The position numbers and the translations under genes are program-made. A stretch of 61,968 bases of DNA, the filler included, from Alphaproteobacteria bacterium (lineage in GTDB: Bacteria; Pseudomonadota; Alphaproteobacteria; Caedimonadales; UBA9215), in assembly GCA_024280495.1 (NCBI GenBank). It is 5 parts of 5 records of this genome, joined end to end, with 100 filler letters (N's around TTAATTAATTAA, not from the genome) between each part and the next. Parts side by side here need not be neighbours in the genome. Positions count along the whole stretch, not along the records: positions 55,004 to 61,968 come from JAJRPZ010000001.1; 4 more parts are not named here. One strand, written 5' to 3'. Positions 1-61,968 of this stretch are shown piece by piece. Within the stretch, counting starts at the first letter, position 1; the number at the start of each line of letters is the position of its first letter. The notes beneath the pieces are model-generated. The model saw nothing but the letters and a program-made list of their open reading frames with translations. It was not told the origin of the DNA and did not search any database.

Positions 1-116
1 ATCACCGTTTTAGGCCTTAAAAAGCTTGAAACGGCTGCCTGAAAAACAACTATTCTAGAGAAATAGGGCGGGAAAATCTGAAGGGCGTAAAAAAATAGCT
101 GTTATTCGAGGTGCCC
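1..116 (+). mobile_element. Possible IS5-family right end with transposase C-terminal tail (partial)
   Basis: An ORF tail ITVLGLKKLETAA* ends at 42. TTATTCGAGGTGCCC (102-116) followed by TAA resembles IS5-type terminal repeats. The partner end lies outside the window, so this is weak. Confidence 0.3.
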
Positions 117-246
117 TAAATATATACCGCAACTTAAATCATATTTCTACGCCTTAGCCCTGCCAGGGCATAGTGACTCCCTATAATCATATGGATCTCT
201 CTTTACCTCCATGATAGAATTAGGAAAATAATAAAAAGAAAAACAC

Positions 247-2223
247 ATGATTTTCTTTTCTAATCTTTCTTTATATTTTCAAAGTACAATACAGACATTT
301 CGTGTTGTTGAGTTGTTACGCTTTGTTTTTATTGCTTTTTTCCCTTTAAGTGCCTTGGTTCTTTTTTCCACCGTCATAAACGCGTCTTCTCAAGAAACTA
401 AAAAGAGGAGTGCTGATCTTCCTAAAATCACCTATAATATTAAAGTGCAATCTTCTGAAATTCTTTCTAAAGATGAAAAAAATTTAATTAAAAAAGAAGA
501 AAATAGAAGGGTTAATCTTCCCGATAATGTCGTCGATGATTTTATGGAAAGGTCATCCTTGAAACTTTTTATAAAGCGCCCCCTTTATTCAGAGTTCGCC
601 CTTGGAAAACGCAGCAAAAATGACATTAAGACCTTACGAAAAATCCTTCGCTTTTATGGGTATTACGACGCTAAAGTCACAGTGGTTTTGGAATCTTCCT
701 CAGAACCTAAAATAGAAAAATCAGTTACTTTCACCGTCGCCTTAGGAGAGCGTTATAAAATCCGTAGTTTTAAAACGACTTTTACCCCTCGCGGAAAAGG
801 CCCTGCTCCATGTACTCTTAATGTCAATGGAATGGACATTGAAATAGGTGCCTTTATGGAAACTGGCGTTATTCTTTCCTCCTTTGATAAAATTAAGGAT
901 CACCTTTTTAGTTGTGGCTATCCTTTTGCAAAAATCACCTCTCATAGAGCAATTCTTGATCAGGGGACAAAAGTCGTCGATTTAAGATTGATCATAGCAC
1001 CAGGGCCCTTTGTTCGCTTCGGCATCCTTAAAATTTCAGGGTCCAAAACAGTTCCCAATCACTTCATTGAGAATCGATCCCCCCTTAAAAAAGGCGCCCC
1101 TTATGACCAGGGAAAAATCGATAAATATCAAGATAAACTCAGTTACACGGATCTTTTTCAACACATCCAAATTCGAAAAGGAGGGAAATTAGATGACGTA
1201 AAAAATATGGCTGAAATGCCAATTAATATCAACCTTAGGGATGGGAAACCTCGTACCATTACGGCTGGTGTTGAATTTAACACTTCAACGGGCATTGGTC
1301 TTTCCTCCAGCTGGGAGCATCGTAATATTTTTGGAAATGCGGACCGTTTCAAAGCAAGTGCGCACTTTTCTAAAAAAGAACAAGCTCTCGATTTTATGTA
1401 TGCCCTACCAGATTTTGGTTGGGTGGATCAAACATTTACAACCAACCTTGAATATAAAAAAGAAATTAATGATGCTTTTAAAAAGAATGGTTTCGGCATT
1501 TCTTTTTTGTTCGACAATAAGCTATTAGGGGGGTGGTCTTATTTTTATGGTCTTTCTTTTGAAAATTATACCATCACGGAAAACGGTAATAAGATGCGCG
1601 TTGGAGGTGTTGGAATCCCCCTTGGTGCTAAACTCAACCGCGTTAATAACACATTAAACCCAACGAAGGGGTTTAAAATTATTGGAACTATAACCCCTGA
1701 ATTTGGAAGTTTTGGTAAAATAAAAACCCTCACAAAATCCACTCTTTTTGGTACCTATCACATTCCCTTAAGTGATGACCATCAATATATTCTTTCTTTT
1801 TGGTCCAGAATTGGCACTGTTTTTGGGGCAAAGTCCATTGATATTCCAGAAAATCGCAGGCTTTTTGCAGGGGGAAGCGGATCCGTACGTGGGTATGGCA
1901 GCCATAAACTGAGTCCTCTTTCAGCAACTGGTAAACCCATTGGCGGGAAATCCCTCATTGAATTTGGTATTGAACCTCGCATTCGCTTTGGTAAAAACTG
2001 GGGCGTAGTGACCTTTGTGGAGGGGGGGGCTGTGAGTCAAACCCTCATACCATCCCTAGGTAAAAATCTTCTTTTTGGTGCTGGATTTGGCGTTCGTTAT
2101 TACACAGATTTCGGACCCATTAGAGCAGACATAGCCATTCCTTTTAAAAAACGAAAAAATGCTGCGGGTAAAAGAATCGACAGCGCCATCCAATTTTATA
2201 TCAGTATCGGGCAAGCATTTTAA
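247..2223 (+). CDS. tamA: TamA/Omp85-family outer membrane protein
   Basis: POTRA-like segments (GYYDAKV, GYPFAKI), the Omp85 motif GGSGSVRGY and C-terminal FYISIGQAF. Directly upstream of a TamB-like gene. Confidence 0.88.
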   Translation: MIFFSNLSLYFQSTIQTFRVVELLRFVFIAFFPLSALVLFSTVINASSQETKKRSADLPKITYNIKVQSSEILSKDEKNLIKKEENRRVNLPDNVVDDFMERSSLKLFIKRPLYSEFALGKRSKNDIKTLRKILRFYGYYDAKVTVVLESSSEPKIEKSVTFTVALGERYKIRSFKTTFTPRGKGPAPCTLNVNGMDIEIGAFMETGVILSSFDKIKDHLFSCGYPFAKITSHRAILDQGTKVVDLRLIIAPGPFVRFGILKISGSKTVPNHFIENRSPLKKGAPYDQGKIDKYQDKLSYTDLFQHIQIRKGGKLDDVKNMAEMPININLRDGKPRTITAGVEFNTSTGIGLSSSWEHRNIFGNADRFKASAHFSKKEQALDFMYALPDFGWVDQTFTTNLEYKKEINDAFKKNGFGISFLFDNKLLGGWSYFYGLSFENYTITENGNKMRVGGVGIPLGAKLNRVNNTLNPTKGFKIIGTITPEFGSFGKIKTLTKSTLFGTYHIPLSDDHQYILSFWSRIGTVFGAKSIDIPENRRLFAGGSGSVRGYGSHKLSPLSATGKPIGGKSLIEFGIEPRIRFGKNWGVVTFVEGGAVSQTLIPSLGKNLLFGAGFGVRYYTDFGPIRADIAIPFKKRKNAAGKRIDSAIQFYISIGQAF

Positions 2224-2224
2224 C

Positions 2225-4999
2225 ATGAAATTTATTCTTCTTTCTTTAAAACGTATTTCTTGGATTTCCTTTACTTTCCTTGGTGCCCTGATTTTAGCCC
2301 TTGTTTTCATCCTAGGCTTTTTAGGGACTGATTCTGGCAAAAGCTTTCTTGTTTCTAGGGTAAACAATTCTCTTGAAGGTTCTCCCTACCAAATACGCCT
2401 CCATAAAATCAAAGGGCTTTACCCTTTAAAAATTGAGGTAAGTGACCTTGACCTAGAGGAAAATGGAAAAAAATGGCTTTCAGTGAATGACGCCACCATA
2501 AATATTGACCTCACCCATATTTTTTCAGAGGATCAACGTCACCTAAAAGCTTCTGTTTTTGTTGGCTCTATTGATTTAATAGCTCTGCCAGTGGGAAAGC
2601 CTTCAAAGGATAAGAATAATGATTTGCCTTTTGATCTGGAAAAATTCCGAACATATTTAGAGGAAAAACTTCCTTTGAACGCAGACATCTCCATAATATT
2701 ACGCAGGGTGAAAATTGCGGACTCTATTGCAACCATGAATATTGCCATTGCTCCATTGAAATTAATCGCAAAATATGATCGAAAACCCCACAATCTTGAA
2801 GCAAAACTGACTTTTTCAACAAAAAGTTTTGGTGCCCCCTTAAGGGCTTTTATGGAAATTAAAGGCCACCCTACAAATTTTAATGCGGTCACGTCACTTA
2901 AAACATCAAGGCTGACTTATAATAATATTAAACTCACCAACGTGACCTTAAAAAGCAATGCAACGGGTCTTCCTTTTGATTTTTCAAAATCCTTAAACCT
3001 TGATTTCACTTATCACGGGCTTGGGGTAAAAGATATTCAAGGGCATATTGAAATCAAAGACCTTACCCTCAAGAAAACTCTTATCAATCTACAGTCTTTA
3101 TCCCTTCGAGGTCTTGGAGCCATTATTGATGGTACTGCATCTTATGATTTAATAACTCAAGATGTTAAAGCTGATCTCAAAGGAAATATTCAAGATCTAT
3201 CTCCCTTAACGGGTCTTTTAGGTTATCCTGTTCAGGGGGCATTGACCCTTGACTCAAATCTCTATTTAATTTCAGGAAAACAAAATATCAAGGCTAAAAT
3301 AAAAGGGTATAACCTAAATAATAAAGACTTTAGTCTTGGCGACCTTTCCGTAACCTTAGAGACATCGATTTTATCTGAAACTCCCACACTTTTTGGAACC
3401 ATAAAAGGTAGTGATTTTGAAAGCAATGGTATTAAATTTCAAAATCTGTCCCTCGTATCAAAAATAAATAAAGGCCAAGGAAATGTTGCCCTTGTTGGAG
3501 ATGGAAAAGATTTAAATTTAGAATTAAAAGCTGACCTTTCTCTCAAAAAAGAAACTCAAGAAATTAACCTTAAAACCTTGGGGGCTATTTTTAAAAAACA
3601 ACCCCTTAAACTTAAAAAACCTGTCCGTATCACACTTTATGGTAATGATATTTTTATAACCCCCATGACCCTAAATCTTGCTACTTTTCCTATTCTTATT
3701 GAGGGAAATAAAAAAGGCACCGCCCTCAATTTTAAAATAAAAGGAAATGCTGATCTTGGACTTATTTCCAAACTTTTTCTTCATACGGGGGATATCATTG
3801 ATGGAAATATAAACCTAGAGCTTGCCATTAAAGGAACGGCCAGCTCTCCTAATATCAGTGGATTTATTGATCTTAAAAAGGGCGAATATGAAAATATCAT
3901 TTATGGAACAAAACTTCATGACCTCGATATAAGAATCACCGCTGAAAATAAAATCATTAAGCTTGATAAAATCAAAGCAAACGATGGGCATGGCGGTCAT
4001 ATTCTTGTTAATGGCGTTTATGACCTTGCTAATAATGCCATGGATTTTGTTTTAAAATTAGTGGATATGCGTTTTGCCTACACGGATATGATGAAAATAA
4101 TTGGGCGTGAAGGTTCCTTTCGCTTAAAGGGTCCTCTGTCAAAATTAAAATTGACGGGAAAGCTTAAAATGGGGGATGTTTCCTATAACATTATGAATAC
4201 TTTTGCAAGTGATGTGCCAAAACTGAATATCATAGATCCTCTGCACCCTGAATTGAAAAAAACAAAGATAGCTAACAAGAAAGAAAAGAGCACCTCTTTT
4301 GGCTTATCTATGGATGTTGCCATTAAAATTCCTCCAACTGTACGCATTTATGGCATGGGGCTTGACTCCATTTGGGGCGGAAAGCTTAAAATATCTGGTC
4401 CTGCAACGGCCCCTCTTGTGATTGGTAATATTTCGGCTGATTCAGGTGAGCTCTATTTTCTGGGACAAGATATTAATATAGAAAAGGGAGTGCTTGGTTT
4501 TGACGGCCAAGATAATAATATCCCCTACCTTGATCTTATTGCAGGTATTCCTCGAGGTGATTTTAAGGTCATTATTTCCCTTTCAGGTCGCGCCACAAAG
4601 CCTTCTTTTAAGATTTCATCAAATCCATCAATGCCTCAGGATCAGATTTTATCGTACCTTTTATTTGGTTCAGAACCCCTAAAACTTTCTCCCTTTGATG
4701 CCATTAAACTTGCTCGGATTGCTGGTGAAATTGGTGGTATTGGTGCCAATAGCAGCTTTTCTGATATTATGAAAAACCGAACGGAAGAAAAAGAATCCGA
4801 CGAAGAAAAAGAAAAAAATTACAAATCCAAAAGTAAAATGTCTGATTTTGTCCGTGTTCGCCTCGATCAAGGTGTCACACCAGCAGATACAAAAGTTGTC
4901 GTGGATGTTGCCATATCCCCCAGCATTACAGTAACCACATCAGCTGGCGCTGGCGAAGCTTCTCAATCCCTTGGAATAAAGTACAAATGGGATTATTAA
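2225..4999 (+). CDS. tamB: Translocation/assembly module TamB
   Basis: N-terminal TM anchor, long beta-rich body and C-terminal TamB motif (SSNPSMPQDQILSYLLFG...IKYKWDY). ATG at 2225 follows the tamA stop. Confidence 0.85.
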   Translation: MKFILLSLKRISWISFTFLGALILALVFILGFLGTDSGKSFLVSRVNNSLEGSPYQIRLHKIKGLYPLKIEVSDLDLEENGKKWLSVNDATINIDLTHIFSEDQRHLKASVFVGSIDLIALPVGKPSKDKNNDLPFDLEKFRTYLEEKLPLNADISIILRRVKIADSIATMNIAIAPLKLIAKYDRKPHNLEAKLTFSTKSFGAPLRAFMEIKGHPTNFNAVTSLKTSRLTYNNIKLTNVTLKSNATGLPFDFSKSLNLDFTYHGLGVKDIQGHIEIKDLTLKKTLINLQSLSLRGLGAIIDGTASYDLITQDVKADLKGNIQDLSPLTGLLGYPVQGALTLDSNLYLISGKQNIKAKIKGYNLNNKDFSLGDLSVTLETSILSETPTLFGTIKGSDFESNGIKFQNLSLVSKINKGQGNVALVGDGKDLNLELKADLSLKKETQEINLKTLGAIFKKQPLKLKKPVRITLYGNDIFITPMTLNLATFPILIEGNKKGTALNFKIKGNADLGLISKLFLHTGDIIDGNINLELAIKGTASSPNISGFIDLKKGEYENIIYGTKLHDLDIRITAENKIIKLDKIKANDGHGGHILVNGVYDLANNAMDFVLKLVDMRFAYTDMMKIIGREGSFRLKGPLSKLKLTGKLKMGDVSYNIMNTFASDVPKLNIIDPLHPELKKTKIANKKEKSTSFGLSMDVAIKIPPTVRIYGMGLDSIWGGKLKISGPATAPLVIGNISADSGELYFLGQDINIEKGVLGFDGQDNNIPYLDLIAGIPRGDFKVIISLSGRATKPSFKISSNPSMPQDQILSYLLFGSEPLKLSPFDAIKLARIAGEIGGIGANSSFSDIMKNRTEEKESDEEKEKNYKSKSKMSDFVRVRLDQGVTPADTKVVVDVAISPSITVTTSAGAGEASQSLGIKYKWDY

Positions 5000-5085
5000 A
5001 TTATATAGGTCCAAAACTTACACAGATCTGATATATGTGATGACATAAGGGCTGACACATTCTATTATCTTGTTAGATTTCCACC

Positions 5086-6207
5086 TTGATGAAAGCTATT
5101 ATAAACGTGACAGGTTACGCTCTTAAAAGATTTTTTCTTATTTTTCCCACACTTTTTGGGATTTTGACCCTTAATTTTGCCATCATCCAAATAGCCCCTG
5201 GTGGTCCCGTGGAACAAATGATTGCTAAGGTTCGTGGCACAGCAGTCAGTGCAACATCACGATTTTCCAGCACAGCAGACCTTGGCCCTTCTAACCAAGT
5301 TCAACATACAGAAAGTAAGAGTACCTATCGAGGATCAAGGGGGCTTGATCCAGACTTTATCAAGCAGATTGAAAAAATGTATGGTTTTGATAACCCCCCC
5401 CTTGAACGTTTCAAAATAATGATAAAAAATTATCTTTCTTTCGATTTTGGGGAGAGCTATTTTCGAGATATTTCAGTCATTGATCTTTTGAAAGAAAAAC
5501 TTCCAGTCTCTCTTTCCCTTGGACTCTGGTCAACCCTTCTTATTTATCTTATTTCCATTCCCCTTGGAATCCGTAAAGCTGTTAAGGATGGGACTCCTTT
5601 TGATTTTTGGACCAGTGGCATTATCATTATTGGGTATGCAGTACCTAGTTTTTTGTTTGCTATTTTTCTTATTGTTCTTTTTGCTGGCGGTAGTTTTTTT
5701 GATGTTTTTCCCCTACGAGGTATTACCTCAGATGGATTTGATGAGATGTCTTTGATACAACAAATCAAGGATTATGTCTGGCATATTACCCTTCCCGTAA
5801 CTGCTTTGGTTATTAGTGGATTCGCGAGCTTAACCCTTCTTACTAAAAATTCTTTTCTCGAAGAAATTAACAAACAGTATGTTATGACCGCAAAAGCAAA
5901 AGGGCTTTCGGAAAAAAAAGTGCTCTACAGTCATGTGTTTCGTAATGCAATTCTTGTGATTATTGCAGGATTCCCCAGTGCTCTTCTAGGTATCTTTTTT
6001 ACGGGATCATTGCTTATCGAAGTTATATTTTCCCTTGATGGTATTGGCCTTTTGGGATTTGAATCAGCCCTGTCACGGGATTACCCCGTTGTCTTTTCAA
6101 CGTTGTATATTTTTACCCTTCTAGGTCTTATTCTCCATATTATTGGAGATCTTATTTACACAATGGTAGATCCTCGAATTGATTTTGAAAAAAGAACGGG
6201 GTGCTGA
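5086..6207 (+). CDS. yejB: Peptide/microcin C ABC transporter permease YejB
   Basis: [49 protein letters not shown]. Confidence 0.92.
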
Positions 6208-7247
6208 GCATGAGTGTTTTTAAACTTACCCCTTTGGCCCAGCAACGTATCCAGTATTTCAAAACTAATAAACGAGGCTTTTATTCTCTCATTATTTTTA
6301 CCATTCTCTTTACAATAACTTTATTCGCAGAATTTATTGCCAATGATAAGCCCCTGTTTATTTCTTATGATGGAAAATATTACGCTCCTATTTTTAAGAT
6401 GTATCCAGAAAAAGAGTTTGGTGGGGATTTTGAAACGGAAACCGTTTACAAGGACCCCTATGTCAAAAAACTTATCCAAGAAAAAGGCGGGTGGATGGTA
6501 TGGCCCTTAATTAGATACAGCTATAATACAATCAATTATGACCTCCCCAGCCCTGCCCCCTCAAGCCCTACATCAGAAAACTTGTTTGGTACCGATGACC
6601 AGGGACGTGATGTTCTGGCACGTCTTATTTATGGTTTCCGCATTTCAGTCTTTTTTGGTCTCATTTTAACTTTCATCAGTTCCATCATTGGTATTATTGC
6701 TGGCGGTACCCAGGGATATTTTGGTGGTAAATATGACCTGTTTTTTCAACGTTTTATCGAAATTTGGTCTGGGCTTCCTGTTCTTTTTCTCCTTATTATT
6801 ATGGGGAGTTTTGTTGAGCCTAATTTTTGGTGGCTTTTGGGACTTATGTTGCTTTTTAGTTGGATGAGCCTGGTATCCGTTGTGCGTGCTGAATTCCTAC
6901 GGGCCAGAAATTATGACTATGTACGTGCAGCACAAGCCCTTGGAGTTTCCAATGCCATGATTATGTTTCGACATGTTTTACCCAATGCCATGGTTGCAGC
7001 CTTAACCTATCTTCCCTTTATTTTAAATGGGTCTATCACGACGTTGACGTCCCTTGATTTTCTTGGATTTGGTCTGCCACCAGGCTCTCCTTCCCTTGGA
7101 GAAATGCTTGCTCAGGGGAAGAATAACCTTCAAGCACCTTGGCTTGGTATTGCCTCTTTTTTTGCTGTGGCAAGTACATTATCTTTGCTAATTTTCATTG
7201 GAGAGGGTGTCCGTGATGCCTTTGATCCTCGCAAAACGGAGCGTTAA
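6201..7247 (+). CDS. yejE: Peptide/microcin C ABC transporter permease YejE
   Basis: [41 protein letters not shown]. Confidence 0.92.
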
Positions 7248-7248
7248 T

Positions 7249-8904
7249 ATGAAAACACTTTCTCCCACACTATCTCCGCCTCAAAAACCGATTCTTTCCG
7301 TCAAAGATTTATCGGTTCGATTTCAATCAGAAAAAGGACATGTGGATGCCGTGCGTAATGTCAGCTTTGACCTTTATGCGGGACAAACCCTCGCCCTTGT
7401 GGGAGAAAGCGGTTCTGGAAAATCTGTTTGTGCCTTTAGTATTTTACGTCTTTTGCCTTATCCAAAAGCAACCCACCCTCAAGGGCAGATCACCTATAAA
7501 TCTCATACTCTTTTAAAGGCTCCTGAAGATAAACCGTCCCCAGAATGTGAAAAAATACTAAGGAAAATCCGCGGGTCAGAAATCAGTATGATTTTTCAAG
7601 AGCCCTTAACGGCTTTGAATCCTTTACATACAATAGAGCATCAAATTACCGAATCCCTTGATTTACATACGTCCTTAACTGATACGCAGAAAAAGAAACG
7701 CCTTATAGAATTGCTCAATGATGTGGAATTTCCCGAAGCTGAACTGCGTTTAAATTCCTACCCCCATGAGCTTTCAGGGGGACAACGACAACGGATTATG
7801 ATTGCCATGGCCCTAGCCGCAAATCCAAAAATACTTATTGCGGATGAACCCACAACGGCCCTTGATGTCACAACACAATTGGGTATTTTAAAGCTTTTGG
7901 AAACCCTTAAGCGCAAATTCAACCTCTCTATTTTACTCATTACACACGATCTTTCCCTTGTGAAAAAATATACTGACACAGTTATCGTTATGCAAAATGG
8001 TGCCATTGTAGAACAAGGCAAGACCCATGATCTTTTTAAAGATCCAAAACAAGCCTATACAAAAAAACTTATTAACGCAGATCCAAAGGGCAACGCTGTA
8101 CCCCTTAATAAAAAAGCACAGACTTTGTTATCCGTTAAAAATATTTCCATTGTTTTTGGTAAGAAAAAAAGTTTTGTCAATCCAAAGGCAAGGCAAACAA
8201 AAGCCGTGAACGATGTTTCTTTTAATCTAAAAATTGGAGAGACCCTTGGCATAGTTGGAGAAAGCGGCTCTGGAAAGACGACAATTGCCCTTGCTATTAT
8301 GCGTCTTTTGACACTCAATGAAGGAGAAATATTTTTTCAAAATAAAAATATTTCTCCTTTACCTTCCCGTAAAATTCGCCCCTTGCGCCGTGAATTTCAG
8401 ATGGTTTTCCAAGATCCTTTTGGATCATTAAACCCACGCCTTTCCATTTCTCAAATTATTGGCGAGGGCATTGACGTGCATAAATTGGCAAGGGGGAATC
8501 AAGAAAAAGAAAAACTCATTATCCAATCCCTGAAAGATGTTCATTTGGATTCTGAAACACGTTTTCGATATCCCCATGAATTTTCTGGAGGGCAACGTCA
8601 ACGTATCGCCATTGCCAGGGCTCTTGTGGTGAACCCAAAACTTATAGTACTTGATGAGCCAACTTCTGCCCTTGATCGCTCTGTACAGTTAAGCGTACTG
8701 GATCTTTTAAAGGATCTGCAAATCAAAAAAAAACTTAGTTATTTATTGATCACCCATGACCTTGCCGTGGTAAAGTCCCTGTCTCACCATGTGATGGTCA
8801 TGGAAAAAGGATGCATGATTGAATCTGGAGATACAAAGCAAATTTTTCAATCCCCAAAAAAAACGTACACTCAAAACCTTCTTAAAGCCGCCCTTTTTCG
8901 ATAA
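7249..8904 (+). CDS. yejF: Peptide ABC transporter ATP-binding protein with two NBDs (YejF)
   Basis: Two Walker A (GESGSGKS/T), two SGGQRQR signatures and two DEPT motifs. ATG at 7249 follows the yejE stop. Confidence 0.9.
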   Translation: MKTLSPTLSPPQKPILSVKDLSVRFQSEKGHVDAVRNVSFDLYAGQTLALVGESGSGKSVCAFSILRLLPYPKATHPQGQITYKSHTLLKAPEDKPSPECEKILRKIRGSEISMIFQEPLTALNPLHTIEHQITESLDLHTSLTDTQKKKRLIELLNDVEFPEAELRLNSYPHELSGGQRQRIMIAMALAANPKILIADEPTTALDVTTQLGILKLLETLKRKFNLSILLITHDLSLVKKYTDTVIVMQNGAIVEQGKTHDLFKDPKQAYTKKLINADPKGNAVPLNKKAQTLLSVKNISIVFGKKKSFVNPKARQTKAVNDVSFNLKIGETLGIVGESGSGKTTIALAIMRLLTLNEGEIFFQNKNISPLPSRKIRPLRREFQMVFQDPFGSLNPRLSISQIIGEGIDVHKLARGNQEKEKLIIQSLKDVHLDSETRFRYPHEFSGGQRQRIAIARALVVNPKLIVLDEPTSALDRSVQLSVLDLLKDLQIKKKLSYLLITHDLAVVKSLSHHVMVMEKGCMIESGDTKQIFQSPKKTYTQNLLKAALFR

Positions 8905-8921
8905 AAAAACCTTGATTTTTT

Positions 8922-9404
8922 TTAAGATAAGCCCGTTGAGCCAAAACCACTAAGGGAGCGGCCTTGAGATGTGGTTTCTTCAAAATTAGACACTTGTTGA
9001 ATATGGCAGGTCACATAAGGCGCAATAATCATTTGAGCAATGCGCATGCCGCGCTTCACAGTAAAATTTTCTGTCCCAAAATTAATAAGTAAGACCTTGA
9101 TCTCTCCCCTGTAATCGGAATCGATGGTACCAGGTGCATTTAAAAGGGTAATACCATTTTTATAGGCAAGGCCAGATCTTGGACGCAATTGTGCCTCGAG
9201 TCCTTTGGGAATAGCCATTGAAAATCCGCAAGGTACGAGAAAACGCTCCCCTGGCTTAATAATGAGAGACTTCTCAATGGCGGCTCGAAGGTCCATTCCA
9301 GAACTTCCTTCCGTTGCATAAAGAGGTAACTCTAAATCAGCACCATGCTCCAGTTTTTTCATGGGAATACTGGCTTTTAAGGGCGTTGCTAAGGTCATTT
9401 TCAA
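8922..9404 (-). CDS. dut: dUTP diphosphatase
   Basis: GSSGMDL, RPRSGLA, NAPGTIDSDYRGEIKV, RIAQMII, GFGSTG. Confidence 0.96.
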   Translation of the reverse strand: MKMTLATPLKASIPMKKLEHGADLELPLYATEGSSGMDLRAAIEKSLIIKPGERFLVPCGFSMAIPKGLEAQLRPRSGLAYKNGITLLNAPGTIDSDYRGEIKVLLINFGTENFTVKRGMRIAQMIIAPYVTCHIQQVSNFEETTSQGRSLSGFGSTGLS

Positions 9405-9482
9405 GATTCCTAAAAAGAATGTGATTGTGATTGTGATTTAAGCTATCGTTTTTTTCTTTTCAAATCAAGCAGCTTTGCATTC

Positions 9483-9507
9483 AAAAGACGCCACCAAAGG
9501 TGGTGTC
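9483..9507 (-). terminator. Intrinsic terminator of the 9557-9952 gene
   Basis: Minus strand reads GACACCACC-TTT-GGTGGCGTC-TTTT. Confidence 0.65.
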
Positions 9508-9556
9508 ATCATTGATTAGTTACTGCTTTAAAATTTAAAAAAGGAATCTTCTATTA

Positions 9557-9952
9557 TTAATCAACAATATGATAACTTTTTGGAAAAATGGACTGTTCTG
9601 AAGTGTTTTCTGGAGCTTCTTCTCTGTAAGTACTGACTCCATTTAAGCAACAAACACAATTTGATTTTAGCATTTTCAATATTTTTTCAGGCAGGATTGT
9701 TATTTTTTTGTATTGAATAGCCGTACCATTAATTTCTTGGGAAAAAGTCTCAATGAGTTGCCCAGTTGTCGTTTTCGTTATTTTATGAAGACCATGTTTT
9801 CCCAGACCTCGGCATTCATATGTTTTTGTATATTTGGTGTCGGTATCTATTAAGTCATCTTCAATGAGTGTAATGCCAGAAGCATTCGAATATCCTGATA
9901 AGGAGCCTAAAGCTATGGCCATCCCTAATATATATTTATATTTTTGAAACAT
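9557..9952 (-). CDS. Small secreted hypothetical protein with Cys/His residues
   Basis: 131-aa ORF with signal peptide (MFQKYKYILGMAIALGSLSGYSNA) and its own terminator. No family recognised. Confidence 0.7.
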   Translation of the reverse strand: MFQKYKYILGMAIALGSLSGYSNASGITLIEDDLIDTDTKYTKTYECRGLGKHGLHKITKTTTGQLIETFSQEINGTAIQYKKITILPEKILKMLKSNCVCCLNGVSTYREEAPENTSEQSIFPKSYHIVD

Positions 9953-10012
9953 TTCTTACCCTACTATTTGATTTAAAAAAAATGACATACTGTCAATAAC
10001 TAATATATGCAT

Positions 10013-10053
10013 TTTTTTTACAAATACAAACTTTTATTGTATTTGTAAAAAAA
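10013..10053. terminator. 17-bp perfect inverted repeat, likely terminator of the flagellar operon
   Basis: TTTTTTTACAAATACAA / TTGTATTTGTAAAAAAA with a 7-nt loop, about 40 nt after the fliW stop. Confidence 0.55.
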
Positions 10054-10094
10054 CATGCAAAATTTATCACAAAATGAGTAAGAATCAGGACTTT

Positions 10095-10565
10095 TTAAAA
10101 CATTTCAAAACGGCTCAGCAGATATGAATTATCCAATTTAGAATTTGTATGAATATGCTGCCATCCTTTTTGCCTGTGGCGATCAACCACAATTGGAGCT
10201 TGAAGATTTATTGTCAGTGCGACCTCTCCCTCAGGCTGTCGAATGGTCACAATGGAATAAATATCCAGATCATCCCTACTTGTTTTTTCTTTGGCTGCCA
10301 TAGATGCAATCATTTCTTCATCATATATTGCACGCTCCTTTACGTGGGGATAAAGAAGAAATGAAATTTCAGGATTGTCGACACTGACCATCATCTTAAG
10401 GGGGGGATGAGAACCATCATCCAAATCATGAATTTGAAAAATATTTAGAGTAGGAAAGCCAGGGACTCCATAGGGAAAAGCTAAGATTTCACAGTGATCC
10501 TGTTTATTCTTTTTCGCTGCGGCTGGTGTGATTTTCGTTAATATCGTCATTTTTTTTCCTGTCAT
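10095..10565 (-). CDS. fliW: Flagellar assembly factor FliW
   Basis: FPYGVPGF, SVDNPEISFLL, IYSIVTI and TINLQAPIVVD...GWQ match FliW motifs (F.xGLPGF; T.NL.APIVIN...G.Q). Last gene after flgL. Confidence 0.82.
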   Translation of the reverse strand: MTGKKMTILTKITPAAAKKNKQDHCEILAFPYGVPGFPTLNIFQIHDLDDGSHPPLKMMVSVDNPEISFLLYPHVKERAIYDEEMIASMAAKEKTSRDDLDIYSIVTIRQPEGEVALTINLQAPIVVDRHRQKGWQHIHTNSKLDNSYLLSRFEMF

Positions 10566-10586
10566 TTTAATGTTTTTGAAGGACTT

Positions 10587-11489
10587 TTAAGTCACACTGC
10601 GCGCCATAGCCAGTGTTTCCCTTAGCATTTTTGTCCCCTCTATCTGTTGATTCAAAAGTGCTTGTTGCAACAACCTCAATGTTGCAGCCTCAAGATTTGT
10701 CTGCATTTCATCAACACCAACAAGATCCGTATAAATTTGCTTATACTTGGCGATATCCCCTTTAGCTTTGGCTTCATTACCGTCAAGGGCGATCATTTGC
10801 TCATCAACTTCACGCTTAATGGAAGTAAGGCCCTTTGTGATATTTTGCATTTTACCTTGCAAAGAACCCAAGTCATCTATGGATATACTTTTTCCCTGTT
10901 TTAAAACATCAAATAGATCCTGAATTGCGGGCAAACCAGCGTGAAAGCCGTATTCTGTTTTGACACCTTCAATGGTAAAAGCATGATTGTTTGCTTCTCC
11001 CTGAAAATCACCAGTGGTAGGATCAATAGGATTTTTATCCCTTTGAGCCCCCCCCAACATACTTCCACCTCCAGAATTTCGTTGATTAGCGACGGAGACA
11101 AGTTCATCAAATTTTCGTTCACAATAGGCCCCAAAACCTTTATCTTGCATTCCTGCTTGTTGTGCAGACGTCATCGTTACGTGAATATCTTTGGCTATTT
11201 CAATAATTTTATCAATGAGCCTTGCAGCAGAATCAACACGATTTTTGACGATACCAATTTTTACTAGGCGTGTTTCAGCACCTAAAACCATTTCCTCAGC
11301 ATTGGCTATTTCTTTATAATTTTGCGCAATGCCTTTGTTCATCATGCCGCCAACTTTTACACCTTCAGCAAGGGCTTTTTCATTTTGAGATAAATTATTC
11401 TGTGTTTTTGACACTGCACTATTAAGTGTCATATTTCTTCCCATAAAAGACGTACTAGAACTGAGTGAATTTGAAATATTACTTACCAT
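10587..11489 (-). CDS. flgL: Divergent flagellar hook-associated protein FlgL (flagellin-family fold)
   Basis: Position after flgK. ELVSVANQRNSGGGSMLGGAQRDKNP and C-terminal DLVGVDEMQTNLE resemble flagellin/FlgL domains. Confidence 0.65.
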   Translation of the reverse strand: MVSNISNSLSSSTSFMGRNMTLNSAVSKTQNNLSQNEKALAEGVKVGGMMNKGIAQNYKEIANAEEMVLGAETRLVKIGIVKNRVDSAARLIDKIIEIAKDIHVTMTSAQQAGMQDKGFGAYCERKFDELVSVANQRNSGGGSMLGGAQRDKNPIDPTTGDFQGEANNHAFTIEGVKTEYGFHAGLPAIQDLFDVLKQGKSISIDDLGSLQGKMQNITKGLTSIKREVDEQMIALDGNEAKAKGDIAKYKQIYTDLVGVDEMQTNLEAATLRLLQQALLNQQIEGTKMLRETLAMARSVT

Positions 11490-11500
11490 CTTAATAACTC

Positions 11501-13264
11501 CTACAAACTATTCACAAGATTATCGAGCATTTTTCTTTGAGCTAGGTTCACTTGCGTTAAGGCATTAGACATTAATCCCCAATCCATTGAGGCTTGTATT
11601 TCTTCTTGTATGGAAATACCAGTTTCATTTTTGTGCTGTTCTTCTTTCTTCTGCAAGGCATTAGCATCCACCATAGAGGCTGCTTGAGCATTTCTTGCCT
11701 CCATGATTTCTGCTTGATAAATAGAGTTTGCATAGGTTGTTAATGCTTCACGTCGCCCTGATAAATTTCCAGATTTTTGAAATTCCAAACGATTTTCAAG
11801 ACCAAGCATCATTTTTGTAACAGCCGAATTGCCACCCACATATAAACCTATATCTCCTCCAACTGCAGCAGAAGTTGATAACTCTCCCCGTGAAAAAAGC
11901 TGAGGAGTCGCCTTTATATCAGGGCGAACGATCATGGTTTGTGCCATACCGACTTTCTCATTCTGTGATAAAATCAGATCATTCAATCCAAAAAAATGGG
12001 AAAACCCTTTTCCTGTTGTTTCATCCACAGACTCAGAAGCCCCTAAAGAAACAATAGAAATACCATGGACAGCATTCGTTGCTGTTATTTTCAAAGCTCC
12101 TTCAAGGGTGATTTCTGCCGTTGCATCAGCCCCAAAAGAAGTATTTAAAGCAATAACGACATCATCAATACTAGTGGCTGTTGTAAAATCGAAATCAAAG
12201 GGAGCACTTGCATAAACTCCTTGATTAGCAAGGGAGCGATCAATTAATCCGATGCGAACAAGACCACTCATTTTGATATCAGTTCCAGCCGTATCTAAAA
12301 AAATAGTGGTTCCTTCTAGAATTTGAGATGGTGGAAAACCACTACCTTGATTATGAATGGCGTTAAGATGTTCCTTGAGTTGAAAGGCGAACTCATCCAT
12401 ATCTTTTTGAAGATCGGGAAAAATGCCATCGCGAATTTTTAGATGTGCCCCAATTGATCCCCCATAAAGATCTTCTGTTAAGTTTTTGTTATCAACGGCT
12501 AATTTACCCAAATCAGCAGCATCGAGTGATGCACTAATAGCCGATGCTTCCGTAAATTCAACAAAAGTAGGCCCCGTTTGGAGCAGTAATGCTTTACCAC
12601 CTGCCGATTCAACTTGAACGGAGGCATCATTAGTGTTTCGAATAACCTGAATATTCAAATAACTAGAAAGTTCTTTTAAATATTTATCCTGCTCATCCAT
12701 GCTATAAGGACTTTCTGAATCTGAAGAACGAAGGGTTACATTGGTTTTATGAAGATTTTCAAGGATACGATTTACTTCACTTACACCATTGGCGATGCCA
12801 GCCTCAGCGAGTTCTCGCTCGCTCTGACAAAAATCACCAAACTGACTCACTCGTTCTAATACAGAAGAAAGTTTACCCACCACTGTTTTTTGATAGCTTG
12901 ACTCGCCTGGTGTTACCTCAAGAAGACCCAGAACATTTTTAAAGTCCGTTAATTTATATCCAAGGGAGCCTTGATCACCAGGTTGACCCAAGTGTTGTAA
13001 AATTCTATCATGGGCCAAACTTAAGGTTTCTGAAGTGTTCGCTGTTACCGTTTGTTCCCTTATATTTTCCGCAAGCAATACATTTTCCACACGCTGTGGC
13101 TTTTGCATACTCACACCCAAAAAACGTCCATCGGAAGAAATGTTACTTGTTGGCGTTACGATAACGCGGCTTGCATTAACATCATTAAGTCTGGCAATGT
13201 TGCGTTTAACATTATCCTGCCCTGCTTGCGCAACAGTAAGTCCTGATAAAATTGCATTTCCCAT
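11501..13264 (-). CDS. flgK: Flagellar hook-associated protein FlgK (divergent)
   Basis: LSGLTVAQ...NIA N-terminus, GGSIGAHLKIRD, LNAIHNQGSGFP, GFSHFFGLNDL, C-terminal TGISIQEE. Confidence 0.85.
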   Translation of the reverse strand: MGNAILSGLTVAQAGQDNVKRNIARLNDVNASRVIVTPTSNISSDGRFLGVSMQKPQRVENVLLAENIREQTVTANTSETLSLAHDRILQHLGQPGDQGSLGYKLTDFKNVLGLLEVTPGESSYQKTVVGKLSSVLERVSQFGDFCQSERELAEAGIANGVSEVNRILENLHKTNVTLRSSDSESPYSMDEQDKYLKELSSYLNIQVIRNTNDASVQVESAGGKALLLQTGPTFVEFTEASAISASLDAADLGKLAVDNKNLTEDLYGGSIGAHLKIRDGIFPDLQKDMDEFAFQLKEHLNAIHNQGSGFPPSQILEGTTIFLDTAGTDIKMSGLVRIGLIDRSLANQGVYASAPFDFDFTTATSIDDVVIALNTSFGADATAEITLEGALKITATNAVHGISIVSLGASESVDETTGKGFSHFFGLNDLILSQNEKVGMAQTMIVRPDIKATPQLFSRGELSTSAAVGGDIGLYVGGNSAVTKMMLGLENRLEFQKSGNLSGRREALTTYANSIYQAEIMEARNAQAASMVDANALQKKEEQHKNETGISIQEEIQASMDWGLMSNALTQVNLAQRKMLDNLVNSL

Positions 13265-13273
13265 TAAGTCACC

Positions 13274-13717
13274 TTAAAGGGCTTGATCTAATGTTGCCAT
13301 TGACCCGCCTCCCTGTTTCATATAATGCATGCGCTTTGAGGTAACATAACCTCTTTTGTTGTAATTATTTACTGGCTGCATGACATTCAATATTTTTTCT
13401 TGAATGGTCGTGATAAATCTTGTTTGAGAACGTTCAACACGTTTTAAACATGTTTCGTGCACTTTGTTTAAATTATCTAATGCTATTATTTTTTCTGAAA
13501 GTTCTGAAAAATGACTCCAAGATCTTAACATTTCTCGAATTTCTTCGTCGGTGCTAATTTTCTGAGCACAATCCTGATATAAAGAAACAAATGGCTCTTT
13601 TGTTTGCGTAATACGAGAAGCTGCCGACAGATCCATTTCAATCAATAAATCCATTTCCTGTTCCGTCAGTTCAATCAAACGATTAATCAATTTTAGGAGC
13701 TGTTGTGCAAACATCAT
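13274..13717 (-). CDS. FlgN-like flagellar export chaperone
   Basis: 147-aa helical protein between flgJ and flgK with C-terminal YNKRG, a typical FlgN position and tail. Confidence 0.6.
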   Translation of the reverse strand: MMFAQQLLKLINRLIELTEQEMDLLIEMDLSAASRITQTKEPFVSLYQDCAQKISTDEEIREMLRSWSHFSELSEKIIALDNLNKVHETCLKRVERSQTRFITTIQEKILNVMQPVNNYNKRGYVTSKRMHYMKQGGGSMATLDQAL

Positions 13718-14097
13718 TTGATTCCTTTCACTTCTCTTCTCATATTAGGCTTTGTTTCTAAGGCCATTAACTTATATGCTTTTGCTGCCTTAGAGGGGGG
13801 GAGTGTCTTAGTCTCTTTAAGGCCTGCCCCTCTTAACATTAAGTTTTCAATGTTTCTAACAAGGGGTTTTCCCATTGCTGACCTTGCTATCCCTCTTCCT
13901 AAACCTTTTGCAAGAAACATGCCAAACGCATTTTTAGCCTGGTTATTTTCTTCATCATGGGAACCTGCCTTCATGATAGATGATGCAAATTGACCAAAAT
14001 GCAAAGTTGCCATTTTTTCCGAAGCCATATGGATTTTCTGGCGCAGCAGGGCTTCCTTTGGTGATATGGCGATGTTTCCCGCTAAAGTCTGTCCCAT
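13714..14097 (-). CDS. Rod-binding (short FlgJ-like) protein
   Basis: 127 aa, coupled to the flgI stop, weak resemblance to the rod-binding domain. No muramidase domain. Confidence 0.55.
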   Translation of the reverse strand: MGQTLAGNIAISPKEALLRQKIHMASEKMATLHFGQFASSIMKAGSHDEENNQAKNAFGMFLAKGLGRGIARSAMGKPLVRNIENLMLRGAGLKETKTLPPSKAAKAYKLMALETKPNMRREVKGIK

Positions 14098-15230
14098 TAT
14101 TTCACCTCGAGTTCAGCTTGCAATGCACCTGCAGCTTTAATGTTTTGTAGAATCGTAATCATATCCCGAGGTGACACCCCAAGGGCATTCAGCCCATTAA
14201 CCAAACTTTGAAGGTTCACCCCTTCATTTAAAATAGTAAGTTTTCTATCCTCCCCCTCATCAATGGTGATTTCAGAGCGTTCGACTTTTTCTGTTTTACC
14301 TGTATTGGAAAAGGGATTGGGTTGTGAGACTTGTGGTGTTTCCACAATACGAATGGTGAGGTTTCCATGGCTGATAGCCACCGTTGAAATGCGAACATTT
14401 TGTCCCATGACGATAACGCCATTTTGTTCATCAATGATGATTTTTGCCGTTTGGTCTGGCGTAACTGTCAATTGCTCAATTTCAGTTATAAACAGCAAAG
14501 GAATTTTACGATGTTGTTTTGGCACTATTAAACGCACGGTGGCTGGATCAAGAGCTTGTGCCACGCCTTGGCCCATTTTTTTATTAATGGCGACGGCAAT
14601 GCGTTTTGCCGTTGTAAAATCAGGATTATGTAACGAGAGATTTAAAGTGAAATTATCTTTAAACTCAAATGCAACTTCTTTTTCAATAATAGCTCCGTTG
14701 GTGATTTTACCACTGGTGGGCACGCCTTTTGTAATGGAGGAGTTTGATTTCCCCTTGGCGGAAAAGGCGTTTGTGGCAACGGGGCCTTGGGATACCGCAT
14801 AGACGGCTCCATCGGCACCAACCAATGGTGTTACCAATAGTGTCCCCCCCAGTAAATCCTTTCGCGTTCCAATGGCAGAAACCGTCACATCAATTCTGGT
14901 GCCATGCCTTGAAAAGGGTGGTAAATCAGCAGTTACCATAACCGCCGCCACGTTTTTAGATTTTAAACTTGATTGCTGGTCACGAATGTTTACACCAAGG
15001 CGTTCCAAAAGGCCGATCATAGTTTCCTTGGAATAGGGAGACCCATTAAGATCATCTCCCGTCCCTTTAAGACCAACAACAATACCATAACCTATCAATT
15101 GGTTATCTCGAATACCTTCAACGGACACGATATCTTTGATGCGAACGGAGGCAGCATCTGCCTTTATGAAAAACACACTGGAGAGTACTAATACCAGCAA
15201 GTAAAGCTTTGACGTTATCTTTATTTTCAT
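14097..15230 (-). CDS. flgI: Flagellar P-ring protein FlgI
   Basis: RIKDIVSVEGIRDNQLIGYGIVVGLKGTGD, KNVAAVMVTA, IKAAGALQAELEV. Confidence 0.97.
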   Translation of the reverse strand: MKIKITSKLYLLVLVLSSVFFIKADAASVRIKDIVSVEGIRDNQLIGYGIVVGLKGTGDDLNGSPYSKETMIGLLERLGVNIRDQQSSLKSKNVAAVMVTADLPPFSRHGTRIDVTVSAIGTRKDLLGGTLLVTPLVGADGAVYAVSQGPVATNAFSAKGKSNSSITKGVPTSGKITNGAIIEKEVAFEFKDNFTLNLSLHNPDFTTAKRIAVAINKKMGQGVAQALDPATVRLIVPKQHRKIPLLFITEIEQLTVTPDQTAKIIIDEQNGVIVMGQNVRISTVAISHGNLTIRIVETPQVSQPNPFSNTGKTEKVERSEITIDEGEDRKLTILNEGVNLQSLVNGLNALGVSPRDMITILQNIKAAGALQAELEVK

Positions 15231-15292
15231 AAATTTTACCCTCTTAAAACCAATATTTTCAATGGTTCAAAATTATATATTATAAATCTCCA

Positions 15293-15308
15293 TGCAAAAA
15301 TCGCGCCA
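15293..15308 (-). promoter_or_regulatory. Sigma54 (RpoN) -24/-12 promoter of the flgI operon
   Basis: Minus strand TGGCGCG-ATTT-TTGCA matches TGGCACG-N4-TTGCW with correct GG-N10-GC spacing, about 60 nt upstream of the flgI ATG. Confidence 0.78.
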
Positions 15309-15430
15309 AGTTTATCGTAGACTTAAAATCAAAGAAATCGAAAAACATGACAACAAACTACTATTGTCAATAAATACTTTGTTAATACTTTTTAGGCACA
15401 TAATAGGATTAATTATTATGGAGTAAGTCG

Positions 15431-16312
15431 ATGTTTGCTTTATTATTATTGACATTTTTTTCTAATATTGTTAATTCCACCCAATATGATAATGATTTTC
15501 TTTATGAAGATGAATTCCCTTATCTTGACGCCACAAAATTTTCTTTATATGAAGATGATAGAGAGGGAGCAGAATGCATTTGTAATCACCTTAATGAAAT
15601 CAGAGATATACTTATAGAGGACACCCATAATATAAAGGGGCAAGGCCTAGAGGTTTGCCTTGGCGAAGTCATCATCTATGCCCTTAGTAATCCAACTAAG
15701 TGGTTAGGTAAAAATGAATCTAATAAAAAGAATAATTTAAGTTCTTATTTCAATGTAATTTTTACGAATGTTGATAGTACTGATTATTTAGACATGGAAA
15801 CCCTGGAAGATCATATTAATAGAGGCGTCTATGTTTTATTAAGAAGCAAAACTTGGAAAAAGAAAAAAAATAAGGAGAAAATGAGAAGAATAAGAAAAAG
15901 AGCAAAAAATTTATTTGGGGATCACCTCCAAGACATGTTCACGGATCAAATAACCCAAGTCATTTTCAGCTACCTAAAGAGAAGAACCCTTAGAAATGAT
16001 AATACTGATTTTATTTTTAAAATATTAAATAGAAAAAAAGAAAACCTATCAATTTTTGACTTAAATAAAAAACTATCACCGTGGAAAAGAAATATCCGAA
16101 ATTTCTTAGAAAAATATCAGGCCATAGAAGGTGAGGAACTTGATGATAATTTCATTGCTAAAAAAGCCATGCTACAATCCTTGTCCCATGTCCCACGTGC
16201 AAATAAATATAACAAGCGGAGATCTGCGGGACAAGTTCCCATGGTATTACGTCAACTTCAAAAAAGGGGAACAGATAAAGATATTCAACCATTCACTTTT
16301 TTAACAAATTGA
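15431..16312 (+). CDS. Secreted hypothetical protein with basic NLS-like tract
   Basis: 293-aa AT-rich ORF with GGAG RBS, short signal peptide and [17 protein letters not shown]. No family recognised. Confidence 0.7.
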
Positions 16313-16632
16313 GATTTAAGACCCATGGACCCAACACCAGGAATCTTGCAATCAATATCGTGATCAGCATCCACAAGAGTGATGTTTTTCACCTTAGTTC
16401 CGACTTTAACAACTGAAGATGATCCTTTAACTTTTAGGTCCTTAATCACCGTAACCGTATCACCATCTTTTAATTCAACACCATTAAAATCACGCACAAC
16501 TTTCTCATCGGGGTCCGTATCAGCATGTTGCTCTACGGACCACTCGTGGGCGCATTCAGGACAAATCAACAGGGTAGAATCTTCATAAACATAGGATGAA
16601 TTGCACTTTGGACAGGCAGGTAAATCAGTCAT
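16285..16632 (-). CDS. phnA: PhnA/YjdM zinc-ribbon protein
   Basis: [12 protein letters not shown]...[33 protein letters not shown]. Confidence 0.93.
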
Positions 16633-16708
16633 TTATCTTCTTCCTTTGACTTGTTTTAATTTTTTTTAGTTGGTTAAGCCTCTATTTAAAAAAGGTTCCA
16701 AAACCCTT

Positions 16709-17863
16709 TCAAGAACCTTTAAAAGTCTTCCAAAAATCTTTGAGTTTCTTAGTAAATCCCTGGGAACTTGGGCTATTGTTATGCTCTTGGGCAATGGAGT
16801 TAAATTCTTTAATGAGGTCTTGTTGCTTTTGCGTCAAATTCACTGGGGTTTCAACATCCACAAGAATCATCAAATCGCCGCGTCTTGATTGACGCATGAT
16901 AGACATACCCTTTCCACGCAAACGAAATTTTTTACCAGACTGAGTTCCTTCAGGAATTTTAACCTTGGTTTTTCCACCTTCAATGGTAGGCACATCAACG
17001 TCGCCACCTAAAATAGCCGTGGCCATAGGAATAGTTACTTGAAAATTTAGATTTTCATTAATGCGATTAAAAATCTTGTGTGGCGTAAGGCTAATAAAGG
17101 CATAAAGATCTCCTGCAGGTGCACCATAAAGACCTGCTTCACCTTCACCAGTCAGACGAATACGTGTCCCATCCTCAACACCAGCAGGAACATTAACTTT
17201 GATTTTGCGTGGTTTTGTCACACGACCTTGGCCATGGCAAGTTCCACAAGGGTTTTTAATAACTTGCCCCGTTCCTTGACAGCCACCACAAGGGCGTTCC
17301 ATGGTGAAAAAACCTTGTTGGGTTCTTTGCACACCAGAACCATGACAGGTTCCACATGTTGTAGATCCTGATCCTTTTTTAGCACCAGATCCAGAACAGC
17401 TATCACAAGAAACACTTGAGCGAAGAGAAATGATTTTTTCAACGCCAGAAAAAGATTCTTCCAGGGACAGATCCATATCATAACGAAGGTCATTACCTCG
17501 CTGGGCACGGGATTGACCAGATCGTTGACCTCCCCCCATAAAATCACCAAACATTTCTTCGAAAACATCACCAAATCCAGCAGAACTCGCACCTGGGTGA
17601 AAACCACCACGACCAGAACCACCAAAGCCAGCGGAACCATCAAAAGCAGCATGGCCATATTGGTCATAAGCCGCACGTTTTTGAGGGTCTTTTAAGGTTT
17701 CATAAGCTTCATTCAATTCTTTGAATTTTTTTTCAGATTCTTTATCACCAGGATTTTGATCTGGATGATACTTCATGGCAAGCTTGCGGTAAGATTTTTT
17801 GAGATCAGCGTCAGAAGCACCCTTTGCAGAGCCTAAGACATCATAAAAGTCACGTTTCGACAT
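16709..17863 (-). CDS. dnaJ: Chaperone DnaJ
   Basis: J domain with HPD, G/F region and four CxxCxGxG repeats. Confidence 0.98.
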   Translation of the reverse strand: MSKRDFYDVLGSAKGASDADLKKSYRKLAMKYHPDQNPGDKESEKKFKELNEAYETLKDPQKRAAYDQYGHAAFDGSAGFGGSGRGGFHPGASSAGFGDVFEEMFGDFMGGGQRSGQSRAQRGNDLRYDMDLSLEESFSGVEKIISLRSSVSCDSCSGSGAKKGSGSTTCGTCHGSGVQRTQQGFFTMERPCGGCQGTGQVIKNPCGTCHGQGRVTKPRKIKVNVPAGVEDGTRIRLTGEGEAGLYGAPAGDLYAFISLTPHKIFNRINENLNFQVTIPMATAILGGDVDVPTIEGGKTKVKIPEGTQSGKKFRLRGKGMSIMRQSRRGDLMILVDVETPVNLTQKQQDLIKEFNSIAQEHNNSPSSQGFTKKLKDFWKTFKGS

Positions 17864-17900
17864 TTCTATTCCAAATTTATTCTATAGTTGATTAGCTATA

Positions 17901-17924
17901 AAGAAGGAGGGCTTTCGCCCTCCT
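17901..17924 (-). terminator. Hairpin/terminator between dnaK and dnaJ
   Basis: Minus strand reads AGGAGGGC-GAAA-GCCCTCCT followed by TCTTT. Confidence 0.75.
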
Positions 17925-17945
17925 GAAAAGACAGTCAAAAAAAGC

Positions 17946-19886
17946 CTAAGCTTTTTTCTCATCTTCATCTTTAACATCTTCGCAATCCGCATCCACGATG
18001 TCTGCGTCTTCCACATCATCTGTTTTTACAGTTTCATCGTCCGTTGATGCATCTGCATTAGCAGCTTCTGCTTCCTGGGCTTCTTTGTAAATAGCTTCTC
18101 CCAATTTCATGGAGGCTTGCATCAATGCATCTGATTTTTCTTTGATTTCCGCAGCATCTGCATTTTCTTTTTCTGAAACTTCTTTTACTGCTGCCATTGC
18201 TTCTTCGATGGCTTTTTTGTCATCTTTAGAAATTTTTTCGCCATGTTCAGACAATTGTTTCTCTGTGGAGTTAACCATAGCTTCCGCTTGATTTTTTGCC
18301 TCGATCAGTTCACGACGTTTTTTGTCTTCCTCAGCATTTTCCTCAGCATCTTTTACCATTTTGTCAATTTCTGCGTCATCGAGACCACCAGAAGCTTGGA
18401 TCTTGATTTGTTGCTCTTTACCCGTTGCTTTATCCTTAGCAGACACATGAACAATACCGTTTGCATCAATATCAAAAGTCACTTCGATTTGAGGCACTCC
18501 GCGGGGAGCTGGTGGCAAACCAACAAGATCAAATTGACCTAAAACTTTGTTATCCACAGCCATTTCACGTTCTCCTTGGAAAACACGAATGGTTACAGCG
18601 GACTGGTTATCATCGGCCGTTGAGAAAGTCTGACTTTTTTTAGCAGGAATTGTTGTGTTGCGATCGATCAAGCGTGTAAAAACACCGCCCAATGTTTCAA
18701 TGCCAAGGGACAATGGTGTTATATCAAGCAAAAGAACATCTTTTACGTCGCCTTGCAGGATACCACCTTGAATAGCAGCCCCCATGGCAACAACTTCATC
18801 AGGATTAACGCCACGACTTGGTTCTTTACCGAAAATTTCCTTTACTATTTCAGCAATCTTAGGCATGCGAGTCATACCACCAACCAAAATAACTTCATCA
18901 ATTTCAGACGCTTTAATACCTGAATCTTTGATGGCATCCTTACAAGGCTTAATGGTACGCTTGATTAAATCAGCAACAATGCTTTCTAATTTTGAACGAG
19001 ACAATGTCACATTCAAGTGTTTTGGACCAGAAGCATCAGCAGTAATAAAGGGCAAGTTAACTTCTGTTTGTTGAGCACTTGATAATTCAATCTTAGCTTT
19101 TTCTGCACCTTCTTTCAGGCGTTGTAAAGCCAAGTTATCATTGCGTAAATCAACGCCATGTTCCTTTTTAAATTCATCAGCCAGGTAATCAATGATATGA
19201 AGGTCAAAATCTTCACCACCAAGGAAAGTATCACCATTAGTGGACTTCACTTCAAAAACACCATCGCCAATTTCAAGAATGGAGACGTCAAAGGTTCCTC
19301 CACCGAGATCGTAAACAGCAATAGTACCCGTTTTGTTTTTATCCATACCATAAGCAAGGGCCGCAGCCGTTGGCTCGTTAATGATACGAAGAATTTCAAG
19401 GCCAGCAATTTTACCAGCGTCTTTTGTTGCTTGACGTTGCGCATCATTAAAATAGGCAGGTACCGTCACGACGGCTTGGGTCACTGTTGTTCCCAAATAG
19501 GCCTCAGCAGTTTCTTTCATCTTTTGCAAAATAAAAGCACTGATTTGACTTGGACTATAGTCTTCACCGCCAGTATTCACCCAAGCATCATTGCTTTTAG
19601 ATTTGATGATTTTATAGGGGACAAGGGAGATGTCTTTTTGCGTTGCGGGGTCATCAAAGGTCCGTCCAATCAGACGCTTGATGCCAAATAATGTATTTTC
19701 AGGGTTTGTTACGGCTTGACGTTTGGCCGATTGACCAACGAGTTTTTCACCTTCCTTTGTAAAAGCAACCATAGAAGGGGTCGTGCGTATACCTTCTGCA
19801 TTTTCGATAACTTTTGGTTCTTTTCCATCCATAACGGAAACACAAGAGTTTGTTGTTCCCAAATCGATACCAATAACTTTAGACAT
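17946..19886 (-). CDS. dnaK: Chaperone DnaK (Hsp70)
   Basis: [30 protein letters not shown]. Start placed at ATG 19886 (ATG 19892 is an alternative). Confidence 0.99.
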
Positions 19887-20087
19887 AAGCATATTCCTTT
19901 TTTGCAAATTTCAAAAACCCATCTTTATTAATGGCATTTTTAAATCCCATGTTCATCCTCTTTAAAAAGCCTTATAAAACAAGCACCTTTTTTCAAAGAA
20001 CATTCTTTAGAGATATATAGATTAACCACATTCTCTTCTTTCATTATGACATTTTTTTTTCATTTTGCAAGTTTTTCAAAAAAATAT

Positions 20088-20507
20088 GGCTCTTCTGCGT
20101 TTTTAGTGGGGTAGGAATGAGTCGCCATAAGGGTTAGAGTACCCCATAGAAATCAAAAGTCCGCAGAAATATGCCTTAAAGCTTACTCATATCTTTAATA
20201 CAAAATGTAATCAAAAGATGGCACAGAACAAGCTGAATAGATGGAGTCAAAGTGTGGAAAACAGTACGGTTGCATGCTTCTCAACATTCATTAGAACTCT
20301 TAAAAGTACAAACCTTGCATTTTGGACTATTTCAAAGATCGTAAGAACAGTGGATTTGTTGAGGGTCTTAATAATAATATCAAAATCCTCACCAGACGAT
20401 GCTATGGGATTTTCAATCCAGCCTCTACTTTTCAACGCATGCAATTAGACCTGAAAGGATTTGAAATGTTCGCTTGAACCGTCAATAACTAGAAACGCAG
20501 AAGAGCC
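20088..20507 (+). mobile_element. Internally deleted ISL3-family element (420 bp, MITE-like) with frameshifted transposase C-terminus
   Basis: Terminal IRs GGCTCTTCTGCGTTT(T/C)TAGT, 19/20 match (20088-20107 and 20488-20507). The interior encodes LTHIFN...CFSTFIRTL and, after a frameshift, LDYFKDRKNSGFVEGLNNNIKILTRRCYG...FQRMQLDLKG, the ISL3 DDE motif. Stop at 20477. Confidence 0.88.
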
Positions 20508-20528
20508 GAAGTATTTTACGAGGACCAG

Positions 20529-20580
20529 CAATACCACACTTAAATGAAATTATTTAAACTTTCATCTAAGTGTGGTATTG
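20529..20580. repeat. 21-bp inverted repeat at the IS630 left end
   Basis: CAATACCACACTTAAATGAAA / TTTCATCTAAGTGTGGTATTG, 20/21 match, 10-nt spacer. Confidence 0.85.
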
Positions 20581-21268
20581 TCGGAGGTATGAAGAATTTT
20601 TTAAGCTCCACTGAGCGCGGCACTCTAAAGTCCATGCACCGTAAAGAACCAAATCGTCGTGTTGCCGATCGCTTTAAAGCCATTTTACTTTCTGATAAGG
20701 GTCGGACATACCGTCGAGTTGCTGAAGCTGATTCTGTTCGCCAAAAAGTCTTTATAGAATTCTACGAAGACCTTCTCACGACAACTCCCGAAGATGAGTT
20801 TATCTTATTTGGAGATGGGGCTCATCCAACCATGGCAACAAAAATCGTCTATGGATGGATTAAAACAAGTTATGAAAAACCAATTAAAACAACGGATTTG
20901 ATGACGAGAGTGAACCTAATGGGGCCTTTGAATTTAGAATCTATGGGTGTTACTATCGGTCAGCACGAGACTATTGATAGCGCTGCCATGAAAAAGTTTT
21001 TTGATCAGCTAAAAATTGACTACCCGAGTCCAACAACAATACATTTAATTCTTGATCAAGGGCTTTATAATAAAAGCATTGCAACGAAGAAATCTGTAAA
21101 AGAACGAGGGATTAAGATCCATTACCCTCCACTTTACAGTCCTAATTTAAACCCCATTGAAAGATTATGAAATGTGACAAATGAATGCTGTCTAAATAAT
21201 CAATTTTCTACATCGACAAAGCAGTCTCGACAAGTAATATGGGATTAACGATAATCTCCAGGACCTAA
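20531..21268 (+). pseudogene. IS630-family transposase pseudogene (internal deletion, premature stop)
   Basis: ATG 20589 with GGAGG RBS. ADRFKAILL is fused directly to EAD..Q..FI, so the HTH region is deleted. FGDGAHPT, IHLILDQG and YSPNLNPIERL* (TGA 21168-21170 replaces Trp) are present, with a residual INDNLQ tail. Confidence 0.88.
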
Positions 21269-21278
21269 GAGTATTTTT

Positions 21279-21689
21279 ATGAATATAAAAACAATATCAG
21301 ACATTAACGTTGGCATGCAGGCGAGTGTTACCAGAATTATAACGGAAGCAGATATTATAAGTTTTTCTGAAATTTCTGGAGATAAAAACCCAATTCATTT
21401 AGATGAAGAATATGCTAAAAATTCTCGTTATAAAAAGCGCATAGCTCATGGCTTTATTTCCGCCTCTCTATTCTCTGGTTTATTTGGAACAAAACTGCCA
21501 GGTGAGGGGTGTGTTTATGCGGCACAATCACTGCGTTTTAAACGCGCTGTCTATATCGACGATGAGGTTACTGCTAGTATTACAGTTGAGAAGATAGATC
21601 TGAAGGCAAAAAAGGTATTTTTTACAACAGTTTGTAAGGTGAAAAATAAAGTCGTAATAAAAGGCGATGCTGAAATATTTATTCCTTAG
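21279..21689 (+). CDS. MaoC/PhaJ-like (R)-specific enoyl-CoA hydratase
   Basis: Hotdog hydratase motif SGDKNPIHLDEEYA...RIAHG, LPGEG, QSLRF. Confidence 0.92.
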   Translation: MNIKTISDINVGMQASVTRIITEADIISFSEISGDKNPIHLDEEYAKNSRYKKRIAHGFISASLFSGLFGTKLPGEGCVYAAQSLRFKRAVYIDDEVTASITVEKIDLKAKKVFFTTVCKVKNKVVIKGDAEIFIP

Positions 21690-21712
21690 TAACTATCTCT
21701 AGTTTTTTAAAA

Positions 21713-21878
21713 TATACCGATATTAAATGAAATTATGGCGGCTCTTCTGGGAAGTGTAATGAACTGAGTGATTTTAGTTGTTAGTTTGCGTTTAAAATGG
21801 CAGTTTTCCATTTGTTTTGCCATTCTTCAGTGCTATTCAAAGCTGCCCTGAGTTGTAGCAATGTAGGCCGAGTTATAG
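21713..21878. mobile_element. Stacked IS remnants: IS630-like end, ISL3 IR stub, ISKra4-like transposase tail
   Basis: ATACCGATATTAAATGAAATTAT (19/23 to the 20531 end); GGCTCTTCTG at 21740 (ISL3 IR start); minus-strand tail ...TLLQLRAALNSTEEWQNKWKTAILNAN* (stop 21781-21783). The contig ends inside it. Confidence 0.6.
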
Positions 21879-21978
21879 NNNNNNNNNNNNNNNNNNNNNN
21901 NNNNNNNNNNNNNNNNNNNNNNTTAATTAATTAANNNNNNNNNNNNNNNNNNNNNNNNNNNNNNNNNNNNNNNNNNNN
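21879..21978. other. Artificial contig linker
   Basis: N44-TTAATTAATTAA-N44 (stops in all frames). Confidence 0.98.
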
Positions 21979-21980
21979 CT

Positions 21981-22511
21981 TGGGGTGGATGTAAAGAAAT
22001 GCTTCGACGTTGGCTTTCAAAAGCTGGGCGTTTCGGCGGATCCATGGCAGCAGTAGGTAAGGTTTTTGAGATTGTGGGAACGGCGCAAGTTGCGAAATCA
22101 GCCAATGAAGCTTTGGCAATGAAATATTTAGATGAAGGGTCAACGTTTATTACCATGAATAAAGATCGATTACTCTCTGATGCTAAGGCAACAGCTTTGA
22201 AAATGGTTGCTGAAGGTTTTGTGGCTCCCGAAAAGGAAAAAATGTCTCTTCCTGGTGGTGCTGCAAAAGTTGCGATGTCGATGGCTGTTAAAGGGTTTGT
22301 GAAGGCTGGTAAAGCGTCTCCCTATGATGAGCAAATTGCAAAAAAACTTGCCGTTATTTTAAGTGGTGGGGATACGGACCCAACGGATACGGAAGACGAA
22401 GATTATATTCTTCAACTTGAGCGTACGGCCTTTATGGCCTTAATCAAGGACCCTCGTACCATGGCGCGTATGGAAAGCATTTTAACAACAGGTAAACCTC
22501 TGCGGAACTAG
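21981..22511 (+). CDS. 3-hydroxyacyl-CoA dehydrogenase/enoyl-CoA hydratase (FadN-like), C-terminal part
   Basis: WGGCKEMLRRW, AQVAKSANEA, ITMNKDRLLSDAK, LERTAF...TGKPLRN. The 5' end is cut by the contig edge. Confidence 0.88.
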   Translation, partial: WGGCKEMLRRWLSKAGRFGGSMAAVGKVFEIVGTAQVAKSANEALAMKYLDEGSTFITMNKDRLLSDAKATALKMVAEGFVAPEKEKMSLPGGAAKVAMSMAVKGFVKAGKASPYDEQIAKKLAVILSGGDTDPTDTEDEDYILQLERTAFMALIKDPRTMARMESILTTGKPLRN

Positions 22512-22562
22512 GATCTTGAAAAAAAAGAACCTTGCATAGGAAACGAAAAAAAGGAATTTAAT

Positions 22563-24395
22563 ATGCCTATTTATAAAGCCCCCATTCGCGATATTAGTTT
22601 TGCCAGTCGTGAGGTCTTTGATTTTGGTACCATCAAAGCTCTTCCAGGTTGTTCTGACATGACAGATGACTTGGTTGATGCCGTATTTCAAGAAGCCGCA
22701 CGTTTTTGTGAAAATGAACTTTTCCCCCTTAATCAATCAGGGGACCAGGAAGGTTGCCAATGGAAAAATGGTGAGGTCACAACCCCTAAAGGCTTTAAAA
22801 ATGCCTATGATAAATTTGTTGAAGGGGGATGGACATCGGTTTCATCTGATCCTAAATATGGTGGACAGGGTCTTCCCGATTCTTTGGAATTTATTCTGGA
22901 AGAAATGATTTGTTCGTCAAATTTATCTTTTAGTTTGTATCCAGGTTTAACTCGGGGGGCATATACGGCTATTCATGCCCATGGGGCCGAAGATATTAAA
23001 CAAAAATTCTTGCCCAAAATGATCGATGGAACATGGGGGGGAACCATGAACCTAACGGAGCCACAGTGTGGAACTGACCTTGGTCTTTTGCGCACAAAGG
23101 CAGTGCCTCAAAAAGATGGATCCTATGAAATTACAGGAAATAAAATTTGGATTTCATCGGGTGAACATGACTTAACTGAAAATATTATTCATTTGGTTCT
23201 TGCAAAAACCCCAACTGCACCTGAGGGTGTTAAAGGCATCAGTCTTTTTGTTGTCCCTAAATTTATGGTCAATGATGATGGGTCCCTTGGCGATCGTAAT
23301 AAATTACAATGCACGTCCCTTGAACATAAAATGGGCATTCATGCGTCTCCTTCTTGTGCCATGAGTTTTGATGGTGCGAAAGGGTGGCTTGTTGGCAAAG
23401 AAAATGCAGGGCTTTCCTATATGTTTACCATGATGAACAACGAACGCATTGGTGTCGGCCTTCAAGGTCTTGGTATCAGCGAAGTTTCTTATCAAAATGC
23501 AGTGGTTTACGCTCGCGAACGCCTTCAAGGTCGCTCTCTTTCTGGAGTGAAGCACCCTAAAAAGCCAGCAGATCCTATTATTGTGCATCCTGATATACGT
23601 CGTATGCTTATGACAATGAAATCCTACATTGAAGGGTGTCGCATGATGGGAGTTTGGATTGGTCAAGAGGTTGATATTTCTCAAAAGCACCCTGAAAAAG
23701 AAGAACGTCAACGGGCCGATGATTTCGTCCAATTGATGACCCCTGTTGTTAAGGCATTTTTTACGGATATGGCCTTTGAAAATACCAATCATGCTCTTCA
23801 AATTCATGGTGGTTATGGCTATACGCAAGATTTCGGTGTAGAGCAATATGTGCGTGATGCTAGAATTACGCAAATTTATGAAGGCACTAATGGTATTCAG
23901 GGGCTTGATCTCGTTGGTCGTAAACTTGGCATGCATATGGGACGCTTATTACGCCGTTTCTTCCACCCTGTTCAAGAATTTATCAAGGAGCACGAGGACA
24001 ATGAAGATCTTGCAGAATTTGTTGGGCCCCTTGCAAAATCCTTTGACCGCTTGCAGCGCGCTGCTCTGACTGTTGCGCAAAAAGGTATGGCTAATCCCGA
24101 AGAAGCAGGGGCAGCCTCTACGGACTTCTTGTCTCTTTTTGGTCATACGGCCCTTGCTTATCTTTGGACCAGAGCGGTTATTGTTTCTAAACCAAATGAG
24201 AACGGTTCTGAATCTTTATTTTATAAAGGTAAAATCGATACGGCACGTTTTTATATGCAAAAGATTCTACCTCGAACATCTACGCTTTTTGCCACAATAA
24301 TGGCTGGTAAAAAAACATTGATGGATATTGATGAGGAAGCTTTTGGCCCCTTTGATTTTTCTGGGTTTTCCCAAGAAATAACCCGCGCGTCTTGA
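22563..24395 (+). CDS. Acyl-CoA dehydrogenase (600-aa MmgC/DmdC-like type)
   Basis: GTMNLTEPQCGTDLG, EHKMGIHASPSC, MFTMMNNERIGVG, QIYEGTNGIQGLDL. Confidence 0.95.
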   Translation: MPIYKAPIRDISFASREVFDFGTIKALPGCSDMTDDLVDAVFQEAARFCENELFPLNQSGDQEGCQWKNGEVTTPKGFKNAYDKFVEGGWTSVSSDPKYGGQGLPDSLEFILEEMICSSNLSFSLYPGLTRGAYTAIHAHGAEDIKQKFLPKMIDGTWGGTMNLTEPQCGTDLGLLRTKAVPQKDGSYEITGNKIWISSGEHDLTENIIHLVLAKTPTAPEGVKGISLFVVPKFMVNDDGSLGDRNKLQCTSLEHKMGIHASPSCAMSFDGAKGWLVGKENAGLSYMFTMMNNERIGVGLQGLGISEVSYQNAVVYARERLQGRSLSGVKHPKKPADPIIVHPDIRRMLMTMKSYIEGCRMMGVWIGQEVDISQKHPEKEERQRADDFVQLMTPVVKAFFTDMAFENTNHALQIHGGYGYTQDFGVEQYVRDARITQIYEGTNGIQGLDLVGRKLGMHMGRLLRRFFHPVQEFIKEHEDNEDLAEFVGPLAKSFDRLQRAALTVAQKGMANPEEAGAASTDFLSLFGHTALAYLWTRAVIVSKPNENGSESLFYKGKIDTARFYMQKILPRTSTLFATIMAGKKTLMDIDEEAFGPFDFSGFSQEITRAS

Positions 24396-24412
24396 GGTAT
24401 TGTTCATAAAAT

Positions 24413-24438
24413 AAAAGGGGCTTTGGCCTTCTTTTTTT
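24413..24438 (+). terminator. Weak hairpin plus U-tract
   Basis: AAAAGGGGCTTTGGCCTTCTTTTTTT after the acyl-CoA dehydrogenase stop. Confidence 0.45.
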
Positions 24439-24468
24439 CAAGGCAGGACATTAAAAAAAAGGAAGCAT

Positions 24469-25023
24469 ATGAATCTTTTAATTCGTCTGATGCGTATTGT
24501 TATCCATGCTTTTTTTCGTCCTAAACTATCCCTTAGAGAGCGGTCTATCACGACATTTCGTGTGAGAATTTTTGATCTTGATATTAATCGACATATGACC
24601 AATTCTAGATATCTTAGCATGATGGATTTGGGACGAACGGACCTGTTAATCCGTACTGGACTTGCCAAAATTGTATGGAAAAACAAATGGAGCCCTGTTT
24701 TAGGCTCTACGAATATTAGGTGGCGGAAAAGTCTTTTATTATTTCAAAAATATGAAATTCATACGGAAATTGCTGGGTGGGATGATAAATGGTTTTACCT
24801 AGAACAAAAAGCTATTTATAAAGGCCGTATCGTTGCCCATGCCTTGCAAAAAGCCATTTTTGTCGGCAAAAGAGGTGCAATTCCAGCTCTAGAAATAGTT
24901 GCTTTATTTCAAGATAAATATGGTCCCATGAAAGGTGGACAGGTTTCTCAAGCTATCATAACGTGGCAAAAATCCGAAGAGTTTATGCGTCAAGATATTC
25001 AAAATGAAGAAAAGAATATATAA
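24469..25023 (+). CDS. Hotdog-fold thioesterase family protein
   Basis: DLDINRHMTNSRYLSMMDLGR, GWDDKWFYLEQ. Confidence 0.88.
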   Translation: MNLLIRLMRIVIHAFFRPKLSLRERSITTFRVRIFDLDINRHMTNSRYLSMMDLGRTDLLIRTGLAKIVWKNKWSPVLGSTNIRWRKSLLLFQKYEIHTEIAGWDDKWFYLEQKAIYKGRIVAHALQKAIFVGKRGAIPALEIVALFQDKYGPMKGGQVSQAIITWQKSEEFMRQDIQNEEKNI

Positions 25024-25054
25024 GTCTATAGTCATTTAGGGAGAATACAAAAAC

Positions 25055-25879
25055 ATGAGTACATTAAAAAATAAAGTTATTTTCATTACGGGTGGCTCAC
25101 GGGGAATTGGTGAATCCATTGCCTTACGTGCCGCAAAAGATGGTGCTAAGATTGTTATTGCTTCAAAAACAAGTGAACCTCACCCTAAACTCCCTGGTAC
25201 TATTTATTCCGTTGCTCAAGCCATTGATGATGCAGGCGGAGAAGCCCTTCCCATTCAAATGGATTTGCGTGACGATGAGTCACTTGCAGCCGCCATTGAA
25301 AAAACCATCAAAACTTTTGGTGGCATTGATATTCTTATCAATAATGCCAGCGCCATTCAGTTGACGGGTACGAGAGGAACACCCATGAAAAAGTTTGACC
25401 TCATGCATTCCGTTAATGTACGGGGGACTTTTGCCGCGTCTCAAGCTTGCTTACCTCATTTGATAAAAGCTAAAAACCCACATATTTTAACGCTATCTCC
25501 CCCCTTGAATATGGATAAAAAATGGTTTGAAAATCATTGTGCCTACACCATGTCAAAATATGGCATGAGCATGTGTACCCTGGGGATGGCAGAAGAGTTT
25601 AAAGACAAGGGGATTGCCGTAAATTCATTGTGGCCTCAAACGACAATCGCAACGGCAGCAGTGAATATGTTGGGTGGAGAAGCCCTCATGCAATCATCGA
25701 GAACCCCTGAAATTGTTTCTGATGCGGCTCATCATATTTTAACCCAACGGAGTGAAAAGTGCACGGGTAACTTTTTTATTGATGAGGAAATTCTTTTGAA
25801 AAAGGACCCCAGTATTGACCTCGAAAAATATGTCGTGTCTCCTGGTAAATCGTTGATTCCAGATTTTTTCTTGGATTAA
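25055..25879 (+). CDS. SDR oxidoreductase, HSDL2-like
   Basis: ITGGSRGIG, KTSEPHPKLPGTIY, NNASAI, YTMSKYGMS, NSLWP. Confidence 0.92.
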   Translation: MSTLKNKVIFITGGSRGIGESIALRAAKDGAKIVIASKTSEPHPKLPGTIYSVAQAIDDAGGEALPIQMDLRDDESLAAAIEKTIKTFGGIDILINNASAIQLTGTRGTPMKKFDLMHSVNVRGTFAASQACLPHLIKAKNPHILTLSPPLNMDKKWFENHCAYTMSKYGMSMCTLGMAEEFKDKGIAVNSLWPQTTIATAAVNMLGGEALMQSSRTPEIVSDAAHHILTQRSEKCTGNFFIDEEILLKKDPSIDLEKYVVSPGKSLIPDFFLD

Positions 25880-25987
25880 AACTTCACTCTATGGTCAGGA
25901 ACCCTTTGGACTCTGATAAAATTCTGGGAAATACTCTCCCAGAATAATTATATTGTCATTCCAAAAAGGTTCTATATTGGTTTAATT

Positions 25988-26350
25988 TTAACCGAATAAC
26001 TTACTAATGAACCCATAAACTTTTTTTCCAATTCCGTAGGCTTTTTCTGCAATATCCGCAACTATAGTCCAAGTTTTTTCAATTGTTTGTCTAAGAGTGA
26101 GTTCTTCCTCTTCTTCTTCCACTCCTTTGATAGAATCAGTTGTTGTTAACGAGGTGGCGGTATCTACTTCACCTTCTTCGTCTGTTTTGTTAACGTCTTC
26201 TTCAACGGTTACAACTGGGGTGACTGCAATTGCATGTGAAGTATCTCCGTCTCCATCCTCTGCTTCCATTGTGGGGGAAGTCATGCTTGTTGTTGGCGTG
26301 ATGGAAAGTGCAGTTGCAAATATGATTGCATAAAATGATGTCATTTTCAT
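25988..26350 (-). CDS. Small secreted protein: acidic region plus C-terminal amphipathic helix
   Basis: 120 aa with AAGGA RBS, signal peptide, D/E/T-rich middle and C-terminal ...AYGIGKKVYGFISKLFG. Confidence 0.75.
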   Translation of the reverse strand: MKMTSFYAIIFATALSITPTTSMTSPTMEAEDGDGDTSHAIAVTPVVTVEEDVNKTDEEGEVDTATSLTTTDSIKGVEEEEEELTLRQTIEKTWTIVADIAEKAYGIGKKVYGFISKLFG

Positions 26351-26418
26351 AGTATAGTTTCCTTTTTATTGGTAGTTTTATTATAACTATAAAAAGTTAA
26401 AAAATCGTAATATATACC

Positions 26419-26560
26419 GACGCCGTTTCAGAAATGAAGTGCGTCATTTTGAGGAAGTGAAAAGTCAGGTATTCGTCTAAACTCTACGTTGGAAAACAAT
26501 GGAGAATAGAATGCCCAAAGGCTACAAACACCTGACCTACGCCCAAAGATGCCAGATCCC
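26419..26560 (+). mobile_element. IS30-family element left end with transposase N-terminus (truncated by contig end)
   Basis: ATG 26511 with GGAGA RBS starts MPKGYKHLTYAQRCQI, an IS30 HTH start. Upstream TTTCAGAAATGAAGTGC resembles IS30 IRs. The left boundary is approximate. Confidence 0.78.
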
Positions 26561-26660
26561 NNNNNNNNNNNNNNNNNNNNNNNNNNNNNNNNNNNNNNNN
26601 NNNNTTAATTAATTAANNNNNNNNNNNNNNNNNNNNNNNNNNNNNNNNNNNNNNNNNNNN
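26561..26660. other. Artificial contig linker
   Basis: N44-TTAATTAATTAA-N44. Confidence 0.98.
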
Positions 26661-26820
26661 CTGCAAAAGTTTCGGTCATAAATTTCGGTTTGCCCATATC
26701 CAAATGTTTTAAAATACGGGGGCCAAAATCAGTTTTATTTACAATGAATTTTGGAAGGTATCTAATAGACAAGATCAAAATAGCAAGGATGATTAAGGTA
26801 TAAAGTATTTTTTTGATCAT
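26661..26820 (-). CDS. Hypothetical membrane-anchored protein, N-terminal fragment
   Basis: MIKKILYTLIILAILILSIRYLP... runs into the gap. Confidence 0.55.
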
Positions 26821-26880
26821 TAGAGGGGCTCTTTTGATTGTTAATTTTTCTGATTAAAAGGTAAATAACTTTTTGGAAAA

Positions 26881-26956
26881 TGGCTCCCCGGGACGGGCTC
26901 GAACCGCCGACCCAATGATTAACAGTCATTTGCTCTACCAACTGAGCTACCGGGGA
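26881..26956 (-). tRNA. tRNA-Asn(GTT)
   Basis: TCCCCGGTAGCTCAGTTGGTAGAGCAAATGACT-GTT-AATCATTGGGTCGGCGGTTCGAGCCCGTCCCGGGGAGCCA. Confidence 0.97.
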
Positions 26957-27037
26957 GTGGAAAACGTTTAAAACGTCATCAACATTATCTTAATAGCAAA
27001 AAGATATGTTTTTGAAAAGGTCTAATTTAAAATTAAG

Positions 27038-27111
27038 TGGAGGCCGGGACCGGAATCGAACCGATGTTCAAGGATTTGCAGTCCTCTGCATAACCACTCT
27101 GCCACCCGGCC
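27038..27111 (-). tRNA. tRNA-Cys(GCA)
   Basis: GGCCGGGTGGCAGAGTGGTTATGCAGAGGACT-GCA-AATCCTTGAACATCGGTTCGATTCCGGTCCCGGCCTCCA. Confidence 0.97.
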
Positions 27112-27163
27112 ACTTAATTTATATAAATCTTTTCACAATTTTTGCTCATAAGATATTTAGAAT

Positions 27164-27784
27164 CTAACCATTTGAGCGGTTTTGGTCAATGTTCTTTTTT
27201 TCTTTTTTGCGTTTAAAGTAAAAAAAAGTGGCTGTGGCTGCGATGATGAGAATAATGCTGCTGATGGTAATCTTTTGAAATTTGATGGCTTGGTCAATGG
27301 CATATTCAATTTCATCGGCAAAGAAATAACCAAGAAGATAGCCAGCGGAGCAGCTGAGTACGGACCAAATGGCCGCAGCAATGAGATTTAAAATGGCAAA
27401 ACGTTTAACGGCAATGCCACTGGCGCCAATGACAAAGGGGCTGACGGTACGGATGCCATAAATAAAGCGAAATCCCAGGATAAACCACAAGTTATAACGG
27501 TGAAGTAAAGAGAAGGCTTTATCGGCTTTTTCTTTGAGATTGGGTTTGCGCTGTAAGAGTGCAGGGCCGTAAATGCGCCCGAGAAAGAATAAAAGCTGAT
27601 CCGCACAAAGGGATCCAGCAAAGGCAATGAACATAATAAGGGGAAGGCTTAAATAGCCTTTATAGGCAAAAAATCCAGCAGTTAAGACAACGGATTCTCC
27701 TTCCACAAAGGATCCAAGAAGAAGAATGAGGTAGCCAGCGGTTGGCCCATATTCGATTAAGAGTTGTTCCACAAAAAAATCCAT
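27164..27784 (-). CDS. DedA family membrane protein
   Basis: GSFVEGESVVLTAGF, DQLLFFLGR, FRFIYGIRTVSPFVIG. Confidence 0.92.
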   Translation of the reverse strand: MDFFVEQLLIEYGPTAGYLILLLGSFVEGESVVLTAGFFAYKGYLSLPLIMFIAFAGSLCADQLLFFLGRIYGPALLQRKPNLKEKADKAFSLLHRYNLWFILGFRFIYGIRTVSPFVIGASGIAVKRFAILNLIAAAIWSVLSCSAGYLLGYFFADEIEYAIDQAIKFQKITISSIILIIAATATFFYFKRKKEKKNIDQNRSNG

Positions 27785-27935
27785 GAGGGGTAAAGTTTAT
27801 CTGCCTTTTTATTTTGTAGCGAATTTTTGATTGTTTTGCAATTTTTTGATTGTTTTTAGGTGATATTTTTAGGGATATTTGTTGAATTATGATATGAATT
27901 GAAAAGAGAAAACCTTACCTTTTTTGATTTCTAAG

Positions 27936-30900
27936 ATGACAAAAGCAGAATCTGCGCATTTACCTCATAATTTTATCCACCTCAAGGTTCACTCTAGCTA
28001 TTCTTTGGCGGAGGGGGCTATTAAGCTTTCGGATCTTTTATCCCATTGTCAGGACGAGTTTATTCCTGCCGTTGCCGTGACGGATACCAGCAATGTCTTT
28101 GGTGCCATGGATTTTTGTTTGAGTGCCGTTAAATGTGGTCTTCAATCTATTATTGGCGCTAAAATTCTTGTGAAATCCCCCTTTAAGCCCAAACGTGTGA
28201 GTTTGGGAACAGAAATTCGTCCCGTTTTTCATGAGCTTGTTCTCCTTGCAAAATCAGAACTTGGCTATAAGAATCTTATTAAGTTGATTTCAAGGGCCTT
28301 TTTGCTGCATCCAGATCATCATCTGCCCTATGTTATCTTTGACCAGTTGGAAGAATTGTCCCTTGACCTTATCTGTTTGACAGGGGGGATTAAGGGGGGG
28401 GTTGCTGATTATTTATTGAAAAAAGAAACGGCTAATTCAAAAACATATTTCGAAAAACTGAAATCTTTTTATGGCGATAATCTCTATATGGAGGTTCATC
28501 GTTTTGGGATTCCAGGAGAAGTTGAAACGGAAGATGATCTTGTGCAGATGGCCTATGATCAGGGCGTACCTTTGGTTGCGACCAACGAAGCTTTTTTTAT
28601 TCATAAAGATCAATATACGGCCCATGATGCGCTGTCCTGTATTGCGCAAGGATCTTATGTGTATGACCCTGAACGCCCACGCCTAACACCCAATCATCGG
28701 TTTAAAAGTGTCTCTGAGATGGTTGAGCTTTTTAAAGATTTACCTGAAGCCATTGAAAATACCGTACGGATTGCAAAGCGTTGCCACTTTGTTTTGGAAC
28801 CTTTACCACCAGCCTTGCCTCCCTTTAAAACAGAACGTGGAGAAAATGAGGAGCTTCGAATCCAAGGGGAAAAGGGCCTTGATTACCGTCTTGAACGTCA
28901 AGTTTATGGACAAAATATGACTGATGCAGAAAAGGGGGGAATCCGCAAAACCTACTTTGATCGTCTTAAATTTGAAATTGATATTATTCACCGTATGGGG
29001 TATTCGGGTTACTATCTCATCGTTGCTGAATTTATAAAATGGGCAAAAGATCAATCTATTCCCGTGGGGCCAGGCCGTGGATCAGGGGCAGGATCCCTTG
29101 TGGCATGGGCATTAACTATTACGGATGTTGATCCCATTGAATTGAACTTACTGTTCGAACGTTTTTTAAATCCTGAACGTATTTCCATGCCCGACTTTGA
29201 TATTGATTTTTGCCAGGATCGTCGGGATGAAGTGATTCAGCATGTGTGTGATGAGTATGGTGCCGATAAAGTTGCGCAAATTATTACCTTTGGAAAACTG
29301 CAAGCAAAAGCCGTGATTCGGGATACAGGCCGTGTGCTCGGCATGCCCTATGGTCAGGTCGATCGTATTTCAAAATTGATTCCTACTAATCCAGCCAGTC
29401 CTGTAACATTAACGGAAGCACTGGAGCAAGTACCAGAACTCCATGATGAAATTAACGGCGATGAAAAAACCAAAGAGCTTTTTAATATCGCCCTTCAACT
29501 GGAAGGTCTTTATCGCCATGCTTCCACCCATGCGGCGGGTGTTGTGATTGCGGGAGAACCCCTTGAGAATATAGTGGCTCTTTATAAAGATGAAAATTCT
29601 GCCTTGCCAGCAACGCAATTTAATATGAAATTTGTTGAACTTTGTAGTTTGGTGAAGTTTGACTTTTTGGGTTTAAAAACCTTATCGGTTATGCAGGGTG
29701 CCGTTGACCTTGTCAAAGAACATCAGAACATTGAAATCATCATGCCAGAAATTCCTTTGGATGATAAAAATACCTTTGACCTTCTTCAGAGCGTTGAAAC
29801 AGTTGGTGTCTTCCAATTGGAGAGTACGGGAATGCGGGAAGTTATCCGCAAACTTAAACCGACACAGTTCGAAGAAGTTATCGCCCTTGTAGCTTTATAC
29901 CGTCCTGGTCCCATGGATGATATTCCACGCTATGTGGCGTGTCGACATGGTGAACAAGAAATTACTTATCTTCACCCCATGCTAGAACCTATTTTGAAAG
30001 AAACATACGGCGTTATGGTTTACCAAGAGCAAGTGATGCAAATTGCTCAACAATTGGCGGGGTATAGCCTTGGGCAAGCTGACTTATTACGTCGCGCCAT
30101 GGGTAAAAAAATCAAAGCAGAAATGGATATGCAACGTGATATTTTTACGGAAGGGTGTCTAAAACATAACAAAATTCCAGGGACAACGGCCAACCGTATT
30201 TTCGATGCCATGGCTAAGTTTGCAAGCTATGGATTTAACAAATGTCACTCGGCACCTTATGGTTTAATTGCGTATCAAACGGCGTATTTAAAAGCTAATT
30301 ACCCCGTTGAATTTACCGCATCCACCATGAACTATGATCTTCAAAATACCGATAAGCTTTGTATTGGACGTGAAGAACTCATTCGCATGAAGATCCCTTT
30401 GTTGATGCCTGATGTGAATAAATCTTTTGCTAAATTCACCGTAGAAAAATGCGACCTGAGTGACTCAATGAGAAAAAAAGGCACTTCTGAATTTGGCGTG
30501 CGGTATGCTTTGGCAGCCCTTAAAAACGTAGGTGAATCTGCTATCCGTTTGATGGTCAAGGAGCGCGAAGAAAATGGCCTTTATACGGGGCTTATTGATT
30601 TTACACGGCGCTTGGATAGTAAGGCGGTTAATAAACGTATGCTTGAAAATCTCATTAGTTCAGGCGCCTTTGATTCAATTGAGAGTAATCGTGCAAAATT
30701 ATTTGCTAATATTGACTCTGCCATCAAGAATGTGGGAGAAAAAGCAGCACAATTGGCAAGTGATCAGCAGTCCCTTTTTGGAGGAGGAGGTGCAGAATCC
30801 GTTTCCCTTCCCGAAGTTTCGTTGATAGAGGCCAGAGCATGGGGACGTGCAGAAAAAGCCCAACATGAATTTGATGCCATCGGTTTTTACTTGAGTGAGC

Positions 30901-39724: not shown

Positions 39725-40993
39725 ATGGCTTTTAAGCTCATGCGGAATCATTTTTCAAAATCTAATGAAACACTTGTTGCGGGGTTGGACATCGGAACCA
39801 GTAAAGTTTGTTGTGCCGTTGGGCGTATTGAATCATCTGGTGACTTAACGGTGCTAGGATATGGTTTTTACGCATCAAGGGGCCTTAAGGGAGGTACCAT
39901 CGTTGATATGGAAGCTCTTCAAGATGCCGTCGCCCATGCTGTTCATGGGGCTGAAAATATGGCAGATGAAGTCATTGAAGAAGTTTTTGTTTCTATTTCT
40001 CCAGCGTTATGTCAATCAAAGACAGTGCAGGTTGGATTGCCCATCTCTTCCCACCCAGTTGATGATGACGATATTAAAAAAATTATTCAACAAGCCGTTG
40101 GTTCAGTACAAAAAGAACAAGCTGTTGTTATTCATAACATTCCAATGAATTATGATATTGATGGCGTTTCTGGTATTCGTGACCCCCGTGGTATGTTTGG
40201 GGATATGCTGCGCGCAAAAATTCACCTCATGCAATGTTCCAAGGCTCCCTTGCGAAATTTGACGGCTTGTGTGGAACGTTCGCACCTGGATGTTGCAGGA
40301 TTTGTTTCCTCTGTTTATGCTTCAGGTTTATCGACCCTTGTTGAAGATGAACTTGATCTTGGGGTGACATTGGTTGATATGGGGGCTGGCTCCACAACAA
40401 TAGGTTTATTTTACAATGGCAAACTTGCCCATGTGGATGTGGTTTCCATGGGGGGGGCTCATGTTACTTCAGACATTGCACGTGCTTTCTCAACGCCTTT
40501 AATTCAGGCAGAGCGTCTTAAAACTTTGCATGGCACGGCTTTGATTGCTCCCGCCGATGCAAGGGAAAGCGTTTTGGTGCCGCAAATTGGTGATGAAGAC
40601 TCTTCAAAAGGTCATCAAATCACAAAAGCAGAACTGACAGAGGTTATTCGCCCAAGGGTTGAAGAGGTTTTTGAAAAAGTGAAAGCTAAAATCGAAGTCT
40701 CTCCTTTTCATAAATATGTTGGTCGTCGCCTTGTTTTAACGGGAGGGGCCAGTCTATTGAGCGGCGTTCCTGAATTGGCAGCTCTTATTTTGGATAAACA
40801 AATGCGTCTTGCAAAGCCTCTTCACCTATCGGGGTTGAGTCAGGTTGCCCGTGTACCAAGTTTTTCTGCCTGTGCAGGTTTAATGATTTACGGCCAAAAA
40901 CAAAAGGGCCCCTATGCTATGCTCGCTTCCAAAAGGGGAGCGTCTAACTCTCCCTTTGGAAGAATTGGAGGTTGGTTGCGTGAAAATATCTAA
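39725..40993 (+). CDS. ftsA: Cell division protein FtsA
   Basis: GLDIGTSKVCC, DPRGMFG, VDMGAGST, GGAHVTSDIA, AERLK, VLTGGAS. Confidence 0.97.
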   Translation: MAFKLMRNHFSKSNETLVAGLDIGTSKVCCAVGRIESSGDLTVLGYGFYASRGLKGGTIVDMEALQDAVAHAVHGAENMADEVIEEVFVSISPALCQSKTVQVGLPISSHPVDDDDIKKIIQQAVGSVQKEQAVVIHNIPMNYDIDGVSGIRDPRGMFGDMLRAKIHLMQCSKAPLRNLTACVERSHLDVAGFVSSVYASGLSTLVEDELDLGVTLVDMGAGSTTIGLFYNGKLAHVDVVSMGGAHVTSDIARAFSTPLIQAERLKTLHGTALIAPADARESVLVPQIGDEDSSKGHQITKAELTEVIRPRVEEVFEKVKAKIEVSPFHKYVGRRLVLTGGASLLSGVPELAALILDKQMRLAKPLHLSGLSQVARVPSFSACAGLMIYGQKQKGPYAMLASKRGASNSPFGRIGGWLRENI

Positions 40994-41176
40994 CAAAAAA
41001 ACAAGTTATTGAATTAGTTAGATAATTTATCTGTTTTTGAAAAAACTTAGATAAATTATTTTAAAATTTTAAATTATAATGATACTATATTGGCAAGAAT
41101 GGTTTTCGATAAGTTCGTTCCATGAGTGCCTTGGAATAAACATACTGAAACATCATCAAAACCCTGGAGAACCGAT

Positions 41177-42664
41177 ATGACCCTGAATCCCATCGATACA
41201 ATTAATGGAAAACAACTAGGCCCTAAAATTACCGTTGTGGGAGTTGGAGGTGCTGGAAATAATGCCGTGAATAACATGATTCGTTATAAACTTCAGGGGG
41301 TTGAATATTTGGCTTGTAATACGGATGCACAGCATCTTGACCAATCTTTGGTACCAGAAGACCGTCGAGTTCAACTGGGAACCGATGTTACACAAGGATT
41401 GGGTGCTGGGTCTCATCCTCAGGTCGGTCGTGCTTCTGCCGAGGAGAGCTTGGATGATGTTGTGCGTCACCTCAAGGGAAGTAATATGGTTTTTATCACG
41501 GCAGGTATGGGCGGTGGTACGGGAACAGGTGCGGCGCCAGTGATCGCACAAGCAGCCCGTGAAATGGGCATTTTGACCGTTGGCGTTGTGACACGCCCTT
41601 TTAATTTCGAAGGCCCTCATCGCACGCGCATTGCAGAAGGTGGTATTTCTGAAATGGAACAATACGTTGATACGCTTATTGTCATCCCAAACCAAAATTT
41701 ATTTCGTATAGCAACGGACAAAACGACTTTTGCCGATGCTTTTAAAATGGCAGATGATGTGTTGTATTCTGGTGTCCGTGGCGTGACTGATCTCATGATT
41801 ATGCCTGGATTAGTGAACCTTGACTTTGCGGATATTCGTTCCGTGATGACTGAAATGGGCAAAGCCATGATGGGAACAGGAGAATCTTCTGGTGAGGATC
41901 GTGCTATTACGGCGGCTGAATCAGCTATTTCTAACCCATTATTGGATGATGTCTCTATGCGTGGCGCCAAAGGGGTGCTGATTAATATTACTGGTGGCAT
42001 GGATATGACTTTGTTCGAAGTTGATGCAGCAGCAAATCGTATTCGTGAAGAAATTGATGCGGATATTACCATTGATACGAATATCATTTTTGGGTCAACA
42101 TTTGATGAAACTTTGGATGGTAAAATGCGTGTTTCCGTTGTGGCGACAGGTATTGATTCCGAAGAAATTTCTCGTCGTTTAGAAGAATTGACAGAACAGA
42201 AAAAAGTTGAAAAAGATTCTCAGTTGCTATCTGAAACTCAGTTGAGCATGGATAATGAATTGTCTATTTCCGGACATTCTACACCTGATGCTTATACGGA
42301 TCCTTCTGATTTTTCTGGGCAAGTATCAGAAAAAGTGTCAGGGGACGTACTTAGTGATTATTCAGTATCTGCAGAAGATCATAATCAATATAATGGCGAC
42401 CCCAAAGCAGCAGCCAACGATGAATATCAGGAAAAACTTGTTCCTAAAAAGAAAAAAGGATTTTTTGGTCGTTTTCTCTCAACCCTAAGCGGTAAAGAAG
42501 AAAATTCAGATGAACACCAAAACCGTGAATACTCAGCTTCTGTTTTTCCTGATGAAGGTGGATCAAAGGATTCTAAGGGAATAATGCCAGTGGATAATGC
42601 CCTCGAGTATGATCAAAGCGATGCCCAAGATATTCCTGCATATCTTCGTCGGAAATCAAAATAA
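41177..42664 (+). CDS. ftsZ: Cell division protein FtsZ
   Basis: [26 protein letters not shown]-terminal [11 protein letters not shown] 41177 with GGAGA RBS. Confidence 0.98.
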
Positions 42665-42693
42665 AGTTGAGTTCAAGTTTTTTTATTCAACTC

Positions 42694-42727
42694 AAAAAAA
42701 AGAGAGACTTTGAAAGGTCTCTTTTTT
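42694..42727. terminator. Bidirectional terminator between ftsZ and the convergent peptidase gene
   Basis: A-tract, GAGAGACTT-TGAA-AGGTCTC, T-tract. Confidence 0.65.
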
Positions 42728-42736
42728 GAATGACTA

Positions 42737-43468
42737 TCAGTCATCGTAGATGTGTAATTCCCTTCCATGGGTCTTGAGCCAGGCTCTATGTTCTTTAAAA
42801 TCAGGATCAAAATGCTCAACCAAGGCCCAAAATTTTGTACTATGGTTCATTTCAAGTAAATGACAAACCTCGTGGATACATACATAACGGGCGACTTTTT
42901 CAGGTGCTAGAATTAACCGCCATGAAAGGGAAATAGATCCTCTGGATGAGCAGCTTCCCCATCTTGATTTCGTATCTTTAATACTGAAGCGCTGAAATAA
43001 AATTGGTTTTTTCAACACTGTTTTTGGAAGTTTATTTGCAAAGTTAATACAAGTGTCCTTAAAAACGGACCCAGATTTTTTTCTGAAAAAAGCCACAAGT
43101 TGTTGATGAAAAAAATGTTTGGGCCCAGAAACTTGAATTTCATCGCCAATATGCACCGTAGAACAAGGTCCAATTTGTTTAAGTTGCACCAGTTTTGTTT
43201 CTCTTCCTTGAAAGGGTATTTTTAGGTCAGGTTTTAAAACAATACATTGCCTTGCCGTTGAATTTTGTTTAGCCATCCAGGGTTGTGCATCGAGCAAAAA
43301 TCGATCAATATTTTTTTGAAAATCGCGCCTTTGAAATATCAGTTGAGGTACGTTTAATAGAAAACCACCTTCTTTTGAATCCACACGTAATCCAAGGCGC
43401 TTTGCACGGGATGAGATTTTAATGCGAACATGAAGGGGGGATTTTATTATTTTTTCTTTTGATTTCAT
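42737..43468 (-). CDS. YgjP/DUF45 (M48-like) zinc metalloprotein
   Basis: KDTKSRWGSCS, SWRLILAP, HEVCHLLEMNHS..FW. Confidence 0.92.
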   Translation of the reverse strand: MKSKEKIIKSPLHVRIKISSRAKRLGLRVDSKEGGFLLNVPQLIFQRRDFQKNIDRFLLDAQPWMAKQNSTARQCIVLKPDLKIPFQGRETKLVQLKQIGPCSTVHIGDEIQVSGPKHFFHQQLVAFFRKKSGSVFKDTCINFANKLPKTVLKKPILFQRFSIKDTKSRWGSCSSRGSISLSWRLILAPEKVARYVCIHEVCHLLEMNHSTKFWALVEHFDPDFKEHRAWLKTHGRELHIYDD

Positions 43469-43472
43469 CGGT

Positions 43473-44255
43473 TTAAATTGCAAATTGCTCATCAATTAAT
43501 CGATCGGCTAAAGTCTGATGAGAGTCATAAAGAAGGATTACGGATTTTGTTGTAGATTTCGAAATATCTACCATGCAAACATCTCGAGCCTCATGGTAAT
43601 CCGCAGACACACTCACAGGACGCTTTTCAGGTTCAAGAACTTGGATGCGAATTTCCACATCATCGGGCAATAAAGCTCCCCCCCATCGCCTTGGACGATA
43701 AGGGCTAATTGGTGTCATGGAGATAAGGTTTGAAGTGAGGGGTAAAATAGGACCGCCCGCTGAAAAGTTATAAGCTGTACTGCCCGCAGCGGTTGCCACG
43801 ATAATACCGTCACCAACAAGCTCTTTTAAGCGCGCTTGTCCATTAACAAAAACCTTTAGTTTAGATGTTTGATGCAATTGACGTAATAAGGAAACTTCAT
43901 TTAAAGCATAAAGAACTTCACCAAACCGCCCATTTTTAGCATTGCAATATTTGGCTTCCATGCGAAGGGGAGAAATAGTCACACTCTGCGCCTCTTGGAT
44001 ACGTTTTTTGAGGGCTGATCCATCAAACACATTCATCAAAAAACCAACACTACCGAAATTTAACCCAAATACAGGAATATTAAGGTCCATGGCCTGGTGC
44101 AAGGTGTGTAGCATAAAACCATCACCACCAAGGGCCACGATAACATCAGCCTTTTCAATATCGCACTGCTTGTAAGTATGCAACAATATATCCAGAACAT
44201 CGGTGGCTTTTTTATTTTTTGAATCAGCTATAAAATGAAAACTATTACGTGCCAT
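43473..44255 (-). CDS. nadK: NAD kinase
   Basis: LGGDGFML, GSVGFL, ALNEV, GDGIIVATAAGSTAYNFSAGGPI. Confidence 0.95.
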   Translation of the reverse strand: MARNSFHFIADSKNKKATDVLDILLHTYKQCDIEKADVIVALGGDGFMLHTLHQAMDLNIPVFGLNFGSVGFLMNVFDGSALKKRIQEAQSVTISPLRMEAKYCNAKNGRFGEVLYALNEVSLLRQLHQTSKLKVFVNGQARLKELVGDGIIVATAAGSTAYNFSAGGPILPLTSNLISMTPISPYRPRRWGGALLPDDVEIRIQVLEPEKRPVSVSADYHEARDVCMVDISKSTTKSVILLYDSHQTLADRLIDEQFAI

Positions 44256-44258
44256 GCA

Positions 44259-45323
44259 TTAGCCCTGTTTTTCTAAGAGGTTATGAGAGTGGGGAATTTC
44301 TGAATGGTGAGAGTGATTAAGTTCTTTTCTTTTTTTCTTTTTTAGAGGGGATATATTCCCCTTTTGACAATTCAACAATTTTTGTATCAAGGCGCGCATG
44401 GTAGCAAAATAATGATTCTCATCTCCTTTGATGTCAAGACCGAGGGGGTCGGTTTCCATCAGGATCATCTTGAAGTCATGAGCCAATTTTTTTTCAAGCT
44501 TTGAAAAATGTTGTGGATCAACGAGGATGCAGTTAACCTTGCGCTTTTGAATAATATCTTTTATTTTTGAAAAAGATTTTAACCCAGGTGCCTGTCCATT
44601 TGTCACGAGCTCTGCCGCACTGTTTTCCATCTTATAAGCATGCTCTAAATAACCATAGCCATCGTGAAAAGCAATGAAATTGAAATGAGAGAGTGGTAAT
44701 GCTTTTTCAGAGATTTCTGCTTCAAGAGCCGTTAATTTTTTTATAATTTTTTTGGCATTATCTTGAAATGTTTTGGCGTTCAAGAGGTCTTGGGCTGATA
44801 AATGGTAGGCTATTTCACGAACCATCAATTTCACATTTTTAATATCTAACCAAATATGGGGATCAAGGGCCGCTACATTCGCATCGAAAAGATCATTTAG
44901 CTTTAATAATTTGTCTTTTATTTTTGAGTCTTTTCCTTCTGTGTTCAATAGAGTGCATCCATGCCCTTTTGAAGAATCACGGTTCAAAAGGGTCAGTCCA
45001 TCCGTTGCAATTAATGTCAGAACATGTTTTTTTTGAGACAGTAAGGGCTTTACCATAAAGTGTTCAAGTGTTGGGCCGATCCAAATAACTATATCTGCCT
45101 CTTGGATTTTTCGAGCATGGGATGGCGCCATGCTAAAATGGTGAGGGTCGCTGGCACCTTCCATGAGTAATGTTGGTGTTCCTGCACCCTTCATAATGGC
45201 TTGAGTTAAATGAAAAATGGGTTTGATGGTCACGAGGATATTAGGAGATTTTGCCCAAAGGGGTTGGGCATTTATGCAAGCACTTGCACATATTAGAGTC
45301 ATGAATAATTTTAGAAAATACAT
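44259..45323 (-). CDS. znuA: Zinc ABC transporter substrate-binding protein
   Basis: TIKPI, ASDPHHF, DPHIWLD, FHDGYGY, DPLG. The start was moved downstream of the 6S RNA (ATG 45323 or 45344). Confidence 0.9.
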   Translation of the reverse strand: MYFLKLFMTLICASACINAQPLWAKSPNILVTIKPIFHLTQAIMKGAGTPTLLMEGASDPHHFSMAPSHARKIQEADIVIWIGPTLEHFMVKPLLSQKKHVLTLIATDGLTLLNRDSSKGHGCTLLNTEGKDSKIKDKLLKLNDLFDANVAALDPHIWLDIKNVKLMVREIAYHLSAQDLLNAKTFQDNAKKIIKKLTALEAEISEKALPLSHFNFIAFHDGYGYLEHAYKMENSAAELVTNGQAPGLKSFSKIKDIIQKRKVNCILVDPQHFSKLEKKLAHDFKMILMETDPLGLDIKGDENHYFATMRALIQKLLNCQKGNISPLKKKKRKELNHSHHSEIPHSHNLLEKQG

Positions 45324-45352
45324 TTTAATATTAAGTTTCCTCATAAAAAAAA

Positions 45353-45507
45353 GAGCCATCGCAACCGTGAATTTGTAAATTCCTCAGCGACCTGCAAGTG
45401 CAGGTGGGCACCGTATGAAAGGGTCCACGAACCCAATCAGGGACAGCTCCCTAGAGAAAATTATCGGCCCCGGGAAAGTATTACGCGTCCACGCGAGGCA
45501 ACAGCCC
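45353..45507 (-). ncRNA. ssrS: 6S RNA
   Basis: Minus strand has the closing stem GGGCTGTTGC...GCGATGGCTC and the alphaproteobacterial 6S cores TTCCCGGGGCC, GGGAGCTGTCCCT and GGTGCCCACCTGCACTTGCAGG, followed by a T-run. Confidence 0.85.
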
Positions 45508-45570
45508 TTATTTTTTTAAAATCTAAAGATCCTCTCATCATAAAGCATCTTTGTTATGAAGTTCAATGTT

Positions 45571-46392
45571 TTAATGGAATTTATTCATAATTTTTTTCAT
45601 AAAAGCCATTATACAAAAAACAAAAAATGCCGTTGTTACGATGGCAGGGCCCGTTGGGGCATCACTTAGATAAGAAAGCCAAAGTCCGCCACAAAAGCTG
45701 AAAAAGCAAAATAGACTGGCACCCTTCATCATGCCAAGGGGGGACGTTGAAAAAAATCTTGCTGTGGCTGCGGGAATAATAAGGAGGGCAGTCATCAAAA
45801 GGGCTCCTATGGTTTTGAGAAGCAAGCCAATGGTTAAACCAAGAATAAGAGCAAAACCAAATTTAATCCATTGAACGGGAATGTTATCACTGGTGGCAAG
45901 GTCTTCACTGATAAAGGTTAAAAGGGTTTGACGCCAAAATAAAGCAAGGGTCAAGATAACAACGGCGCTGCACCCCACAGTTATCAAGACATCATTTTTT
46001 GAGATGGATAAAATATCACCAAATAGAAAGCCATTCAAGAGAGAGATTGGTGCCTTTAAAAGAGAAAGGGCAACGAGCCCCAGGGCCAAACTCCCATGGG
46101 AAAAAATCGCCAAAAGGGTATCGCTTGATGTTTTGGTTCTAGAAAGGCCTGCCCTTGGGTTTCGCCCTGATATATACATGAGAATCACTGCAATCAGAAT
46201 GCAAAAACCTACCATAATAATAAAAGGATCTGCATGGAAGGCATAAGAAATGGCAAGGCCTAAAAGAGTGCCGTGGGCGATAGTATCGCCAAAAAATGAC
46301 AACCGCCGCCATATCATAATGGATCCTAAGGGCCCAGCAAGAAGAGAGAAAGCTCCTGCCATTAAAAGGGCTAGAATAAAAAAGGAATCCAT
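45571..46392 (-). CDS. znuB: Zinc ABC transporter permease
   Basis: GPLGSIMIWRRLSFFGDTIAHG, FLFGDIL, GALLMTALLIIPAATAR, PTGPAIV. ATG 46392 with GGAGG RBS. Confidence 0.95.
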   Translation of the reverse strand: MDSFFILALLMAGAFSLLAGPLGSIMIWRRLSFFGDTIAHGTLLGLAISYAFHADPFIIMVGFCILIAVILMYISGRNPRAGLSRTKTSSDTLLAIFSHGSLALGLVALSLLKAPISLLNGFLFGDILSISKNDVLITVGCSAVVILTLALFWRQTLLTFISEDLATSDNIPVQWIKFGFALILGLTIGLLLKTIGALLMTALLIIPAATARFFSTSPLGMMKGASLFCFFSFCGGLWLSYLSDAPTGPAIVTTAFFVFCIMAFMKKIMNKFH

Positions 46393-47170
46393 TATTTCCC
46401 TCCTTTGTCTTCTTGACATTGAGGTGGCAAGAGGTGGTCGTGAGCATGATCATGTTTATGAATATAAGGCACCACGTCTGGAAAAGTTGCTTCTTTTTTT
46501 TTTTTATTTGAGAGAAAATAGCTTTGTAAGCTTTTGTTTCTTTAATCTCGTCTGGTTTTCCCATACAGCAAATATGTTTGTTGAGGCATATGACTTTTTG
46601 ACTGGCTTTATGTACAAAATGCAAATCATGACTTACCATGAGAATAGCAATATTGTGATGTTTGTGAAGGTGACCCAACAGGGACGAAAATCTTTCTTCA
46701 CCATCGCTGTCTAGGCCTTGAGTGGGTTCATCTAATATAAGAAGTGTTGGGGTTTGTAAGAGTGCCCGAGCCAATAAAACACGTTGGACTTCTCCACCAG
46801 AAAGCGTATGCATGGATACATTTATCAAATTTTGAATGCCTGTTTCGACAATAATTTCCTTGAGGTTTTTTTTGTTTTTCGAAAGGGATAGAAATGTTTT
46901 AACAGTCAATGGCATCATATCATTTAGGGATAACTTCTGTGGCATATAGCCAACACGGCAAGCCTTAGTGCGGCTTATTTTACCAGACGTGGGTTTTAAA
47001 AGGCCAACGATTGTTTTTAAAATAGATGTTTTTCCAGCGCCATTGGGCCCAATTAAGGTTAAAAACTCCCCAGGATTAATGGAAAATGTGATGTTTTGAA
47101 AGAGAATCTGATCTTGAATTTTTAGATTCAGATCAGTTAAAGTCATGAGGGGGATAATAAAATTCGCCAT
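46392..47170 (-). CDS. znuC: Zinc ABC transporter ATPase with frameshift in an A12 tract near the 3' end
   Basis: GPNGAGKT, LSGGEVQR, LDEPTQG, CLNKHICCMG. The natural tail YIHKHDHAHDH...GGK* lies in another frame after the homopolymer at 46494-46505. Confidence 0.9.
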
Positions 47171-47285
47171 TTTATTTTTATAGCATGGGAGTGTTTTTAA
47201 ATCTACTCATATGATAAAAGGGATGGTTTAAGGGGGAGTAATTTAATGCTATGATGATGAAAAATAATATAATGAGCTCGGTTTT

Positions 47286-48533
47286 TTGTTTTCAAAATTT
47301 GAACGCTTGATTGCATTTAGATATTTGCGCCCTTCAAAAAAAGAAGGAGCGGTTTCCGCCATTGCCTTTCTTTCTTTCTTTGGAATTTTGCTTGGGGTAG
47401 CAGCGCTGATTATCGTCATGTCCGTTATGAACGGCTTTCGCGCAGAACTCATGAAAAGCATCCTTGGATTTAATGGTCATATTGGTATTTCCTCTAAAAA
47501 CGCCCGTGGTATTTCTGATTATGGCCCTTTGACAGACCGCATACGCACCGTTGGTGGTATCGTGTCCGCAACGCCCCTTATTCAACGTCAAGCCATGATT
47601 AGTGCTAATGGTGTAGCTGCTGGCGTTATCGTTCATGGTATTTCATATGCTGAATTGAAAGCCAAAAAAATTGTAGCGGACAAAATTCGCACAGGAAATA
47701 TAAAGGCTTTTACTGATGGTACCCCAACGGTTTTGATTGGAAAGCGTTTGGCAGAGCAATTTGGTCTTTATGTTGGGCAGCGTTTGACTTTGACGTCACC
47801 AGAAGGCAATAGCACGGCCTTTGGTTCTATTCCTCGCATGCGTACGTTTCGTGTGGTTGGTGTTTTCGAAGTCGGTATGAAGGACTATGATGGCGGTGTG
47901 GTTTTTATTCCCCTTGATCAGGCGCAGAGCTTTTTTAATTATCCAGATGCCATTAATGCTTTCGAAGTTTTTGTCTCAGATCCACGTCAGGTAAGAGACA
48001 CAACGCGCTTATTACAGCTTCATTATCCCAGCCTTCGGGTGTTAGATTGGCAGGAAGCCAATAACCAATTTGTGAACTCCCTTAAGGTGGAGCGCAATGT
48101 GATGTTCATTATTTTAACTCTGATTATTCTGGTGGCAGCTCTCAATATTATTTCCTCTCTTATTATGCTGGTGAAAGATAAAACACAAGATATTGCTATT
48201 TTACGCACCATGGGCGCAACCAGGCACTCCATTATGAAAATTTTCTTTCTAACAGGCTCTATGATTGGGGTGATGGGAACCATTGCTGGGGCCACGCTAG
48301 GCCTTTCTTTTGCCCTTAATATCGAAGTTATTCGTCAATGGATTGAATCTATGACAGGGGCGAATCTCTTTAATGCCGAAGTATATTTCCTTTCGCAATT
48401 GCCAGCAAAAGTTGATTCTTTTGAGGTTTTTCTTGTGATTGTCATTGCGTTGATTCTCGTTTTTTTATCTTCCATCGCGCCAGCGTGGCATGCGTCACGT
48501 TTGGATCCTGTGGAGTCTCTTCGAAATGAATAA
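47286..48533 (+). CDS. lolE: Lipoprotein-releasing ABC transporter permease LolC/E
   Basis: FERLIAFRYLR, LGVAALIIVMSVMNGF, ERNVMFIIL, IAILRTMGA, YFLSQLPA. Confidence 0.95.
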   Translation: MFSKFERLIAFRYLRPSKKEGAVSAIAFLSFFGILLGVAALIIVMSVMNGFRAELMKSILGFNGHIGISSKNARGISDYGPLTDRIRTVGGIVSATPLIQRQAMISANGVAAGVIVHGISYAELKAKKIVADKIRTGNIKAFTDGTPTVLIGKRLAEQFGLYVGQRLTLTSPEGNSTAFGSIPRMRTFRVVGVFEVGMKDYDGGVVFIPLDQAQSFFNYPDAINAFEVFVSDPRQVRDTTRLLQLHYPSLRVLDWQEANNQFVNSLKVERNVMFIILTLIILVAALNIISSLIMLVKDKTQDIAILRTMGATRHSIMKIFFLTGSMIGVMGTIAGATLGLSFALNIEVIRQWIESMTGANLFNAEVYFLSQLPAKVDSFEVFLVIVIALILVFLSSIAPAWHASRLDPVESLRNE

Positions 48534-48555
48534 AAATGAAATGAATAAGGAGCAT

Positions 48556-49236
48556 ATGAATACGTCCATTGCCCTTGATCTAAAAAACATCACCAAGACC
48601 TTTCAGCAAGGCGGAGAGACTCTTTCAGTTTTAAAGGGTATTAATCTTTCCATAAGGGCAGGGGAAAGCATTGCCCTCGTTGGGTCCTCAGGATCTGGTA
48701 AATCAACGTTGCTTCAAATTGCAGGGCTGCTTGATCGCCCGACTTCTGGTGACGTAATCTTGTCGGGCAATGTTATCACTGGTCTCAAGGAAAAGAAACA
48801 AGCTGTGATGCGTCGTGATCATATAGGATTTGTTTATCAATTCCATCACTTGTTACCAGAATTTACAGCCCTTGAAAATGTGATGATGCCTCTGATTATC
48901 CAGGGAATAAAAAGAGAAAAGGCAGAGGCAAAAGCACAAGGTCTTTTGACAAAAATGAACCTTGGTCATCGTTTAGAACATCGCCCCTCCAGGCTTTCAG
49001 GAGGGGAGCAGCAACGGGTTGCCATCTTAAGGGCCCTTGTCACTAATCCCCGTGTATTGTTGGCCGATGAACCCACAGGGAATTTGGATGTTGATACGTC
49101 AGCCCATGTGTTTTCAGAATTGATGAGTCTTATTAAAGAGCATCAAATGGGAGCACTTATCGCGACCCATGATCCAGCTCTTGCCAAAAAAATGGACCGC
49201 ATTGTTTATCTCGATCATGGTATCTTGCGTGAATGA
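48556..49236 (+). CDS. lolD: Lipoprotein-releasing ABC transporter ATPase
   Basis: GSSGSGKSTLL, GFVYQFHHLLPEFTALENV, LSGGEQQR. ATG 48556 with AAGGAG RBS. Confidence 0.95.
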   Translation: MNTSIALDLKNITKTFQQGGETLSVLKGINLSIRAGESIALVGSSGSGKSTLLQIAGLLDRPTSGDVILSGNVITGLKEKKQAVMRRDHIGFVYQFHHLLPEFTALENVMMPLIIQGIKREKAEAKAQGLLTKMNLGHRLEHRPSRLSGGEQQRVAILRALVTNPRVLLADEPTGNLDVDTSAHVFSELMSLIKEHQMGALIATHDPALAKKMDRIVYLDHGILRE

Positions 49237-49272
49237 CTTTATGTGAAGGGGCGACATTAAAAAGGTACGGAA

Positions 49273-50094
49273 ATGAAAAATTATATGAACTCAATTTTAT
49301 TTATCCTGATTTTCTTCATTTCAGGCTGCGCACATAATGAATTTCAAATCATTGAATCACATCGAGATATAAAATTAGATCTTATTTCAAAGGGGACCCT
49401 TGTTGTTTTTGATGTAGATGAAACATTAATACAGCCCATTGATTCTTATCTTGTTAATGAGCATTCTCCGAAAGGGAAAGCATTTCTCAGGGCTTTTGTA
49501 TCATCACATCCAAAATTTCCTAATTGGGATATTTTAACATCTGCTACCTTAAAACAAGCAAAACGTCCATTGATTGAAAAAGGCATCTCCAATATCTTTA
49601 AAAAAATGCGTATTAGTGGGGCTCAAGTCATAGTCTTAACGGCGATGAATACAGGGCCTTTGGGTGATATCGAATATCTCGAGAAATGGCGTTATAATCA
49701 TCTGAAAAGTCTTGGAGTTGAAGGGGATTTTAATAATCGGATCATTTCATTGAAAGGTTTTAAAGGTAATCCTGTTTTTTACAAGGGAATGGCTGCGGCA
49801 GATATTGAGGATAAAGGACTTGTTCTTGAAAATCTTTTAGAAAGGCTTGGTTATCAACCTAGGTCAATTGTCGCCATTGATGATGATGTTTTTGCTCTGA
49901 AATCTATTCAAAAAACATGCCGCGACCTGGGAATTCCATTTCAAGGTTATCAGTACATGGGGTATAAAACTGTTCCTTGGGATGGAAGGCTTATTTTTTT
50001 TCAAGCTGAGTATTTACTGAAAAATAAAAAATGGTTAAGAGATGCGGAAGCAAGATCGAAGATGTTAAAGAGAGATAATCTGAATAGTGGTTAA
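49273..50094 (+). CDS. DUF2608-like HAD-fold lipoprotein
   Basis: Lipobox ISGC, LVVFDVDETL (DxDxT), VLTA, DKG..L, IVAIDD. Confidence 0.78.
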   Translation: MKNYMNSILFILIFFISGCAHNEFQIIESHRDIKLDLISKGTLVVFDVDETLIQPIDSYLVNEHSPKGKAFLRAFVSSHPKFPNWDILTSATLKQAKRPLIEKGISNIFKKMRISGAQVIVLTAMNTGPLGDIEYLEKWRYNHLKSLGVEGDFNNRIISLKGFKGNPVFYKGMAAADIEDKGLVLENLLERLGYQPRSIVAIDDDVFALKSIQKTCRDLGIPFQGYQYMGYKTVPWDGRLIFFQAEYLLKNKKWLRDAEARSKMLKRDNLNSG

Positions 50095-51164
50095 CTTTGT
50101 AATTTTTTATATACATCCAAGATGCCTTTTGCTTCGTGGTCAAGGGTGAAAATCTTGCGGACATGCTTTAGAGCATGAGTCCCATGGGTCTCAAGAAGGG
50201 TGGGGGAAGCTAGATAGAGATTCACATGTTTTGACATATCGTCTGCTGTTGTTTTAACAATGTACCCACATTTTTTAGGAATAATTTCGCGGAAGACACC
50301 AACATCCGTTGCGATCGTGGGGGTGCCACAAGCCATGGCCTCAAGGGGCGTGAGGCCATATCCTTCATAAAGGGAAGGCACGACATAGATGTCTAAGGCT
50401 TTATAATACTCTTGAATATTTTTCTTCTCACCTAAGAAAAGGATTTGCTCTTCCATACCAGCGTCTTTGATGCGCTGTTTAAGGCTTCCTTCAAATTTTT
50501 TATGTTGAGGGGTTGTGCGTCCTAAAATAATTGCTTTCCAGTTTTTGTTATGTTTGAGGGTTTTAATCATAGAATCAACAAATAAATCAGTACCTTTTTT
50601 AGGACGCACGCGTCCAAAACATCCGATATACAGCGCATTCGCATCAAGACCAAGGCTGTGTTTGTGCTTTGACTTATGGTGGGTCGGCGTAAAACGATCA
50701 GTATCAACGCCATGCATGACAACGGTGATTGGGGTGATGATTTTGCCGTTTTTTTTCAAAAAGGGCTCGATAAAGGGGGTGGTTTTCGAACTTGTGGCGA
50801 TAATATGATCCATGCGTGACATAAGCCACTGTGTGTATTTTGTGTGTTTACGCTGGGAGGCTGATGTGAAAATAAGCTTTAAGGGTAAGCGCATAATATC
50901 TCTTAAAAAAACAGCAAAGAGCATTTCGTTGTTGCGTCTAGCGTGAAAAATGCGGTGGGTGGCGCCGAGAGGTTTTTGATACAGCTTAAAAAGATCAATA
51001 AATGAAATGGAGGGTAAGTTAGGGGGAAGGCCTGGGCCAAGAGTTCTGATGTCATATTTCATTTTTTGCATGGGAGGTACAAGATTAATCACCGTGGAAG
51101 TCACGCCAGACAGGCGTTTTTTAAAATTAGGAGCAATGGCAAGAAGAGTTCTTAAGTTGGTCAT
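50091..51164 (-). CDS. GT4 glycosyltransferase, LpcC/LpsB-like LPS core mannosyltransferase
   Basis: IAPNFKKRLSGVTST, HARRNNEM, FTSASQRKH, GCFGRVRPKKGTDLFV, EGYGLTPLEAMA. Confidence 0.88.
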   Translation of the reverse strand: MTNLRTLLAIAPNFKKRLSGVTSTVINLVPPMQKMKYDIRTLGPGLPPNLPSISFIDLFKLYQKPLGATHRIFHARRNNEMLFAVFLRDIMRLPLKLIFTSASQRKHTKYTQWLMSRMDHIIATSSKTTPFIEPFLKKNGKIITPITVVMHGVDTDRFTPTHHKSKHKHSLGLDANALYIGCFGRVRPKKGTDLFVDSMIKTLKHNKNWKAIILGRTTPQHKKFEGSLKQRIKDAGMEEQILFLGEKKNIQEYYKALDIYVVPSLYEGYGLTPLEAMACGTPTIATDVGVFREIIPKKCGYIVKTTADDMSKHVNLYLASPTLLETHGTHALKHVRKIFTLDHEAKGILDVYKKLQS

Positions 51165-51315
51165 TTAAAGGACAATTTATTGTTAATATGATTCCTTTAG
51201 GGTAACTGAAAAAATTTATTTATCAATTTCTAAAATTAGGGCTAGACAAAAGTTCATAGACCCATTAAAAAATGAAGGTATCGGAACGAATCATTTAAAT
51301 ATAGTTTCTTGATAA

Positions 51316-51391
<76 letters not shown>

Positions 51392-51508
51392 CTTTCCCCT
51401 TCTTTTTTTGTTATTTATTCTAATGATCATTTTGGCCCTTGCTAAAATGTTGATACCTTTCTAGAATCAAGGCAGTTTTACAATCTCTTTTTTAGTGAAA
51501 GTCGTCTT

Positions 51509-52615
51509 ATGGAAGTTTTGCAATCCCTTTTTATGAATATTATCCCCTTTGTGGTGGTTCTCTCTGTCCTCGTTTATTTTCATGAAATGGGGCATTACGT
51601 GATTGCGCGCATGAATGGCGTGAGAGTCGAAACTTTTTCCATTGGGTTTGGTCCAGAAATTTTTGGTTGGAATAATAAACATGGAACACGTTGGAAGGTT
51701 AGTTATATTCCTCTTGGAGGGTATGTTAGCTTGGCCAGTGAAGATGAAGTTGAAGGCACAAAATCCTCGAGAGCTGATTCTGGATCCATGATGAGTAAAA
51801 CACCCTGGCAACGTATTGCCATCTCTTTAGGGGGGCCAGCGGCTAATTATATTTTAGCTATTATTTTGTTCACTGGATTGTATGTTACCGTTGGTCAAAA
51901 AGTTCCTTTGAATGAAGTTGAATTTGGTGACGTGGCCGTTGAGAGTCCAGCTCAAAAAGCAGGACTTGAAAAAGGGGATGTTTTATTGAATATTGAGGGT
52001 GTTGATGTCATGAGTATTGGTGCTTTTCAAGAAAAAGTATCAAAAAGTGCTGATCAACCGCTCTCTTTTCGTATACGTCGCGGCGAAGAAGAACAAACAA
52101 TTCTTGTGGTTCCAGAATCTTTGAAGGACGATAAAAGTGCAGCCAAAATTGGTGTTATGATTTCTCCCCGAGTTGAAATGAAAATACACGGTATCATTGA
52201 TGCCGTAAAATATGCTGTTGTTGATACTTGGAATATGACCGTTCAAACACTTAAATATCTTGGACAAATGATTGCAGGAGAACGTTCTTCTGATGGTCTG
52301 AGCGGCCCCATTGGTATCGCGAATGTTGCGGGGCAAGTGGCCCAACAAGGTGTTGTGGCACTCATTTGGTTGGGGGCTATATTATCCATTAACCTTGGTT
52401 TGATTAATCTGTTTCCCGTTCCTATGTTGGATGGTGGTCATGTGGTTTTTTATATAATCGAAATTATTCGCGGTAAGCCCTTGCCAGAAAAGGCCCTTGA
52501 GTTCTTTTATCGTATTGGCTTTGCCCTTGTTATGTCTTTAATTTTGTATTCAACTTGGAATGATCTTTCTCGTTTGAAAGTCGTACAATTCGTGCAAAAT
52601 CTATTTGGTTTTTAA
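51509..52615 (+). CDS. rseP: RIP metalloprotease RseP
   Basis: HEMGH, FSIGFGP, PLGGYV, PDZ domain, NLFPVPMLDGGH. Confidence 0.96.
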   Translation: MEVLQSLFMNIIPFVVVLSVLVYFHEMGHYVIARMNGVRVETFSIGFGPEIFGWNNKHGTRWKVSYIPLGGYVSLASEDEVEGTKSSRADSGSMMSKTPWQRIAISLGGPAANYILAIILFTGLYVTVGQKVPLNEVEFGDVAVESPAQKAGLEKGDVLLNIEGVDVMSIGAFQEKVSKSADQPLSFRIRRGEEEQTILVVPESLKDDKSAAKIGVMISPRVEMKIHGIIDAVKYAVVDTWNMTVQTLKYLGQMIAGERSSDGLSGPIGIANVAGQVAQQGVVALIWLGAILSINLGLINLFPVPMLDGGHVVFYIIEIIRGKPLPEKALEFFYRIGFALVMSLILYSTWNDLSRLKVVQFVQNLFGF

Positions 52616-52690
52616 ATGAATAAGATTTAAAAACACTTAAAAACACAAGCCCATTTGAAACTATTTATTAAGAATAAAGAGGAATAAACG

Positions 52691-54903
52691 TTGCGTAATA
52701 AGATTTTTATGACTGTTGTCAGCCTTTCTGTCCTTGTTGCTTCTGTGGAATTTTCCCACTCTGCATATGTAACAGAAAAAACCGTTAAAGCCCTTGAAGT
52801 CGTCGGAAATAAACGCATCGAAGCAGAAACCATCAGATCTCTTTTGGTTTCTGATAAAGGGGGGACGTTTTCTGAAAACAACTTGAATGCCTCTTTGAAA
52901 CGTCTTTATGCATCTGGTTATTTTAAAGATGTCCAATTGGATGTTCGCGGAAAAACACTTTATGTGACGGTGGTGGAAAACCCTAATGTTAACCGTATTG
53001 GCTTTGAAGGTAATGACGATATTGAAGATTCTATTCTCAAGATTGAAGCAGGCATGGTACCGCGTCAGCCCTTGACAAGAGCTTCCCTTAAAAGGGCCGT
53101 CAATAAAATTAAGCGTATTTACCGTAACAAAGGTTTTTTTGTTTCTAATGTTGTTCCAAAAATTGTAAAGCTTCCTCAGAATCGGGTGGATATTGTTTTT
53201 GAAATCGAAGAGGGTGAAAAAACAAAAGTTGGCCGTATTTTCTTTATTGGGAATAAAAACCTGAGTTCTGGTGATCTTGAAACGGCCATTCAAACCAAGC
53301 AAAGCCGTTGGTATCGATTTTTTACCAATGATGATAATTATGATCCAGACCGCATGGCCTATGACCGTGAATTATTGCGTTTATTCTATTTATCAAAGGG
53401 ATATGCAGATTTTCGCGTGAAATCCTCTGTTGCTGAGTTAAGCCCTGATCAAAAGGAATTTTTTTTGACTTTCACCGTAGATGAAGGTCCTCGTTATGAC
53501 ATCGGGGGTATATCTGTATCGTCAAAATTAGAGGGAGTGGATATTTCTGATTTAGAAAAGGTCGTGACGTTTTCCAAGGGAGATATTTTTAATAATAAAA
53601 AAGTTGAAAAATCCGTTGATGCCATTGTGGATGCCGTTGGCAAACGTGGTTATGCCTTTGTAGATGTTTTTCCTAATATTAAAAAAGATCCAAAAACAAA
53701 ATTGATTCAAGTGGAATTTCTTCTCTCAGAAGGTCCCCGTGTTTACGTTGAAAATATTAAAATCATTGGAAACTCTCGTACTGATGATGATGTAATTCGC
53801 CGTGAGATGCTTCTTTATGAAGGGGATGCCTATAATTCTGAAAAAATGAAACGTTCCGAACGCCGCATTAAAAATCTTGGGTACTTTAAAAATGTAACCG
53901 TGAAAAGAGAGCCTGGAAGCTATCCTGATCGTTTAAATATTATCATCCTTATCGAAGAAGATAAAACTGGTGAAGTCAGTATTGCTGGTGGTTTTTCAAC
54001 TCAAGATGGTATTATTGGTGATGTGAAATATACGGAACGTAATTTTCGTGGTCGCGGTCAAGAAGTAAGCATTGGTGCTGTATTATCTAAAAAACGCAAA
54101 GAATTTACCTTTGCTTTTACTGAACCAAAATTCATGAATATGGATTTAGCCGTTGGAATCGAACTTTTTAAAACTGTACAAAGCACCTTTTTTGATCAGA
54201 GTTTTGTTCAACGTCAAATGGGAGGAACGTTGAGTGCTGGGTATGAATTAGCACCAGATTGGCACCATAGTTTGAGCTATACACTTCGTCAGGATAAGAT
54301 TTCAGGAATTCCTATCACTGCCTCTGTGGCAGTGATAGAGCAAGGAGGATCAAAGATTTTATCTCAAGTGAGTCACACGCTTTCTTATGATAGGCGGGAT
54401 ACCCGCGTGAACTCAACAACGGGTTACGTCATTGGCGTTAGCAATACTTTTGCTGGTGTTGGTGGTGATATCCGTTACTTGAAAAATTCCATTTTTGCTG
54501 CCTATTATTATCCTGTTTTTGAAAACTGGATTCTTGAGATTTCCTCTCGCTTTAGTTTCATGCTAGGCCTTGGCAAAAGAACACGTGTGGTTGATAGATA
54601 TACCCTTGGAGCAGATTCTCTCCGTGGTTTCGAAGTATCTGGAGTGAGTCCGCGTTCAAAAACGGGTCTGAAGGAAGCTCTTGGCGGCCGCAAGTTATTT
54701 GTGACAACTGCTGAATTGATTTTTCCCATTGGTTTGCCCAATGAGTTTGGTGTCAAGGGAGCAGCCTTTATGGATGTTGGTACCGTATGGGATTCAGGGG
54801 TTAGGAAATCACTAAAAGCAGGCGTCAATGACTCTTCGAAAATTCGTGTCTCAGTTGGTGTTGGTCTTCGTTGGCGCTCCCCCTTTGGTCCTATTAAAAT
54901 AGA
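52691..54903 (+). CDS. bamA: Outer membrane protein assembly factor BamA (3' truncated)
   Basis: VVGNKRIEAETI, POTRA repeats, LRGFEVSG, GVGLRWRSPFGPIKI. Follows rseP. Confidence 0.96.
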
Positions 54904-55003
54904 NNNNNNNNNNNNNNNNNNNNNNNNNNNNNNNNNNNNNNNNNNNNTTAATTAATTAANNNNNNNNNNNNNNNNNNNNNNNNNNNNNNNNNNNNNNNNN
55001 NNN
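54904..55003. other. Artificial contig linker
   Basis: N44-TTAATTAATTAA-N44. Confidence 0.98.
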
Positions 55004-55014
55004 AGGGAAATGAT

Positions 55015-55611
55015 TTAAACAAGCTCATCATCACGGATTTCTGGGTCAGTATTTTTAAAAAGACCATACGCAAGACCAATGTTAGAATGAATCCCGCCAC
55101 TTGGAAAAAATGCCTGCGCCCATTTTGAGAATGTCAACATTGAAGAAACAGGAACATTATTTAAAAGAAAGTCCAGATACACCCTTCTAGATTTAATGTT
55201 TTTTGCTAGATTTCCCCCCTCAACGACTTCCGATATACACAAACTACGCAATATTTTTTGTGCATTTTCTTCTACTAAAACGCCTTTAGGCAATTCTTCG
55301 TCAAAATAGTAAGACTGTAATAAAATTGGATCGAAAACAATATTCCTTAAGTCCCAAGAAACATAGGAAATATTCCAAAGATCAAGGGGTTTTAAATATT
55401 CTAAGACACTTAAAAGAAGTTCATCGGATAACAACAATAACTGAGAATTATTATTGCCATCATATATAAATTCTTCCTGAGTATAAACGAGGGTAACACT
55501 ATTTTTAACGGGAGGATCACATACCTCTGAGACATCGTTGCCAAAAGAAGCTCTTACCTCAAAAATGCTTATATGAATAAAAATAAAATAAAAAAATAAC
55601 CTGAGAGTCAT
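55015..55611 (-). CDS. Secreted F-box domain protein
   Basis: Signal peptide (..FEVRA/S) then LLLLSDELLLSVLEYLKPLDLWNISYVSWDLRNIVFDPIL, matching the F-box consensus (L..LP.E.L..I..YL...DL...S.VS..W......). Confidence 0.75.
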   Translation of the reverse strand: MTLRLFFYFIFIHISIFEVRASFGNDVSEVCDPPVKNSVTLVYTQEEFIYDGNNNSQLLLLSDELLLSVLEYLKPLDLWNISYVSWDLRNIVFDPILLQSYYFDEELPKGVLVEENAQKILRSLCISEVVEGGNLAKNIKSRRVYLDFLLNNVPVSSMLTFSKWAQAFFPSGGIHSNIGLAYGLFKNTDPEIRDDELV

Positions 55612-55670
55612 TTAATATAATCTCTTTTTCTAAAACAATATTGCTTGAAATAAAGCCATATCACAACTAA

Positions 55671-57140
55671 TCATATTTCAACAGAAAAAATATTTTCCAA
55701 TTGCTCAAAACCATCTTGAAAAGTGATTTTTTCATCTTTGTTCTGAGAAATAAAGTCATCCAGCTTGTCAAAAAAAGAAATGGCTTCATCAACGTTGGGG
55801 TTAGACCCTTCACGATAAGCTCCCAAACGAATAAGCTCTTCCATATCATCGTAAGTGGATAGATACCCCCTCGCCCGCTTAATAAGGTCACTTTCATAAG
55901 CATCATTGCAATCGGGCATGGTTCTTGAAATACTACGCAAGATATTGATGGCTGGAAAACGACCCCGTTCTGCAATTTTGCGATCCATCATAATATGACC
56001 ATCTAAAATACCACGGGTTGTATCGGAAATAGGTTCATTATCATCGCCGCCTTCAACCAAAACCGTAAAGAGCCCCGTGATATTCCCCATTTCATTGTGC
56101 GATCTATCATTTTTTCTATCTGAACCAGGCCCCGCGCGTTCTAAAAGCCGTGGCAACTCTACAAATACATTGGGGGTATACCCTTTGGTAGTGGGAGGCT
56201 CCCCAACGGACAATCCAATTTCCCGAAGAGCCATGGCAAAACGTGTGACACTATCCATCAAACAGAGAACTTCTTTTCCCTGATCTCGAAAATATTCTGC
56301 AACGGACATGGTTGTGTAAGCAGCACGCCGACGCATCAACGCTGGCTCGTCGGATGTTGCAACGATAACAACGGATCGCGCCATTCCCTCCATACCAAGA
56401 TGACGATCAATAAATTCACGGACTTCACGGCCACGTTCTCCAAGTAAACCAATGATAATAATATCGGCCTTTGAAAATTTGGCGAGCATGGAAAGTAAAA
56501 CAGATTTACCAACACCTGATCCTGCAAAAATCCCCATGCGCTGACCAGCACAGCAAGTTGTAAAAGTGTTCATTGCTCTAACACCAAGGTCGATACGATT
56601 TTCAACCAAACGACGCTGATGGGCAGGAATGGGCGACGCGTTCAGCTCATAGGCACTGGGGCCAGAAACAAGCCCCCCCTTTTCATCAACGGGAGACCCA
56701 AAAGCATCTAAAGTCCGACCAAGCCAACTATCATGAGGATAAATAACATTACTTTGTCCCTCATAAAAAACGCAACACCCAGGTCCTAGACCTTCAATGG
56801 ACGCATAGGCCATCACAAGGGATTGATCCCCCTTAAAACCAACAATTTCACAGGGAAAGGATTTTTTCTTACGATTTTCAATACGACAAATGGAACCAAC
56901 AGAAACTAATTTTTGTAATCCTGAAACTTCAATAATGCTTCCAACGATTGTAGTCACAAAACCATAGTGACTTGTTGAATCCAGACGTTCAATTTCGGCA
57001 TAAAGCCCCTTGAGCATGGGATTGTCAAGATTAGCTTCATCATTGCTCATATCATTTTGGAGTGCCTCAGGCAATGGAAGGTTAACCTCAAGATTTTGGG
57101 CAGTATCATCACTATTCATATTGGTTTCCTGTAAAGCCAC
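55671..57140 (-). CDS. fliI: Flagellar export ATPase FliI
   Basis: GQRMGIFAGSGVGKS, GERGREV, DSVTRFAMA, GEPPTTKGY, RGILDGHI. The start is uncertain. Confidence 0.95.
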   Translation of the reverse strand: MALQETNMNSDDTAQNLEVNLPLPEALQNDMSNDEANLDNPMLKGLYAEIERLDSTSHYGFVTTIVGSIIEVSGLQKLVSVGSICRIENRKKKSFPCEIVGFKGDQSLVMAYASIEGLGPGCCVFYEGQSNVIYPHDSWLGRTLDAFGSPVDEKGGLVSGPSAYELNASPIPAHQRRLVENRIDLGVRAMNTFTTCCAGQRMGIFAGSGVGKSVLLSMLAKFSKADIIIIGLLGERGREVREFIDRHLGMEGMARSVVIVATSDEPALMRRRAAYTTMSVAEYFRDQGKEVLCLMDSVTRFAMALREIGLSVGEPPTTKGYTPNVFVELPRLLERAGPGSDRKNDRSHNEMGNITGLFTVLVEGGDDNEPISDTTRGILDGHIMMDRKIAERGRFPAINILRSISRTMPDCNDAYESDLIKRARGYLSTYDDMEELIRLGAYREGSNPNVDEAISFFDKLDDFISQNKDEKITFQDGFEQLENIFSVEI

Positions 57141-57203
57141 ATAAATATTTTACACGATTTTACAAGAAGCCCTATTATTTTTTAAAAGAGTTTCAAAAAA
57201 AAT

Positions 57204-58187
57204 TTAAGGAGCCAATATCGTTTCTCTTTCAAAGACATCCAACAACCATAAAGGCGGACAATCAAGCCAACTTAATAAAATAGCAGTCAATAGATTGCCA
57301 GGCAAATAAGTAATAGATCCAGCTCTAACATAACAAAGGACTCCACGAATGTCATTTTTCTGAACAATTTGTAAAATTGCTTCTTTAGGTGTCTGAATCC
57401 GAGGTCTTATATTAGGGGTTTGAAGCCATAAAAGAACCAGTCTTTGTGGGGCTAAAATAACTCCAGATGTAAATGTTGTCAAAGTTCCCACACCTAAAAG
57501 TTGTGGCACTGAAAGCTGTTCACGCTCAAAATAATTTTGAAATAAGGTTCTGTATAGAATATCACACCCTAGATATACTGCCCAAGAACTGAAACTATTA
57601 AAAAGATAAAAAGCGGGTTGTTTATAGAGGGTTTTAGCATTCATAATGTCTTTTAAAGATGACCCAATAGTTTTATAGGGACTCGCTTTCCAAGAGAGTG
57701 CTACCTCGAATGGCTTCAAAAAAACAAGCTCAAACAACGCCATAGAAGTCGCTGTTGCAGTTGTTTTAATAGGCACCCCATGCCCTTGTGTTTTCGTGCC
57801 CACAAAATCATAAATCCACAATCGAATTGGCCAAAATAAAGACCTTGCCAAGCCAAGACCTATTCCATCATTCACTTGACGCATTCCTCCTATTTTCCAA
57901 GATTTTTTAATTTCTGAAAAGAGAGTTTTTCCAGAAAAACCAACGCGGTTCGTGTTGATAATAAGCCAGTGTTCCAGACCGTATCCAAAGACACGAGATC
58001 CTGCTATGGCTGCCATGAACCAATTGGGACGTTGGGAAATTGAGTCTTCTTGAGGGAGTAAAAAAGTTTTAAGGGGTACAGTAGTTGTAGGGAAGTCATT
58101 TGGGTCTTCTTTTAAGGGCACACATGCAAATACACCACAAAAAAAACACTTCAAAAATAAACACAACAAAGGTAATTTTATTAACAA
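57204..58187 (-). CDS. Divergent mitochondrial carrier family (SLC25-like) protein with N-terminal export signal
   Basis: Three roughly 90-100-aa repeats: YGLEHW..KIGGMRQVNDG...LARSL; LKPFEVA..TLYK...SWAVYLGCD; LAPQRLV..LQ..ILQIVQKNDIRGV. N-terminal hydrophobic leader ending GVFAC. Confidence 0.65.
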   Translation of the reverse strand: MLIKLPLLCLFLKCFFCGVFACVPLKEDPNDFPTTTVPLKTFLLPQEDSISQRPNWFMAAIAGSRVFGYGLEHWLIINTNRVGFSGKTLFSEIKKSWKIGGMRQVNDGIGLGLARSLFWPIRLWIYDFVGTKTQGHGVPIKTTATATSMALFELVFLKPFEVALSWKASPYKTIGSSLKDIMNAKTLYKQPAFYLFNSFSSWAVYLGCDILYRTLFQNYFEREQLSVPQLLGVGTLTTFTSGVILAPQRLVLLWLQTPNIRPRIQTPKEAILQIVQKNDIRGVLCYVRAGSITYLPGNLLTAILLSWLDCPPLWLLDVFERETILAP

Positions 58188-58275
58188 TATCTTTCTCCCT
58201 TTTCATTTTAATGGAAAGTATTCTGGTCAAAGGCATAGAAACACATTATCCTAATAAAAAAGAAAAGGGCATATC

Positions 58276-60087
58276 ATGAAACGTTTTTTTGGATTTTTTT
58301 TTAAAACACTAGGTGTTTTAGTGTTCATTCCTCTCATAGCCTTGATAGGCTTTACTTTTTTTGGCTCCCATAAATCCCTTAATATTCAACCCAATAGTGT
58401 GCTAACCCTTGATCTATCTTCCCCTATTATGGAAACATCTTCTTCATCGGGCATCCAAAAGATTTTAACGGGTCCTACTTTATCATTTTTTGATACATTG
58501 CGTGGTATTTCAAGTGCTCAAGCCGATCCACACATTCAAGCCATTGCCCTTTATGTGGAGACGCCAACCCTTGGTCTTGCTCAAATGGATGAAATCAGAA
58601 ATGCTCTTCTGGCCTTTAAAAAGTCTGGTAAAAAAATATATGCTTATGCCACCAGCCTTGGAGATTTCCATCCAGGAACAAGATCTTATTATATGGCGTC
58701 CGTTGCCGATCAAATCTGGATGCAACCCTACTCGAATTTCAACATTACGGGATTTCATATTGATCAACCTTTTTTTGGAGAAATCCTTGAGACCCTCTCC
58801 ATTAAACCACAAATTTTCGCACGCACGATTTACAAGAATGCCTATGCCTCCATGACTGACAGCAAGGCATCTGACCCACAAATCGAAGCTATGAACACCC
58901 TCCTGGGTCAATTTCACGAAACAATCTTCAATAATATTGAGGCCGCTCGTGAACTGGAAAAAGGGCTTTTGCACCGTCTCAGTGCTGAATCCCCTATGAT
59001 GTCTGATACAAAGGCAAAAGAAATGGGGATCATTGATTATTTGGGACATAAAGATCAATTCATTGCTGCTATTTTAGACCCTAATCCCTCTCTATCCCTT
59101 GAAAAAAATCAGAAAAAATCCCTTTATAATCACCCACGTTTAATCTCCATGAAAAAATATGCAAGTGAAATAAAATACCTTTTAAATAAAAAAAACCACC
59201 CTGAAAAAATAGCAATTATCTATGGCAACGGCGTCATTATGCCAAAGGACAGCAATTCTCCCTTTACCATGGGGCCTTCAGACACCATGGGCGCAAACAC
59301 TATTCAACAACAATTTGATGAAGTTTTATCTAACCCTTCTATCAAAGCCATTGTTTTTCGATTAGATACACCTGGTGGATCAGCAACGGCATCAGAAACC
59401 ATTAGGCGCTCTGTCATTATCGCCAAAGAAAAAGGGGTCCCTGTCATCGCATCCTTTGGTAATGTTTCTGCTTCTGGTGGCTATTGGATAGCGGCATCCT
59501 GTGATAAAATTTTAGCAAGCCCTCTTACCATCACTGGATCTATCGGGGTTTTAGCTGGCAAGGTCGTTTTTAATGAAGCTCTCAGTATGTTTAATATCAA
59601 CACGAGTTCTTTTTCTGCTGGCGAGAATGGCTCTATGTGGTCTCCCTTAACGCCCTATACAGAAAAACAAATGGAATTAATCAACACGAGCATGGATCTT
59701 TTTTATGAAAGGTTCATTGAACTCGTCTCCAAGGGGCGCAATTTATCACTGGATCACGTCAGTGAAATAGCTAAAGGCCGTGTGTGGTCTGGTGTTGACG
59801 CCTTGAATTTTGGCCTGGTGGATGAATATGGTGGATTAAATAAAGCCCTAAAAGTCGCTGCAAAACTCGGCGGCATTGCCCAAAACAAGCCCATCACCGT
59901 TCTAGAATATCCTCAAGAAAAAAACCTGGTGGATACAGTAGAAGACTTAATCAGTGGAGAAACTCAGATGATTTCTGATCCCATGCAGAGCTTATGGCAA
60001 ATTTTTCAAAGGATTATTCTATCTCTGCAATTGATGACATCATCGGAGGTTCAGATTCGCGAAACACAAATCGTTAATGTACGTTAA
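58276..60087 (+). CDS. sppA: Signal peptide peptidase SppA (67-kDa type)
   Basis: Two S49 domains: YYMASVAD, YKNA, LDTPGGSATAS, SASGGYWIA, TITGSIGV, AKGRVWSG. Confidence 0.93.
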   Translation: MKRFFGFFFKTLGVLVFIPLIALIGFTFFGSHKSLNIQPNSVLTLDLSSPIMETSSSSGIQKILTGPTLSFFDTLRGISSAQADPHIQAIALYVETPTLGLAQMDEIRNALLAFKKSGKKIYAYATSLGDFHPGTRSYYMASVADQIWMQPYSNFNITGFHIDQPFFGEILETLSIKPQIFARTIYKNAYASMTDSKASDPQIEAMNTLLGQFHETIFNNIEAARELEKGLLHRLSAESPMMSDTKAKEMGIIDYLGHKDQFIAAILDPNPSLSLEKNQKKSLYNHPRLISMKKYASEIKYLLNKKNHPEKIAIIYGNGVIMPKDSNSPFTMGPSDTMGANTIQQQFDEVLSNPSIKAIVFRLDTPGGSATASETIRRSVIIAKEKGVPVIASFGNVSASGGYWIAASCDKILASPLTITGSIGVLAGKVVFNEALSMFNINTSSFSAGENGSMWSPLTPYTEKQMELINTSMDLFYERFIELVSKGRNLSLDHVSEIAKGRVWSGVDALNFGLVDEYGGLNKALKVAAKLGGIAQNKPITVLEYPQEKNLVDTVEDLISGETQMISDPMQSLWQIFQRIILSLQLMTSSEVQIRETQIVNVR

Positions 60088-60198
60088 GTTATTGAATTAA
60101 CTTCTTCAATATAATCATTTCAGTCTATAAACAAAAAAACACGCCTATATTTTTATAGGCGTGGGAGTGATTGACGACGTCTGTAAATTTCTTGTAAG

Positions 60199-60858
60199 CT
60201 ATAAGATACTTTGCCCCGTGGCCTTCCAATCTTTTTCAAAGGTCTCTAAGCCTTTATATGTCAATGGATGGTCGTACATAGCCTTTATTATTTTACCTGG
60301 TAAGGTCGCCACATCAGCGCCTAATAAGGCAACATCTTGCACATGTTTTGTGGAACGTATTGATGCTGCTAGAATTTCCGTTTCAAATTCTGGGTAATTC
60401 ATATAAATATCTGCAATATCAGAAATTAAATCCGTACCATCCATACCAAGGTCATCAAGGCGACCCAAAAAAGGGGAAATAAACGCAGCACCAGCCTTAG
60501 CAGCTAATAATGCTTGGTTAGCAGTAAAACACAAAGTGACATTCACCAATGTATTATCAGAAGAAAGCGCACGACAAACGCGAAGACCATCAATGGTTAA
60601 GGGAACTTTAATGGCAATGTTATCAGAAATTTTGCGCAAGACTTCTGCTTCTTTCATCATGGTTTCGTAATCAAAAGAAGTTACTTCGGCACTCACTGGA
60701 CCATGAGAAACAAGGGTACTAATTTCTGCGATGACTTCTTTGAAGTCACGGCCAGATTTAGCAATAAGAGAGGGGTTTGTTGTTACTCCATCAACCATAC
60801 CAGTTTGGACAAGGTCTTTGATTTCAGAGATATCAGCCGAATCAAGAAATATTTTCAT
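60199..60858 (-). CDS. tal: Transaldolase / fructose-6-phosphate aldolase (TalC type)
   Basis: [47 protein letters not shown]. Confidence 0.94.
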
Positions 60859-60931
60859 GGTTATTATATCCTTTAAGGTCAAAAAATTATATGGTCATCA
60901 TACATAGGATAAATATAAAGAACAATAAATA

Positions 60932-61968: not shown

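Follow-up and report, generated by a model that had tools for sequence, protein, structure and literature searches.

A diverged mitochondrial-carrier-family homologue with a putative Sec-type leader in an alphaproteobacterium of the order Caedimonadales

Mitochondrial carriers (SLC25) are regarded as a eukaryotic invention, and to our knowledge the sole characterised bacterial mitochondrial carrier is an injected effector. What a carrier-like gene is doing in the genome of a small alphaproteobacterium with relatives among the symbionts of protists, and on which side of the host-symbiont boundary its product would act, is the question raised by an ORF in the window (the whole 61,968-nucleotide stretch of assembly GCA_024280495.1 that was analysed). 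A literature search found no paper tying carriers to Holosporales or Caedibacter, nor bacterial carriers to thiamine. The features of the locus are as follows.

57204..58187, minus strand: carrier ORF, 327 amino acids and a stop codon, TTG start; diverged mitochondrial-carrier-family homologue
58195..58199, minus strand: Shine-Dalgarno core GGGAG, 7 nt 5' of the TTG start, read directly
58122..58187, minus strand: Sec-type hydrophobic leader, residues 1-22; MLIK, then a hydrophobic stretch broken by Lys13, ending VFA/C
58026..58121, minus strand: Pro-rich acidic disordered spacer, residues 23-54, from the alignment and a pLDDT below 50
57780..58025, minus strand: carrier repeat 1, residues 55-136 (H1, matrix helix, H2)
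57951-57968, minus strand: gate motif position of repeat 1, WLIINT, residues 74-79, from alignment to canonical relatives
57513..57779, minus strand: carrier repeat 2, residues 137-225 (H3, matrix helix, H4)
57696-57713, minus strand: gate motif of repeat 2, PFEVAL; Pro and Glu kept, base lost
57255..57512, minus strand: carrier repeat 3, residues 226-311 (H5, matrix helix, H6)
57432-57449, minus strand: gate motif of repeat 3, PQRLVL; Pro kept, acid replaced by Arg, base lost
55671..57140, minus strand: fliI, flagellar/type III ATPase (Pfam ATP-synt_ab 276 bits, T3SS_ATPase_C 69.9 bits)

Homology and predicted fold

Searches with the window protein alone were blank: Pfam gave no match at E ≤ 1, Mito_carr included, phmmer against the PDB sequences returned nothing at E ≤ 10, and a word-based homologue search recovered only the query. 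A six-frame search of the window genome with Mito_carr gave 0 matches. The orthologues in two genomes of the same genus, G003 and G004 (E values of 1e-38 and 7e-35), exceeded the Mito_carr (PF00153) cut-off of 22.3 bits, with 28.9 and 43.7 bits, respectively, so that the Pfam model to which a sequence-only reading of this gene had looked for confirmation was silent on the window protein and recognised its orthologues. A profile of four sequences, namely, the window protein and its close relatives (hereafter the clade), detected UCP2 at 3.4e-5 and the ADP/ATP carrier (AAC) at 2.7e-4. When this profile was aligned by hhalign to 28 canonical sequences, the match reached 99.2% (E value of 2.9e-19) over residues 56-311 and 255 columns, including all six helices.

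These canonical sequences represent a bacterial and protist subfamily with the motifs IEHPFD and KQxYRWPMM, which is the closest family to the window protein by profile. Its members occur in Chlamydiales, Holosporaceae, Paracaedibacteraceae, and other MAGs, and the nearest named eukaryotes that carry them are Tetrahymena, Stylonychia, and Planoprotostelium. The clade profile scored up to 79 bits on the subfamily and 26 bits on the best PDB carrier; leader-bearing Caedibacter-type sequences came top (65-79 bits), and five chlamydial rows scored 41.6-48.4 bits. An EH dipeptide before the helix-1 kink is common to the window protein and the canonical subfamily. These results indicate that the window protein is a genuine yet extremely diverged SLC25 homologue, in agreement with the sequence-only reading. 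We infer a eukaryotic origin for the subfamily. The tree could not place the clade, whose stem measures 3.38 and in which the window row ends in the longest terminal branch of the tree (3.73), and because the tree has no outgroup, no direction of transfer can be claimed from it.

AlphaFold predicted a six-helix threefold carrier fold from the four clade sequences (pLDDT 63.5), and the Foldseek matches listed for this model at ranks 1-16 were all mitochondrial carriers, with TM-scores up to 0.63. A second model, from 47 sequences, had a pLDDT of 81.8 with a core above 90. It aligned with UCP1 (8hbv) at a Z-score of 21.2 over 257 residues (rmsd 3.7), with a Tetrahymena carrier (8bqs_DV) at 20.7, with bovine AAC (2c3e), the comparison that had been suggested from the sequence, at 16.3, and with carrier 7w5z_M3 at 14.3, compared with 8.6 for the best unrelated chain. 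The likeness to eukaryotic SLC25 proteins such as UCP1, AAC, and the complex IV-bound carriers of Tetrahymena therefore lies in the six helices, the three matrix helices, and the threefold pseudo-symmetry, whereas the window protein differs in its bacterial gene, its N-terminal Sec-type leader and acidic spacer, its lack of any intact gate motif, and its invisibility to Pfam. The threefold repeat claimed from the sequence appears in the predicted fold; as an internal repeat in its own right it was not significant, the best hhalign E values among the three repeats of the clade being 0.028 (1 versus 3) and 0.26 (2 versus 3), with the local alignments still in the expected register.

Gate motifs, leader, and predicted topology

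In SLC25 proteins, the signature Px[DE]xx[KR] on helices 1, 3, and 5 forms the matrix salt-bridge network, and [FY][DE]xx[KR] on helices 2, 4, and 6 forms the cytoplasmic network. The window protein has no intact Px[DE]xx[KR] motif, keeping the Pro in two of the three, the acid in one, and the base in none; by contrast, 53 of the 66 relatives have all three, and only two rows fall as low as 0/3. The loss of the salt-bridge motifs noticed in the sequence is thus real. Of the readings given for them, PFEVAL and PQRLVL were in the true register, and GLEHWL had been taken four residues too N-terminal, the true first motif being WLIINT. The corresponding positions of helices 2, 4, and 6, read by eye from a six-sequence alignment, are IYDFVG, CDILYR, and SWLDCP; none fits [FY][DE]xx[KR], to which the canonical bacterial subfamily is also a poor fit. 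In the hhalign alignment, helix 2 of the clade lacks five residues (KQxYR) of the KQxYR[WY]P[ML]M block of the subfamily, with WP alone left, and the clade departs from the canonical subfamily at positions of helices 2 and 4 that the latter conserves. This remodelling of helix 2 leaves the substrate uncertain and possibly different from that of the subfamily.

The Shine-Dalgarno core 7 nt upstream supports the TTG at 58187 as the start codon and thus translation of the leader. Homologous leaders are present in all six sequences of the six-sequence alignment and in 20 of the 66 relatives; the named organisms among the leader-bearing rows are all alphaproteobacterial, and the chlamydial rows (5/5) have no leader. 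The spacer contains seven Pro (counted by eye), five Asp/Glu, and three Lys/Arg, its KEDPNDF resembles PEEDF of the orthologues, and it was disordered in both AlphaFold models. The signal-like leader and Pro/acidic spacer described from the sequence are accordingly well founded, and the leader has the features of a Sec-type signal, which should route the protein to the SecYEG translocon of the bacterium itself. A crude signal-peptide rule applied to 1065 ORFs flagged 143 and missed the window carrier because of Lys13 within its leader. The same rule flagged the product of a neighbouring F-box gene, which has a Sec-like leader.

Lys and Arg residues number 13 in the three matrix-side loops and five on the other side, a bias that would favour a cytoplasmic placement of the matrix-side loops. 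The helices of the clade are weakly hydrophobic, with a mean best 19-residue Kyte-Doolittle value of approximately 1.0. We considered whether helix hydrophobicity marks proteins adapted to Sec insertion and discarded the idea, as the values for the clade (1.00), other leader-bearing sequences (1.01), and leaderless sequences (0.99) showed no difference. Since this weak hydrophobicity is no higher than in the leaderless relatives, Sec-mediated insertion is not assured.

The sequence-only reading had proposed an effector targeted to host mitochondria, that is, a secreted protein resembling LncP that would leave the bacterium, enter host mitochondria, and disturb the passage of metabolites there, perhaps as a pore that leaks or lacks a gate, or as a decoy. 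An F-box domain makes sense only in the eukaryotic cytosol, and the Sec-like leader of the F-box neighbour raises the possibility that Sec-dependent export to the host exists here. Weakly hydrophobic helices are as expected of proteins that avoid the bacterial membrane, and fast evolution (35% identity between orthologues) and presence in three of five genomes of the genus also suit an effector. There are two precedents. LncP of Legionella pneumophila is likewise the product of a mitochondrial-carrier-family gene in an intracellular bacterium; it is described (PMC3252375) as injected by Dot/Icm, bypassing Sec/YidC, assembled by TIM22, and retaining carrier activity, whereas the window protein, compared with it by description only, bears a Sec-type leader and has lost all its intact gate motifs. 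Lpg1137 of Legionella, also compared by description only, resembles the window protein in being carrier-like and too diverged for standard searches (PMC5621508) and differs in being translocated as an effector, with syntaxin 17 as its reported target. Against an effector, one-step injection systems use no Sec signals, a six-helix protein bearing a Sec leader would be steered into the inner membrane instead, and no outer-membrane route is known for such a protein. VirB4, TssC, and a coupling protein were not found in the window genome, which is 89% complete, but this argument is weakened because the four other genomes of the genus (4/4) have TssC (T6SS) and coupling-protein homologues. The genes adjoining the canonical relatives, leader-bearing ones included, are those for thiamin pyrophosphokinase (TPK) and transketolase (described below), which an effector would hardly explain. 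Given the Sec-type leader and these thiamine-salvage and transketolase neighbours, the effector proposal was not borne out, and we consider it unlikely.

Locus, distribution, and selection in the genus

The fliI gene lies 63 nt downstream of the carrier on the same strand, and this arrangement is conserved in G003 and G004. The neighbours of the window carrier are the F-box gene (the next gene but one), fliI, sppA, a transaldolase gene, and priA, and those in G003 and G004 are groEL and fliI; no thiamine gene (TPK, transketolase, or ThiE) adjoins the carrier at any of these three loci. The window genome also has three TLC nucleotide transporter genes and, outside recognisable secretion operons, two secretins. 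The carrier was found in three of the five genomes of the genus. In a close relative, the groEL-fliI interval contains neither the carrier nor remnants of it, and a tblastn search for remnants in carrier-less relatives returned nothing below an E value of 0.03. The carrier gene is dispensable, which tells against a resident role.

The window protein shares 35% identity with its orthologue, compared with 78% for FliI and 86% for the TLC transporter, and 27-31% with the members of the clade alignment, in which 43 columns are invariant, including Arg, Glu, and Asp within helices. Divergence of this degree could mean that the protein is a relic, that is, a former carrier that has lost transport and is either drifting to loss or reused as a non-transporting membrane protein. 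The missing gate motifs, the long terminal branch, the five-residue deletion in helix 2, the blank Pfam and single-sequence PDB searches, and the absence of the gene from two genomes of the genus are all in keeping with such a fate. However, the frame is intact behind a good ribosome-binding site, the core of the model is confident, and the charged residues within helices are conserved across the clade despite its low identity. The dN/dS between the G003 and G004 carriers is 0.27, and dividing carrier dN by FliI dN gives similar values for the window lineage (4.4) and for comparisons inside the genus (5.3), so that this lineage is not accelerated relative to FliI. A function thus appears to be retained under purifying selection, and we regard a relic as very unlikely.

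Thiamine genes beside the relatives and candidate substrates

Among 14 Pfam-scanned genome loci of relatives, TPK adjoins the carrier in four (three chlamydial and one leader-bearing Holosporaceae), and transketolase lies near the carrier in four. TPK was also present in 8 of 52 metagenome carrier loci, a set with many short or eukaryotic members; Pfam confirmed TPK in loci L067, L080, L097 (whose carrier is leader-bearing), and L107, ThiE in L069, and transketolase in L072. The orders of the carrier and thiamine genes vary, being co-directional, convergent, or divergent, and a scan of 20 carrier loci at the gathering threshold detected neither a TPP riboswitch nor any other regulatory RNA. 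The recurrence of TPK, transketolase, or ThiE beside canonical members points to carriers serving bacterial metabolism. The alphaproteobacterial members of this subfamily share the leader, but the window protein, without gate motifs and KQxYR, lies beside fliI, whereas the canonical members largely have all three motifs and in many cases adjoin TPK or transketolase; the thiamine link of the window protein is by homology only.

Within the genus, TPK, ThiE, and ThiL were each found in none of the five genomes, whereas transketolase is present in four and pyruvate dehydrogenase E1 in the window genome. Neither the carrier nor TPK was found in 16 of the 23 genomes of the order, so another cofactor importer must exist; G002, for example, has transketolase but yielded no carrier. 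In G010, which holds the nearest canonical relative in the order, that carrier adjoins genes for a SAM hydroxide adenosyltransferase-like protein, aldehyde dehydrogenase, transaldolase, and TLC, with no thiamine genes. This neighbourhood, the lack of TPK in carrier-bearing genomes of the order, and the changed helix-2 and helix-4 positions would suit a resident carrier whose substrate has nothing to do with thiamine, for example nucleotides, cofactors such as SAM, or keto acids. Nothing positive favours any particular one of these substrates, however, and the genome already has its three TLC nucleotide transporters. We see a thiamine-unrelated substrate as possible, if somewhat doubtful.

The reading we prefer, at about even confidence, places the protein in the inner membrane of the bacterium, where it would be a resident carrier with an altered gate for a metabolite of the host that may be thiamine diphosphate. 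On this reading, a carrier gene would have gained a Sec-type signal peptide within the alphaproteobacterial symbionts. The leader would bring the nascent protein to SecYEG, the acidic N-terminal tail would pass to the periplasm, and the six helices would insert with the Lys/Arg-rich "matrix" loops in the bacterial cytoplasm, which is the orientation of the family in mitochondria. A metabolite of the host cytosol would then cross the outer membrane and the periplasm and enter the bacterium through the carrier. Thiamine diphosphate or thiamine would be the leading candidate, because canonical members are tied to TPK and transketolase genes and the genus has thiamine-diphosphate enzymes and no detectable synthesis of the cofactor. 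With all matrix-gate salt bridges gone and helix 2 remodelled, both substrate and transport mode may have changed in the clade, the latter perhaps to facilitated diffusion rather than strict exchange. Such a carrier would share its role, as a resident inner-membrane protein tapping host cytosolic metabolites, with the TLC/NTT transporters of intracellular bacteria, which belong to an unrelated fold and family and, at 86% identity in the genus against 35%, are far better conserved; the much faster evolution of the carrier tells against a resident role.

A broader and rather improbable proposal is that bacteria living in protists domesticated eukaryotic carriers for their own inner membrane, with the alphaproteobacterial forms gaining a Sec signal, and so draw on the cytosolic metabolites that mitochondria also use; canonical members would import vitamin B1, and the gate-less clade would take up thiamine diphosphate directly in a genus stripped of thiamine-phosphorylating enzymes. 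Rickettsia is stated to need an importer of thiamine diphosphate or B1, with none identified (PMC5615194), and if the proposal is true, it would put forward a candidate protein for the cofactor import that obligate intracellular alphaproteobacteria need. The signal-bearing branch in thiamine-salvage clusters would then show the reverse of an injected carrier, with symbionts borrowing the import tool of an organelle, and would supply a candidate, open to experiment, for how obligate intracellular bacteria take up vitamin B1 or thiamine diphosphate. The window copy itself would be a natural experiment, in which a carrier fold stays under selection after the loss of every matrix-gate salt bridge.

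The carrier gene and its homology

The target gene lies on the last piece of the window, 55004–61968, which is contig C47 of the assembly (1.14 Mb, 99 contigs, 89% complete). The joints of the window are pairs of 44-N spacers at 21879–21978, 26561–26660, 37834–37933, and 54904–55003, and because five separate contigs are joined, the gene neighborhood of the target is meaningful only inside 55004–61968. The gene order there is F-box protein, fliI, target, sppA, a transaldolase/FSA gene, and priA.

Features on the target contig
55015–55611, minus strand: F-box protein, 198 aa (Pfam F-box 25.8 bits, F-box-like 25.6 bits)
57204–58187, minus strand: target ORF, 327 aa, TTG start
60199–60882: transaldolase/FSA gene

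A Shine-Dalgarno sequence, GGGAG, is found 7 nt 5' of the TTG codon and none precedes the first internal ATG (Met58), so the leader is most likely translated. The relatives of fliI include a Holosporales bacterium and an Alphaproteobacteria bacterium, and the genome has three genes for TLC ATP/ADP translocases, which together indicate that the organism is a Holosporales-like intracellular alphaproteobacterium. A transaldolase/FSA gene also occurs within ~2 kb of the carrier in a Caedibacter sp. locus (L064 1237–2460); the shared proximity may be a coincidence or a link to the transketolase-using pentose-phosphate pathway.

The target protein gave no match in Pfam (E ≤ 1) or in a PDB sequence search (E ≤ 10), and a word-based search of 5.8 billion proteins returned only the target itself. 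A full HMMER search of 1.84 billion representatives added two related proteins, P0003 (9.7e-34) and P0004 (1.3e-20), and the ESM Atlas provided a lead, with Mito_carr in 28 of the 30 nearest clusters (top score 0.93). A search of 61 related genomes detected orthologues in two genomes of the genus, G003 (35% identity, E 1e-38) and G004 (32%, 7e-35), both with fliI immediately downstream of the carrier as in the window, and a weak match in G010, a genome of the same order (E 1.8e-4). These three, unlike the target, pass the Pfam Mito_carr cut-off of 22.3 bits, with scores of 28.9, 43.7, and 116.5, respectively, in line with the carrier family proposed by the sequence-only reading. A profile of four clade sequences had 10 PDB matches at E ≤ 10, the top six being carriers (UCP2 3.4e-5, ADP/ATP carrier 2.7e-4, UCP1 0.006) and the remaining four PsaE (E 0.69–1.8). 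Aligned by hhalign with 28 canonical relatives, it gave 99.2% and E 2.9e-19 over 255 columns, corresponding to target residues 56–311 and all six helices. At the level of sequence, transitivity and these profiles demonstrate the carrier homology of the target.

The AlphaFold model from the 4-sequence alignment was moderate (pLDDT 63.5, pTM 0.66), and Foldseek placed carriers at ranks 1–16 among the matches listed (TM ≤0.63), followed by TM <0.25. A model from 47 sequences, which, unlike the former, depends partly on canonical sequences in the alignment, reached pLDDT 81.8 and pTM 0.77; against 48,161 chains, it matched UCP1 (Z 21.2), Tetrahymena carriers (20.7 and 14.3), and bovine AAC (16.3), and the first chain below the carriers had Z 8.6. 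CysZ and YihY are proposed as remote bacterial homologues of the carrier family in a 2026 preprint; CysZ was indeed among the chains matched, with Z 5.7, far under the carriers. The predicted fold thus agrees with carrier identity, with carriers rather than an unrelated family heading the fold searches. A repeat-versus-repeat comparison in the clade was not significant (best E 0.028), and the threefold repeat is established only through family and fold.

Gate motifs and evolutionary rate

Of the gate motifs (Px[DE]xx[KR]) first proposed, PFEVAL and PQRLVL are in register with the canonical relatives, whereas GLEHWL is off by 4 residues and the true first motif is WLIINT. Among 66 aligned relatives, all three motifs are intact in 53, one is intact in G003, G004, G019, P0005, and P0006, and none in the window protein and P0004. 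The clade has ~20 charged residues across the six helix regions versus ~29 in the others, and lacks five residues of KQxYRWP, the most conserved helix-2 block of the subfamily.

The target evolves fast: its identity to the orthologue is 35%, compared with 78% for FliI and 86% for a TLC transporter. Carrier dN was 4.4 times that of fliI in the window lineage and 5.3 times among its congeners, so the window copy shows no special acceleration. The carrier gene is dispensable; no match was found in G001 or G002 of the genus in the search of 61 related genomes, and in one close relative groEL adjoins fliI with no carrier remnant between them. That the target is a relic or a reused protein is nevertheless quite improbable, given its intact reading frame, a dN/dS of 0.27 between G003 and G004 (at dS 0.95) compared with a dN/dS of 0.046 for fliI, and 43 invariant clade columns, among them intrahelical Arg, Glu, and Asp.

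The leader and the site of action

The signal-like leader and Pro/acidic spacer described from the sequence were confirmed. Residues 1–22 form the leader, with equivalents in the orthologues, and residues 23–54 (7 Pro by eye, 5 Asp/Glu) are disordered in both AlphaFold models; in the alignment, PEEDF or PEDEG follows the leader in the orthologues and KEDPNDF in the window protein. Judged from its sequence, the leader is a Sec-type signal. Leaders are present in 20 of the 66 relatives. Wherever one of these rows names its organism, it is an alphaproteobacterium (Caedibacter sp., Holosporaceae, and others); in the five chlamydial rows, the protein begins immediately ahead of helix 1. The leader looks inherited, since the clade profile scored best against the leader-bearing Caedibacter-type group (65–79 bits; the five chlamydial rows, 41.6–48.4). 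A signal peptide would yield an N-out topology, as for carriers in mitochondria, and the matrix-side loops hold 13 Lys and Arg compared with 5 in the opposite loops, which fits this orientation, although the same is true of any carrier.

The sequence-only reading took the protein for an effector targeted to host mitochondria. A secreted effector would be consistent with the fast evolution, patchy distribution, and weakly hydrophobic helices of the target, and with the nearby F-box protein, the sole F-box match above the cut-off in this genome, whose leader (MTLRLFFYFIFIHISIFEVRA|S) is also Sec-like. An F-box requires the eukaryotic cytosol, and its combination with such a leader hints that export into the host may proceed through Sec. 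The genome encodes two T2SSE-family ATPases and two orphan secretins.

Secretin genes in the genome of the window
C42:14200–15963 (L038)
C73:16516–18471 (L039)

The secretin neighbors are rpoA/rplQ and hemB/uvrA, with no secretion-system operon around either, and both secretins apparently have lipoprotein-type signals. Searches of this 89% complete genome detected no VirB4, TssC, or type IV coupling protein. TssC and coupling-protein homologues occur in all four other genomes of the genus (1.5–1.8 Mb, compared with 1.14 Mb here), so their absence may reflect incomplete assembly, or it may be a real reduction. According to a Holosporales review, effectors probably leave through the T6SS, and flagella may provide an additional route (PMC11909080).

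Two lines favor the bacterial inner membrane over secretion: the Sec-type leader, in contrast to the Legionella effector LncP, which is described as evading Sec/YidC via Dot/Icm (PMC3252375), and the position of canonical relatives among bacterial metabolism genes. We therefore consider an effector role unlikely and give residence as an inner-membrane carrier about an even chance; our estimates for residence, substrate, effector, and relic are overlapping judgments that do not sum as a partition. The initial interpretation is accordingly partly supported, in its carrier homology.

Thiamine genes near canonical relatives

Thiamin pyrophosphokinase (TPK) adjoins the carrier in 4 of 14 genome loci by Pfam, three chlamydial and one from Holosporaceae, the latter with a leader-bearing carrier, ThiD/TenA, and a TPP-enzyme gene; transketolase is near the carrier in four of the 14. 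Of 52 metagenome loci, many of which are short or have split, probably eukaryotic, genes, custom profiles detected TPK in eight and transketolase in two. Pfam confirmed TPK in L067, L080, L097, and L107; the L097 carrier has a leader and belongs to the group nearest the window clade. Further Pfam matches were ThiE in L069 and transketolase in L072. The arrangements vary (co-directional, convergent, and divergent), and the linkage is thus not a single inherited operon. The simplest reading of the gene neighborhood is that the canonical subfamily imports thiamine for the bacterium; our literature search found no paper linking bacterial carriers with thiamine, or carriers with Holosporales or Caedibacter.

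In three chlamydia-type loci (L040 2977–4792, L041 2977–4721, and L066 3947–5792), two carrier paralogues in tandem are flanked by TPK and transketolase, and L072 (3989–5712) has a tandem pair and transketolase, with no TPK found in the locus. The second paralogue is far more diverged, scoring 27–34 bits with the profile of the window clade. Four carrier genes stand in tandem on L103 (262–4933), a metagenome contig of 25% GC, and the related contig L104 (295–5026) also has four. SSF genes adjoin carriers in L049, L054, and L082.

Transfer of the thiamine role to the window protein is uncertain: thiamine genes are absent from its locus, a scan of 20 carrier loci detected no TPP riboswitch, and helix 2 of the protein is remodeled. 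Overall, thiamine diphosphate or thiamine is a doubtful substrate for the target. The genus does need the thiamine-diphosphate cofactor: transketolase is present in four of its five genomes, and pyruvate dehydrogenase E1 in that of the window. Since none of the five yielded a match for TPK, ThiE, or ThiL, import as the diphosphate is necessary, as is likewise argued for Rickettsia, for which no transporter is known (PMC5615194). In the order, 16 genomes out of 23 yielded neither carrier nor TPK, so another importer must exist. In G017, a carrier-less genome of this order (L117 1324–3281), TPK overlaps the start of a large polytopic, weakly SSF-like protein (19.9 bits, under the cut-off), which occupies the slot held elsewhere by the carrier and may be an alternative thiamine importer.
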